The position numbers were made by a program, and so were the translations under genes. The notes beneath the pieces are model-generated. The model worked only from the letters and a program-made list of their open reading frames with translations. It did not search any database and had not been told where the DNA came from. A DNA stretch of 63,396 nt from Podarcis gaigeae (Eukaryota), in the NCBI GenBank assembly GCA_964106915.2, contig OZ066928.1; one strand, 5' to 3'. This document shows, in pieces, positions 1 through 63,396 of the stretch (within the stretch, counting starts at the first letter, position 1; each line of letters opens with the position of its first letter).

Positions 1-1049
1 TTTCTATTTTACATGACAGTCTTAAGGGTGGTGATGTATTGCTGCTGCCCGACCCCCCTCACACTAACTGATGTGATGTTAGTTTTTAGGTAGTAAGTGA
101 GAAAATGTTATTCTAAATGCTTTCCAAAAACCCTTATTTTTGTTGCTAGTTGCACATTCATAATTATCATTTTATCAAAGGAGAGCAAATTTCAAGGAAG
201 TGGGGGTGGGGGAGGTTATTCTTGGCAAGAGGCCTAAGGTGAAAACCTGCTGCGTTTAATGTGTAAATTATAATGTGTGCAGTTATGAAGAGTAATTTTT
301 GTGAAATGTTCACATAACCGTGAGATTCCTGAGGAAGCTGTCAGAGAGTCTGCAGTCTTCAAGGGCTAAGATTAATTGAAAAGCAGCTTGTAATACATCG
401 CATATCTGAAGGCAAAATGAATAGTTTAACTTAAATAACAGCCACTAATCGTACAGAGGGAAAGGATTAGAATACAAAACAAATGGACCTTCTCTCAGAG
501 GTTGACAAAAAGAGGATTCTTCAGCTCTTTACTGTGGAGGACCCCGAAATTGATTGATTTCCCTGTAAGTGAATGTAAATGAGACATAAGGCAAAAACTG
601 TTACTCATTCTGACCCTTCCCTTGGTTTTCAAACTGAACTTGTCTGGGTGACCTTTTCAGATCTCAGGGACAAATGGTATATACTTAATATTTAAACAAG
701 ACATTTGAAGGAAAACATTTGTAGAAAGGTGGGTGGGAGGGATCTGTCCTGTAAATGTTTACTAATTCTCCTTTTACAATATAGACACACACTATATCAG
801 TGTTAAGGAGCCTGGGACCTCCCAGATGTTGCTGGATTCCAACTCCTATCAGCCCCAGCCCAGTAATCCTTGCAGGGTACAGGCTCCTCATCCCTAGAAT
901 ACATATGTGATTTGCTTCTCTGCTGTCCCAAACCATCCCAGTCCCACAAACTGATTAATGTTCTGGTTTGAGCTCAGTTTTACTAACTGCATACATTTCA
1001 AAAACATCTATTTGGCAAGGACAGTGGTTATATTCTGATCCCTGCCCAT

Positions 1050-1289
1050 NNNNNNNNNNNNNNNNNNNNNNNNNNNNNNNNNNNNNNNNNNNNNNNNNNN
1101 NNNNNNNNNNNNNNNNNNNNNNNNNNNNNNNNNNNNNNNNNNNNNNNNNNNNNNNNNNNNNNNNNNNNNNNNNNNNNNNNNNNNNNNNNNNNNNNNNNNN
1201 NNNNNNNNNNNNNNNNNNNNNNNNNNNNNNNNNNNNNNNNNNNNNNNNNNNNNNNNNNNNNNNNNNNNNNNNNNNNNNNNNNNNNNNNN
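1050..1289. other. Assembly gap (N run)
   Basis: Run of n characters. Confidence 0.99.
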
Positions 1290-1299
1290 GATTGGGTGT

Positions 1300-1912
1300 G
1301 TGTGTTTTGGATGATATATTAGGGTCTGTGATTTTGTATCTCCAAGATTGTTGTTTGTAGTAAAAGGGACAGCTAAAGTGGTCAAGCCCATCTCTCTGTT
1401 AAGTTAATGGCCCTAGTGGGGCCAGTAAGCATTCCATTTACATGTCTAAAGAGTTCCTCAAGAATAGATGTTTGCCATAGACACAACTGGTATAATGCTT
1501 TTTCAGGAGGCAGGGGGTAAGCGTCCTCCTCTCTTACCTGGCTGGATGCCATGCCATAGCATCCCAGGGGGTAGGAGAGTAATAGGCTGTGGAGCTAGTC
1601 TTTATTTTAGTCTTGTGTGAAGCTGGGAGTTGTAAAAGACAGAGAGGCTTAATTTTGCTCTCTGGGCGGAATCCAAAGCAATAGCTTTGGGGACTCCCCT
1701 AGAAATCTAATTGGGAAGCAAGATCTGTTGGGATGTTAATGCTATGAGCCCTTCCATCTTACGTTCAGGTTGTATATATACTGTATGTGTAAATGAAACC
1801 ATATACCCTGAAGACACCATAGTCTTCAGTGACCTTCATTCCATGGAAACCAAATGCTGGGTAAGCACTGGCTGAAGTCTCTCACTAATTAGAGAGTGGG
1901 GTGTGCACAACA
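1300..1912 (+). mobile_element. Probable solo LTR remnant
   Basis: About 600 bp ending in ...gtgcacaaCA, with a degenerate polyA/U5-like segment (gtaaatgaaaccatata...). The 5' end abuts the gap, so TG start and TSD cannot be confirmed. Confidence 0.4.
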
Positions 1913-2403
1913 ATATGCATGTGGGTATCTTTTTGCTAGAGTTTCTTGGCTGTTTGCAACTCTAGGTGGCTATGATAAGCTTTTGAAGCAACCAAACATA
2001 TTTTTAATCCAAGGATGTACATGCAAATAATTATGTAAGGGAGGAGTTACTGATGATTGCTCAGGTTTCGCTTGCCTTATTCAACTTTAGCTGGTGGTCA
2101 ACTATATTTATTGCCTGTGGCCGTAATACTATTGTGTTCATGTATTTCCGATGTCCGTGTTTTCTGTCCACTGAAGAGCTGTAGCCACAAACAATCTCAT
2201 GGAGCAGAGATTTACTAGCGTGGATTTAAATGGTCTACTGCTGCAGCTCCTATATAACACCCTTGAAAGTTTCAGAGGTATCTTTCCTGTGATTCACACA
2301 GTCATGAATCAAAAGTATTCTGTTTTGTTTCCATTTCTCCCACCCAATCTGCTGTTGACCCAGAAACCTTCTCTGCTAGATTCATTGACAGTTGGCACTA
2401 GAG

Positions 2404-2526
2404 TAAGGTGACCAGATTTTTTTCAGTGAATCCGGGGACACTTATCAACTTCAATGGATTTTGTATGGGAAATGATTTGTAAATCCGGGGACTGCCCCTG
2501 GGAAACGGGGACATCTAGTAACCTTA
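2404..2526. mobile_element. Non-autonomous hAT MITE (Blackjack-like TIR)
   Basis: TIRs taaggtgaccaga / tctagtaacctta; perfect 8-bp TSD cactagag at 2396-2403 and 2527-2534. Confidence 0.9.
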
Positions 2527-5500
2527 CACTAGAGTCCTGGCTGCCATTTTTCCTTACAGTAATGCATGTGAGTAATTCACATTCTCGTAAGGAAACTAAG
2601 GTGTCTAATTTACAAAGGTAAAATTACTTCCTTGCTCCACCCACCATGGGGAGGTGGACCTCAGAAGGTTGCCAGAAGGAATGTGGTTCCCAGCCTCTGA
2701 GATAGGCCTTTAATAGAAACCAGCAGGGCTCTCCTTATGTTAACTAAGGCGGTGTCAGCTGATATGAATGCCAGCTACGCAATCATGGCAACAGTAAGAA
2801 AGAAGTGAAGGTAAAGGAGAGGGTTGGCCCATCCCACTGTTTAAGTGATTAGTGTTTCCATTAATGGAGAACAACAGTGCCTTTTCACACGAGAGTCGCT
2901 CACACTCCTAGTTAGTCCATTCATTCTCTCAGACCTCTCATGAAAATAGTTTTCCTAAGTTACGTTCCAGCTTTGAGAATTTGCTGAAATTATTATTTAT
3001 CGAGATGATTTATGAGCTTCCTAGGCCTCCTAACTTTTCTGTGGAAGTCTTTTTCTTTCTTTGTTTTCAAACAGCTCCTGGCATGCATATGTCAAAAGCA
3101 GCAGTTGCCCCCTTGGAAAAGGTCATATTTTCTGCTTGGAAATAGGCATTCAGTGTTGGATAATGACACTGCTGGATGAGCCGGTCTTTGGCGTAAAGAT
3201 ACTTCCTTTTAATTTCTGCGCTCAGGAACAGAAGTGCGTCGCTTGTGTTTGGCTTAGATGAAAGTGGATAGAACTAATTTTAGATTTCCAACCCCCCTCT
3301 TTGTTAGTTTTAACAACCTTTATTCTAATGGCTGGCCTGCTGAGCAGAGAATCAAAGCCCCTTCAAGGGGCAGGAAATCAATAACCAACAAGGAAAGTCT
3401 AAAGAAAATGAATGCATCCAGTGTGAGCAACTGACAGAGGAATTACTTTTTTTTTTGGTATAAGAAGGGCAATAATAGAATGCACATACAAATATAATAG
3501 AAACATAAAAAAAACACCAGGAAGGGGGGTTCGGAGAGACTGAGGCTCAAATATACCTAACTCCTATTTATACTTCAAAGCTCCTGGCACTTTTGTTTTT
3601 ACATTTTAAATGGGATTTGAAGATGGGTTTCAGCCGAAATATTTGTGCCTGTAAAGTGCTTCTAAACTAGCTGGCTGTATTAGAAACATGTATTTAATGT
3701 TTCAAAGGGGGAGGAAAATCCTCCTCTCTCAACTTCATGGATTAGGGTTGCCACTTTCACTATGTTATTGTTATTGTGATTGTTATTATTATTATTACCA
3801 CCACTACTACCTCCTAAATTTATAATCATTTAGCCAGGCTTTTGCAGGTGTGTACTTCCAGTTTTAGTTCTTATCCCGCCCCCCGTGCCTGTTGCTGCTA
3901 CATTTTCTTCCGTATACTGTTAGGCTGGTCTTGTATTATGTGTACTGCTTCGAGACTTTGGAGAAGAGGTGGTGTGGAAAGGATTCAAATAATATTAATT
4001 TTATAAAGTATGTAACATTTCTTAAGTATAGCACATGGTTTCAGATTGTAAACTGGGAGGCCTATCCCTGATGAAAAAGCCCAACTCCAATGGGCAAAGA
4101 AATTAGCCCATTGCATTCATTCATAAAATGAATTTGAATTTGAATTTCTAGCTTGAATTTGAATTTGAATTTCCAGCTTGGATAGAAACAATTTAGGAAA
4201 GGGAGGAGCCAAAAAGCTTGGATGTGTGAGGTCATAAGAAAGAACCAATGGGCACATCTAGTCTTGCATCCTATTTTGAAAGTGGCCAGCAGATGCATAT
4301 GGAAAGCCCACAAGCAGGTTTGGGTTTAAATCCTGTTGTTCTCCTGCCAGAGGGAGAGAGAAAGAGTTTGTTTTGGGGAATGGACAAACACACACTCACA
4401 CACCTACCTTCGAGCCAGAGTGATTTAGAGGCTAGAGGAGCAGGGAGAGCTTGTTTGAAATCTCCACTCAGCCCATGAAGCTCGCTGGAAGATCTTTGGC
4501 CATATTCCATTATGTTGAGCGAGACCTAAACTGCAGCCTAATTTAGTGGGCTACTTCTCTGGTGCAAAATCAGAGGTTTTTGAAATAGTCCATTTGTTGG
4601 CAGAACCTATTCCCTGGTGTCCCTGATGTAAATGCTGAAGGTGCCCATATCCCAAAGGTCTGGAGCAGACATAACCAAAATAGTGGCCTCCAGATGTTGT
4701 TTCATTGCAAGTCACAGTACCAGCCAGCATGACCATTGTTCAGGGGTGATCCGAATAAGAGTTCAACATGTGGATGCCTCAACATTGCCTTCTTCTGGTC
4801 TATGGGGCCTACATTTCACCCCTTCTGAGCTTGCTGAGATGCCTCTTGAGAGGGGCATAATACTTTCTGTCCCACTTCAAAGACTAGATGGAAGTAAAGC
4901 ATCAAGCTATGCATTGGCACACCCATTTTTGCCCAACTTCAGTCAGAGGCAATTAGGAGGAGAGCCATGTGTTTCCAAGACATTTAATAGCGCATTCCTA
5001 TAGTGCTTTCAAACATATTTTAAAATGCCTTTCCCTCATAAATAATTTACTTAAGTTTTTTGAAAGGTTAGCACTTGCTATAAAAGACGCATCTGGCTGT
5101 AAGGGTGGTTTTATGGTTAGACATTAGATAAGGAAAAGTATGTTTGAATATTGGACATTGGGGTATTTCTCCACATTATGGCTATGTCTTTTTTTCTTTT
5201 TTCTTTTTAAAAGTTCTGTTGAATCTACCGGGGCAGAAAAATAGAGCTATGACTCAGAGGCATGATAAGCCAACAAATGGTTCCGTTAACTTTTTTTATA
5301 GCAGCTTTGAATTCTCAGCAAAACTAAAAAGGTTTAACATATCAAAAGGGAGAAGACCTGTGTATAAGGTACATCAAATGAATTCTGTACTTACAGGAGT
5401 AGTACGACGCTCGTTATCTGATTGGCTTGGGGATATTTAATATTTAAAATATTGAGAGTGCAATTCTATGCATGCCATACATTCAGTGGGTCTCACTCCA

Positions 5501-7079
5501 AAGTAAGTGTGTTTAGGACTGCAATCTAAGCTTTGTTTCAAAAGAAGGAGATCCTGGAAAACAAATTGTCTTAACAATTTTGTATGATGTCGCATCAGGA
5601 GCTCTCTGGGGCGTTGTAGTCAATTTTAAATAGCTTCACCAAACTTCTTCAATGCTCATTGGAGCATCGGAAAAGGGGAGCCCAGGCCAGACAGCAGCAG
5701 AAACAGCCTCAGTTGATGCAGCTCTGATCACTGAGGAGCATCATATATTCCACAGCAGGGCCACAAATATCAAGTTGCAGTGGTTGGTGCCCTTTGGGGC
5801 TGGTAAGGTGAAAGGCAGAGAGTCCAACAGAAGGTGGACGAAGAGCCAACGACAGGAGGGACCACTATGTCCGGTTTCAGCCATTTCTTCCTCCCTGCTG
5901 AGTTCTACAAGGGGAAGCACTGAGACTAAAGAGAAGGAAGATGACTGTCAGTGGCTTTACCTGGCCTGCCTGTAAGTAAGAAGGTGGGCAGGAAGTGGCA
6001 GACTATAACCAGACTGAGGTGGTTTGGCCAGTGCCAGTTGCTAATGGCGCTTTAAAAACTGGGCTTGGAAGCTAGTTTTTGTGCAGGGCTGGCAAGTTAA
6101 TCTCTTTCCACAGCTCATGCTGCTTGTAGGATTTCACTGCTGACTCCTTCTCCTCCTTCGGTCCATCCTCTGTCCTTTTCCCAGCTCACTTTGGTTACTC
6201 AGCTCCGCTGCATTCGCAGGCTGAGCCCTGACCACCACATCTATGTTTTTCTCTCATACTCCATCTTAGTCTAGTGGATCCTGTTGACATGGATGAGGAC
6301 CAAGGGGCTGATGGTATTTGAGGTGGCTGAGGCTATATAGGAAAGTAGTCATATTTGTTTGTTTGTTTGTTTGCTTGCTTGCTTAGGGTATGGGGAGTGA
6401 ATTATTTATATGAATCTGTGAAGAAATGGAAATAATATGCCTGGCAAAAGGTTTAAATTAAATGAAGAACAAGCAGGACTGCAGCTGAAGTATTCATTAT
6501 TGTTACTGAGTATTGTGTTTATAGTTATTTATTTGTAATATTTATTCTAGCGAAGTAACAGTGCAATGCATTTAATAATTTCATATTAGGTGCCCTTTTG
6601 AGAATTAATCTTTTAATGCTGTTTCTTCAGATGGTTGTGACAATGTAAACTGTGCATGGTTTGTATGAATTATTAAAAATTAATGAAGGAAAAATTAAAA
6701 ATAAAGAAAAAAGATTAATATAGCACTTAATAATAAAAAACCCTTTAAGCGGTTTACATAAAATTATATAAAATATTCATACAGATATAATCAACAGACC
6801 TAAAAAAAAGAGTAGATTTAAGAAAACTAACACAATATAGATAAAACAAACCATTTAAAAAACTAGTGTACATAATAAAATTACAGGTCTAAGTTGGTTT
6901 TCCTAAACCAGAAAGATTTTTAGCTGGAATCAGAAGCACTACAACCAAGGGAACTGGCTCTTATTAATAGGCTGGGAGTGTCAGAGAATAGATAATGCCA
7001 CACAATCAGTTGAGAATAAATCAGAACCTGATAGTGATAATAGGATCCTAACTCTTACTGACATCCTCAAGCCTCCACC

Positions 7080-7499
7080 CAGGGCCGGCTCAACATGAGG
7101 CGAATTGATGTAACTGCCTCAGGTGGAATCATCCGCTAGAGGCAGCTGCAACAGCTCCCTGACTATTTCTTCTGAGCTCACTGGCACAAGACAGAGCTCA
7201 GTGTGCCATGGGGCCTGCCCTATATGCTGATAACAGACCTGTTGCCCTCAAGTGTGGTTGGCATAAGGTTACCAGATTTTTTTTCAATGAATCTGGGGAC
7301 ACTTTTCAACTTCAGCAGGAATGATAGGTTTTAGTCAGGGGACTGATTTGTAAATCCGGGGACTGTCCCCGGGAAACGGGGGCGTCTGGTAACCTTAGGT
7401 TGGCAACACTATCACGTTACCTGAAATCCAATTAAACTGCACGTCAGGTCAGATACTTTGCCTTTTGCTTCAAGCAGCAAGGCTCTTAGGAGGGTCCTG
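7080..7499. mobile_element. Older hAT-like element (CAGGGCCGGC terminus) hosting a nested MITE
   Basis: Left end cagggccggc, degenerate right end agggtcctg, shared flank ctccacc on both sides. Confidence 0.5.
7264..7397. mobile_element. Non-autonomous hAT MITE, same family as 2404-2526
   Basis: Perfect 13-bp TIR taaggttaccaga / tctggtaacctta; 8-bp TSD ggttggca at 7256-7263 and 7398-7405; shared internal ggggac motifs. Confidence 0.92.
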
Positions 7500-8147
7500 C
7501 TCCACCTTTCCCTATGACCTGCCTCTTAGAAAATCTTGCTAGCTCTGACGTTTTGCCAAAGTGTTTATACCATAGTTCCTAAGTACTCATTGTGGATGCC
7601 CTTCTCATTTCTTAGGAGGAGAGGAGGTGTCTTTATAAAGGAAATGGGAATTGAGAGCACTGTGGGGTTGTCATCTGTAGAGATCAGGGGAACCTCAGGA
7701 CTGGGGGTGACTTTCTAGGCATTGTCTGGCCCTTGGAATACACCTTGATGGTCTCCTTTCACCCCTACACACACATGTGCACACACGTTTTCACCTGGCT
7801 GGAATGTGTCCCTGTGTTCTGATAATGCTTCTTGCTTGTCTAGATGGAGGAGATAGGTATGTGCTGGTAGAAGCTAGCCTACTGGACAAAGGTAAAAATT
7901 ATATTTGCTGTTCCGCCCACTTTTTCCTTTGGCTGCCCTTGCCATCAGCGCGAGAACCTCAAAAGGACTCATTCCAGACAAGCAAAAGCACTTGAGAAAA
8001 GCGTGGATCAGGGCCAGTGAGAGGCGTGGCTTGCAGAGAGGGCATGATCTAGGGAGAGACCCGAGGAAAGGCTTGGCACTGAATTTCTCTACTCCTGAGC
8101 TACATCAGCTGCCTTTAGGCCTGTGGATCCTAGGCAGTTTGCCATTA

Positions 8148-8349
8148 CAGTGGATCCTTGGTTCCAGAATGGCTTGGTTGGCAAACAAATTTTGCAAATG
8201 TTTTTCAGAAGCTGAACGTCCGACACGGCTTCTGCTTGAGTGCAGGAATCTCTTGCTACCAATCGGAAGCTGGGCCTTGGTTTTCAAACAGTTTTGGGAG
8301 TCGAACGGACTCCTGGAATGGGTTAAGTTCGAGAACCAAGGTACCACAG
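8148..8349. mobile_element. Tc1/mariner-pogo-type MITE (CAGTGGTACC family, older copy)
   Basis: TA on both sides (8146-8147, 8350-8351); imperfect TIRs cagtggatccttggttc / gaaccaaggtaccacag. Confidence 0.75.
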
Positions 8350-8394
8350 TATATGTGCATACAGACAAGCCAGGCTTGTGGTTGAAGAGTCTGT

Positions 8395-8726
8395 TGCCCC
8401 AACTGCACTATACATTTAAAGCGCTGTGATACTACTTTAAACAGTCATGGTTCTCCCCCCCCCCAAAAAAAAAGAATCCTGGGAACTGTAGTTTGTTAAG
8501 GGTGCTGAGAGTTTATAGGAGTTCCCTGCTCCCTTCACAGAGCTGCAATTCACTATCAGTTTTCCCATTGAGCTCTGGGAATTGTACCCAACTGAGGAAA
8601 ATGGCAGGAGTCTCCTAACAATTCACAACACCTTTAGCTAACTACAGTGCCCAGGATTCTTTGAGGGAAGCCATGTCAATTTAAAACTGTATGATACTCC
8701 TTTAAATGCACAGTGCAGATTGGGCC
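8395..8726. mobile_element. Palindromic MITE (possibly PIF/Harbinger-like); related remnants near 9725-9910, 19580-19820, 48595-48760 and 50745-50900
   Basis: Long imperfect inverted arms: ctgcactatacatttaaa / tttaaatgcacagtgcag and agaatcctgggaactgtagt / actacagtgcccaggattct. Confidence 0.65.
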
Positions 8727-10089
8727 TGTATTTGTGTGTACGCACACCTGCTTCCTGCCACCCAAAGAAGATTGCAAGATTGATGATTGTGCGAACTGGC
8801 TCCAAAGCTGTGGGTGAAGCCTCAGTGGTATGCAGCTAAGCACCATGTCATTATACCATTGGTCATCCCTCAACAGTAATTCACTTTAGTTTGTTAAAGT
8901 CAAGAGGAGACAGCGGCCTGGCGTTCCCACAAGATGTGGTAAGGAGAGAGTCCGAGCATTAGCGTGAAGACCTATTTTATGAGGGTTGCTATGGTGACCA
9001 GGTTCTAGTTATCTGCTTAAACAACTTCATGTATGATTAATGTTAATTACCCATTTTGCATGGTTGACTCCCCACCCCCACCCCGCTGCTGAATTGGCCT
9101 GCTGTTGCCTTTGATCTGGTTAGTAATACAATGTGGTTCAATAGTTAGACAAGTGATCAGTTTGCCAATGCTGAGAGGAGACAGAATCGGGTTGCAGAGA
9201 GGTCATAGTTTCTTTATCTTCCTAAACACTCAGAAGGTCACGTAGAGTTTAACTGCATTTGGTAGGGTGGAAATGTGCGCAGTAAGGCCCAAGTGAAGAG
9301 AATAATGTTCTGAGGTCAAAATGCAGATAAAGAACTTGTAGAATGAGGAGTAATGTGTGTGTGCATGTACATGTGTACTCCTTTTGCAGGGATAAAGCTC
9401 CAAAGAATATTTCAAATGCTCATTGCGTCACATCCTCTTCCTTGCATTCCATTTGGATATACTTATGAACCAAACCTATTGAAACTGGCCTCCAATGGTC
9501 GCTAAATTTGAATTGTAGGTCTCTTTGAGCCCCAGCTCCCAGATTGAGCTATCATCATTCATGTGAACAGGAATTTCTGGATTTTCAAATTTGAGAATCA
9601 ATGAAAAGTAATTTATGGGAGTAAATACTTTCCTGCTTGGGTCAAAGAAATCAAGTCAATGGAAAAGTATTTGAATACACTGCACTTAATTAATTTATGG
9701 ACTTTGCTGCTGTAAGTTGATAGGTCACATCCACAATATTCATTTAAATCATATTTACACCAGTTTAGCAATCATGGCTTGCCTCAAGGAATCATGGGAA
9801 CTGTGGTTTCACCCTCACAGAGCTGGAGATCCTAGCATCCTTAACAAATTACAGTTCCTAGGGGAGTCATATGGCCATGTCGCTTAAATATGATTTAAAT
9901 GTGCAGTGTGAGTAATTCATGAACAGGGCTTCTTCCTGAGATGTATTTCCCTCCCCAGATGTAATATGGAGATGATCATTGTGGATTTTCTTATAGAGTT
10001 TACGGACAATCTCTCTGCTAATTATGAGAAACATTTTGAATATTTTGGGGGTGGGATGGGGAAGTGCTTTATAAGCAATTGTTGTAAAG

Positions 10090-10212
10090 CAGGCATAGGC
10101 AAACTCGGCCCTCCAGATCTTTTGGGACTACAATTCCCATCATCTGTGACCACTGGGGATGATGGGAGTTGTAGTCCCAAAACATCTTGAGGGCCGAGTT
10201 TGCCTATGCCTG
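10090..10212. mobile_element. Hairpin hAT (Charlie-like) MITE
   Basis: Near-perfect inverted arms of about 55 bp (caggcataggcaaactcggccctc... / ...gagggccgagtttgcctatgcctg); 8-bp TSD ttgtaaag at 10082-10089 and 10213-10220. Confidence 0.93.
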
Positions 10213-10435
10213 TTGTAAAGCAGCACACGCCTGCCTCTTAAGAAATTACCTTGATACCCTGCAAATGCCTGAGAGGAAGAGAAGGATCCTACGGCTCAAT
10301 CAATACCCTGGTTGAGATGAATGAATTTTATATAGCTAATGGAAACACCACCTGAAGCTGTCTTAGAGATTTTTGCTTAAGTGTGTTGTGGACTTGACGG
10401 TGTCTGATGTGCGAGAATTTGCCAAACCAAACAAT

Positions 10436-10624
10436 CATAGGAAACTGCCTTATGTTGTATCAGACCACTGGTTACTCTATCTCACTATTGTCTACACTGA
10501 CTGATAGCAGCTTTCCTGGGTTTCAGGCCTGGGTCTCTCCCAGCCCTACCTGGAGCTGCTGGGGATTGAAGATGGGACCTTCTACACGTAAAACAGAAGC
10601 TCAGCACTGGGCTATGACCCTTCC
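10436..10624 (-). mobile_element. tRNA-derived squamate SINE (probably Squam2-type); more copies near 30832-30998(-), 35759-35850(-), 39280-39462(-) and 53770-54145(-)
   Basis: The reverse strand has a tRNA-like head with A/B-box remnants and a ...ggcagtttcctatg tail. The same sequence recurs across the window. Confidence 0.7.
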
Positions 10625-11879
10625 TCTTATAAAAGGTTCCTGCGATCAACAAGTAATTTACTAATCAGAGTCCCTAGGATAGAGGATAGGGTGGAAACCT
10701 GCCCAAATCAGTAGAGATTGCCAAATTGTCTGGCATTAATTCATAAGTAGCAAGTGTCAAAAATGAGATAGCTACCAGTATTTTTTATTTTTTTTAACTT
10801 AACGGAAAATATATTGGCTCCCTCATTTATCACCTTTTGTAGCAAACATACTTTGGAATGTGTCATATCTCATTGACATCCAGAGATTCAATGCTTTCCC
10901 TTCTCATCTAGATAACTGCCAAGCCCACAAAGTTTATAGGGAGGCTGCTGAGTTAATGTTGCTGGGTGATAATCCACTTCAGTTTCAGAAACATGAAGTA
11001 CTGCTGAGATATATTTCCAGTTGGTTTATTCTCAGCACTCAGGGGGATAGGATACTATTTCAGTTTCTCTAATGAAGGCCAGAAAATGAAAGGCAGAGCA
11101 TCAGGTTAAATTATGCCTAAATGAAGGGCTAGACCCCCAGAGGAAATCAAGCTTCTGCGGGACAGTATCCCTCCATTAATCCTACAAAATGCTACATCTA
11201 ATGTTAATTCTTTAAAGCTGAACTGTTGAAGGATCTGCAGATCCACCTAGTGCTTTAAACAGTGATCATTTCAGCATTAACATTTCATGCTCATAGGGAG
11301 TTTTTGCTACTCAAGCAGTTGCATTGGTGCAATTTAATAGTATGCATCATGCACAATGCAAGTGGTTGGCCTGGCAGGACGTGAGCCTTGATGTGTTTTG
11401 TATATACTATCACTTTGCTACCCCTTTTCTTTTGTGGTCCATTGGCAGTATGTTGCCATTGGGATGCAATCCTTTGCAGTATCTAATAATGACAACTTCA
11501 TTGCTGAAGCTCTCTCCTACTAAGGTAGGTATATGATGTTGCCTCAGCAAATGACTGAAGCTGTGTCCTGCTGAGGTAGAAAGATGTTGTTCCAGCAGGG
11601 AGCCGAAGCAACTGAAACATTGTGGGCTAACGTGACCTGTACTGTGACTGGCTCTACCGCCCTAAAGGAGCTAGTTGGGTTGTTAAAAGACAGTTAACCC
11701 AGTTAATTTCTGTTGCACCAAGAATGATTTGTGTGCTCCCTCTTCCTGTTGTATCTCTTGTACACCTTAATTTAATACGTCCTGATTTGCTAATCCACAG
11801 TTTCTCATGATGTCCAAATCAGCTGCAATCTCTATGAACCAGGATACCAAAATATAGTTTGATTCTAGCCTGGTTTGTA

Positions 11880-12241
11880 AGGTAAAGGTAAAGGTACCCC
11901 TGCCCGTACGGGCCAGTCTTGACAGACTCTGGGGTTGTGTGCCCATCTCACTCAAGAGGCCAGGGGCCAGCGCTGTCCGGAGACACTTCCGGGTCACGTG
12001 GCCAGCGTGACAAAGCTGCTCTGGCGAGCCAGAGCCGCACACGGAAACGCTGTTTACCTTCCCGCTGGTAAGCGGTCCCTATTTATCTACTTGCACCCGG
12101 AGGTGCTTTCGAACTGCTAGGTTGGCAGGCGCTGGGACCGAGCAGCGGGAGCGCACCCCACCGCAGGGATTCGAACCGCCGACCTTTCGATCGGCAAGTC
12201 CTAGGCGCTGAGGCTTTAACCCACAGCGCCACCTGCGTCCC
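11880..12241 (-). mobile_element. Full-length Sauria SINE, divergent subfamily
   Basis: gggacgc..ggtggcgctgtgggttaaa head, B-box ggttcgaatccc, (ACCTTT)n tail; TSD tagcctggtttgta at 11866-11879 and 12242-12255. Confidence 0.95.
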
Positions 12242-15200
12242 TAGCCTGGTTTGTAGGGGATGCTAAATTTTGGTTTGGATGTCACAGGAAACTATGAATT
12301 AAAAGATTAAAAAGATGGCTCACAAGGGGAGGAGAGAGAGTATGGACACATGACTTATCCAAAGTCCAACAAATCATTACTTCTGAACTTGACCCCATGT
12401 GGAGGGGGACACATGTGCTTACTCTGTTGTCACAGTTCAAGTCGGTTTATGATCTGACCCATTGTCTTTCAGCCTACTCCTCCCTCCCTAGAAAGAAAGA
12501 TGAAATATTATTTTATATTGCTGAGCATAAATAATCTAGTAATTAAGCAAAACACAAACACAAGCAACCTTAATAATCACTAGCAAGCAATCACCATTCA
12601 ATTAAAGAATAATTACATGGCTATTTGTACCCTGCAAAACAAGGCATTACTAAAATCAGTAACACAATCAATATTTTCACTGCAACAGGATGTGGTAGTG
12701 ATGGACCTTTCAACCTGTGCTGATTAAATTGCCATCAATTGTTTCCTAGTTAAATCCCCACATGTTTATTTGTCTTGATTAATATGTAAATTTACATCTG
12801 ATTCTAGTAACTTTAAAAGTAGAGCCTTGGCCTCCATCAGGAAGGCTATGTTTTCAGCCATTTGCATGCAAACTGCTTCTAAAAGTTTGTCTTTAAGTTT
12901 GCAAAAACAGCAGTTTTAGACTATCACATGACAGTATATTCTCGTATCATTTTGGCCACATTGGACTTTCTGTGAAGTTCACTTTCCCCTCCTGTAAGGT
13001 ATATGCCTACATGGCTCAATTTCACACTAAACCATGGTTTGTGCAGCCATATTTTTAGAACCTAAAACCATACTATTGGCTTCCAAATGTACTGGCATTT
13101 TTGACACAGTTTTGACGTGCTTGTGAAGTTTCTATTTCTTCTTTATTTGTGCTGCTCAGCAAGTCATAATATAGAGCTGCTTATTCACTTCAGTCTTCTC
13201 TGGGGTTCATGTGGTTTCTGCAGAGGTGGAACTACTATGGTTTGTCAATTCACCCACTGCACCAAACCATGGTTTGCACTCCTTCAAAGCATGGTTTCCC
13301 ATTTTGTTTCACTGGTCAATTGTAAGTCATGTTTCAGATCAATCTCTTCCTTAGCCATGGCTTGCACTGATGGTTGAAGTGAGCTCCTGTAAATCCAGAG
13401 GGGTAGGACCTGTTACTGCCACCTTTTCTCCCCCACTCATAGTGCTTAACTGTTTGCTCCCTCTCACACAGAAGTGGATGGTAGAACACAGATGTCATAT
13501 ACAGCAGTGTGCATAGGGTACCATAATGGGGTAAAACCTGCCTTCCTCAAGAGATGCTGGAGTTATGTGGGAAGGGGGCTATTGCTCTTACAGGGTCCTC
13601 ATAGTTAAGACTGCTGAAAGGAGAAGACCAGTGGAATACCTGTGCCCCCCCCTGAAGTGGTTGAACTCTAAGTCCCATCAGACCTAGAGACAGGATCAGT
13701 AGTCATTGTTGATGGGAGCTGTGGCCCAATACAATCTGGCTCAAGTTTCTTTCTGCCGCTCTGTTTGTTCCATTGTGGTGATACCCAGCTTATCACTTCC
13801 TTATGATCCAATACTTAAGGTGCTTAGTTAGTGTGCATTGATGGCTTTGTGTAAAATTGCACACTTAGTAAGTATGATGTTGCAGTGATGTGAAAAACAA
13901 GTTATCTTGTCATTCAGTTGCTGCTGCACAAGAGCAGGTCTCCAAAGCCTGAGGACTGTTGTACAATAAAATGTATTGATCTATATACAGCAAAGTTTTT
14001 TATTGTGTTTTGCTGAGTTGTATTGCATAGGACTCCCCAGAGTATATTTTAAAAATGCACTGACTATGGGACTTAAAAATTAATCTAGATAAAAAGGACA
14101 AGGTTTATAGGCCTAAAGTAGTAAACTCAAGAATGATTTTAGGCTGTGATATGTGTGTGTGTACCTGAGATCTAGACAGATGTATAATAAAACAAATATT
14201 ATGCACACTCTTTGTGGAAGTATGAATACAGTAATGGCACCTCTGTGCAATAGTACCAGAGATTTCTGACATTTAACCACTTGAGTGTGTCTCCTTTTGA
14301 TAAAGAGCTTTGCTACTGCAAGCTTGATGGAGTGAAATGTAACTTTCGTTTCTTTGCGAACAAGGGAAATCATTTTTGAGAGAAATGGTTCTTGCTATGA
14401 ACCTCTCATTCATTGTTGCTGGTTGGCTGTATAACACAAAGTTTGTCAAAAGCTTCTTTACTCATCTGGATGGAATGGATTTCTCTCTAGGAAATAAGAG
14501 GAGGGGGAATGTCCAATTCGTGTTCTGTTTAGTGAGTACTAAAGGCTCCAGGTGCTTTTGTACATGAATATTTCACTCACTGAGAAGTTGCAATGTGGGA
14601 TTTGTGGTTTTATATATAATTTAACAATTAGGCTACAATCCTATTCACACTTATCTGGGATTTAGCTCCATTGAGCTCAGTGAAGCTTCTGGGTGTACAT
14701 GCATAAGCTCTTAATAATTCTGCCAGGTGCATATTTGGTTCACAGTTGATCTGAGGAAAGCTTGCGTTCCAAGTGTCTGCCTGTTTGGGTGGCAGGTCTA
14801 ATTGGAAATCTAGCTTGATGACCTAAGTCTACTTTTTTAGTATCACTTGCCCTGCATATCACAATTACTGGCCAGGTTACAGTCCTTGTGTCCCATTTAT
14901 TTGTGCCTCTGGAACACAACCAGTGTTCTCTGTCTGGCAGCACAAGGACCGTTGGAGTAGTGGGTGGAAGAATTTAAAGGCTGCACAACAAAGGAATCCA
15001 GTGCAACAGCTGTGCTAGCAGAAGCTTTTTGTGCAAGAGACTATTCTTGCTACGCAATCCATCGCGCAACCACCTTTGGTAGTGGACTTGCATTTCCCCT
15101 TATGCAACAAGTATACTGCTAAGTGACTTCAACTTAGTGCTTCATTGGATACAGCCCCTTCCCTTGTTGTTACATGCTTGGGTTGAAGAACTTTTCTCAT

Positions 15201-17217
15201 CCTGAGAGCCATATTCCCTCATAGGGAACCATTTAGGGGAAGTGCACCAGAGGTAGTCCAGAGGTAGAGGCAAAAGTGGGCAAATTGATGCACGTGCTAA
15301 AGTCAGAGCTTTCTACATACACACATAGGTCCCTTCCTCTAGGCATCATCATTATATTCATAGTTCAAGGGCATACAGCTAGGCAACAGCAGATGAGGGT
15401 GCAAAGGAAGGCTGGTGAGGGGGTGTGACATGGTGAGAAGGATGGTGCCCTGGGGCGGGTGTGTGACCCAGGGAGAGTCCCAAAAGCCAGATACATAGGG
15501 CTGGAGGTCCTGAGGTTCTCCACTTCTGTTATACACAATATATTATATTTGTTTAATTTTAAACCTTGAACTTCAGTTGAGAAGTCCCATTGCTTGTATA
15601 ACAGGAATGCTTGAAGTGGGTTGTTCTGTTAGGGGTGGGGATTCCTGGAGTGTATTCAGATCTGCTCTGTCCTTCTCCCCTATTTTAAAGACAATATAGG
15701 GGCTGGTGCAGCATAACCATGTAGTCTCATTCATGGACAAGAAGCACCTAACCTTTTGTTTCTGTGAGTAAGAGATAGAGAGAGGCACCACTTTCCTTCT
15801 TTTACATTGTATATTAATATTCTTAGCCACAATTTATAAATGGCTTAATCCAGGTTGAAAAATGTGATAATTTTGATAAGCTAGATTGGAGTTGTTACTT
15901 GAGCCCATTGCACAGCATTCAGAAGCACCAATCAGTTGATGAAGGAGGGAAACCTAAAAGATAAACTGCTGTGGTCGCTCTTGGAATGTGCTATGCTATA
16001 CTGTAGTACAATATGCTTAAAAATGTTTCAGGAGGCCCATGAAAGCAGCACAGGTTTCATTCAGCTAGGATACTGAGCTTGGACATGAGTCATCTAACCT
16101 GGTGAGTCTTATTGAGACCTGGTTAGATGAGAAGAGTGAACCAGGCATGATCCACCTGGGTACCTGGGCACAAGCATAGGTGATGGTTGCGGGGAGAGAG
16201 TTGGCTTTATACATAGAATTCTACCTTCTCCACCAGGAAACCAATTCATCTGGGAGCCTGGAGCTGCTCTTCAACACAATGTGTCGGCTCAAGCCTTGAG
16301 TTTTCTGGGGGATACCCCGCTTGTGGCCCTGCCAGTCTGTTCTGCAGTGACAGGACCTTATCTGTCATAGCACCCTATTTGTAGAACTCACTTTCCTTGA
16401 AGAAGTGACTATTCCCATTCCTGTGTCATCTGAAGTCACATCTTTTCCTTCTTGCCTCTGTGACAACAATTAATATTTTACTGATTGCGGTATTTAACTT
16501 GTTCTGTTGTACTGAATGTTTTGATAATTGAAATATTTTTGCTTGTGAGGTTTGTTTGGTTTGTTTGTTTTTGTTTTTAGTTTATTAATGGATTGTGATC
16601 ATTGTGTTTTGTTTGAATGTGTTGTAAAGCACCCCTGGGATATTTTGGGATAAAGCTAGCAATTAAATCAATAACGGCTGGGTTGCAATTAAATTAAAAG
16701 TTGGCTAGCAATTAAATTAATAATGACATGGATCAGAATCTAGAATGCCATCCAGTCACACCCTGAAACAAGGGTGCATGACTAAGAACATCCCTTTTCT
16801 CACCAAAGGTATTGAAGAACCATGGTTATCATGTTTAATCATGAGAGCTGGTGCAATGTGGTGACGAGATTTGTTTGCTTTGATCCTCATTGCCTGGGGA
16901 ACGTTGGGCTGAGAGTTAGCAACTGTCTCAAGGTCACACACTGTAAATTTTGTGGCTAAATGGGGGTCTGAATCCTGCTCTCACCTGTCAAATCCTCATT
17001 CAGCTTAGCAAGGCAGTTGCTGCATCTCAGCCCACCCTTCCTCACAGGGTTCTTATGAGGGTGAATCAGAGGAGCCACATACTGCCCTAAACCTTTTGAA
17101 AAAAGAGTGAAATCAAAATTTTGTAGATAGATGAGATTAGAACACTGGGTCATCTAGTAAAGTTGAATATTTGCTCTCTGAAATGGAATGCCACATTCCT
17201 AACCCCTATCCCCCGTG

Positions 17218-17575
17218 CAGACCATCCAAGTGTCCCCATTTTCCAGATTTACAGAAGTTGTCCCAGTTTCTGATTTGATCCTGGAATGTCCTGCTTTCCC
17301 TTAGGATGTCCGTATTTTCTCTGGGAAAATGTTGGACGGTATGGTAGGATGTCCCCATTTTCATCGGAGAAATGTTTGCGGGGTATAGATTTATCCGACC
17401 CGCCCCCCAAGCCATCTGAAGGCAGCCCTGTATAGGGAAGTTAAAAAAAAAAAGTTTAATGTTTTATATATGTTGGAAGCTGTCCAGAGTGGCTGGGGCA
17501 ACTCAGTCAGATAGTAAAATTATTATTATGGAATAGAATTTCCCTGTTTTCATTGGAGAAATGTTGGAGGGTATG
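17218..17575. mobile_element. Non-autonomous DNA transposon (hAT-like, CATACCCTCCAA termini)
   Basis: Ends cagaccatccaag / ttggagggtatg; internal repeats of ggagaaatgttgga; homologous to 47805-48056. Confidence 0.7.
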
Positions 17576-17791
17576 TCAAAGTTCAGAAAAGCAGATCACC
17601 CCCAACACTTGTTTAAGGGCCACTGGCAGAATCGGGTACCGAAAGAGTTAAGGCTGTAGGAGCTGGTTTTGAATACAGCCAAGGCCTCTATGCTATTCAC
17701 TACCTTAAAAAATCAATGCAGAGTGCATTACTATGCAAATCCTTTTGACAAAAGAGCTCTGAAAAGTTCATTTTCACTTTTGTTTCAACAG

Positions 17792-17907
17792 TTCACGACC
17801 AGGAAGACCCCCCAAGCGCTCTCTGGGGGTTGCAATACAAGAGAACACGCGCCTACTGCCCCACGGAGTACCAGGCCTCTTATCACCAGGACTTATCTCC
17901 CCAACAG
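17792..17907 (+). CDS. DACH2: DACH2 internal coding exon (116 bp) after the Dachbox-N/SKI domain; (S)SRPGRPPKRSLGVAIQENTRLLPHGVPGLLSPGLISPT(G)
   Basis: Polypyrimidine tract and AG (ttttcacttttgtttcaacag) end at 17791; GT donor at 17908. The translation matches the recalled vertebrate DACH2 segment SSRPGRPPKRSLGVLQENARLL...PGLLSPGLITPTG better than DACH1 (SSRPGRPPKRTQSV). Phase-2 start, phase-1 end. Confidence 0.95.
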
Positions 17908-19050
17908 GTAATAAAATCCATTGGATGATAGGCTCTGTCTCTCCCTACTGCACAGCAGTTGAAATAAACTAATATTGATCTAACTGCCTTGTCCTTCAGG
18001 GCTTTTCAAGCTTTACCAGAGGTTACGCTATTGAATTTTTTGAGCATTCATGAAAAACCCCGTGTGGTGTTGCTTTGCTGACTAAAACCTAATGGATTTG
18101 CGATTTAGTTCTTCATTAATCGTAATTTCCTTAAAGGGAAAGTGCCATTAGATACTTGGCTATATGATACGGGCGGAGGCAGAGGTAGGATGCTGATCCT
18201 CATATGGCCTCATAGGCTGCATGAATACCTTCTCTTAAATGTAGTGGGGTAGGCGAAATTATTCTTTCTCTTGCTCTGTCGAAACACATGGAAACCAAAA
18301 GTCCACTGCTGGATTACCAAATAGGCAGAGTAGGCACCGGCCTTTTAAATAATATTGGTTTGGTCTTGAAATAAAATTACTATCAAGCTTTCTTAGTTCA
18401 AAGGCTATCCCACTTGAGCGTGTACACGAGAAACCTCCAGAAACTAAGCTTTCTGTGAGTTGGTGTGTTGCAAGTTCTTGCCAACTCTGGATTCTAATAG
18501 AATATTTGTGAGTACTAGGAGATAATTTGCAAGGGGGGGAGGGGAGAAAGATTTTGACTGCCACAGGGTTAATCTGGTGCTGCAACCATGATCAAAGAGG
18601 ACCTTCATGCATGGTGATAGCTGTGGGTAACACCATTAATGTTTCCTGTGGCAGACCATGCAAGATGTAGAGATCATACACATGTGTACATAATGCCTTT
18701 GAACATCTGGGTAGGCAGTGCTAGGAGAGCTATCACAGAGGTGGGTAACAGGATCCAGCCATGGGCTAAGTTTGACCCATTTTCGACAATGACAGGCGAC
18801 CCGTTTTTGCAGTCCTGGTTTGAAATCAAACTATGAAGGCAAGCACATTGCTTGGAAAGCCCCGACAAATGGCTGATCATTTGATTGGGTCTTGCAGTGT
18901 GCTGTGCATGCAGTGCTTCACAAGGCCTGACAGTCAGCTGATTATTGGTGCTTGTAGGGCAGGATACACAGGGCACTGTAAGATCCAGTGATCAGCTGAC
19001 ATCAGGTAGGGGACAGGCCAGCAGGGCTTAGCCAAAATGCCCTTCCATTA

Positions 19051-19400
19051 AAGGTAAAGGGACCCCTGACCATTAGGTCCAGTTGTGACCGACTCTGGGG
19101 TTGTGGCGCTCATCTCGCTTTATTGGCTGAGGGAGCCGGCGTACAGCTTCCGGGCCATGTGGCCAGCATGAGTAAGCCGCCTCTGGCAAACCAGAGCAGC
19201 GTATGGAAACACCGTTTACCTTCCCGCCAGAGCGGTACCTATTTATCTACTTGCACTTTGACGTGCTTTCGAACTGCTAGGTTGGCAGGAGCAGGGACTG
19301 AGCAACGGGAGCTCACCCCGTCGCGGGGATTTGAATCGCTGACCTTCTGATCGGCAAGTTCTAGGCTCTGTGGTTTAACCCACAGTGTCACCCGCGTCCC
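19051..19400 (-). mobile_element. Full-length Sauria SINE
   Basis: Family head and ACCTTT tail; TSD tgcccttccatta at 19038-19050 and 19402-19414. Confidence 0.96.
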
Positions 19401-22400
19401 TTGCCCTTCCATTAGCTGGCCGCTAATTAATTAGGTCCTTGGTCTGGGGGTTCCCCACCACTGGGTATCATGTACAAGAGGGCATAGACTTCTTCTCTGT
19501 TGCTGCAGAGGGCATGCCTGCATCTACAGGATGGTAGATTTCATTTGAATATTATGAGATACCTCAGCCCCCATTATGTACTTTGTGTTTAAAACAGCAT
19601 CATACCAGTTCAAGCAGTTGTGACTTCCTTACAAAAAATCCTAAGAACTGTTGTTTGCTACGGGTGCTGAGAATTGTCAGGAGTCCCCTATTCCCCTCAG
19701 AGAGCTACAATTCCCAGAGGGATTGGTTCTTTTTTAACCACTCTGAAAGCTGTAGCTCTGTGAGAGAAACATCAGTGTAGCTCAGGGATTTCCCACAGTT
19801 GTAATGTACGGTGTTGTTCGAAGGCAAAGCAAAGGACCTAATACCACAATGTATACCAGTGCCATTATTGTGACTCAGATAAAATGTTGTGAGCCTGCTT
19901 TTGGGCACCCCAAAAGTCTTCTTCAGACTTCGAGTTTTGGACAAATGCATATCCATCTCAACTTTTACTGGAAGTTACCGTTTGGTCAAACTCTCCCTGA
20001 GTAGTTTAGATTGATGTTTGAAGATCTCAGGTTTTTGTCTGCAAGGAGTTGTGGTAGGTTTGTGTACCATTCCAACATACAACAACCCTGCCCCCCCGGA
20101 TGTAGTATGAAGTTGTATAGTCCAGGATCTTGTGATGATTGGTATGTTTGGACTTAAGTAAAGCTTGAAAGAGAAATGGGATACCAACATTTTGCCCTGC
20201 TTAGAGATCCCACCCCTACTGAGTGATCTGGCTAGCCCCTGTAGACAGAATGTTGAACTATTGGAAGAATTGGACTGACTCAGTTTGACCATTCTCCTTA
20301 TAAGCTGGGAACATTGGCAGATGTGAAAGAAATGCAAAATCACTTCCAATATGCGTTTATTAAAAGGGCAGAAATCGGAACTGTTTGACAAAGATATTTC
20401 ACAACTGCCATGTAATGACTGCTTTAAATTACCACATGGCTGGCTGCTAATTAAAGGTGCAGGAACACACACACACACACACACAGCTATGGGAAACACT
20501 AGCGTTAATGCTGATGTTTATTGCAACAAATGCATGAAACATGGGCATCATATGCATGCTCACCTTTAAACATCTAAGTGTATGCATCAGGGAGGCAGGA
20601 TTTGGTCAGTATCCCCAAACATATGCTACGTGCCCCAAAGTGGAGACAATTAAAAGCAGCAGCTTCATGTGGCATGCGAGACATACCATTTTAGCCATCT
20701 ATATGATACAAAATGTGAAGCAAACTGTACTCCTTTAAAACGACTGTTTCACCCACTGTCTGTGGAGACTTGTTCTCGGTGACAAAAATTCTGCTGTGAA
20801 TTACTTTGATGTTTGTGGCTAATAAATTAATATGATTAAGTTAATGAGCAGCACAAATGTTGCCAAACTCCACAAAGTCCATCTTTTGATTCCTGCTCTC
20901 TACATTTGCAGTCCTGCCTTTCCCCCTGTGGTGAGAGGATTGTTGCTTCCTACGCACTGTCACTGTGATAAATGGCAGATCCCACAGTACCCTGTGTTCC
21001 ATCTGGTGTGCCCTCAAACTAATCCAAAATGAGAAGTATTTTATACAGATCGCACGCTCATGAGTGATGCCTTGCAGGGATCATAGGAAGATCTGATTGT
21101 TTTTAGTTTTAAACTTTCCTCTGATAACAAAGTTGTTCAAGAATAGTATCTAGGTCTGCAAGCTGTAATAGTTAAATTGATCAACTGAAGCTAAATTGGA
21201 GTGGGCAAATTTTTGATCTGTGGGGCTGCGAGTTAAGGGAATTCACAAGGTATGTTGATTGTGTTGCAGCACCTGAAAATACTGCCTTTCTCCCAAGTTT
21301 TTAAATATCTCTTTTCTCTCAAGACTTCTGTCTCTTTCTTTTTCTCTCTCTCACCCTCTCCTGTCCCACCTTCCTTAAACATTTTGTTCCTTTCTTTAAA
21401 TATCAAACCTGTGGATTTGTTCTTTTTAACATATTTATTGCAAAACTCCTAATCCTTGAGGTGATGGTTGCTGCTGTTTTTACTTTTAATGTAATTACTG
21501 AATAGCTTGTCATAGTGGTTGCTGCTGCTGCTGCTGCTGCTATTACTTAAGACCCCATGTCATCCATGATGTTACCTGCATGGTGGTAGGTAGCGGGGAG
21601 GCTGATTGCATAAGCTGAAACTGATCCCACAACACATCACAAACTATGGTACTGCATGCTTCGTTTGGAACTACAACCTCAGAGTCAAGGTCACCCGAAA
21701 TCAAGCAGCTTTATCCTCAAAGTATATAGCCACTTGGACACAGCTCCGTAGGCTGCTTCCCTACGGTGGGAGGCAGTAACCTCCAGCCCATCTAAAATAA
21801 CTCTGCTGGCTGACCACTAGAGGATGCAATGCAAGCTGTGAAATGATCATTCTTTGCAGCCTGCATTGCCTCATGGTAGGTATGATTATGCACGCTAACC
21901 AGTGTTTGGTTGGCTTCTGAGCAAGACATGTACAAGTTGTGCTAGAGTCTCTGTCCAGCATTTTTCAGAGCCTTAAGCTCCCCAGAATACAGTGTTGGAG
22001 TGAATGCTTTGGAATCATGTCAACTGCTTAGCAAAACCAGGGCTTTGACAGATCATCAGCTTTCTCTGCAGTAAGATACCCCAGAGTCAGAGAAATACCT
22101 AAAGGACAAATAAAAACAGTAATGTTCCCCATAGCTTCTGCGTCCCAGAGCAACCACTGCCTCAAAGACTTGGTTGACACTTGGCATTAGATTTGTGGGG
22201 ACTGATGCACTTAAGACAGGGTGATATTAAAATTCATTTTGAAAGCATGACAATTGTATTAGTAGTGTTTCATATTATGGAAGAAGATGTGGAAGTTATA
22301 GTTTGCTCATTTTTTTATTTATTGTATTTCCAAGGCAGTAGCACTCCTGCTAGTTTGTGGTCTGTTATTGCATTGGGATGTGGGCTCAAGGATTGCCTTG

Positions 22401-22898
22401 GTATCTAGCCTAGAAGCTAAAAGAGAGTCATGTTTTATCATAAAAAATGTTAAGTGGTAATGGCAGCTCTTAGAATAACTTGACTGATAGTGATACCCCC
22501 TTTAGTCCATACAATTGAGAGGAACAAAGTAGGCGTTTATTTGCTTTTGACATAAGAAAAGCAAGCCATCACGCTTTTTAAGATGTACAGAATCCCAAAT
22601 TAGATAAATATTTGCTTTACAGCATAGCATTTAATGTTATGTTTGCCATAATTTGCTGCTATTTTGACAGGCCACAAATAAGAAGTTAGTCTAGCACTCC
22701 ATAAAAATGCAATAAATTAGATACTACTTCCCCGGGAAATAATTATTCCACGTATTTATGAATTGTGCGGGGATCTGCAGTTTGTATCAGAGCTATTCAT
22801 TTTCTCAGTCAGACTTAAGTAACCAAAAGATGGAGGTGGTGGGTTGTTGTTTTTTTGAATGGGTGGTGGGTTTTGCATCATCCAGATTTTTGTGCATA

Positions 22899-23123
22899 CA
22901 GTGGTACCTCTAGTTACGAACTTAATTCATTCTGGAGGTCCGTTCTTAACCTGAAACTGTTCTTAACTAGATGTGTGCTTTCGCTAATGGGGCCTCTTGC
23001 TGCAGCTGTGCTGCTGGCAAACAATTTCCATTCTCATCCTGGGGCAAAGTTCTCAACTCGAGGTAACTTTTCCAGGTTAGCGGAGTTTGTAACCTGAGGC
23101 ATTTGTAACTCGAGGTACCACTG
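22899..23123. mobile_element. Tc1/mariner-pogo-type MITE
   Basis: TIRs cagtggtacctctagttac / gtaactcgaggtaccactg; TA on the left, gTA on the right; internal sequence shared with 24591-24832. Confidence 0.88.
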
Positions 23124-24590
23124 GTATTAGAAATGACTCTGAAATCTTGTTCATGGGATAGGATTTTAGAGACCCCAGAGCAAGAATTGGAGGCCATTTT
23201 CAGTCCAAGGGCCACATTCTCTTCTAGGTAACCTTCTGGGGGCCACATGCCTGTGGTAGGCGGAGCCAGAGGAAAATGTGGAGAGAGCAAATAACAGAGC
23301 AATTAACCTTTCTATAGTAGGCTAGTTTCTAGAGGTACTCACATGCCCTTCTCTATCCTTCATCCAGGCTAGCAAGGAGGATTATCAGAATTCATGAACG
23401 CATACCAGCTAGGCAAAAACATTCAAGGGAAGGTGCAAAGGAGGGCTTTGGGAGATTTGCTCTGGGAGATGGGGTGTGACTGGTAAGGGGTGTTTGGCAT
23501 GGAGAGGGTCCTGAGAGCCAGATAGAGAGACCTAAGATCTCCCATACCTGGCAGGACTCCTAATCTACTTGTAGGCTCCCTTAGTTTTCTACATTTCCAC
23601 GTTAAAGCCACTTTTGCCTTCCTTGAACACACCTCCTCATATGTAGTGGAGGTTGGTCCATTAGAGGAAATGGGGCACTGTCCCAACAACATCAGCCTAC
23701 CTCAACCAGTCCCCTCCTGCCTGCCTTCTTATTTGCAACCAGTCCATTGGCTGACTGGCTGTCAGCGTCCTCCTCCTTAGTCTCTGTGCCTTGCAAGACA
23801 CAAGGGCAGCACTGGGCACAAAAATAAGATGCAGGTTGTGATATGTGCCTATTAATATCAGTCGCATAAATAAAAGCTGTTATCAAAATATTATATTGCA
23901 AACAGGGTTTAAAAAATTATAATGAATTAACAATTATGAAAATACATCTCGGAGAAACAGACTAGGAAAGAGAGAACAACCTCTTCTGAAAGAACTAGAC
24001 GATAACCTTTCTGGAATTCTTTAGCATGTTGAAAGAGTATTTTTGCACTGACTTATTAAATTAGGCAAGGTCACCTTTTCATTTTATTAACAGATTAGGT
24101 TTGCCAGATCGTGGACTTTGATTCTGAAAAAACATGGCTAAATTGTCCAGGAACCTATGTCAAATAGAAAATAGACTGAAACAATGTTGAATCAATTTGA
24201 GGTGGCTTAAACCTTTGGTGTTGTTGTTTTTACCAGAGGATGATTTGTTAAAGCATGGAGACAGTGCTTTAATGTGTGGTTATGTAATTCAAGGCTTGAT
24301 TAGGTGGGCTTTTCAGATAATGATGGAAAACAGAAAAATAGTTTTGAGCAAGCCTCTTTTCTCATACTGACTACTACCTCCAAAAGCAGAGAGTAATATA
24401 CATCAATAATAAGCCACGTATGGATGCCTATGAAGCCAAAATGTCATCATTCATAAGAGGGAGGTATCATCAGGTTTGGAGGAACCCCAAGATTTGTAGG
24501 AATAGGGAAGCCCAGACAGCCCAGTGAGGACCAAAGCTGCTCAGTTGCCATAAAATGCTGAAGACCTGTTGAGAGCGAGCAAGAGATGTA

Positions 24591-24832
24591 CAGTGGTACC
24601 TCGGGTTAAGTACTTAATTTGTTCCGGAGGTCTGTTCTTAACCTGAAACTGTTCTTAACGTGAAGCACCACTTTAGCTAATGGGGCCTCCTGCTGCCGCC
24701 GCGCCACTGGAGCCCGATTTCTGTTCTTATCCTGAAGCAAAGTTCTTAACCTGAAGCACTATTTCTGGGTTAGTGGAGTGTGTAACCTGAAGCATATGTA
24801 ACCTGAAGCATATGTAACCCAAGGTACCACTG
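24591..24832. mobile_element. Tc1/mariner-pogo-type MITE
   Basis: TIRs cagtggtacctcgggtta / taacccaaggtaccactg; TA TSD at 24589-24590 and 24833-24834; repeated aacctgaag motif. Confidence 0.92.
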
Positions 24833-25698
24833 TACATCATTGGCCACCTCTGGCAGTGTTAAATCTATGCCCCGTTGCTCATTATTTTCATGGTTAAATA
24901 GTCTCAATGAATAATAATAATAATAATAATAATAATAGTTTATTCTTTATACCCTGCCCATCTGGCTGGGTTTCCCTAGCTACTCTGGGCAGCTCACAAC
25001 AGAATTAATGATAATAATAATAAAAAGGTGATAAAACATCAGATATTAAAAACTTCCATAAATAACCTGCCTTTCTTCAACTTTCTTCAATTCACATGAT
25101 AGCACACATAGTTTCAGGTTGTGCTTATGTAACTATTTTTGATATGATTCTTAATGTTCTTTTATATGCCAATGGTTATTACTGTTTCCGAAGGGACTCA
25201 CGGCAAAGGCAGTGGCACTGACAAGTAATATAAACACATAAACCATTAACAGTGTTTTGTCTAAATAAAAGGTTTTTCATACATTACTAAAATTAAATCA
25301 TTATCACATAGTAGCATATGAGCACCAACAGATTCTCAGCTGTAGCTAAACAATCTGACTCTTAAATTGGGTCTTGTTGGATCTAGCTGTGTCTTCTCCA
25401 CCTCAGCCTCTTCAAATAAGTGCCAGAAAGATAATTGCTAGTCCTTATAAAAACAAAACAACAACAACCCATAAAATAATATAAAGGAGGCAGAGTACTG
25501 GCAGAGTTACCCATTCTATCCAGCGTTCTTTCCCATCCTTCTTGCCAGATCTCTTGTACAAGTTGAAGGGATCTGTTCTGAGCCCCTTAGTAAATGGACA
25601 ACTTTTCTCTCTTGTCACCATTTTCCTTATTTTCATGAAATAATCTTTTGAATGTTATTGAGAAGAGGTGCTGTTGCAGCAAGCAGCTAGTCCAGATG

Positions 25699-25863
25699 AG
25701 GAAGGGCCATAGCTTAGTGGTAGACTTCCTGTCTTGCACGCAGGAAGTCTCCAATATCCCCAGGTTGGGTTGGAAGAGTCTCCAATCCTTACTCATATCC
25801 TGGAGAGCTGCTGCCAGCCAGTGCAGACATTACTGAGCTAGATGGGCCAATGGTCTGACTCGG
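25699..25863 (+). mobile_element. tRNA-derived squamate SINE (same family as 10436-10624)
   Basis: gaagggccatagcttagtggtaga A-box head; body ...gagctagatgggccaatggtctgactc. Confidence 0.75.
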
Positions 25864-26532
25864 GCTACAGCTGCGATCGATCCCCTCTAGTTCAGTTCCT
25901 CCAGACTGTGACCATCTAAACCAACCTTAAGAGAGCAAAATGCAGTAACTGTCTTCCAGAGAGATGGTTCATATAGTGGTAAAGAAGCTGTTTCTAATAT
26001 GCGGGAATGGGCTGCGTTCCACTATCATTTACATCTCAATAGTTCTGCACACATATGCAGCAAAGGTTCCTTTTTTGCAATGCATCGCACACCCTCGGTG
26101 CTCAGCCGAGTGCAATTGACTTGGCCTCGGCAATCATGGAGCAGGTGACTCGATTATGCTGAAATCAGGCAGAAAATGTCCTCTTCTGGCTACTCAAGTG
26201 AATCAGTCAAATTATCAAGTGGCAAAACCAATCTTAGGCCTTGGGCCATTGAAGCTGCCACTTCCTATAAGTCAAGCCTGCATTTTAGTGTGAAATTGTT
26301 TTCTTTCTTTTCTTTAAAAACAAAACAAACCCACTTTCATTTATTATGCTTATTTCAGCTAATCTGTTTAGCAAATATGAATTCATCACCCCCCAGGAGT
26401 CACTTCAGATGTACAATCTTCTCTGGAAGCTGTACTGAAATATCAGAGGGCCTGTCACTGCCAATTTAGTGAGTGTCCAATCTGGGGATGACCTAAATAG
26501 GGAGAACAGAATTTCAGCGGTTTGTTTTTGGT

Positions 26533-26663
26533 NNNNNNNNNNNNNNNNNNNNNNNNNNNNNNNNNNNNNNNNNNNNNNNNNNNNNNNNNNNNNNNNNNNN
26601 NNNNNNNNNNNNNNNNNNNNNNNNNNNNNNNNNNNNNNNNNNNNNNNNNNNNNNNNNNNNNNN
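26533..26663. other. Assembly gap (N run)
   Basis: Run of n characters. Confidence 0.99.
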
Positions 26664-27436
26664 AGAGAGAGGAGATAAGGGGTGAAAATGGTATAATTCC
26701 GAGAGGGGGTATACGACAACTCATATTTTATTTATACACAGCTCAATTCTAACAATGCCTACTCAGAAGTAAGTCCGATTGAATTCAGTGAGGCTTACTC
26801 CCAGGTAAGTGGGGTTAGGATCGCCAGCCTTATTCAGTTGTCGGCATCTGTATAGTGCTTTCTAGTCAGTGAACTCAAAGCAGCTTGTCGTTTAAATTAA
26901 TGGCATGCTATCTCATAGATGGGAATCGAAAAGGGAAAAAAATAAATGTGTGGAACGATTATGAGGAAAAAGGAACAAAGTGAAGTCTCAGTACCTAAAG
27001 AATGATGCATCATTGTGGTGACAGCCCACGTGAATAGGTGAGGAGCCCAATGGCAGTTGGTCATGTCACACCCAGGCCAATGGAGGGGGCTCACTGTCCG
27101 TTCTTTGTCCATGATGTAATCATCTCAATGGTTCTTCACACAAGTGGAATAGCTGCTGTGGTTGGCAGTTCTGGGAGGGTGGGAGCAAAACAGCCGCTGG
27201 TCCCAGCTAAACACATAGTCTAGGTGCTGCTATTTCACTTGTAACCAGGTGGAGAGGGGAAGCCGAATGCCATGCTACTAGAGCAAGCCTTGCTGTCTCA
27301 GCTGCCCCTCTGATGTGGCCAGGTTGAAAGGCTGCTGGTGGAGGGAGGCAGTTCTCACTTTGAAGAACCTTTCTGCTATTAATGGTGGGCTTTTAAGGAC
27401 TTGTCCTCATGCCTGTAATGTTCATAGTGATGTAGT

Positions 27437-27600
27437 TACAGATAGGTAGCCGTGTTGGTCTGCCATAGTCAGAACAAAAAAATTCCTTCCAGTAGCACTT
27501 TAAAGACCAACTAAGTTAGTTCTTGGTATGAGCTTTCGTGTGCATGCACACTTCTTCAGATACCAACTACCAACTAGAATTGAGCTGTGTATCTGACTAC
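27437..27600 (-). mobile_element. Penelope-like element pseudo-LTR mini-insertion with a short inverted segment
   Basis: 14-bp direct repeat catagtgatgtagt at 27423-27436 and 27601-27614; PLE-type end ggtagccgtgttggtc; gtatctga near 27588-27596 is the inverse of tcagatac at 27556-27563. Confidence 0.8.
27523..27566 (-). ncRNA. Minimal type I hammerhead ribozyme (Penelope-type)
   Basis: Minus-strand RNA reads UUGGUAU-CUGAAGA-A-GUGUG(CAUG)CACAC-GAAA-GC-UC^AUACCAA. It has the intact core CUGANGA/GAAA/UH, a 7-bp stem I, a 5-bp stem II and palindromic AGCU in place of stem III. Confidence 0.8.
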
Positions 27601-29119
27601 CATAGTGATGTAGTCAGGGGAGGGAAAGGAATCAGGCATCTGCAGTGGCTGAGTGATTTACACTTGCAGTGGATCCTAAGCCTAGGATTTAAGGGGGTTT
27701 CAGCAAGCCAAGGGAGGTAACTGCAGGGAAACCAACCAGACCAGCAAAGAACTATCTTAACCAAAGATATTCATAGGTCATGTGATACTCTCTGACCCAT
27801 TAACATACTTCAAGTTTAGACTTGCCACAGCCTTGTCCTCTTACCCCAGCTTAACACAAGCTCACCGTGACAGTTTCTGATGAAGGATGATGGTGGTGGG
27901 GGTAGGAATCCAACAAGATCTGGAAGACACTACATTGAGGATAGAGGAAAGTTTCAGAAAGGTGAAAAAGGAGGCTGATAGGTTTCAGCTGCTGCACAAC
28001 AGAACCCAGTGGAAGAGGCCTTTGCTCCTGGTTCAACCAGGAGGGTGTGTCTCTCAAAGCCCCCCATTTCCACTAAACACTTGTTAATCCCATGGCTCTG
28101 AGAAGCAAAGGTTGCTGTTGTTGACGTGGGCCAGCCATTGCTCTGAAAGAGCTGGTGTACCTGAAACAGTAATCGTGGCTTCCCACTCTATTATTAAATT
28201 AACTGCATAGGGATTGCTCCCCCTCCCCATTTCCTCCTGTGAGTTGATGCATAAATGACATAATTTACCCTCCAATAAATCTAACATCAGATCAGGCCAT
28301 GGCGCAGTGTACACATACCCAGCAGTCCCATGACAGATTATTTTTGATTGCTTCAGGAGTTTACAACAGCTTGAAACCATTCAAATTTAAAGACATCATT
28401 GAAATTTTACAGTGTTCCTAACTCATGCAACAAGCAGACATAGGCCAGCCAGAGGTTTTCTGGAACAGTAGGAGCTGTGGTGTCATTCAGGAGAAGGCGT
28501 CTGGATCTGTGAGTGTCAACAATTCCAGATTCTCCTCTAGCAAACCTCAAATTATGTAGTTGGAATACAGTATTCAAATGGGATCTATAAACAGTATGTA
28601 CTTACTGCTCAGAACCACTCTCAGTAGAATAACATTAATAGGGTATCAAAGTCTTACGTTCCAGCTATGCTTTTTCAGCCTGGAGTGGCAAAGTGGCCAA
28701 CTGCAGGGCATTGAGTGTATAGAGCAGGTCTTGAATAGTAGAATAGCTTACAAGTGGGAACTGCAGCAAACTGCTGCCATATATTAATTTATTTAACAAA
28801 ATTTATATACCGGGTGATTGCAAAACAGCAAGCTCTATGCTGTTTACCACAATATAAAATAAAACATTAAAATTACCAGTAAAAAAATAGTTCAACCAGG
28901 TATTTAAAACTATTAAAAAGAAAATTAAAATCAACACTAGCTAAAAAAAAGAGAAATAAAACACCTGTAGCTTCTATATGTCTGGGCAGGCATTCTTAAG
29001 CCAAAACATTTAAGCAGGGGCCACATACTGGTGGTATTTCTGAATCTGTATATTGGCTTTGACACAAAGAGTTCTTACTAGAGCTGTGTGCAAGTGGCTT
29101 CCCAGAATTCTCCACCCTA

Positions 29120-29385
29120 CCTGTGGAAATGGAGGATAAAGCCATCAATGGGTACTAGCTGAGCCATTGGCTGAGGTGCACCTCCATGGCTGAGCTGTGC
29201 CTCCATGGTCAGGGGTAGTATTGCTTCTGAATATCAGTTGTTAGAAGCCATAGCAGGGGAGAGTGCTCTTTTGCTCAGGTCCTGCTTAAGAGTTTCCCAC
29301 AAGCATCTGGTTGGCCAGTGTGAGACCAGGGTGCTGGACTAGATGAGTCATTGGTCTGATCCAGTAGGTTCTTCTTATGCTATTG
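29120..29385 (+). mobile_element. Old CR1-type LINE 3' end; related copies near 33520-33790, 53330-53480 and 63050-63250
   Basis: Recurrent block catctggttggcca.tgtgaga..ag.atgctggactagatg...tctgatccag...cttatg. Confidence 0.65.
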
Positions 29386-32300
29386 TGCTGGAGAAACTGG
29401 GAAGAGTCATGCTGGTGGTGGAGGAACGTTTTGCCAAAGTTCTTCAGCAGGCAGATAACTTATCCAACCGTTTATTGGAGGTAGGGCTCACCATTAGTAG
29501 TGACAGTGGCATAACTTCTTTTGTCTCCTTTTTGATGGTATATTTTGGTTGTTTCCCACAGCAAGTGGGAGTAGCAGCAACTTTGTTGGCAACCTGACTG
29601 CCATTTTGCATCCTGCACCAGAACATAGTGTCACCCCAGGGTAATGTGGTGGTGGTGGGCAATGACAACTTATACTAAAAAATGTTGGAAAATATTCAGG
29701 GAAAACTCTGCAAAGTGGCCTTACTTTTTTAAAGGGGTGGTGGTAGAAGAAAGGGAAAATCTCAGAAGCTTTCTAAGAAAGAAAGAAAAAAAGTTTTCTG
29801 AGAAATTCAGCTCAGCGCTAGAACTTCCCACCATATACCTTATGGGTGGGAAGGCTCTCTAGTCATCTATGAATGAACAAATCGTCCTCCTGCAGGGCCT
29901 TCCAGATCTGAAATGCCCACCTCTTCTTGTTCTATCTGTATATATGGACAAAATGACATAAAAGACAGTGTTCCCATTCAATATTATGTAAAGGCTTTTA
30001 ACAGTGTTTTTCTTTCCAGATATAAGAACTTTGTTTTTCCCTGATGAAAGCCACATAAAGTTTGCAGAGCTCAAGACCCTTCAAATACAAGGTGTTTACT
30101 CCTATTTATATCTTGTGTCACATACATCCCCCCACCCCGGAACATAACTTTGCATACATATATTTTGTAAAAAAAGCATGTGTGTTTGTATTCCTGCATA
30201 CTCATATGATTTCTGTCTGATACCCTTGAATTATTCTAACTTGCAACCACTTGAATGGTGAAAGCTTTGGTGTAGCTGACTTGGCAATCAGTTAAGATGT
30301 AAATGGAAAGAAATACTTCTTATACACAATACATCATTAACTTACTGAGGGTTTTTGTTTAAGCATAGCTGTGTTGGTGCATCTAAGAAATTTCAAAACC
30401 CATAGGTGGGCAATAACTTTATATTGACCGACCAACTAGAATATCCCAAAATAGTGAACAAGTTCCTCCAGAGCCTCTTAGCTGGCTGGAGTTTAAGCAA
30501 AGCAACAGGAGGGATGTGAAGCTGGTATTGTTGAAGCTACAAAATATATATGAATTCATAGTCTTAAGGGGGAGTGTAATAGGAGCTAGACTTACTTGGG
30601 CTAAGTTTTTCTAGCTGCTGTGCATGTACCTGAAGATTTGGTGATGGCAGCTAGCTTAAGTATCCAGGTGGGCCATGTCTGTATTGCTCTGTTAATGCCA
30701 TGGACTGACTTAGGTAGGTTCACACATATGGAGGGCACAAGTAGCCAGCAAGTGGCGCAAGCAACTTGGAAGGTTGAGGCAGCCCTAGAGAGGAGCAGGA
30801 GGCCCCATAGATCCAGTTATGACGTAACCATTGTAAGCTGTCTTATATCAAGTCAGGCCATTGACGCATCTAGCTCAGCATATGTTGACTGGCAGTAGCT
30901 TTCCAAGGTTTCAAACTGGAGTCTTTTGCAGCCCTACTGAGACATGAAGGCTGACCCATGCATCAAAAACAGGTGCTTTTCCTTTGAGCTATGGTTCTTC
31001 TGAATGTAGAAAGCTGCCTTATACCACTAGTTCATCTAGCTCAGTGTTGTCTACTCTGTGCCCTATTGAGAGTAGTTCAGGATTATAGACCTGAGTATTT
31101 CCTAGCATCTAAAAGGTATGGCTCCGTTTACCCTCTGTTCAACAACTTATGTGGGAATTGAACATAGGACCTCTTGAACCGAAAGGGAGAATTGTGCCAC
31201 CGACTAGGCCAGGAAGCCAGATATTTAGTTATCTGCCTCTGAAAGCGCATTAAAATCTCTCTGGGTGTATGCTGCAGTGTGCTCTAGAACAGCATTCTCC
31301 ATGCTCTTCGATATTGATTTATGTCCACTTGCTGAGCATATTGGCAGCCACTGATTTGGAAGCAGATGTTTAATTCAAGAAGTGGAACAGCTGATGTAGA
31401 AATTACTTGTGTGCCGTGGGTCTTCAAACATCATGCAGCGTTGAGCACACTAAGATCCCTAAGCCAAGCTCAGAATTGCTCCCAGCACTGAATTGGAGAA
31501 ACCCACTTAGTGATATAGTTCCATCCGTGTAGTTTTAGCAGCCACAGAACCCCAGAGTGGAATGAATGCACATACAATGTGCAAGGCCTAATGGTGGGTT
31601 CATGGTCTGAAGCCAAGGCGCCCCCCCCCCCGGTGCCCTTTTTTTGTTCAGGAAGCACACTTTGGGATCATGCATCCTTTGACTAGATGTTGACAGCGCA
31701 TGTAGCACTATTACTTGTGAATGCAACCCTTCCTTCTGACCCATGAGATTTGCACTATAAAGAAACTGAGAATAAATCTATTGTTTAGGTTCCAGATGTG
31801 GCCATGTTGCATCTGGGCAAAGTCATCTGTGCACCTGTAGCCTAAAAACTTTCTGCATGTTCCAGCATAAATGCTTAAGTAATACCACAACCTATTTCCT
31901 AACGACTTCAAAGGAAGCATGGCCATGCTCAGACTGAAAACATGAATTCTTTGTATTTCTTAAGCATTGTGTATATTAAATGCAATGAGCAATGGGTGGA
32001 TTTGGGTTCAATATTATGTGTAACCAAAGCCAAGGGACACATCTCATGTGTGCACTGTGCAGGAATTGTCAAACATGCACAATGTATGCTTTCAGCTTAA
32101 GTCTAGCATTTGGTTGATTTCTTTTTAGTACTTCTATCATCTTGTAATTTCCTCCAGAGAAAAGAAAAGAGCAATTTGTACCTTTATGAAGGGGGAGAAA
32201 TTGCTAATTGAAACCATGTAATAAAAGAGTAATTTTTTGGGGGGACTATTAGTTTTGGGGTTTGTTAATTTACATATATATATATATATAAAACGATTAT

Positions 32301-32699
32301 TTTTAAAATTACTTTTGTATTTTAAAAGGCTGTAAAGTTGTGTTGTGTGTCAGCACATTCCACCTTCCCTACACATTTCATTTCTGATTTTGTTTTTATT
32401 TGCATGAATAGTTAAATCTTTATAAAAATGAGGCTGCAATTAATTGAAACAATTCCAACTGATGTTTTAATGCTTCTGTTTATGTTTTAATAAGTTCCAC
32501 TGTACACCACTTTCTGCCACCCCCCCTACAGTTAGGGGATGGGCGACTAATGTGCCCCCCATAGGGTTCTCTGTGAAAACAGCTACAGTGCTAATGAAGA
32601 GGAAGAGATGTCTAATCAAGCTTTTGTTAGAGGTTTGTTATGCTAGATTTATAACCAAATGTGGATATAATTTATTTATGGTCCACTGACCACAGATTT

Positions 32700-32772
32700 A
32701 CCACCACCTCCTCCTCCTCCTCCTCCTCCTCCTCCTCCTTCTTCTTCTTCTTCTTCTTCTTCTTCTTCTTCC
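32700..32772. repeat. Compound microsatellite (CCA)(CCT)n(CTT)n at the tail of an L2-like remnant
   Basis: Directly visible. Confidence 0.9.
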
Positions 32773-32885
32773 TATACTGCTCTTCATCTGAGGATCACAG
32801 GGCGGTTTACAATATAAAACCACAAAAATACATACCATAGTGCCAAACAAAAACAATACTTCACACACAAGGTTTAAAAGGCCAT

Positions 32886-33178
32886 AAGGTAAAGGAACCC
32901 CTGACCGTTAGGTCCAGTCGTGGACAACTCTGGGGTTGCGGCGCTCATCTCGCTCTATAGGTCGAGGGAGCCGGCGTACAACTTCCGGGTCATGTGGCCA
33001 GCATGACTAAGCCACTTCTGGCGAACCAGAGCAGTGCAGGGAAACGCCGTTTACCTTCCCACTGGAGGGGTACCTATTTATCTACTTGCACTTTGACGTG
33101 CTTTCAAACTGCTAGGTTGGCAGGAGCAAGGACCGAGCAATGGGAGCTTACCCCGTTGCGGGGATTCGAAGCACCAAC
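32886..33178 (-). mobile_element. Sauria SINE lacking its 5' end, embedded in an L2-like remnant
   Basis: ACCTTT tail at 32886; homology stops just past the B-box; no TSD seen. Confidence 0.9.
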
Positions 33179-34919
33179 AAAGATGCCAGGCGAGCGTCCC
33201 TGGAGAGAGCATTCCATAAGCAGGGAGCCACCGCAGAAAAGGCTGTTGGTAGTTTATTTATTGACTACTGCATCCATACTCTGACTTTCCTTTGTGGACC
33301 TCAAGGTGGTATACATGGCTCCCTCATGTCCTCATGATGGCTTAGGCCGAGAGCATGTCTTGGGGTCACTGAGAATGCTTCATGACTGAGTGAGCCCTGG
33401 AAGCACCAGAGACCTGGTGCTGCCCTGACCTTTTGGACTTTATATTCCATCATTCCCAGTCCTATCTTGAAGGCACAGGGCTGATAGAAACTGCACTACA
33501 CTGTACTGACTCTCAGTGTAGTGATGACTGCCACCTAGTATGGCTTTAAAGGGGAATTATACAAAGTCATAGGAATAAATCTGTCAATGGCTGCTAGTCA
33601 TGATAGCCAAATACTACCTCTACAATCACTGGCAGCATGCTCCTGAATTCCAGTCTCTGGGTAACAGAAGTGGGCAACTGCTGCAGCTTGTGTCCTCCTT
33701 GCAGGCCTCCCTTATTGATCTGGAACAGAATCATAGAATGAAGGACTAGATGGGGCTTTAGGCTGATCATTTAAGATGTTTTCTCAAAAACTGCAGAACC
33801 AAAGGGTTTGCAGCCTTGCTCCAGGGTTGAGGTGTGCTACACACTTCATCAGGTACTCCAACTGGCTTGACCACTTAGGAACATTCATGGAACTGGCAGA
33901 TCCACGACAGAGCTTTTGTACAGCTCCACTTTTCCCAACTTGGTGCCCTCCAGATGTTTGGGGCTGGGGCTCTCACCAGCCCCAGCCAATAGACTGAGAT
34001 GATGGGAGTTGTAGTTGTACAACATCTGGAAAGTCACAGGTTCTCCACCCCCAATTTATTTATTTATTGAAACCAGCTGGTTATATTTTTGCCCTGAAGG
34101 TCAGCAGTGACAGTGCTGTCATTAGGCAGATTAAGGCAACTGCCTCAGGCATCTGACTTTGGGTGTTGTGAAAGGCAGCAAGTTCTTAGTTACTAAGTAT
34201 ATAAATTTGTTGTATTTTAACTGCCAGGGAGTGGGAGGGCTGCTTGTGGAAGTTTCTACCTGATGTGCCCAAATAATCTGGTTGGCCTAAAGTACAAAAC
34301 ACCTTTGACTTTGGGAGGGAAGACTTCTCAGACAGCAAAATGTGGTAGGCCTCCCTTTCCCTTTATCCCTCCAGATGTGGTGAGCATCACCATCCCTCTC
34401 CAATGCCCATGCTCAGTGGTGGAACTGGCAGGGCAAAAAGCCAGGAAACAAAAATCGCTGGGAGCCGAAGCCACTGAAAAGTGGAACCAACTAATACTAC
34501 CTTTGTTCCCCATCTTCCTCCCTGCTGAGTTCCACAAGGGCAACACAGAGGCCAAGGAGGCCAAGGATGTTGGCAGGCAAGTGGGGGCCAGAAGAGGGCA
34601 GACTGAGGTTTGTGGTGTTTGCCTCACTGGAGAAGCCTCCACTGGGTGCCAACTACACCCAATTTGATGGGAATTGTAATCCAAAACATCTGGAGGCAGA
34701 AATCTGGGGAAGGCTGGGCTCTGCCCCAAAGGCTACTTTGAGAGACAGTGAAACTTGTTTGCCCCCCTCACACCAACACAGCCACACCAACAGAGTACCC
34801 CCCCCATTTGTAAACTTATTCTTAATGTGAGGATTACCTGAGTGTTTGTTTTCTCCAAAAGCCATAATGTAATCTCAGACCTAATACTCTGACAACCGTG
34901 CACTAATTAAAACTACAAT

Positions 34920-34950
<31 letters not shown>

Positions 34951-35352
34951 TGCTCAAACAAAACGACTTCATAAACATTACCACAAACTGTTTACCCTCC
35001 CCACCAAAAGGAAAATAGGAAGGAAAGGGGGAGAAAACAATTTATGCTTGCTAATACAATTTCCCATTAAAGCTGCTGCCAGGTAAATTAAAAAAAAAAA
35101 ACCCTCTTGAAATAGTAAGTAAGTGGGAAATTAATTCAACAGTTTAATCTAGAGCTAATAACAGTTGCAAGCTCTGAAAGAGATTGCTACAGCAGGGAGT
35201 TAATTAACAGCTTATTCCCTATTTGATAAAAGTAATCCACTCTAATTCCAGTGTAATTTACCTCAATGTAATATAAAATCACAAGCTGCTTCTGGTGCCG
35301 GTAATAATTAGCCTTGTCCTATGGCCATGTTGACAATGAAAGTCAGCAGTAG

Positions 35353-35393
<41 letters not shown>

Positions 35394-36402
35394 GGATGGC
35401 GACTTAAATACCTACATTTGAAGATTCTCTCTGAAATCTTCTAAATGTGTTGCCCTCAGTGTCTTTGTCTAATTATGGCAGCCTTCCCTCTCCAGATGTT
35501 GCTGGACTACAACTCCCATCATCCCTGACCATTGGCCATGCTGCTGAAGCTGATGGGAGTCGGAGGTCTAAAGACATCTGGAGGACAGCATGTTGTGGGA
35601 AGGCCAGTAAATGGTGCCGTCCTGCATCTTTGTTTGCACCGTCTCTACTTAACACCTGTAGACTGAGCAAAAAGAAAACAAGCGCAATCCTGAAACTGGT
35701 TGCTTAATAGTTTAGAACCAGAGCCCCCTTTCAGGTGACTCAAAGAAGCCCAGTAGGGACATAGGAAGCTGTCAGACCTGGAGATGCCAGAAATTGAAAT
35801 TGGAACCTTCTGCATACATAGCATGTGCTCTGCCACTGAGCTATGGCCCTGCGTTCCCCGCCACCATGCTGCATTTAGGCGTACCTTGTATTCGTACACA
35901 TTGTTTGAGTGCGCACAGGGCCCTTTTGATCTTAGGGAAGCTTCTATGTCAGGCTTCCTCAACCCGCTCCTCCAGATGTTTTTTGCCTACAACTCCCATG
36001 ATTCCAGTGGTCAGGGATGATGGGAATTGTAGTCTCAAAACATCTGATTTTCAGGAAGCCTGCTCTATGTGATGTGGAATACTACAAAATCAGGGTTCCA
36101 GGTCATGAGGAAGCATTTGTGCAACAGCTGCATGTGTGAAGGCCCCCTTCTTGCACATTTTCATCCTTTACCCATGGACACCAAAGGGTGGGGCTAATCA
36201 AAGCACACGGTCCTTGGGAACAGGGCTAGAGGGCACGCCTTGCTCTCAAGTCTTGAACTCTTGTTGCTTTAATTGAATGAGGCTTGGGATAAGCTAAGAC
36301 CAGGGGTAGCCAATTTGGTGCTCTCCAGATGTTGTGGGTGGGAGCTGATGGCAGTTGCAACTGTGCAGCATATGGGGGCTATACCTGCCTTAAGAACTAC
36401 TT

Positions 36403-37714
36403 TTTATAATTTTTTATTGGTTTTTTCAACACAGATTTAAAAACAAAACAAGACACAATACATAAACAAACAAAACATATAAACATGTATAATTTCAAAC
36501 CTCATTTTCATAAACCTTACTTCCCAGACTTCCCCTTACCTCCCCTTTTCTGCATCCCTATTTTGAGATTTTTTCAACAACTCCTCACACCAATTGTCTA
36601 ATTACTTATTTTCTTTTTTAGCTTCTTCTCATACTTAATCAATTACAGCTATAATTCAATATTTTCTTTTCCCTCGACATTTTAGCACTCTTCAATTTTA
36701 CAACAGTTCTTAAGATATACTTTAAATTTCTTCCAATCTTCTTCCACCGTCTCTTTTTCTTGGTCACGGATTCTGCCGGTCATCTCCGCAAGTCCCATAT
36801 AGTCAATCACCTTCGTCTGCCATTCTTCCAATGTGGGTAGTTCTTGTGTCTTCCAATACTTTGCTAAAAGAATCCTTGCTGCTGTGGTGGCATACATAAA
36901 AAACGTCCTGTCCTTCTTAGACACCAGTTGGCCGACTATGCCCAGGAGAAATGCCTCTGGTTTCTTATGAAAAGTACATTTAAGCACCTTCTTAATTTCG
37001 TTATAAATCATTTCCCAGAAGGCCTTAATCCTCGGGCAAGTCCACCAGAGGTGGTAGAAGGTACCTTCAGTCGCATTACATTTCCAACATTTATTATTGG
37101 GCAGATGATAGATTTTTGCAAGCTTGACTGGGGTCATGTACCACCTGTAAATCATTTTCATAATATTTTCTCTTAAGGCATTACATGCCGTAAATTTTAT
37201 GCCGGTGGTCCATAACTGTTCCCAGTCAGCAAACATAATATCATGACCAATGTCTTGTGCCCACTTAATCAAAGCTGATTTAACTGTCTCATCTAGTGTA
37301 TTCCATTTCAACAGCAGGTTATACATTCTTGACAAATTCTTAGTATTGGGTTCTAACAGTTCTGTTTCTAATTTTGACCTCTCCACCTGGAAGCCAATTT
37401 TCCTGTCTTGTTTGAACACTTCCATTATTTGATAATAATGAAGCCAATCTCGTACCTTAGACTTCATTTTCTCAAAATTCTGTAATTTGATTTTTCCACT
37501 CTCTTGCTCCAATATTTCACAATATTTTGGCCATTTCGATTCCATATTAAGTTTTTTCACCTCCTTAGCTTCCATTGGTGACAACCACCTAGGGGTTTTA
37601 TTTTCCAACAAATCTTTATATCGAATCCAAACATTATATAGTGCTTTCCTGACAATATGTTTTTTAAATCCTTTATGAGTTTTTACCTTGTCATACCATA
37701 TATATGCATGCCAA
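36403..37714 (-). mobile_element. 5'-truncated L1-clade LINE
   Basis: TSD ttaagaactactt at 36390-36402 and 37715-37727; AATAAA and A-rich tail on the - strand; ORF2 C-terminus present. Confidence 0.92.
36682..37713 (-). CDS. L1 ORF2 C-terminal fragment with CCHC zinc knuckle (no RT or EN domain, no native start)
   Basis: Motif CWKCNATEGTFYHLWWTC. The frame stays open upstream of the track ORF to the truncation point (WHAYIWYDKVKTHKGF...). Confidence 0.85.
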   Translation of the reverse strand, partial: WHAYIWYDKVKTHKGFKKHIVRKALYNVWIRYKDLLENKTPRWLSPMEAKEVKKLNMESKWPKYCEILEQESGKIKLQNFEKMKSKVRDWLHYYQIMEVFKQDRKIGFQVERSKLETELLEPNTKNLSRMYNLLLKWNTLDETVKSALIKWAQDIGHDIMFADWEQLWTTGIKFTACNALRENIMKMIYRWYMTPVKLAKIYHLPNNKCWKCNATEGTFYHLWWTCPRIKAFWEMIYNEIKKVLKCTFHKKPEAFLLGIVGQLVSKKDRTFFMYATTAARILLAKYWKTQELPTLEEWQTKVIDYMGLAEMTGRIRDQEKETVEEDWKKFKVYLKNCCKIEEC

Positions 37715-38139
37715 TTAAGAACTACTTCTTAAGGCCAGCACCAGAGCTACTCTCTTTTTATCCAACCAGCATTAGAGGATTGTTGAGGCCTTTTCCGTGG
37801 CAGTGCCTGGATTGTGGAAGTTGATGCCCTAGGATACCCTCACCCCCACCCCTAGATTAACAGCTAAGGTTGTCTGTTTCAGCAGGCTTTTGATCTCAGA
37901 TGGTTGCTGTGCTTTTTAAATGCCTTCCCGTGAATGATCAATGCTGCTTTCGGTGTTTTATCAAACGATGGCTTCCGGTGACATTTTTATTGGTTGCTTT
38001 AATCAGTTAGCCATTTTGTGTATATTGTATGGAAAAGTAGGATATAAATATAGTAAAACAAACAAAATTATGTTTAAAAGTGCTTATTTTGCATAATTTA
38101 TTCTGGGTTGTGGTTTTTGGTGTTGTTTTTTTTAAAAAA

Positions 38140-38265
38140 AGATTATCAATTTATTTCATTTATAGCCTCCCTTTCTTGTGTTGCAGAATTCATAGCAGTA
38201 TACACAGGGAATCCCAGGTGGTCTCTCATCCAAACACTGACCTGACCTGGAACTGTTTAGCTTCA
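38140..38265 (-). mobile_element. Degenerate 5S rRNA-derived SINE (SINE3-type)
   Basis: Minus strand gaagctaaacag...gtttggatgagagaccacctgggattcc resembles the 5S A/C-box region (gaagctaagcaggg...cttggatgggagaccgcctgggaatacc); followed by a LINE-like tail ...gggaggctataaatgaaataaa. Confidence 0.6.
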
Positions 38266-40051
38266 AGCACACTTGTTGCATGAAGAGTCATGTGGTCTGA
38301 AACCCAGTAGAAGACCAAGGAGCTATATGGAGCACTGACTTAACAACTGGCAATCCTGCTCCTACCTGCCCCAGAAAATGTTTTAAAGCTGGGTTAGGGA
38401 ACCTTTTTGGCCTGACTGGCTTTTTATCCTCACCCCACGGGCTAACTGATGTCCTAATCATGCCATGTAACTGACAGGTGGGTTGTTCAAGCCATCTGCT
38501 CTTCACTGAGAAGTGAAGAGAGAAGTCCTGCTTTCTGAAGAGTTCAGGTATGTGAGCAGCTGATCTAGCCAATATCTACCCTCACAACCTGACATCACAT
38601 ATGACATCAGGTGTGGGGCAGGTAGATGTGATTTGAGGAAAATGGCCTCATGGACCAAATGAGTGTTGGCACGCCAAATTTGCCCTGTGGGTCAGAGGTT
38701 CTCTACCTTTGTTCTAAAGGAATTTCAAGAGAGGAAGTGCAAGTGGGATGGGCTTTTTCTTCTCACACTACTTCTGATGTAGTTAGGCTTCAGGCTGATG
38801 TTCTCTCCATATGTTGCCCAGAAAGTGTGGCCAAGTTTCAGGAATGATGAGAGGTGTAGTCCATCAGTGTCTGGAGGACTCCATATCCCCACTCCAGGTT
38901 AGAACTTACTGGGCATCTCAGAAACTTTGGATATGGATATAGATATCAGTTTGTGTGCCCATAGACACAGTTTGTGTGCCCATATTCATTTTTCAATGCA
39001 CACTTTACCACAGCACACACACACACTTTTTTTTTAACAGGTTGCTTAGCTGGAGAACTGCATTGCAAAATTCAGAGAAGTGTGAATTTCTTAAGGACAA
39101 CTATGTTTTAGTTCACATACAGTTTTAAAAAGTTCAGATGTTCTAGGTTTGCCTTTAAACTTGAACTAAACCAGTTTTATTCCCCATCCCTAGATCTAAC
39201 TAGATCTAACTAAACCCACCCTACTAAAAGTTAGGAACACAGATTTTTAATATCCGTAGTTGCTCAGAAAGAACACGTATAGGAACACGTATTGGTCTCC
39301 TACCAAGTTAGCCTTTCAGTCCAATAACTCAACATTGTCTACACTGGCAATAGCTCTCTAGTGGAGTGAACTTTTGCCATCCCTATGTGGAGATGCCAGG
39401 GAATGAACCTGGGACCTTCTCCACGCAAGCCATGTGCTCTACCACTTAGCAGCAGTCCTTCCTCATCGGTACTGTGTGAAGCCTCTGTCACACGTCTCAG
39501 GTTTGTAATAAGCCAAGTAAGCGGTATATTAGTGAGCCTGATTTGTAGGGGACTTCCTCATTGTTTCATATATTATTTCCCCTGCCCCTGAGCTTTGCGA
39601 TAAGGCTTGGATAGATGTCAGAAAAAAAGATCTGCAGTCTGTGGTAATATTTTTAATCCTCCCATCACTGATCCGTTTGGAGTCGTTCAACAAATGTAAG
39701 TAGGGTTCGCTTTTGTTCCGGCTGACTTTTGTTCAATTCTATTAGCATCGGACTTCCTTTAATGTATCCAAAGTACTCCCCGTCGCTTCCTATTACAGAT
39801 ATCTATCAATTAGACTTGACTGCATTGTAATCTCTTTACCACCTTCCTCTTACCCTCTCTGAGGCCACTGACCATGCAGGAAATGATAATATTTAAGATA
39901 AGTAGGTTTAGTGTGAACCTGGGCACCACTGAAGGACTTAATCATAATTTGAAAAGGCTGTTTTGCATAATATATCACTTTGACACTGAGAGTAGAAATA
40001 AGTGGTGCGTGACATTACTCTATCCAATTAGATGTTAACAAGGGTTAAATG

Positions 40052-40114
<63 letters not shown>
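40052..40114. repeat. Compound microsatellite (GT)n(AT)n
   Basis: Directly visible alternating purine-pyrimidine tract of about 62 bp. Confidence 0.97.
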
Positions 40115-40117
<3 letters not shown>

Positions 40118-40559
40118 TATCTAATATTTGTATACTCTGGAACTCCCTACCTATTGATACTAGGCAGGTGCCTTCACTGTGTACTTTTTCCGCAACTGCT
40201 AAAATTGTTTAGTTTAGGGAAGCCTACCCAGACACACAGTTTTATTTTGTATATTTGGTTTTCAAAATATGTTGATTATATCTTTATTTTGATCATTTCA
40301 TTATGTCTTTATTTGCTATTTTTAAATGAATATTTTATGCAGCGTTGTGTAAACCATTTTTAATTAAGCGGTTAGGATAGCTATGTGCCCAGATAGGATG
40401 ACTACTATGTTGCAGAAAAAAGAGAAAGTTTTTGCCCAAAAAAGCAGAGGCTACTGATTCACAGTTTGCACATGCTAATTCATATGGTGCAAATTTAGAA
40501 ATAACTATTCCAGTGTAAATAGGAACACAATATCTATCTCTCCCCCTGAAGGAACAGGT

Positions 40560-41300
40560 ATGTAGTCTGGGGATGCTAGATCCAGCTCTATCACTGGTGT
40601 TATTAGAAGCTAGGGGTGCCTTTTACCAGCTTCAGATGGTAAGGCCAGGTACAGACTTTCCTGAATTGGGTTAGCTTGACCACAGTACTCAAAGCATTGG
40701 TAGTTGGATTGCTGCAATGTGCTCTATGGAGGGACTATTCTTGAGGTTGGTTCAGAGGCGGCAGCAGCAGTGACTAGGTTTCTTGTGGGAACAAACTCCT
40801 GCTAGCATATAGCACCTTGTTTGTGAGATTTGCAGTGGTTCCCAAACAGCTATCCAGCAAAGTTAAAGGTCTTAATAATGTATACGACCTTATACAACTC
40901 GGGGCCAGGTTACTTGAGACACCACCTTATAGGCCCAGTAGTTCACAGTGTTTTGCAGAATACTTGCTCCCTGAAGTACTGGAAATACCAGAAGCCTGCT
41001 GCACAGTAACCTCCGGAGCAGGACTTCCTGTGGGGCTGCCCCTGTTCTGTATTCCTGATATGCCCACTATGTACCCTCCAGAAACAATTGGAGACATTTT
41101 AATTCCAACAAGCTTTTTCAGCTAAATGAAAAGGCCTTTGCTGTAGATGTCGATTTTGTCAATGTTTTTAAAATTGTACTTGGTGGTTCTTCACCTGTTT
41201 TTTAAAGTAATTCAGCTTTTTTTTTTAAGCATGTACCTATAAATTGCCTTGGGACATATATTTGGAAGGCAATTAACACATCTATAAAAAAAATAATAAT
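40560..41300 (+). mobile_element. Decayed L2-clade LINE 3' part
   Basis: ttggattgctgcaatgtgctctatgga resembles the L2 LDYCNxLY motif; typical 3' UTR and aataataat tail; many frame disruptions. Confidence 0.65.
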
Positions 41301-43012
41301 CTCACTGTAGTGGCGGAAACTGTGGTCAAGTGACCTGTGTGTTGCTCAGTCTGCTGTCCTGGTGTTCACTGTTGATGGGCCAATTTCAAGGCTCCTACTT
41401 TCCCTTCTAATGATCTCTTATCTTTAAACCAGACTTGGACCAGACAGCCCTTCAAATAGACAGCTCCTACAAACAGAGCTGTATCGTTTGTAAAGTAGGG
41501 CATATGGCTGCCATAATTATAACCCCCAAAGATTGATCTGGTTTTTGAGGGATGAAATACTAAGACCTTTCATTGAATGGACAGGGTTCTTTTCAAATAT
41601 TGGACGACAAGGGTCTTTCTTAACTAAAAAAGAAAAAGGAAAAACAGCCATGTTGCTTCAAGTAGCATTCCAGTCTACCCATGGAAATGTGTCCGGCCTT
41701 CCAAAAGGTCTTGAAATCCCTTCCCTCTAACTCCACCTGAGAGCCAGCTAATAGCTCCTCCTCTACCAACACATTTGTAGATGACAAATGGTCCTGTAGA
41801 AGGCAGATATTTGGTCCAGCTTTATTGTTTATCGTGATGGCTAGATTGTCTGTCTGTCTGTCTGTCTGTCTGTCTTTCTGCCTGAAAAGCTCATTTACTT
41901 TACCTGGCAGAGGCCACAATGAACTGTCATACTTATGTCCCATTACTCCTGAAGAATAAAGAGGATACTTATTTTTAATAGTCTGAAACTCCTCACTAAC
42001 CTAATGGATGTTTGATATTCAGATTTATTTATTTTTTATTCGGTCTTTTTCAACCCAATGAGGTAAATTGAGACAATTAACTCACACATTGTTTCCTGGG
42101 GGCAGGAGGAATGTGACTAGATAAAAGTGCATGGAATTAAGTTGTCCATGTCTATTCTAGTAGAACCACCTAACATCACTGTTAATAACAGTTACATTTC
42201 CCTACTACAAACAACTCTGTTCACCATAATGTGAACACCTTTAAAAGTTGCTGAAATCAGCTCTATAAAAGACTTGGGAGTCTGGGAGTAATTTACCCCC
42301 CTCCATATAAATTTTCAATTAAATAATTGGTATTCTGACTTTAAAAAAAATACATAGATTAAAAGAAACTGCTAATTGCTTTCAAATGCACTGGCTGAGA
42401 AGACTTCTTCTAACTTAAACAATGGCTTTGATTGAAATACAATTTGGCAAGTCATTAGGTCCAAACTTGATGTTGAATAGCTTTTAACATTTTGGAGAAT
42501 AAATGTTGAAGTTGAATTAGCAAAGAGACGCATCTTCTGTCTGTTTTCAATAGACGATCCACATGATGAAATGCCTTTGTGCTATGTGATATTCAGAAAA
42601 TAAGAATGCAGTCCAGTCAAGTTGAAGCACTTTTGTATCCTGTTGTTTTCACTAGGGGAAAGAGTGAAGCTTTGCTTAATTCTCCCTTTGGTAGGCATTT
42701 AAAAGGTGCTTCTCTTCCAGAATCAGTCATAGACCATGAAGTTTAGGGCCAGTTGCAATCTCAGTTTAGCTACATGTGGCCTTCCAGGTCCCAGAAGACT
42801 CCAAATTCAATCCCTAGCTTCACCACCTAGGGCTCGGAAAGAACCCTGCTTGAAATCCTGCCAAACTGCTGCAGGTCAATAGAATGGCACTGATAACGCC
42901 TTCTGCCTGATTGTTGCCTTGATGGTTCAGGGAATAAGGCACCTTCCAAACAAACTGACCCGTCAAAACGTGTGGGTGGGTCATGGAATTTGTAGTATTC
43001 TACAACAATTCA

Positions 43013-43361
43013 GCGCGGGTGACACTGTGGGTTAAACCACAGAGCCTAGGGCTTGCCAATCAGAAGGTCGGCAGTTCGAATCCCTGCAACAGGGTGAGCT
43101 CCTGTTGCTTGGTCCCTGCTCCTGCCAACCCAGCAGTTCAAAAGCACGTCAAAGTGCAAGTAGATAAATAGGTACCGCTATGGCGGGAAGGTAAACGGCG
43201 TTTCCGTGCACTGCTCTGGTTCGCCAGAAGCGGCTTAGTCATGCTGGCCACATGACCCGGAAGCTGTATGCCGGCTCCCTCGGCCAATAAAGCGAGATGA
43301 GCGCTGCAACCCCAGAGTCGTCTTTGACTGGACCTAATGGTCAGGGGTCCCTTTACCTTTT
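43013..43361 (+). mobile_element. Near full-length Sauria SINE
   Basis: TSD tacaacaattca at 43001-43012 and 43362-43373; ctttaccttt tail. Confidence 0.96.
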
Positions 43362-43642
43362 TACAACAATTCAATTCATTTCCAGTTAAACAGGTAAATG
43401 CAAGACCTCCCCTGGTTTCTGTAAGCGGCTGCCTAGCCTTCCCCACTTTCCCCTCATTTCAAGGAACTATTCCTTAACTTTGAACCTAATTTATTTGTAA
43501 GATGTACCATAACTGGAAACCAGCAACAAAAAAGACACTATGCATTAATAAAGTACAGTAAATGTTCTGACATTCACTTCTGTTTTCACAATATATTCCT
43601 GTTCTGGACCTCTTAAAACCCAGATGCTAAACCTGGTTCCCC

Positions 43643-43643
<1 letters not shown>

Positions 43644-43690
<47 letters not shown>

Positions 43691-43691
43691 T
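43644..43691. repeat. (AAT)n microsatellite; similar tracts at 24910-24936 and 35354-35393
   Basis: Directly visible. Confidence 0.95.
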
Positions 43692-44845
43692 TTTTTACTG
43701 CAAGTATAACAAAAAGAAAGCAAAAAGAAACAACATCAACTCACATTAACAATAAGAATAATCCTAATTTGAATATATTGTTATATAAGCAGTTCTTATG
43801 TTCAAATAGATATGCAAATGTTATTTATGATTATATGATACACATTCTAATGTAGAAAGGGCAGTACAGTCTTCAGACCGTTATTGGATAATGGGTGTTT
43901 ATACTTCAAACCTTGAAGCATAACTCTTTGAAACCATAAGGGCTTGCTGGGCTATCACTTATAAACACTATTGTACCTGTGATACAGTGTATTGTTACAT
44001 GCAACTCCAAGGAATATGTATTTACTTCTTAAATTTATACTCCGCCTTTCCTTCTCAAAGCTCAAAAGTATTTAACTGAGCCTTTTGGACATTATCACAC
44101 CAACACATACTGTCAATTAACTGCAAAGTCACTTACTTTATGCAACCCCTAATTTTGTTGTTGGTGGTGTTGGTGTTGTTTTAGGGCCCTTTAACACCAA
44201 GATAGATTATTCCTCTGCACAGGTGGAAAGCAGATGTGAAGGCAAGCTTTAAAGTGTGTTTACACGGTGAATGATTGCACTTTATTCTCTCCAGCCTTGT
44301 ATTATGTACCGTTATGTTATAATAATGAATACTTTAAAATAACGAACTAAAATAATGAATAAAATATGTTCTTTTTCCAGCTTGTTCCAAGCTTATACTC
44401 CCAATGCATGCATCTTGTATATTCCTTAGGAGCTCAACTTCCTTACTTAGATGAACATTTTTCTTGCATCCCCTTAAGAGAGACGTTGTTTACTCTTATA
44501 CTGCCGCCCTGTTTCTCAGCTACAAAAGCTCCTGAAGTGACTGTTAAAAAACCTGAATGCACCAAATGTAAAATCCACAATTCAAACTAATTATTTAAAA
44601 TGCAGCTGTCTAAAAACCACACACAAAAGACAGCAAATGGGAAAAAACACAAATAACGCCGGGGAGTTAGTGTGCTGTAGTGGTTAGCAGTGGAGGCCTG
44701 GACCATTGGATTGAATGAGGCACTGCCCCACCAGCCTCAATCTGGTCTCAACTACCTTCCATGTGCCTTCCTTCTTTCTTACATTCAGGCCAAGGGGTAG
44801 CACTGTCTGTTAGCTTCCTTTTCTGTACTCTCGTTGTCACCCTTG

Positions 44846-46631
44846 TTGTTGTTGTTGTTTAGTCGTTTAGTCATGTCCGACTCTTCGTGACCCCATGGAC
44901 CAGAGAACGCCAGGCACCTCTGTCCTCCACTGCCTCCCGCAGTTTGGTCAAACTCATGCTGGTAATCTCAAAAACACTATCCAACCATCTCGTCCTCTGC
45001 CGTCCCCTTCTCCTTGTGCCCTCCATCTTTCCCAACATCAGGGTCTTCTCCAGGGAGTCTTCTCTTCTCATGAGGTGGCCAAAGTACTGGAGCCTCAGCT
45101 TCACAATCTGTCCTTCCAGTGAGCACTCAGGGTTGATTTCCTTCAGTATGGAGAGGTTTGATCTTCTTGCAGTCCATGGGACTCTCAAGAGTCTCCTCCA
45201 GCACCATAATTCAAAAGCATCAATTCTTCGGCGATCAGCCTTCTTTATGGTCCAGCTCTCACTTCCATACATCACTACTGGGAAAACCATAGCTTTAACT
45301 ATACGAACCTTTGTTGGCAAGGTGATGTCTCTACTTCTCAAGATGCTGTCTAGGCCTGTCATTGCCCTTCTCCCAAGAAGCAGGCGTCTTTTAATTTCGT
45401 GGCTGCTGTCACCATCTGCAGTGATCATTGAGCCCAAGAAAGTAAAATCTCTCACTACCTCCATTTCTTCCCCTTCTATTTGCCAGGAGGTGATGGGACC
45501 AGTGGCCATGATCTTCGTTTTTTTGATGTTGAACTTCAGACCATATTTTGCACTCTCCTCTTTCACCCTCATTAAAAGGTTCTTTAATTCCTCCTCACTT
45601 TCTGCCATCAAGGTTGTGTCATCTGCATATCTGAGGTTGTTGATATTTCTTCCGGCAATCTTAATTCCGGCTAGGGATTCATCCAGCCCAGCCTTTCGCA
45701 TGATGAATTCTGCATATAAGTTAAATAAGCAGGGAGACAAAATACAGCCTTGTCGTACTCCTTTCCCAATTTTGAACCAATCAGTTGTTCCATATCCAGT
45801 TCTAACTGTAGCTTCTTGTCCCACATAGAGATTTCTCAGGAGACAGATGAGGTGATCTGGCACTCCCATTTCTTTAAGAACTTGCCATAGTTTGCCGTGG
45901 TCGACACAGTCAAAGGCTTTTGCATAGTCAATGAAGCAGAAGCAGATGTCTTTCTGGAACTCTCTAGCTTTCTCCATAATCCAGCGGATGTTTGCAATTT
46001 GGTCTCTGGTTCCTCTGCCTCTTCTAAATCCAGCTTGCACTTCTGGGAGTTCTCGGTCCACATACTGCTTGAGCCTTCCTTGTAGAATTTTAAGCATAAC
46101 CTTGCTAGCGTGTGAAATGAGTGCAATTGTGCGGTAGTTGGAGCATTCTTTGGCACTGCCCTTCTTTGGGATTGGGATGTAGACTGAACTTCTCCAATCT
46201 TCTGGCCACTGCTGAGTTTTCCAAACTTGCTGGCATATTGAGTGTAACACCTTAACAGCATCATCTTTTAAAATTTTAAATAGTTCAGCTGGAATACCAT
46301 CACTTCCACTGGCCTTGTTATTTGCAGTGCTTTCTAAGGCCCATTTGACTTCACTTTCCAGGATGTCTGGCTCAAGGTCAGCAACCACACTACCTGGGGT
46401 ATACGGGACATCCATTTCTTTCTGGTATAATTCCTCTGTGTATTCTTGCCACCTCTTCTTGATGTCTTCTGCTTCTGTTAGGTCCTTTCCACTTTTGTCC
46501 TTTATTATGGAAATCTTTGTACAAAATGTTCCTTTCATATCTCCAATTTTCTTGAACAGATCTCTGGTTCTTCCCATTCTATTGCTTTCCTCTATTTCTT
46601 TGCATTGCTCGTTTAAGAAGGTCTTCTTGTC
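44846..46631 (-). mobile_element. 5'-truncated BovB (RTE-clade) LINE
   Basis: (CAA)n tail; TSD ttgtcacccttg at 44834-44845 and 46632-46643; BovB-type ORF. Confidence 0.96.
44871..46631 (-). CDS. BovB reverse transcriptase (complete RT domain; AP-endonuclease missing)
   Basis: Motifs NYRTIALISH, FIDYAKAFD, GVRQGCILSP, LRYADD and FTFLGS. The frame is open from the truncation point (DKKTFLNEQCKEIEESNRMGRTRDLF) to ...VTKSRT*. Confidence 0.93.
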   Translation of the reverse strand, partial: DKKTFLNEQCKEIEESNRMGRTRDLFKKIGDMKGTFCTKISIIKDKSGKDLTEAEDIKKRWQEYTEELYQKEMDVPYTPGSVVADLEPDILESEVKWALESTANNKASGSDGIPAELFKILKDDAVKVLHSICQQVWKTQQWPEDWRSSVYIPIPKKGSAKECSNYRTIALISHASKVMLKILQGRLKQYVDRELPEVQAGFRRGRGTRDQIANIRWIMEKAREFQKDICFCFIDYAKAFDCVDHGKLWQVLKEMGVPDHLICLLRNLYVGQEATVRTGYGTTDWFKIGKGVRQGCILSPCLFNLYAEFIMRKAGLDESLAGIKIAGRNINNLRYADDTTLMAESEEELKNLLMRVKEESAKYGLKFNIKKTKIMATGPITSWQIEGEEMEVVRDFTFLGSMITADGDSSHEIKRRLLLGRRAMTGLDSILRSRDITLPTKVRIVKAMVFPVVMYGSESWTIKKADRRRIDAFELWCWRRLLRVPWTARRSNLSILKEINPECSLEGQIVKLRLQYFGHLMRREDSLEKTLMLGKMEGTRRRGRQRTRWLDSVFEITSMSLTKLREAVEDRGAWRSLVHGVTKSRT

Positions 46632-46890
46632 TTGTCACCCTTGGAGAAATCTGCAAACAGGAAGATGAGGAGAAAACTAGTTGACTCTGCCTGTTGTTGG
46701 CTCTGACTCCAACCACTATGGGGCTCCCTGCCTCCTATCCTACCAGTTCCAATGGGCACCAGCCACCACTGGTGGTTAGAGTATCTCACTTGGACTGGGG
46801 AAACCAAGGCACAATCTTTTGTCAGCTATGAAGCTCCCTGAGTGACCTCGGGGCAGTTCCTATATTTAATCCTAACTACAGGATTGTTAG

Positions 46891-47249
46891 GGGACGCGGG
46901 TGGTGCTGTTGGTTAAACCACAGAGCCTAGGCTTTGCCAATCAGAAGGTCGGTGGTTCGAATCCCCGCGAAGGGGTGTGCTCCCATTGCTCAGTCCCTGC
47001 TCCTGCCAACCTAGCAGTTTGAAAGCACGTCAAAGTGCAAGTAGATAAATAGGTACCGCTCTGGCGGGGAAAGGTAAACGGTGTTTCCCGTGCACTGCTC
47101 TGGTTTGCCAGAAGCGGCTTAGTCATGCTGGCCACATGACCCGGAAGCTGTACGCCGGCTCCCTCGGCCAATAAAGCGAGATGAGTGCCGCAACCCCAGA
47201 GTCGGTCACGACTGGACCTAATGGTCAGGGGTCCCTTTACCTTTACCTT
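46891..47249 (+). mobile_element. Full-length Sauria SINE inserted into an older MIR/Squam3-like SINE (about 46772-47330)
   Basis: TSD tacaggattgtt at 46877-46888 and 47250-47261; the host resumes as ...gttgtgaggttaaaatgggga. Confidence 0.95.
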
Positions 47250-47804
47250 TACAGGATTGTTGTGAGGTTAAAATGGGGAGAGATGTGAAGTGCCTTGAGC
47301 TCTTTAAAGAATAGGTAGGTTACATGTGTATATAATATATATAGGCTCTTTACTGACAAATAATGGTTCAGGTGCTAATTGTGTAATATTAATTCAGATC
47401 TTTTAGTTTTTATGCTTGGTGGCTCTGGATCTCGTATGCTACCTCAGCCCACAGCTGACTGATTGTTGTCCTCCAGTCATCTATTTTTGTTTATTCCTGG
47501 CCAAGGTGAACAGATTTTAACTCAGGGGTTGCCAACCTTTTTAGGCCTGTGAGCACATTTGAGTGAGTGCTATGAGCAACAGCCTCTCCAGTTAGTTCTC
47601 TCACCTCCCCATGATACCTCCCCCAGGCAGAGAGAAAGAGAGAGAACGTGCACTTTGCTTTTCCAAGAGATCTTGGTAAAAGTCAAATCGAATGGACTTA
47701 TCCAAGCCTTGCAAAGCACATAGCACTGAAAGAGGAAGTGAAAAGAGAGTTACTCTTCCTCCTTCAGGTCTTATGTACTTTCTAGGGAGAAAAAGGTAAC
47801 CTGA

Positions 47805-48056
47805 CAGATTGTCCAAGTGTCGCTATTTTCCAGGGACAGTCCTAGATTTACAGAAGCCGTCCCAGTTTCTGATTTGATCCCAGAATGTCCTGCTTTTCCT
47901 CAGGACATGGCTATTTTCATCAGAGAAATGCTGGACGGTATAGAATAGGACTTCCCGGGGGCATTTTTCCAGCTGGAACTCAGTTCTGGCACCTCTTTTT
48001 CTAGAAAAATATCACTGGACTTGCCCATTTTCATTGGAGAAATGTTGGAGAGTATG
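47805..48056. mobile_element. hAT-like element (family of 17218-17575) with a nested ~60-bp MITE at about 47957-48017
   Basis: Clear homology to 17218-17575. The insert is flanked by gacttccc / gacttgcc and is homologous to 52944-53078. Confidence 0.65.
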
Positions 48057-51000
48057 TAACCATCTTCCCCACTGCATGACTAAGGGGGCAATGAGTGAGT
48101 GAGTGAGTGAGTGAGTGTAAGTAAGTGTAAGTGTATGAGAGGGGAGAAGCCTTTTTGTAGGTGCCAGGGAAAAGTCTCAAGAGTGCCACTGCACCTGTGA
48201 GGACCACGTTGACAGCCTCTGCTCTGACACTGGCTTTGCACCCCGGATTCTCCAAGGCTCTTCTTCTTTTACTGAGTTGGACCGTTGGACCCTCCAGCTC
48301 AGCGTTTTCTGTTCTGCCAAGCAGCAGCTCTCCAGGATTCAGACAGGAGACTTTTTTGTCCCTACCTGAAAATGCTTGTTATGAGACCTGGGACCGTCTA
48401 CATTCAAAGCAGATTCTCCTAATGCCCTTCCACAAACATTGATACATCTAGCAGTGCATTATCTACACTGAATGCCTATGGCTCTCTAGTTGTCGTCCTC
48501 CCCGATCTACAGATCCCAGCCCTACCTGGAGATGCCAGGGACTTTCCACATGCAAAGCTCAGGTGCTGTAGCCCTGAGCTCCAGCCCCTCCTCTGTCACA
48601 CCATGCATTAAAGCACATTTAAAGCACATGGCTTCTTTCAGGGAGTCCTGGGAATTGCAGTTTGTTTGTGGTGCTAGGAACTGTGACTCTGTGAGGGATA
48701 AACCACAGTGAGGGATAAACTACAGTTCCCATGATTCTTTGGGGGGAAAGCTGGTGTGTGGTGACCTCAGTCTCAGTTGCTGGGTCCTCAAAAGGGAGTC
48801 ACTCTGTTTTGAAACCAAAACTTTGCAACATTAAACCGTTAGAGCTTTGAAAATTTGCTAACTTTGAGAAGTTGCTAACTTTGGGAAGTTGGTGATCTTT
48901 CTGGCCACCTATGAATTTGCATTTTTATTACACATGACAACATTATTATTGATGTGTGTTGAAGGCTTGTAATGTGACTTTCATGATCTTATGAAAATCA
49001 GGCCTTTTTGGGTGGTGCTCTGAAGATGAAACATGGACTATTTACTTTTTGCCATAATGAATACTAATGTACCAGGGGACAAGCAAGACATATTTGCCGT
49101 CTGTTCGCCTTGGCCAGAAAGAAACAAAAATAGATGAATGGAAGACAACAATCAGTCAGCTGTGGGCTAAGTGCAATTGGAAGTTCTGACTAAAGCCAAC
49201 TGATACCCAGACCCACAAACCTCTCTTGTCTCATTTTCGCTGTGACTAAATAAAATAGGAACAGACAGCAAATTGTCCTGTTTCCAGAATTCCTGGTGGG
49301 AGTTCTGCATAATAGATTCGTTGTTTCTGCTTATGTTTACATTGCTTTTTAAAAATAATAATCTCATAATTAGTGATTGCTTTGTTCATTTGTATTGGGA
49401 GTTTTCTTCCAGGAAGGGGGAAAGAGCTAATTTCCTTGAAACAGATCGTTCTTTTTCTCTCTCCAGGATTCAGACTGTGCTTTCTTGCCTATGCAAAAGC
49501 AAACTAATAAGCCACGAAATGTTCCAATAAAACATAAACCATTGCTCACTTGCTTTGATAAGGCTGTGTGCTTACCTTAAACAGTAATTAGGTAGAGCAA
49601 GATGTTCTTCTGTTTGTTTGTTTTTGTTTTTTGTTTGTTCAAAAGAGGAAGATAAATTGGTTGTTTACAGCCGTTGGGACAAAATGTATCTCCTGTTATT
49701 CTTTTCGCTTTTCCTTACTGCCCAGCAATTTAAGCTATTTATTTCTAAAATGTGCAGCCTGCCTTTACATTATTCTGTGTTTTTACTATAAACCAGGGTA
49801 TGTGCCCGTGTTTAAAAGTGATTGAGTTGTTATTATTATTATAAATTTTAGCTTTGCAAATATAAATGGGGAGAAAAGAATCATGGGCTGCATTGAGACA
49901 TGGGGTAGATTGTGCTAGTTTTGCTGGTTATAACTCTATAGCTTATGTCCTAATTTCTATTGTTCCTTTGACACTGCATTAGCTGTTGCATTATGGAACT
50001 GTTGCTTTTCAGTAAATATACCACCACGTCACACTGAATTTTAAATGGCAGGAAAGTACTGCCCCAAATTTAATTTAATGCAATTACAGCACAAAACTCC
50101 TGTGATTTTTCAGGTTAAGAGTGTTGTAAACTGCCCCTCCCCCAAATAACATAGAAATGCATGCTAAATGTCTGCTACATTCCATTAGATTTCCAGAAGT
50201 GGTTTTTATGTCGTGTGAAAGATAACATAATATGAAAAAATGAATAGGTAAGGAATATTTCAAAAACCAAATAAAATGCTGTCTGATTGCAGCCATTGTT
50301 AGCTGACACTAAGAATAAAAATATTCCATGTGAAACTAGTGATGACTGCCCATTCCCAAGACTTTCTCCCTCTGCTGACTTGGCATTTTTTCTTAACTAT
50401 TTGTTTCCTTTGGAATCAGAAACCCTTTCTACCAGTCTTCTCTTCCTATAACCTTCTGGTGGCATTTCTGCCATTGGAATCAGTTGTGCAAAAATAATGT
50501 GTCATGCACTGGTTTGCAGGAGATCCTTTGTGGGGGGAGTGTTGTAAGTTAGGCTTGATAACCTTCTTTTGCATTCTGAGATTTTCTCAGAATAAACAAA
50601 AGATCCTATTGTGGTGGTTGGCAGCTGGAGGACTTTGAACTACAGCCAACCCATCCTTAGCCCACCACTTTCGCCTTCATCAGGGAAAGAAGCATTTCGG
50701 CCTTAGCTTACTGCAGGCCTTCTTGAAGAAGAAAGCAGTTGCATACACACCATACATTTAAAGAACACCCACATCCCAGAAACCCAGGGAATTGTAGTTG
50801 TTGTCCGTCCCCCCTGAGCTACAGATCCCAGCACCCTTAACAAAGTACAGTTCCCATGATTAATTGGGGGTCTGTGATTTAAATTTATGGCGTGTCCACA
50901 ACTTAACTTTCAGGAACACATGCTTCCAACCACAACCCGAATCTCTCTGACGTTTTCTATTCCAATTTATATGTGTTGCTCCTTACGGCAGAAAGAGTCT

Positions 51001-53830
51001 TGAAGCAACTTAAAATAGAGTCTATAAAGTCCAAAAATACAATAAATGGCAGATAGATAAACTGAAATGCTAAAATGCACTTGGCATTCATTGGAGGTGT
51101 CTGAAACTCTGGCGAACCACTGCCAGTCAGTGCTGACAGTACCAGCCTAGATGTGCCAATGGTTTGAGTCAATCTGTGTCTTATGAAGACACTTATGCAG
51201 TCTGAGCCCTTTGCTGTCAGGAAAACAGTCAAACTGCTTTGCAGGTGGCTTTGTTCATCTTTTTCTTTTTTTGCTTGGAAAAGTTCCATAGAAGGGCACT
51301 CATACAACAACAAAACGCACCTCGGCGTGATCGCTTTTGGTATCTCATTGTTAGTGTTTATTTAGGCAAAGGTGCTCTCATTAATGTCTCTGTGCCAGAT
51401 GGTCTCATCCCATGATACCCCATATAAAATATAATATATAAGCATCTGTATCAATAATTCAGCCTGCATGGCATAAATCAGTCACATGGCCTGTTCCAGC
51501 AGATGGGGAATGCCCTTCGATTTTCATACTAATAACCTAATTCATAAAACATTATTTTGCTTATTTCCATATCATTTTCATATACGTTAGAAGGGGAAAT
51601 GCTGAGCTCACCCTTCTATCTTGCATAATTATGTGTCTGTATCCATGCAGACGTTAAAGATGAAGGGGAGAAAAATGAGATTTCTGCAATCCCTGTGGTT
51701 GTCACTATGTAGAACCGGGGTGGGGTGGGGAGCAGCCTGTGAACCTCCAGATGTTACTGGACTCCAACTCCCATCAGACCCAGCCAGCACAACCAATAGT
51801 CACAGATGATGGGAGTTGGAGTCCAGCAATATCTCGCAGGTTTTCTGCCCCAGATGCAGAAGGAAATATTGATAAACCTATAGGTTGCTTGAGCCCAGGG
51901 GCAAATTTGCACAAACTTTTTGGGGAAGTGAGAAGTGTGTTATTCCCTTCATGGATTAAGATCTCTTGTGAATGTACTCCTTATTCTGAAATCTATATTA
52001 AGCCACACCACAACAGTTGTCTGTGTGATGGTCTGCCTTCCAAACTACCTAGCTAGCATCGGCAGAAGAAGTACTATGAAAGAGCTGATCTGTTGTGGTG
52101 AATGGGGTACTTCCCTACCAACCTCTTGATGCCCACAGCCAGGCCCCACTTGCCTGTCTTCTTTCTTACACCCAGTTCAGGGGGTGGCACTGTCTGTGGC
52201 AGCGTATACTTCCTTAGTCTTAGATGAGGCAAAACAATAATTAGTTGGCTGCACCTGTCACTGGCTCTGGCACCACCTGTCGCTGGCTTCCCTGCCTTCT
52301 ACCCTATCACTTCCAAGGGGCACCAAAAGGGAATGACACACCTGCCGGAGAACTGGGTAAGAGAAGACAGGTTAAAAACAACACTTTTCTCCCAGTTGAG
52401 AAAGCAGACAAAGCCTTTGTGGTCTGGTGCAGAAGCCTTAAATAATGTAACCAGCTCCAGTTTTTCTCCCTCCTAGATGCTGCTGAATGGGCAAAATGTT
52501 TTTTAGCAAGTTACTCACCAAAGATGACCTCTCTTCAAATTAGTCTACAGTTGGCATACTTCAGCTCCTTTGAATAAGTATCGCCTTTCATGTTTGAAGC
52601 AGGCAGCCTAAGGAAGTGAAGTTTCTATCTGTGTTGAGAAAGAGGAGATCTGGTTGCATTTTAAGAATGACTTATCAGGAAAGCTATGGGGAGTGACCTA
52701 TTTCAGCCACACTTATACTTGGAATATGTTTTATGCATTATCATTCATGCTACTCTTATTGTTTAAATTAAAAGAAGAAAGAAATAGTAGCTGGGAAGGT
52801 ATGATCTGCAGGGAACTGTGGCATGGACCAAAGTCCTCTCATGTTTGCCTCCACTAATAATTACTCCACCCCACCCCCCAACCTACTGTTTGCAACAAAC
52901 AGCATCTTCATGCATGAATAGGAACTTGAACCAACTTTATAAGCAGTGCTATTTTTCTAGAAAAACAGGTGCTGGAACTCACCATGAATGCCTTCATTGT
53001 TCTCTTATGGCAATGGTGACCACCTGAGAGGTGCTGGAATTGAGTTCTGGTGAGTTCTGTCTGAAGAAAACTCCTAATTATAAGGCCCTTGAACTCCAAT
53101 GTAGATTAATTTTCTAATATTTTTGCAAACCACTTTGAGGTTTTTTACAATCAAGTGGTGCATAAATTTTGTGGAATAAATAAAATAAGTTTCATGCTAA
53201 TCATCAACCAGTCTGGAATCTGATCAGAAAGTATCTGTGAGTGGTGGTGACATATTGAGTGTCCAGCTCTCCTCCCCCCTCCATATATCTTTCAGTTTTC
53301 ACCAGCAAACAGCAGGCTTTGAGGAGGAAGGATGCCTCTGAATACCAATAATAACAATTGGGGGAAATGCTGTTGTGCTCATGTACACTTCCTATCAACA
53401 TCTGGTTGGCCACTGTGAGAGCAGAATGCTGGACTACATGGCTCTTGGCCTGATCCAGCAAGGTCCTTCTTACATTCTTAATCTTAGCTGTGGTCAAAAC
53501 TCTGTCCTTGTTCTCAGTAAGGCAGTAAATATTTGCTTTTATATTACCACTTGAGACTACAGGCAAAGTCTCTCTCATATACAAGTAACCATCACATTGT
53601 GAGAAGATTTATTTATTTATTTCATAATTTATACATTGATTGTAAAAAAAAACCCAACAACAAAAACTTGAGAGTTTTGGAGTAGGGTCATAGCCTAGTC
53701 CTTCCTCTAGTGTGCTAGTTTTCTGTGCGCAGGGATTTGCTTTGTATAGAGAAGCATTGCACATCAAGACACAGGAAGCTGCTGATAACCGATTTGGGCC
53801 ATTGCTCCATCTGGCCCAGAATGTCTAAAT

Positions 53831-54011
53831 CAGGGGTTGTCAACCTGGTCCTTGGATGTCAACCTGGTTCAGGATTCTAGGTGGGCAGTAGGGGGTTCCA
53901 TGGCACAAGCAGAATCCTGCTTCCATCGAGCACTGGTGGGCAGTAAGAAAATTTTGCCATCAAGAAAGATGCATTAGTGGGCAGTAGGTATAAAAAGGTT
54001 GACTACCCCTG
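53831..54011. mobile_element. Non-autonomous hAT element nested in a tRNA-derived SINE
   Basis: TIRs caggggttgtcaacct / aggttgactacccctg; 8-bp TSD gtctaaat at 53823-53830 and 54012-54019. Confidence 0.92.
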
Positions 54012-57000
54012 GTCTAAATTGACTGCCAGCAGCTTTGCTTAATTTTCAGTGTCTTCCCCAGCCCTACCCCACAGTGCCAAAGATTGAATCTGGAATCTTT
54101 TGTGTGCAAAGTGTGTTCTGTGCCAGTGAGTTGCACTCCTTTCCCACCTGCAGTCTGAAGGGGCACAACTGGCCCCCGCAACAGTTTGCACAGTCCTCTC
54201 GCAGGACTCAGTCCTGTCCATTTCATCAAATCTTGCGTAAGGAGACACAACAGACGCTTCCCCCTGCCTGTGTGTCCCCCTCCCCAAGTTACGAATTGCA
54301 GCATGTTTGCACCATCTTTAAACATGTTCAGATTAATGCACTCAATAGCAACAAGCTTTTCTTTCCATCTGTTTCCCTCAACTTGCTTGTTTTATTGATC
54401 CCATCAATAACAATTATTAAAAGTGTAGGAAACAGTTGCTTAATTAAGTTCAACTACAGTGGAGGGATTGCTTTATCTTCCTCGCCTACTGGTGCTGTTT
54501 TTAAATTGTTTTAAGGTGTAAATTTAAATATATACGCTCAAGCAACTTTGGATGTCAGATTTAACATAGTGGCACATGGTCATTAAAAAACCCCAACCTT
54601 CTGCCTTGCAGTTATAATGATGGGGTTTCTTTTCATGCCAATAAAATGGGTAACTAGGAAGCAAGCTTTTAAAGTGGGGACTATCTGGAGGGGACTGGGG
54701 AAAATAATTTCCTTCCCAGTGCTTCTAGTCAGACATGTTGGATTGAGGGTGGGGTGTTTTAAAATGCTAGTGAAGTACAGGCTGTGACCATTTTGCATGC
54801 ATTCAAACAATGTGCAACTGCCAATGCATGGGTTGCTTTGGACCTAGAGGAGGGCAGAATACAGGTGGGGCGGGCGGGCTTATGCACCCAGGAGACAGAT
54901 ACGCAACCCATGCACAACTCGGGGGTTGCCTGTAGTGTACACAGATTCCGCTCTTGGAATCTTTGTTACCCAAAACCTTGGTTATCCAAACACAAGGAAT
55001 TATTCCCAAACCTCACTACCTGAATGGCAGATCCAGATAGCCAAACAGCCGGAGTTTGCACACTTCTTTGTGCTTTGGTGGCTAACAGCAGCCATTTCAG
55101 GCAGAAAGCAGGGAGGGGGAGGGATATCTGACAAATCAGGGGGCAAGAGAGGTTGAACAAACCAGTTTTTCCCCGGTCTCTCTTTTGCTGGTTGACTGCA
55201 GCCATTTTAGGAGGAAACCATGGGGGGGGGGGGAGAGAGAGAGATCACAGATTAGAAATGTTCCCACAGGAAATAATGGAAATCGCCAGCTTGTTATGCA
55301 AATGCTCACCTAATGAACAATTTCCTGGGAACACATTGTATTTGGAAAGTAGGAACTGTGCGTATTTTGTTTCTACTTTTAACACTGCTAAGCTCTGTTT
55401 CAGAGTTGTGTTGGACTTCTGTATGAAATACAACCAAGAACCTTGTAGCTTTTAAAATACAATGATATGATTCAGACATTAATGCCCAACCATGTTTTGT
55501 GGTAATGTCTAAGCCAACATAATGTGATGGTCTGTGCTTTGCAGATTGCCATGAAAGCAGAATCCCAACCAACACAGTTTCAAGATGGCTTGCAAACATT
55601 TGAGTAAATTGGCTGGAATGCAAACTCTTAACTTAAATTTCAGAAAACACATAACCATCGGGGTATTTATTTGTTCATTTGCACATTTGTTTATCGCAAC
55701 ACCTAATCCCTTTTTATGAAACATCTGAAAACAATATAACAAGGAAAACATTTCACATAAAAAGCAATTAAAACAATTTCATATGTAAAAACCATTTCAA
55801 GTCCAATTCAATTTAAAAAAATAATAATTCCCCTTCAAATGCTTGTTGAAAAAGAATGAAAGACAATGGAGATTGTGTCTTTCTGATATTTACAGGAGAG
55901 AGTTCCAAAGGGTAGCAGCTGCCACTCCCTAAAGTTCATGAATATTGGGATGGTTGCTGGGATGATGCAGATAGAATGAAAAGCAGATATAGGTGTTAAG
56001 TCAATGGGAGAGGGAGGGAGGGCAGGTTGGTTGAAGATGGTTGATGAGTTGACTTGGGGCTGTCCATTGAGAAACTGCACATTACCATGGTTGGCAGCTC
56101 AAAATGCCGGCTCATCTCATAACATCAATACTTGGTATTTTTGAAGTGTTCAGAACACCTTACATATGTTATCTCAGTCATTATTATAACTGTTGTATGC
56201 AGGAGGTAAATATTATCGTCCTTATGCTACAAATTGGGGGAGATGACTGCAGTTGAGAGGTTGTAGCATTTTTGGACTTACATCCCACTTCTCCAGGGAA
56301 TGTAAGAGGCTTACATGTTTCTCACTCCCCCGCCTCCCCACTTCATTTAATCTTATGAAGCAGGTTAAACTGATAATATAGTTACTGGCACAACTCACCT
56401 GATGAGCTTCACTGCTAAATGTGGATCACAGCTTGGGTTACCCCATTCCTAGACCAACACCCTTGTTACTTTTCACTAACCTGGAACATTAATTTAGGTT
56501 GTCCAGTGAAACAATGACAAAGGTGAAATTTGAGCGAAGGACTTTTGTAAAATGAACTCTCACTTAATTTGATGGAACTTGTGCTTTTCAGATTGCACCC
56601 TTAACCACTCTGCTGAAAACACAAAGTAGTGCTACTGTATTATATAAGAGTAACCACCAGGTGTGTGGTGGGTGTGAACACCTTGTAGCCAAATTCTTAG
56701 AAAGCTTTTGTTTTGTTTTGTTTTCTAAACTTCTTCTGTGGTACATGTTAAAGTTTTACAAAAGCTATTAAAAAAGAAACTTCAAATAGAAGGCAGTTCA
56801 TTTCGGCCATGATATCACTCCAGAATTGAAGCATTATAGAAAAGCTAAACAATGCCAAATGGATTTGGCCGAGATCAAAAGCCAAATCTATTTGTTCGCT
56901 TTCATCTTCAGTGTTCCATTTCCTAGGAGTCTGACCTTAGTCAAACATCTATTAAAGTTAGCTTTTTGATCTCCCCCCTTCTTTTTCGAAAAAGAAGGGG

Positions 57001-57796
57001 GGAAAGTCAATCTTGAAAAATTTTCTTCCAAAGACAATCACACTATTGTGTTTTTAATGTTCCACCAGCATCTAAGTAAATAGGATTCTCTGGTGTATGC
57101 GACAGAACACTGGTTAAATGGGACAATCATTTTTGTGTCTTAGACAAGAATCAAAAGGAAGCATTCTTCAGAGGCTGTTAACTGGAACAAGAAAATCCCC
57201 CCTAGGTCACTGGAAACCTGTTAGCTGGTCAATCTATGGCCTGTTTTAGTCCTTTGATTAAAAAAAAAAAAGCTTTGTAATTTGATAACAGGTAGCTTAG
57301 TTGCTTCTAATGTGGTTTCCTCTTCATCAGTCAAAGTTGACGGGTGTTTAATCAGGGAAAAGGTTCATTTACTCCTAAATTATGAGACTTGTAGTCAGGT
57401 TTCAGTACCAGTAGAAAGACAGCCACTACCAGCTCTTTGATCCTCCCCAATAATGTTAAAATGATCACTTTTTATTTACACCTTTAAAGTATTATGCTTT
57501 CTGTAGCATGCTTTCTGTAAATAGTTCTTAGCGTAAATAGTTCTTAGCGTACTAGGTGCTGGGTCTCCAGGTTTGGCAATGGCTAGAGAGGGCGCAGCCT
57601 GCAGAGGACCATAAAAGGAGGCCTGGAGGGTCACATCTGACCCCTGCGCCTGATGTTCCCTGTCCCTGCCTTAGCCTATCACTTCAGAACTGTGTCATTT
57701 ATTAACGATGATAGAGTCATACGTTGATCATCTATAGTGGAAACAAAGCCAAGAAGGGAAGCTTCTAGGTCTAGCTGCTATATAGAGGTCTATATT

Positions 57797-58140
57797 GTTC
57801 TTTCTTCTTTGGCGATCACTCATAGCAAAGTAAGATTGTTTTCCATCAACACGGTTTTAACAGTGAGTTCATAAGTGACTGTGGAGGGCAATTCTGGATC
57901 CGCACATCCTTTCACGATGGGAACATAGGTTGCCAGCGGGAGTTGATCACGGTGAGGATTTGCCAAATGTCCCTTCTTCTTAGATCATTTCTCCCTTTTG
58001 TCCTTCTTCAAAGTCCATGATGCCTTGGTAAAGGCTGTTCTCCAATTGGAGCGCTCACAGGCCCAGTTGTCGGTGTTTATACTACTTTTTTAAAAAAAAG
58101 ATTTGCCTTGAGAGTGTCTTTAAACCTCTTTTGTTTCCCA
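57797..58140 (-). mobile_element. RTE-clade LINE 3' fragment (non-BovB)
   Basis: The minus strand encodes GKQKRFKDTLKANL...ERSNWRTAF with disruptions; (GAA)-rich tail. Confidence 0.7.
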
Positions 58141-58205
58141 TATATGGCATTATATGTTCCCAATAGAGTGGTTGCTATGAAAGATGATAATCAGGTGTGG
58201 GTGGG

Positions 58206-58326
58206 TGGAAGGGACCACAATAATCTTTCGTCCAACCCCATACCATACAGGAATCTTTTGCTCAACATGGGGTTCAAACACACAACCCTGAGATTAAGAG
58301 TTTCATGCTCTATCGGCACTCTAACC
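58206..58326 (-). mobile_element. tRNA-Lys(CTT)-headed SINE with CR1 tail, decayed
   Basis: Minus strand tagagcatgaaactcttaatctcagggttgtgtgtttgaacccca matches the tRNA-Lys body; tail ggggttggac...gtggtcccttcca. Confidence 0.7.
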
Positions 58327-59961
58327 TAGGAATGGGCAACTTGAACACCTCTAGATGCTGCTGGAGTTGCACTTCTGTCATACCTGACTGTGCTGACTGG
58401 GCTTGCTGGGAGCTAGTGTCCAACAAAGTTCTGGAACAGGTCCAGCTCTACAATCAGGCAGAGGGACACAGTCAAAGCCTGAAGCCTCTTCTCAGCTAGG
58501 CTGCTGCCCTCAGGTACAGTTGAAGGATGCTGTCCCATTACCAGTTCCAACACTGATCTGTTCAGCTCCTGCATAGTGAGTGGATGGAAGGGGGCGCCAT
58601 CCTGTCCTTAGCTCAGCCAGCAACTATTTATTGCCCAGCCCTGACCAAGAGAGCTACAAGTTCCCTATCCCTGCTCTAACCAGTACACCACACATGTGAC
58701 ATATTTACTTGGGAGTAAGCCCCACTGTGTTCAGTGGGGTTTACTGCAATTGGAGAGTACATAGGCTTGCAGTTTTTGTTCCTTAGCACCACAGAAACCT
58801 AAGTTCAATGAGTACTTTTATTCTTCGTCTTCAGTTAATGCATTTACCAGGACAGTTGCCACTTTTAAAAAAGAGGTTCAATTATTATAGGACATGGAGC
58901 ACTCTGCTGATTTTCTGGATAGCCAGTCTTTCTTCCCTCTCCCCCTCCTCTCTCTTCAACCCCATCGCCCAAAATCCTTTCTCTGCCTTTTTACATTCAT
59001 CTTTGTGATCCTGAGAACCGAAAGGGGTCAGGCAGTCAACTATACAGAATAAGATAAAGGTCGCTGGAGTGGAGCTCACTAAAAGTATTAAGTATTACAA
59101 TCCTGACAAATCATTCCCATAGCCTAGACTCTAAAAGGAACGGAAAATGTCATGAAATCAATCAACCATCATAAGCGGGTCTCTGAAAAGCAAGCAAGGG
59201 AAAATACAATCTAACCCGGCCTTTTCCTTTCCAACTCTGATTTTGTCATTTCCTCTCAATCATATAACTTAAAAAGATTTTCAGAGTATGAGACGGATGC
59301 ATCTTGTTTACGTTTCATCCATCGTTGATAATATTGTTATTTTACTGATTTTAACATTTTACATGGTGGAATAATATGCCAAGATACATACAAATAGTAA
59401 TACACATACATTTTTACTAGGTTTATTTCAGATTCTGGGACTGAAGTTCCCCTGAGAAGGGCGAGGCCAGATTCCAATCAGCTCCTGATCAGTGCTGGGG
59501 CAATATCATAGGCTGCCTATTAGCTGGACTTAGCCTGGCATCTATCACTTCCACCCTGGCATGTTCAGTCCAAGATCCTAAAACCATCTCTGCCATTTTA
59601 GGACTTATACATAAAGCAGAATGAATTGGTTGAACCAACGAGGGAGCAGTCAGTGAAAACTGCAAGTGGTGGGTAACATTTTTTTTAATACTGCCCCCAC
59701 ATTGCAGTTAACAACTCCAAGCAAAACAGCCAGGATGGAATTGGAACATCAAAGTTTGTATCATAGAGAAGCATTAAAAAAGAAGACACCCACCCCATAC
59801 AGTCATAAGTGATGCAGGCCATTCTGGCACCCCAGAACTCAACCTACTCATTCCCCCTTCTTTCTGATCCATCTGCAAACTAGGTTTCAGTCTCCTCACT
59901 AGTGCTAGGCTGAGCATTTGAAAGACTAAAGGATTAACCTGGATTTTGCTTGATTGAAAGA

Positions 59962-60105
59962 GGGATAGCTGTCAGAAGAGCATGAGACTCTTGATCTAGG
60001 GTTGTGGCTTCGAGCTCCATGTTGTGCAAAAGGTTCCTGCATTGCAGGGGATTGGACTAAATGACCCTGTGGTCCCTTCCAACTCTGCAGTTCTATGAAT
60101 CTATG
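59962..60105 (+). mobile_element. tRNA-Lys(CTT)-headed SINE with CR1 3' tail
   Basis: Head gagcatgagactcttgatctagggttgtggcttcgagctcca; tail ttggactaaatgaccctgtggtcccttccaactct...ttctatgaatctatg. Confidence 0.8.
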
Positions 60106-60320
60106 TGTGTGCAGCGAGAGGGTAAATTTCACCTTTGTCCATTAGTTTCTATACACACCCACACACCTCCATCCAGGCAAGAAGCTTTATCAGAATTAAG
60201 GGAGAAATTTTGAGCCAGGCGAAAACACTCAAGGAAAATACAAAGTAAGGCCAGTGAATGGTAAGACATCAGGAGCAGGAGTGTGGCCTTGGGGAAGGTG
60301 CCTAGACCCAGGTAGAAAGG

Positions 60321-61780
60321 TCATAGAATCATAGAGTTGGAAGAGACCACAAGGGCCATCGAGTCCAACCCCCTGCCAAGCAGGAAACACCATCAGAGCA
60401 CTCCTGACATATGGTTGTCAAGCCTCTGCTTAAAGACCTCCAAAGAAGGAGACTCCACCACACTCCTTGGCAGCAAATTCCACTGTCAAACAGCTCTTAC
60501 TGTCAGGAAGTTCTTCTTAATGTTTAGGTGGAATCTTCTTTCTTGTAGTTTGGATCCATTGCTCCGTGTCCGCTTCTCTGGAGCAGCAGAAAACAACCTT
60601 TCTCCCTCCTCTATGTGGCATCCTTTTATATATTTGAACATGGCTATCATATCACCCCTTAACCTCCTCTTCTCCAGGCTAAACATGCCCAGCTCCCTTA
60701 GCCGTTCCTCATAAGGTATCGTTTCCAGGCCTTTGACCATTTTGGTTGCCCTCCTCTGGACACGTTCCAGTTTGTCAGTGTCCTTCTTGAACTGTGGTGC
60801 CCAGAACTGGACACAGTACTCCAGGTGAGGTCTGACCAGAATACAGTGGCACTATTACAGTGGTGCCCCGCAAGACGAATGCCTCGCAAGACAAAAAACC
60901 CGCTAGACGAAAGGGTTTTCCGTTTTTCAATGCGCTTCGCAAGACGAATTTCCCTATGGGCTTGCTTCGCAAGACAAAAACGTCTTGCGAGTCTTGCGAT
61001 TTTTTTCGCTCCCCCCTTTTTCTAAGCCACTAAGCCGCTAATAGCCTTTTAGCCGCTAAGCCGCTAAGCCTTTAATAGCCGCTAAACCGCTAAAAGCGCT
61101 AAGCCGCTAATAGGGTTGCTTCGCAAGACGAAAAAACCGCTAGACGAAGAGACTCACGGAACGGATTATTTTCGTCTTGCGAGGCACCACTGTGCTTCCC
61201 TTGATCTAGATGCTATACTCCTATTGATGCAGCCCAGAATTGCATTGGCTTTTTTAGCTGCCGCGTCACACTGTTGGCTCATGTCAAGTTTGTGGTCAAC
61301 CAAGACTCCTAGATCCTTTTCACATGTACTGCTCTCAAGCCAGGTGTCACCCATCTTGTATTTGGGCCTCTCATATTTTTTTTTGCCCAAGTGCAATACT
61401 TTACATTTCTCCCTGTTAAAATTCATCTTGTTTGTTTTGGCCCAGTTCTCTAATCTGTCAAGGTCGTTTTGAAGTGTGATCCTGTCCTCTGGGGTGTTAG
61501 CCACCCCTCCCGGTTTGGTGTCATTTGCAAATTTGATCAGGATGCCCTTGAGTCCATCATCCAAGTCATTGATAAAGATGTTGAATAAGACAGAACCCTG
61601 TGGCACCCCACTAGTCACTCTTCTCCAGGATGAAGAGGAACCATTGATGAGCACCCTTTGGGTTCAGTCAGTCAGCCAGTTACAAATCCACTGAGTGGTA
61701 GCATAGTCAAGACCGCATTTTACCAGCTTCTTTACAAGAATATCATGGGGCACCTTGTCAAATGCCTTGCTGAAATCAAG
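60321..61780 (-). mobile_element. 5'-truncated, inactive CR1 LINE interrupted by a MITE
   Basis: (ATTCTATG)-type tail; RT motifs [12 protein letters not shown] and SGVPQGSVL; KFANDTK (catalytic D to N); C-terminal [12 protein letters not shown]-like motif; possible TSD aaggtc. Confidence 0.93.
60858..61192. mobile_element. Young Tc1/mariner-pogo-type MITE nested in CR1
   Basis: 22-bp TIR with one mismatch (cagtggtgccccgcaagacgaa / ttcgtcttgcgaggcaccactg); TA on the left, TG on the right; CR1 is continuous when the MITE is removed. Confidence 0.92.
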
Positions 61781-61899
61781 GTCCTCAGGACTATGGTTCC
61801 CCACCTCTGCTCAGGAAGTTGCCTCCACCTTCAGACCTGTGCTGGCTCCCCTGGCACCCAGTGACAGTCTATCTTCTCTCAAGAGGTAGCATCTGCCTT

Positions 61900-62176
61900 C
61901 AGTGTGGTGTAGTGGTTAAGAGCAGTGGACTCGTAATCTGGTGAACCGGGTTCACTTCCCCGCTCCTCCACATGCAGCTGCTGGGTGACCTTGGGCTAGT
62001 CACACTTCTCTGAAGTCTCTCAGCCCCACTGACCTCACAGAGTGTTTGTTGTGGGGGAGGAAGGAAAAGGAGAATGTTAGCCGTTTTGAGACTCCTTAGG
62101 GTAGTGATAAAGCGGGATATCAAATCCAAACTCCTCCTCCTCCTCCTCCTCCTCCTCCTCTTCTTCTTCTTCTTCT
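61900..62176 (+). mobile_element. MIR/Ther1-derived squamate SINE (Squam3-like) with (CCT)n(CTT)n tail
   Basis: tRNA-like head gtgtggtgtagtggttaagagc; CORE-like gctgggtgaccttgggctagtcac; microsatellite tail. Confidence 0.8.
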
Positions 62177-63322
62177 TGCCTGGTCCTGAGGAAGGCACAA
62201 TCTGCCTCTTGAGGAAAGCATGCGGTAACTAGTGCAGAATTATAGATGGGTTCCTTCACCCCACAATGAGCAAGATTTCTCTGATCTGGAGGGAGGACAG
62301 TTCACTCCAGCCTGTTTCTGAAGGAAGCCAGGAGCGGCTGCTCTCATCTCTGAGGGGTATGGGACCCAGAGACTGCAACATGGCTCCCCCCTCCTATTTT
62401 CAATATGGCATTGTGCATTAACATTTCATACCACCAGATGTTTCATTGTTCTTGCTTTCTGAATGTCTCACTTGACCCACAGCAGGTTTGAATGTGGATA
62501 TCGCATACAACTGGTAGAGCACCCAGAAACCAGGCACAATTTGGACTTGAAATCATAGCGGCGCCAGAGCCTTAGTGGTTTTGTGTGTTTTCTCCCCCTT
62601 TTGAATGTTTCCAGTTACAAATAGTTTGATAATTTAATTAAATGTTTTGTTTTGATATGAGGGACTGCAGTGCAGGCGGTGTGGCTTGCCATTCAATTTT
62701 AATTAATTAATTGCATACCTCAAGATTAGATTACTCATAGCTCCTCTTTAGTTAATTTACTCGTTCACAGTTTTGACAGAAAAGCTTTATGAATAATGCA
62801 GAGGGATGGGTACCATCTAACCAATTACTAAACTTTGGGGGGGGGGTGAGGATTTAGTTAGAGAACAGTACTACCTTCCATCATCATCCATAATCTATAA
62901 ATATGAATGCAAAATACATATAAGTACGAATATATGTGTGAATATCTATCAGGGTGCCCACCGGGTTCTATAACTCCATTTGCACCAGGTTACAAATTAT
63001 AATTGTTGTGTGAGTCTTGCTTCACTTCCTCAAGCAACTGCCCACATTATTAATGGCTGAGAGCCATTATGGCAATGCACTGCTTCCTGTGTTGGAGGGA
63101 ATAAGCCAAACATCACAAGTGGGGAGAGTGTTATTGTGTTCATATCCTGTTTGTAGGCATCTCAGAGGCATCTGATTTGCCACTGTGAGAACAGGATTCT
63201 GAATTAGATGGCCCTTTGGTCTGAACCAGCAGGGATCTTATGTTCTTAGGCAAGTTGAAATGACAGAAAAGACAGTTTGGTCATTTTGTTTAAATAATTT
63301 TTCTCTCTATTTCTGTGGCTAG

Positions 63323-63396
63323 GTCTAACAGCAGCTGCCATGGCAGAGGCGATGAAATTGCAGAAGATGAAGCTGATGGCCATGAATAGCCTTCAT
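63323..63396 (+). CDS. DACH2: Next DACH2 coding exon, cut off by the window end; (G)LTAAAMAEAMKLQKMKLMAMNSLH
   Basis: Acceptor tttttctctctatttctgtggctag ends at 63322. The phase-1 junction G|GT joins the 17792-17907 exon in frame. AAAMAEAMKLQKMKLMAMN matches recalled DACH2; DACH1 has a poly-Ala run and AEAMKVKKIKLEAM here. Confidence 0.95.

Follow-up and report, generated by a model that had tools for sequence, protein, structure and literature searches.

A truncated, probably Penelope-like insertion with a minimal hammerhead motif in a lizard DACH2 intron and a 5′ junction apparently patched from local DNA

Here we describe a short insertion in a DACH2 intron of the lizard Podarcis gaigeae, studied within a window of 63,396 nucleotides (assembly GCA_964106915.2, contig OZ066928.1; all positions count from the first letter of this window). 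The insertion is probably a dead, 5′-truncated copy of an endonuclease-bearing Penelope-like element (PLE) with a 14-bp target-site duplication (TSD); at its 5′ end, the link to the chromosome was probably made by microhomology-driven repair, in which 37 bases were copied from local DNA. The features of the inserted stretch and of its borders are as follows.

27423..27436, plus strand: left copy of the TSD, an exact repeat that is single at the empty site of run X9; its 3′ end is the presumed primer of reverse transcription
27437..27563, minus strand: element body, the final 127 bases of a likely Penelope-like element that is present in very many copies (pseudo-LTR end and tail), delimited by family depth and by the end of the family match
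27437..27475, minus strand: probable optional 3′ tail of about 39 bases, placed by the ends of other copies near 27476 or 27429–27439
27526..27563, minus strand: minimal type I hammerhead motif (4-bp stem I, CUGAAGA, bulged A, 5-bp stem II with palindromic loop, GAAA, AGCU)
27601..27614, plus strand: right copy of the TSD, from the exact repeat and the empty site

The two copies of the 14-bp direct repeat are identical and enclose 164 bases, as originally predicted. A direct repeat alone is not rare, since the window contains 10 exact 14-mer pairs at spacings of 50–500 bp. Contigs of 4 public runs (24 are listed) were compared over 26700–27900; X1 is organism A, and perhaps the source sample itself, X3 is organism B and X9 is organism E. 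An empty orthologous site, for which the original prediction had proposed a search, is present in X9, where one contig (record 29) runs straight from 27422 into 27601 and extends for hundreds of bases in both directions. This contig lacks 178 bases and has the 14-mer once, so that the 14-bp repeat is a true TSD. The insertion is common to organisms A and B and is absent in organism E; it is thus young and not conserved. The right junction, including the filler described below, is bridged in X1 and X3 (records 8 and 16), which rules out an assembly artefact, and the one 14-mer copy at the empty site rules out recombination between chance 14-mers. In X1, X3 and X7 no more than 21–22 bases reach across the left junction, below the 31-base rule, and X7 has no cover over 27602–27683, that is, at the right junction.

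The inserted stretch is composed of two parts. Summed contig depth over 27438–27560 reaches 0.8–4.4 million in the four runs, compared with 7–27 in the unique flanks. Summed depth is not a copy number, as overlapping contigs may inflate it by an estimated factor of up to about 31, and the values mean a repeat family of thousands to about 10^5 copies. The match to this family ends at 27563, past which the other copies continue with different letters in all four runs, letters that the family copies share. The original prediction had taken all 164 bases as the element; given the match end and the differing continuation, 127 of them are element and the remaining 37, which form a junction filler, are private to this copy.

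At the other end of the element, long loose ends at 27476 are prominent in three of the four runs. Among the joints listed between a neighbouring repeat and other copies (10 of 62), 6 lie at 27429–27439, 3 at 27476 and 1 at 27500, nine of the ten thereby making up two classes of 3′ end about 40 nt apart. Depth is lower over the tail, and an A-run at 27476–27482 blurs the boundary. By analogy, the two classes would fit the optional 30–40 bp tail of Penelope elements, if thinly.

Stop codons interrupt all three sense frames of the element. By eye, none of the open reading frames of at least 120 aa in the window combines a reverse transcriptase with a GIY-YIG domain, and pattern scans of metagenome contigs gave 0 matches. 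Penelope membership is likely and rests on non-coding features. A severely truncated PLE was one of the two identities originally offered, and it is supported by the turtle-like minimal hammerhead, the PAc-like distance of the hammerhead from the 3′ end, the true TSD, the very high copy number and the two apparent 3′-end classes. This copy carries no canonical inverted 5′-truncated partner, only an 8-base overlap match, and in this it differs from endonuclease-bearing PLEs; such a partner is described, in the part of the literature used here, as ‘often’ present in PLE insertions, and hence is not defining.

In other respects the copy resembles endonuclease-bearing PLEs as they are portrayed in the sections of the sources drawn on here, with a probable optional tail, a TSD and strong 5′ truncation (PMC11167929; PMC3846280; Craig 2021, PMC8557442), its duplication being 14 bp long compared with 8–10 bp in Adineta Penelopes (PMC3846280). 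For the PAc element of Anolis, reverse transcription is reported to start 111–118 nt from the start of stem II, at two tail-defining sites, with uncut RNA as the main substrate (Frangieh 2024, PMC11167929). Here stem II starts 115 nt from the 3′ end, and the copy spans the cut site, in keeping with an uncut template. By eye, the element has no sequence likeness to the RNA stretch given in the supplement of that work, and the agreement at 115 nt therefore crosses families and may be partly chance.

Cervera and De la Pena (2014, PMC4209133) found minimal hammerheads within Penelope-like elements and, by the thousand, as isolated copies, in reptiles as elsewhere; their occurrence in truncated Penelope ends is described as massive and widespread. 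Compared by eye, a motif of the turtle Chrysemys picta bellii in that work has the same CUGAAGA core, bulged A, G-C-closed 5-bp helix II and 4-bp helix I; in the turtle, too, a GC palindrome replaces helix III, and the motifs are mostly single and spread through the genome. The two motifs differ (again by eye) by compensatory changes at one pair of helix I and one of helix II, by the cleavage triplet (CUC here, CUU in the turtle) and by loop II, which is a 4-nt palindrome here and 7 nt long in the turtle. Three extra stem I pairs, which this copy owes to its filler, do not occur in the turtle motif as published (PMC4209133), and the supplement table of the same work does not mark the turtle motif as linked to a full PLE.

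The hammerhead core is complete on the minus strand, as had been claimed, with CUGAAGA at 27559–27553, stem II at 27551–27538, GAAA and a predicted cut between 27530 and 27529. The palindrome AGCU at 27534–27531, which stands in place of helix III, is self-complementary. Two further claims about the motif need rewording. The 14-nt palindrome described as stem II is exact, but its fold is a 5-bp stem capped by a 4-nt loop; and the 7-bp stem I exists in this copy but is not a trait of the family, which has 4 bp, the other 3 having been added by the filler. An extra base, A27552, precedes helix II, in which the pair G27551–C27538 has a probability of 0.96–0.99, and both stems are predicted to form in context. 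The features given for minimal type I hammerheads of metazoan PLEs are a core of CUGANGA, GAAA and NUH in type I order, an additional base ahead of helix II, a G10.1–C11.1 pair, a palindrome at 15.2–16.2 where helix III is missing, and a helix I of 4–5 bp (PMC4209133); the family part of the motif shows all of them. Across the window the motif is the sole match to a hammerhead descriptor on either strand, and the strict descriptor gave 0 matches in 100 shuffled windows. An Rfam scan, by contrast, returned no hammerhead match at E up to 10; we infer that the Rfam models need helix III.

Among the variants listed for the family, none falls within the stem II palindrome (27538–27551), for which a 14-bp RNA–RNA pairing of −25.2 kcal/mol is predicted. 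Elsewhere in the window there is no second full hammerhead unit. The minus strand at 33831–33856 holds the 5′ half of a second minimal-hammerhead-like motif, with a CUGAUGA core and a 5-bp stem II, but no GAAA. It is alike to the element in 22 of 26 bases (E of 0.001 in a 500-base local search and 0.11 in the window) and is perhaps an old Penelope remnant.

The filler can be broken down into three pieces, listed here with the donor of the longest and with the inverted stub of the original prediction.

27564..27600, no strand: copy-specific 37-base junction filler at the element 5′ end, absent from both the empty site and the family continuation
27560..27576, plus strand: piece 1, in which stem I is lengthened by 3 bases and two overlapping 8-mers repeat element 27506–27513, the matches being short and individually weak
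27575..27592, plus strand: piece 2, an inverted copy of host 26734–26751 in 18 of 18 bases (BLAST E 7.7e-4 in the window)
27593..27600, plus strand: piece 3, an 8-base inverted copy of target flank 27610–27617, a fold-back of the far end
27589..27596, plus strand: inverted stub, 8 bases complementary to the element 5′ end, across the join of pieces 2 and 3
26734..26751, plus strand: donor of the 18-base piece, 685 bp upstream of the break, taking in 5 bases of flank and the diverged terminus of a short host repeat that is palindromic

In piece 1, the two overlapping copies of element 27506–27513 span 27562–27576, and the first 3 bases of the filler extend stem I. For piece 2, an 18-base match within 1 kb arose in none of 20,000 shuffles of the filler (maximum 17) and, over the whole window, in none of 2,000. 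Among real 37-mers of the window, 3 of 1,628 have a match of at least 18 bases within 1 kb, so that local repeats, too, can produce matches of this length. Piece 2 also carries three letters at which the donor departs from the usual end of its repeat family. The donor is identical in X3, and X9, where the insertion is missing, has the donor too, altered by one or more changes; copying thus ran from donor to insert. The host repeat to which the donor belongs (26739–26825) is a short imperfect palindrome with a summed depth of up to 79,000. It has two weaker copies in the window, at 5481–5518 and 58705–58745, and other copies of it bear joints to the Penelope-like element at several places.

An 8-base match equal to that of the fold-back piece arises in 80 of 200,000 shuffles. 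The far chromosome end is predicted to form a 3-bp terminal hairpin of −0.4 kcal/mol, which leaves one base of the fold-back unexplained. A second possible source of the same 8-mer, element 27466–27473, would need a letter that is missing from more than 99% of the family depth. The first 6 bases of the duplication (27423–27428) are identical to the element tail at 27464–27469, which could reflect a brief annealing that explains the extra fold-back base, or chance.

Local 8-mers tile all 37 bases of the filler, as they do in 7 of 20,000 shuffles; 8-mers of the element and its 30-nt flanks cover 25 of the 37, which no shuffle in 20,000 matches. Successive pieces overlap by 1–4 bases. The inverted stub had been read as the end of a second ribozyme copy. 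That reading does not hold, as the match is 8 bases long and every letter of it is also explained by two host-derived pieces; the stub adds no letters of its own, yet it may have been an annealing point.

These observations can be arranged into a course of events, reconstructed from a single insertion; what we observe is the TSD with its empty site, the family part of 127 bases, the hammerhead motif and the matches of the filler to local DNA. The element protein would have made staggered nicks 14 bases apart. Reverse transcription would have started at the end of the RNA tail, 115 nt from stem II, on RNA that was presumably uncut because the copy runs through the cut site, and would have stopped at the outer edge of stem I. 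Short template switches would then have added element sequence, and host sequence from 685 bp upstream, to the end of the cDNA. The far chromosome end would have folded back on its 3-bp hairpin; the 8 bases that it copied must have come from the minus strand, as the plus-strand template straddles the first nick. The two ends would have met through a 4-base overlap.

Judged by analogy, polymerase theta would be the likeliest repair enzyme, with the element's own reverse transcriptase as the alternative. Templated insertions made by polymerase theta are described as a patchwork of pieces of less than 25 bp from near the break (PMC12426944), and the filler shares with insertions made by microhomology-mediated end joining both the short local patchwork and the overlaps of 1–4 bases (PMC12426944). 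Polymerase theta is also reported to be involved in truncated R2 products. For LINE-1 insertions, small-hairpin inverted duplications with the target-site duplication kept have been reported (bioRxiv 10.1101/2024.12.14.628481), as has resection of both ends, and R2 insertions show snap-back junctions (PMC11371274). The small-hairpin fold-back found here, with its duplication kept, is like these LINE-1 and R2 junctions in what their cited accounts relate (bioRxiv 10.1101/2024.12.14.628481; PMC11371274). Unlike the precedents for templated insertion, the present case is a germ-line insertion of Penelope type, and one of its donors lies 685 bp from the break.

The filler may instead have been made by the Penelope reverse transcriptase, a reading that we hold to be a good deal less probable. 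The second nicked strand would have been primed at the CUGA core, as an aborted inverted partner, and synthesis would have jumped from there to local DNA. This account departs from our preferred one in just two points, the enzyme and the reading of the stub as real, and our confidences in the two are not exclusive. The stub matches the antisense end of the element for 8 bases, or 10 when the next two letters of the family are counted; PAc nicks and extends both strands; and template jumps and self-priming have been proposed for Penelope junctions. However, every letter of the stub is also accounted for by two host pieces, canonical partners begin at fixed internal initiation sites and not in the core, and resection with patchwork copying is a signature of host repair.

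The original prediction offered, as its second identity, a non-autonomous, retrozyme-like family. In the sections of the sources used here, non-LTR retrozymes are tandem arrays of at least 2 hammerhead units, with canonical type I hammerheads that have helix III and loop contacts (PMC7229834; bioRxiv 10.64898/2026.07.22.740005). The present insertion is like them in being short, non-coding and low in GC (41%), in its type I hammerhead, in its long duplication and in its likely derivation from a PLE end; it is unlike them in being a single unit with a minimal hammerhead and no tandem array (PMC7229834; bioRxiv 10.64898/2026.07.22.740005). The features that were tested thus speak against a retrozyme-like family.

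A wider version, in which the 127-base unit is a discrete non-autonomous family (SINE-like, or a retrozyme monomer) with a fixed 5′ end at the hammerhead, moved in trans by a Penelope protein, is improbable. The 5′ end of the copy does coincide exactly with the outer edge of stem I; in all four runs, loose ends at 27563 rank with the best supported and lose agreement after about 8 letters; 8 of the 12 short-gap joints listed (12 of 58) start at 27563–27566; and reptile retrozyme families are reported to average 176 bp and to have monomer derivatives. But the contig data are biased, in that copies reaching past 27563 pile up and only ends within about 10 bases are visible, and because of this ascertainment bias we do not take the many loose ends at 27563 to prove that 5′ ends cluster there. 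The family also runs on past 27563 with shared letters, no tandem is present here and the hammerhead is of the minimal PLE type rather than the canonical retrozyme type. The same 8 of 12 listed short-gap joints of other copies run from 27563–27566 to 27476–27523, in every case 3′ of the predicted cut at 27529.

The hammerhead could also shape Penelope insertions by its structure and not by cleavage, a proposal that we consider a long shot. Reverse transcription would stop at stem I, the fold-back of stem I would serve for self-priming, and the stem II palindrome would pair two RNAs for a two-ended insertion; here, self-priming would have extended 3 bases before slipping. The 5′ end lies exactly at stem I, a 3-base extension is expected 1 in 64 times by chance, one other joint matches through 27566 and the 14-bp RNA duplex of the palindrome is predicted. 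Against the proposal, an exact fold-back joint at stem I is absent among the 15 best joints. Palindromic four-base loops make up 1 of 13, counted by eye among 44 published motifs (PMC4209133). If true, a structural role would explain head-to-head Penelope junctions and why barely cutting ribozymes are kept.

Two features place the insertion with respect to its host gene.

17792..17907, plus strand: DACH2 exon upstream of the host intron, from splice sites and from named matches, which are to dachshund homolog 2 and among which squamate sequences rank best
63323..63396, plus strand: next DACH-like exon, cut by the window end, from an acceptor site and matching phase

A search of a protein atlas gave nothing for the DACH2 exon. 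The predicted orientation is borne out by the exons, which flank the site on the plus strand with matching phase, so that the motif is antisense within an intron. The accompanying suggestion, that the lone copy could cut antisense transcripts, is unlikely to be right, given the inactivity of single minimal hammerheads, the need of PAc for protein and a disfavoured dimer. In the published experiments that we draw on, a single minimal hammerhead did not cleave in vitro and multimers cleaved weakly (PMC4209133), and cleavage by the PAc hammerhead needed the protein of the element (Frangieh 2024, PMC11167929). For the family part, a double-hammerhead dimer is predicted at −11.1 kcal/mol, whereas two monomers come to −13.6 and a dimer paired through the stem II palindrome to −30.6; all dimer energies given here are nearest-neighbour estimates that leave out tertiary contacts.

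That this copy is an active ribozyme cutting antisense DACH2 transcripts, helped by its longer stem I and kept for a regulatory role, can be all but dismissed: the core is intact, the copy is common to organisms A and B and predicted pair probabilities in stem I rise from 0.64–0.78 in the family part to 0.86–1.0 in this copy, with host flanks as well as without, but helix III is still missing, the precedents of the single minimal hammerhead and of PAc would by analogy argue for inactivity, the predicted double-hammerhead dimer (−22.7 kcal/mol) is again less stable than two monomers (−25.4), the predicted dimer through the stem II palindrome (−42.4) leaves helix III unformed, and the copy is missing from organism E. 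By folding models and by analogy, the hammerhead is likely just carried along, and as a lone copy it would have little activity or none.

The window contains other retroelement remains. A 587-aa open frame on the minus strand at 44871–46634 encodes a LINE reverse transcriptase, which we take to be RTE/BovB-like. Five related repeats of 290–370 bp lie at 11875, 19049, 32886, 43014 and 46891, one of which adjoins this frame. Fragments of other LINE ORFs, presumably L1/Tx1-like and CR1-like, are found on the minus strand at 36682–37728 and 60316–61663; the latter includes short internal direct repeats at 60883–61131.

The motif and the type of element are already published, and the insertion as such is ordinary. 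A literature search of partial coverage turned up no account of a host-templated patchwork at Penelope 5′ junctions, nor one of this lizard element family, which may well be catalogued. For the reading of genomic hammerheads, the case is a caution that long perfect stems in single copies can be repair products. The single copy matters little in itself, but its junction records, base by base, how both chromosome ends were remodelled while the duplication was kept. This suggests that Penelope insertions pass through a double-strand-break-like state that is finished by host repair, as has been proposed for LINE-1 and R2. With thousands of copies and with empty sites in relatives, this lineage would offer a large natural data set on how Penelope 5′ ends are joined and on whether they cluster at the ribozyme.
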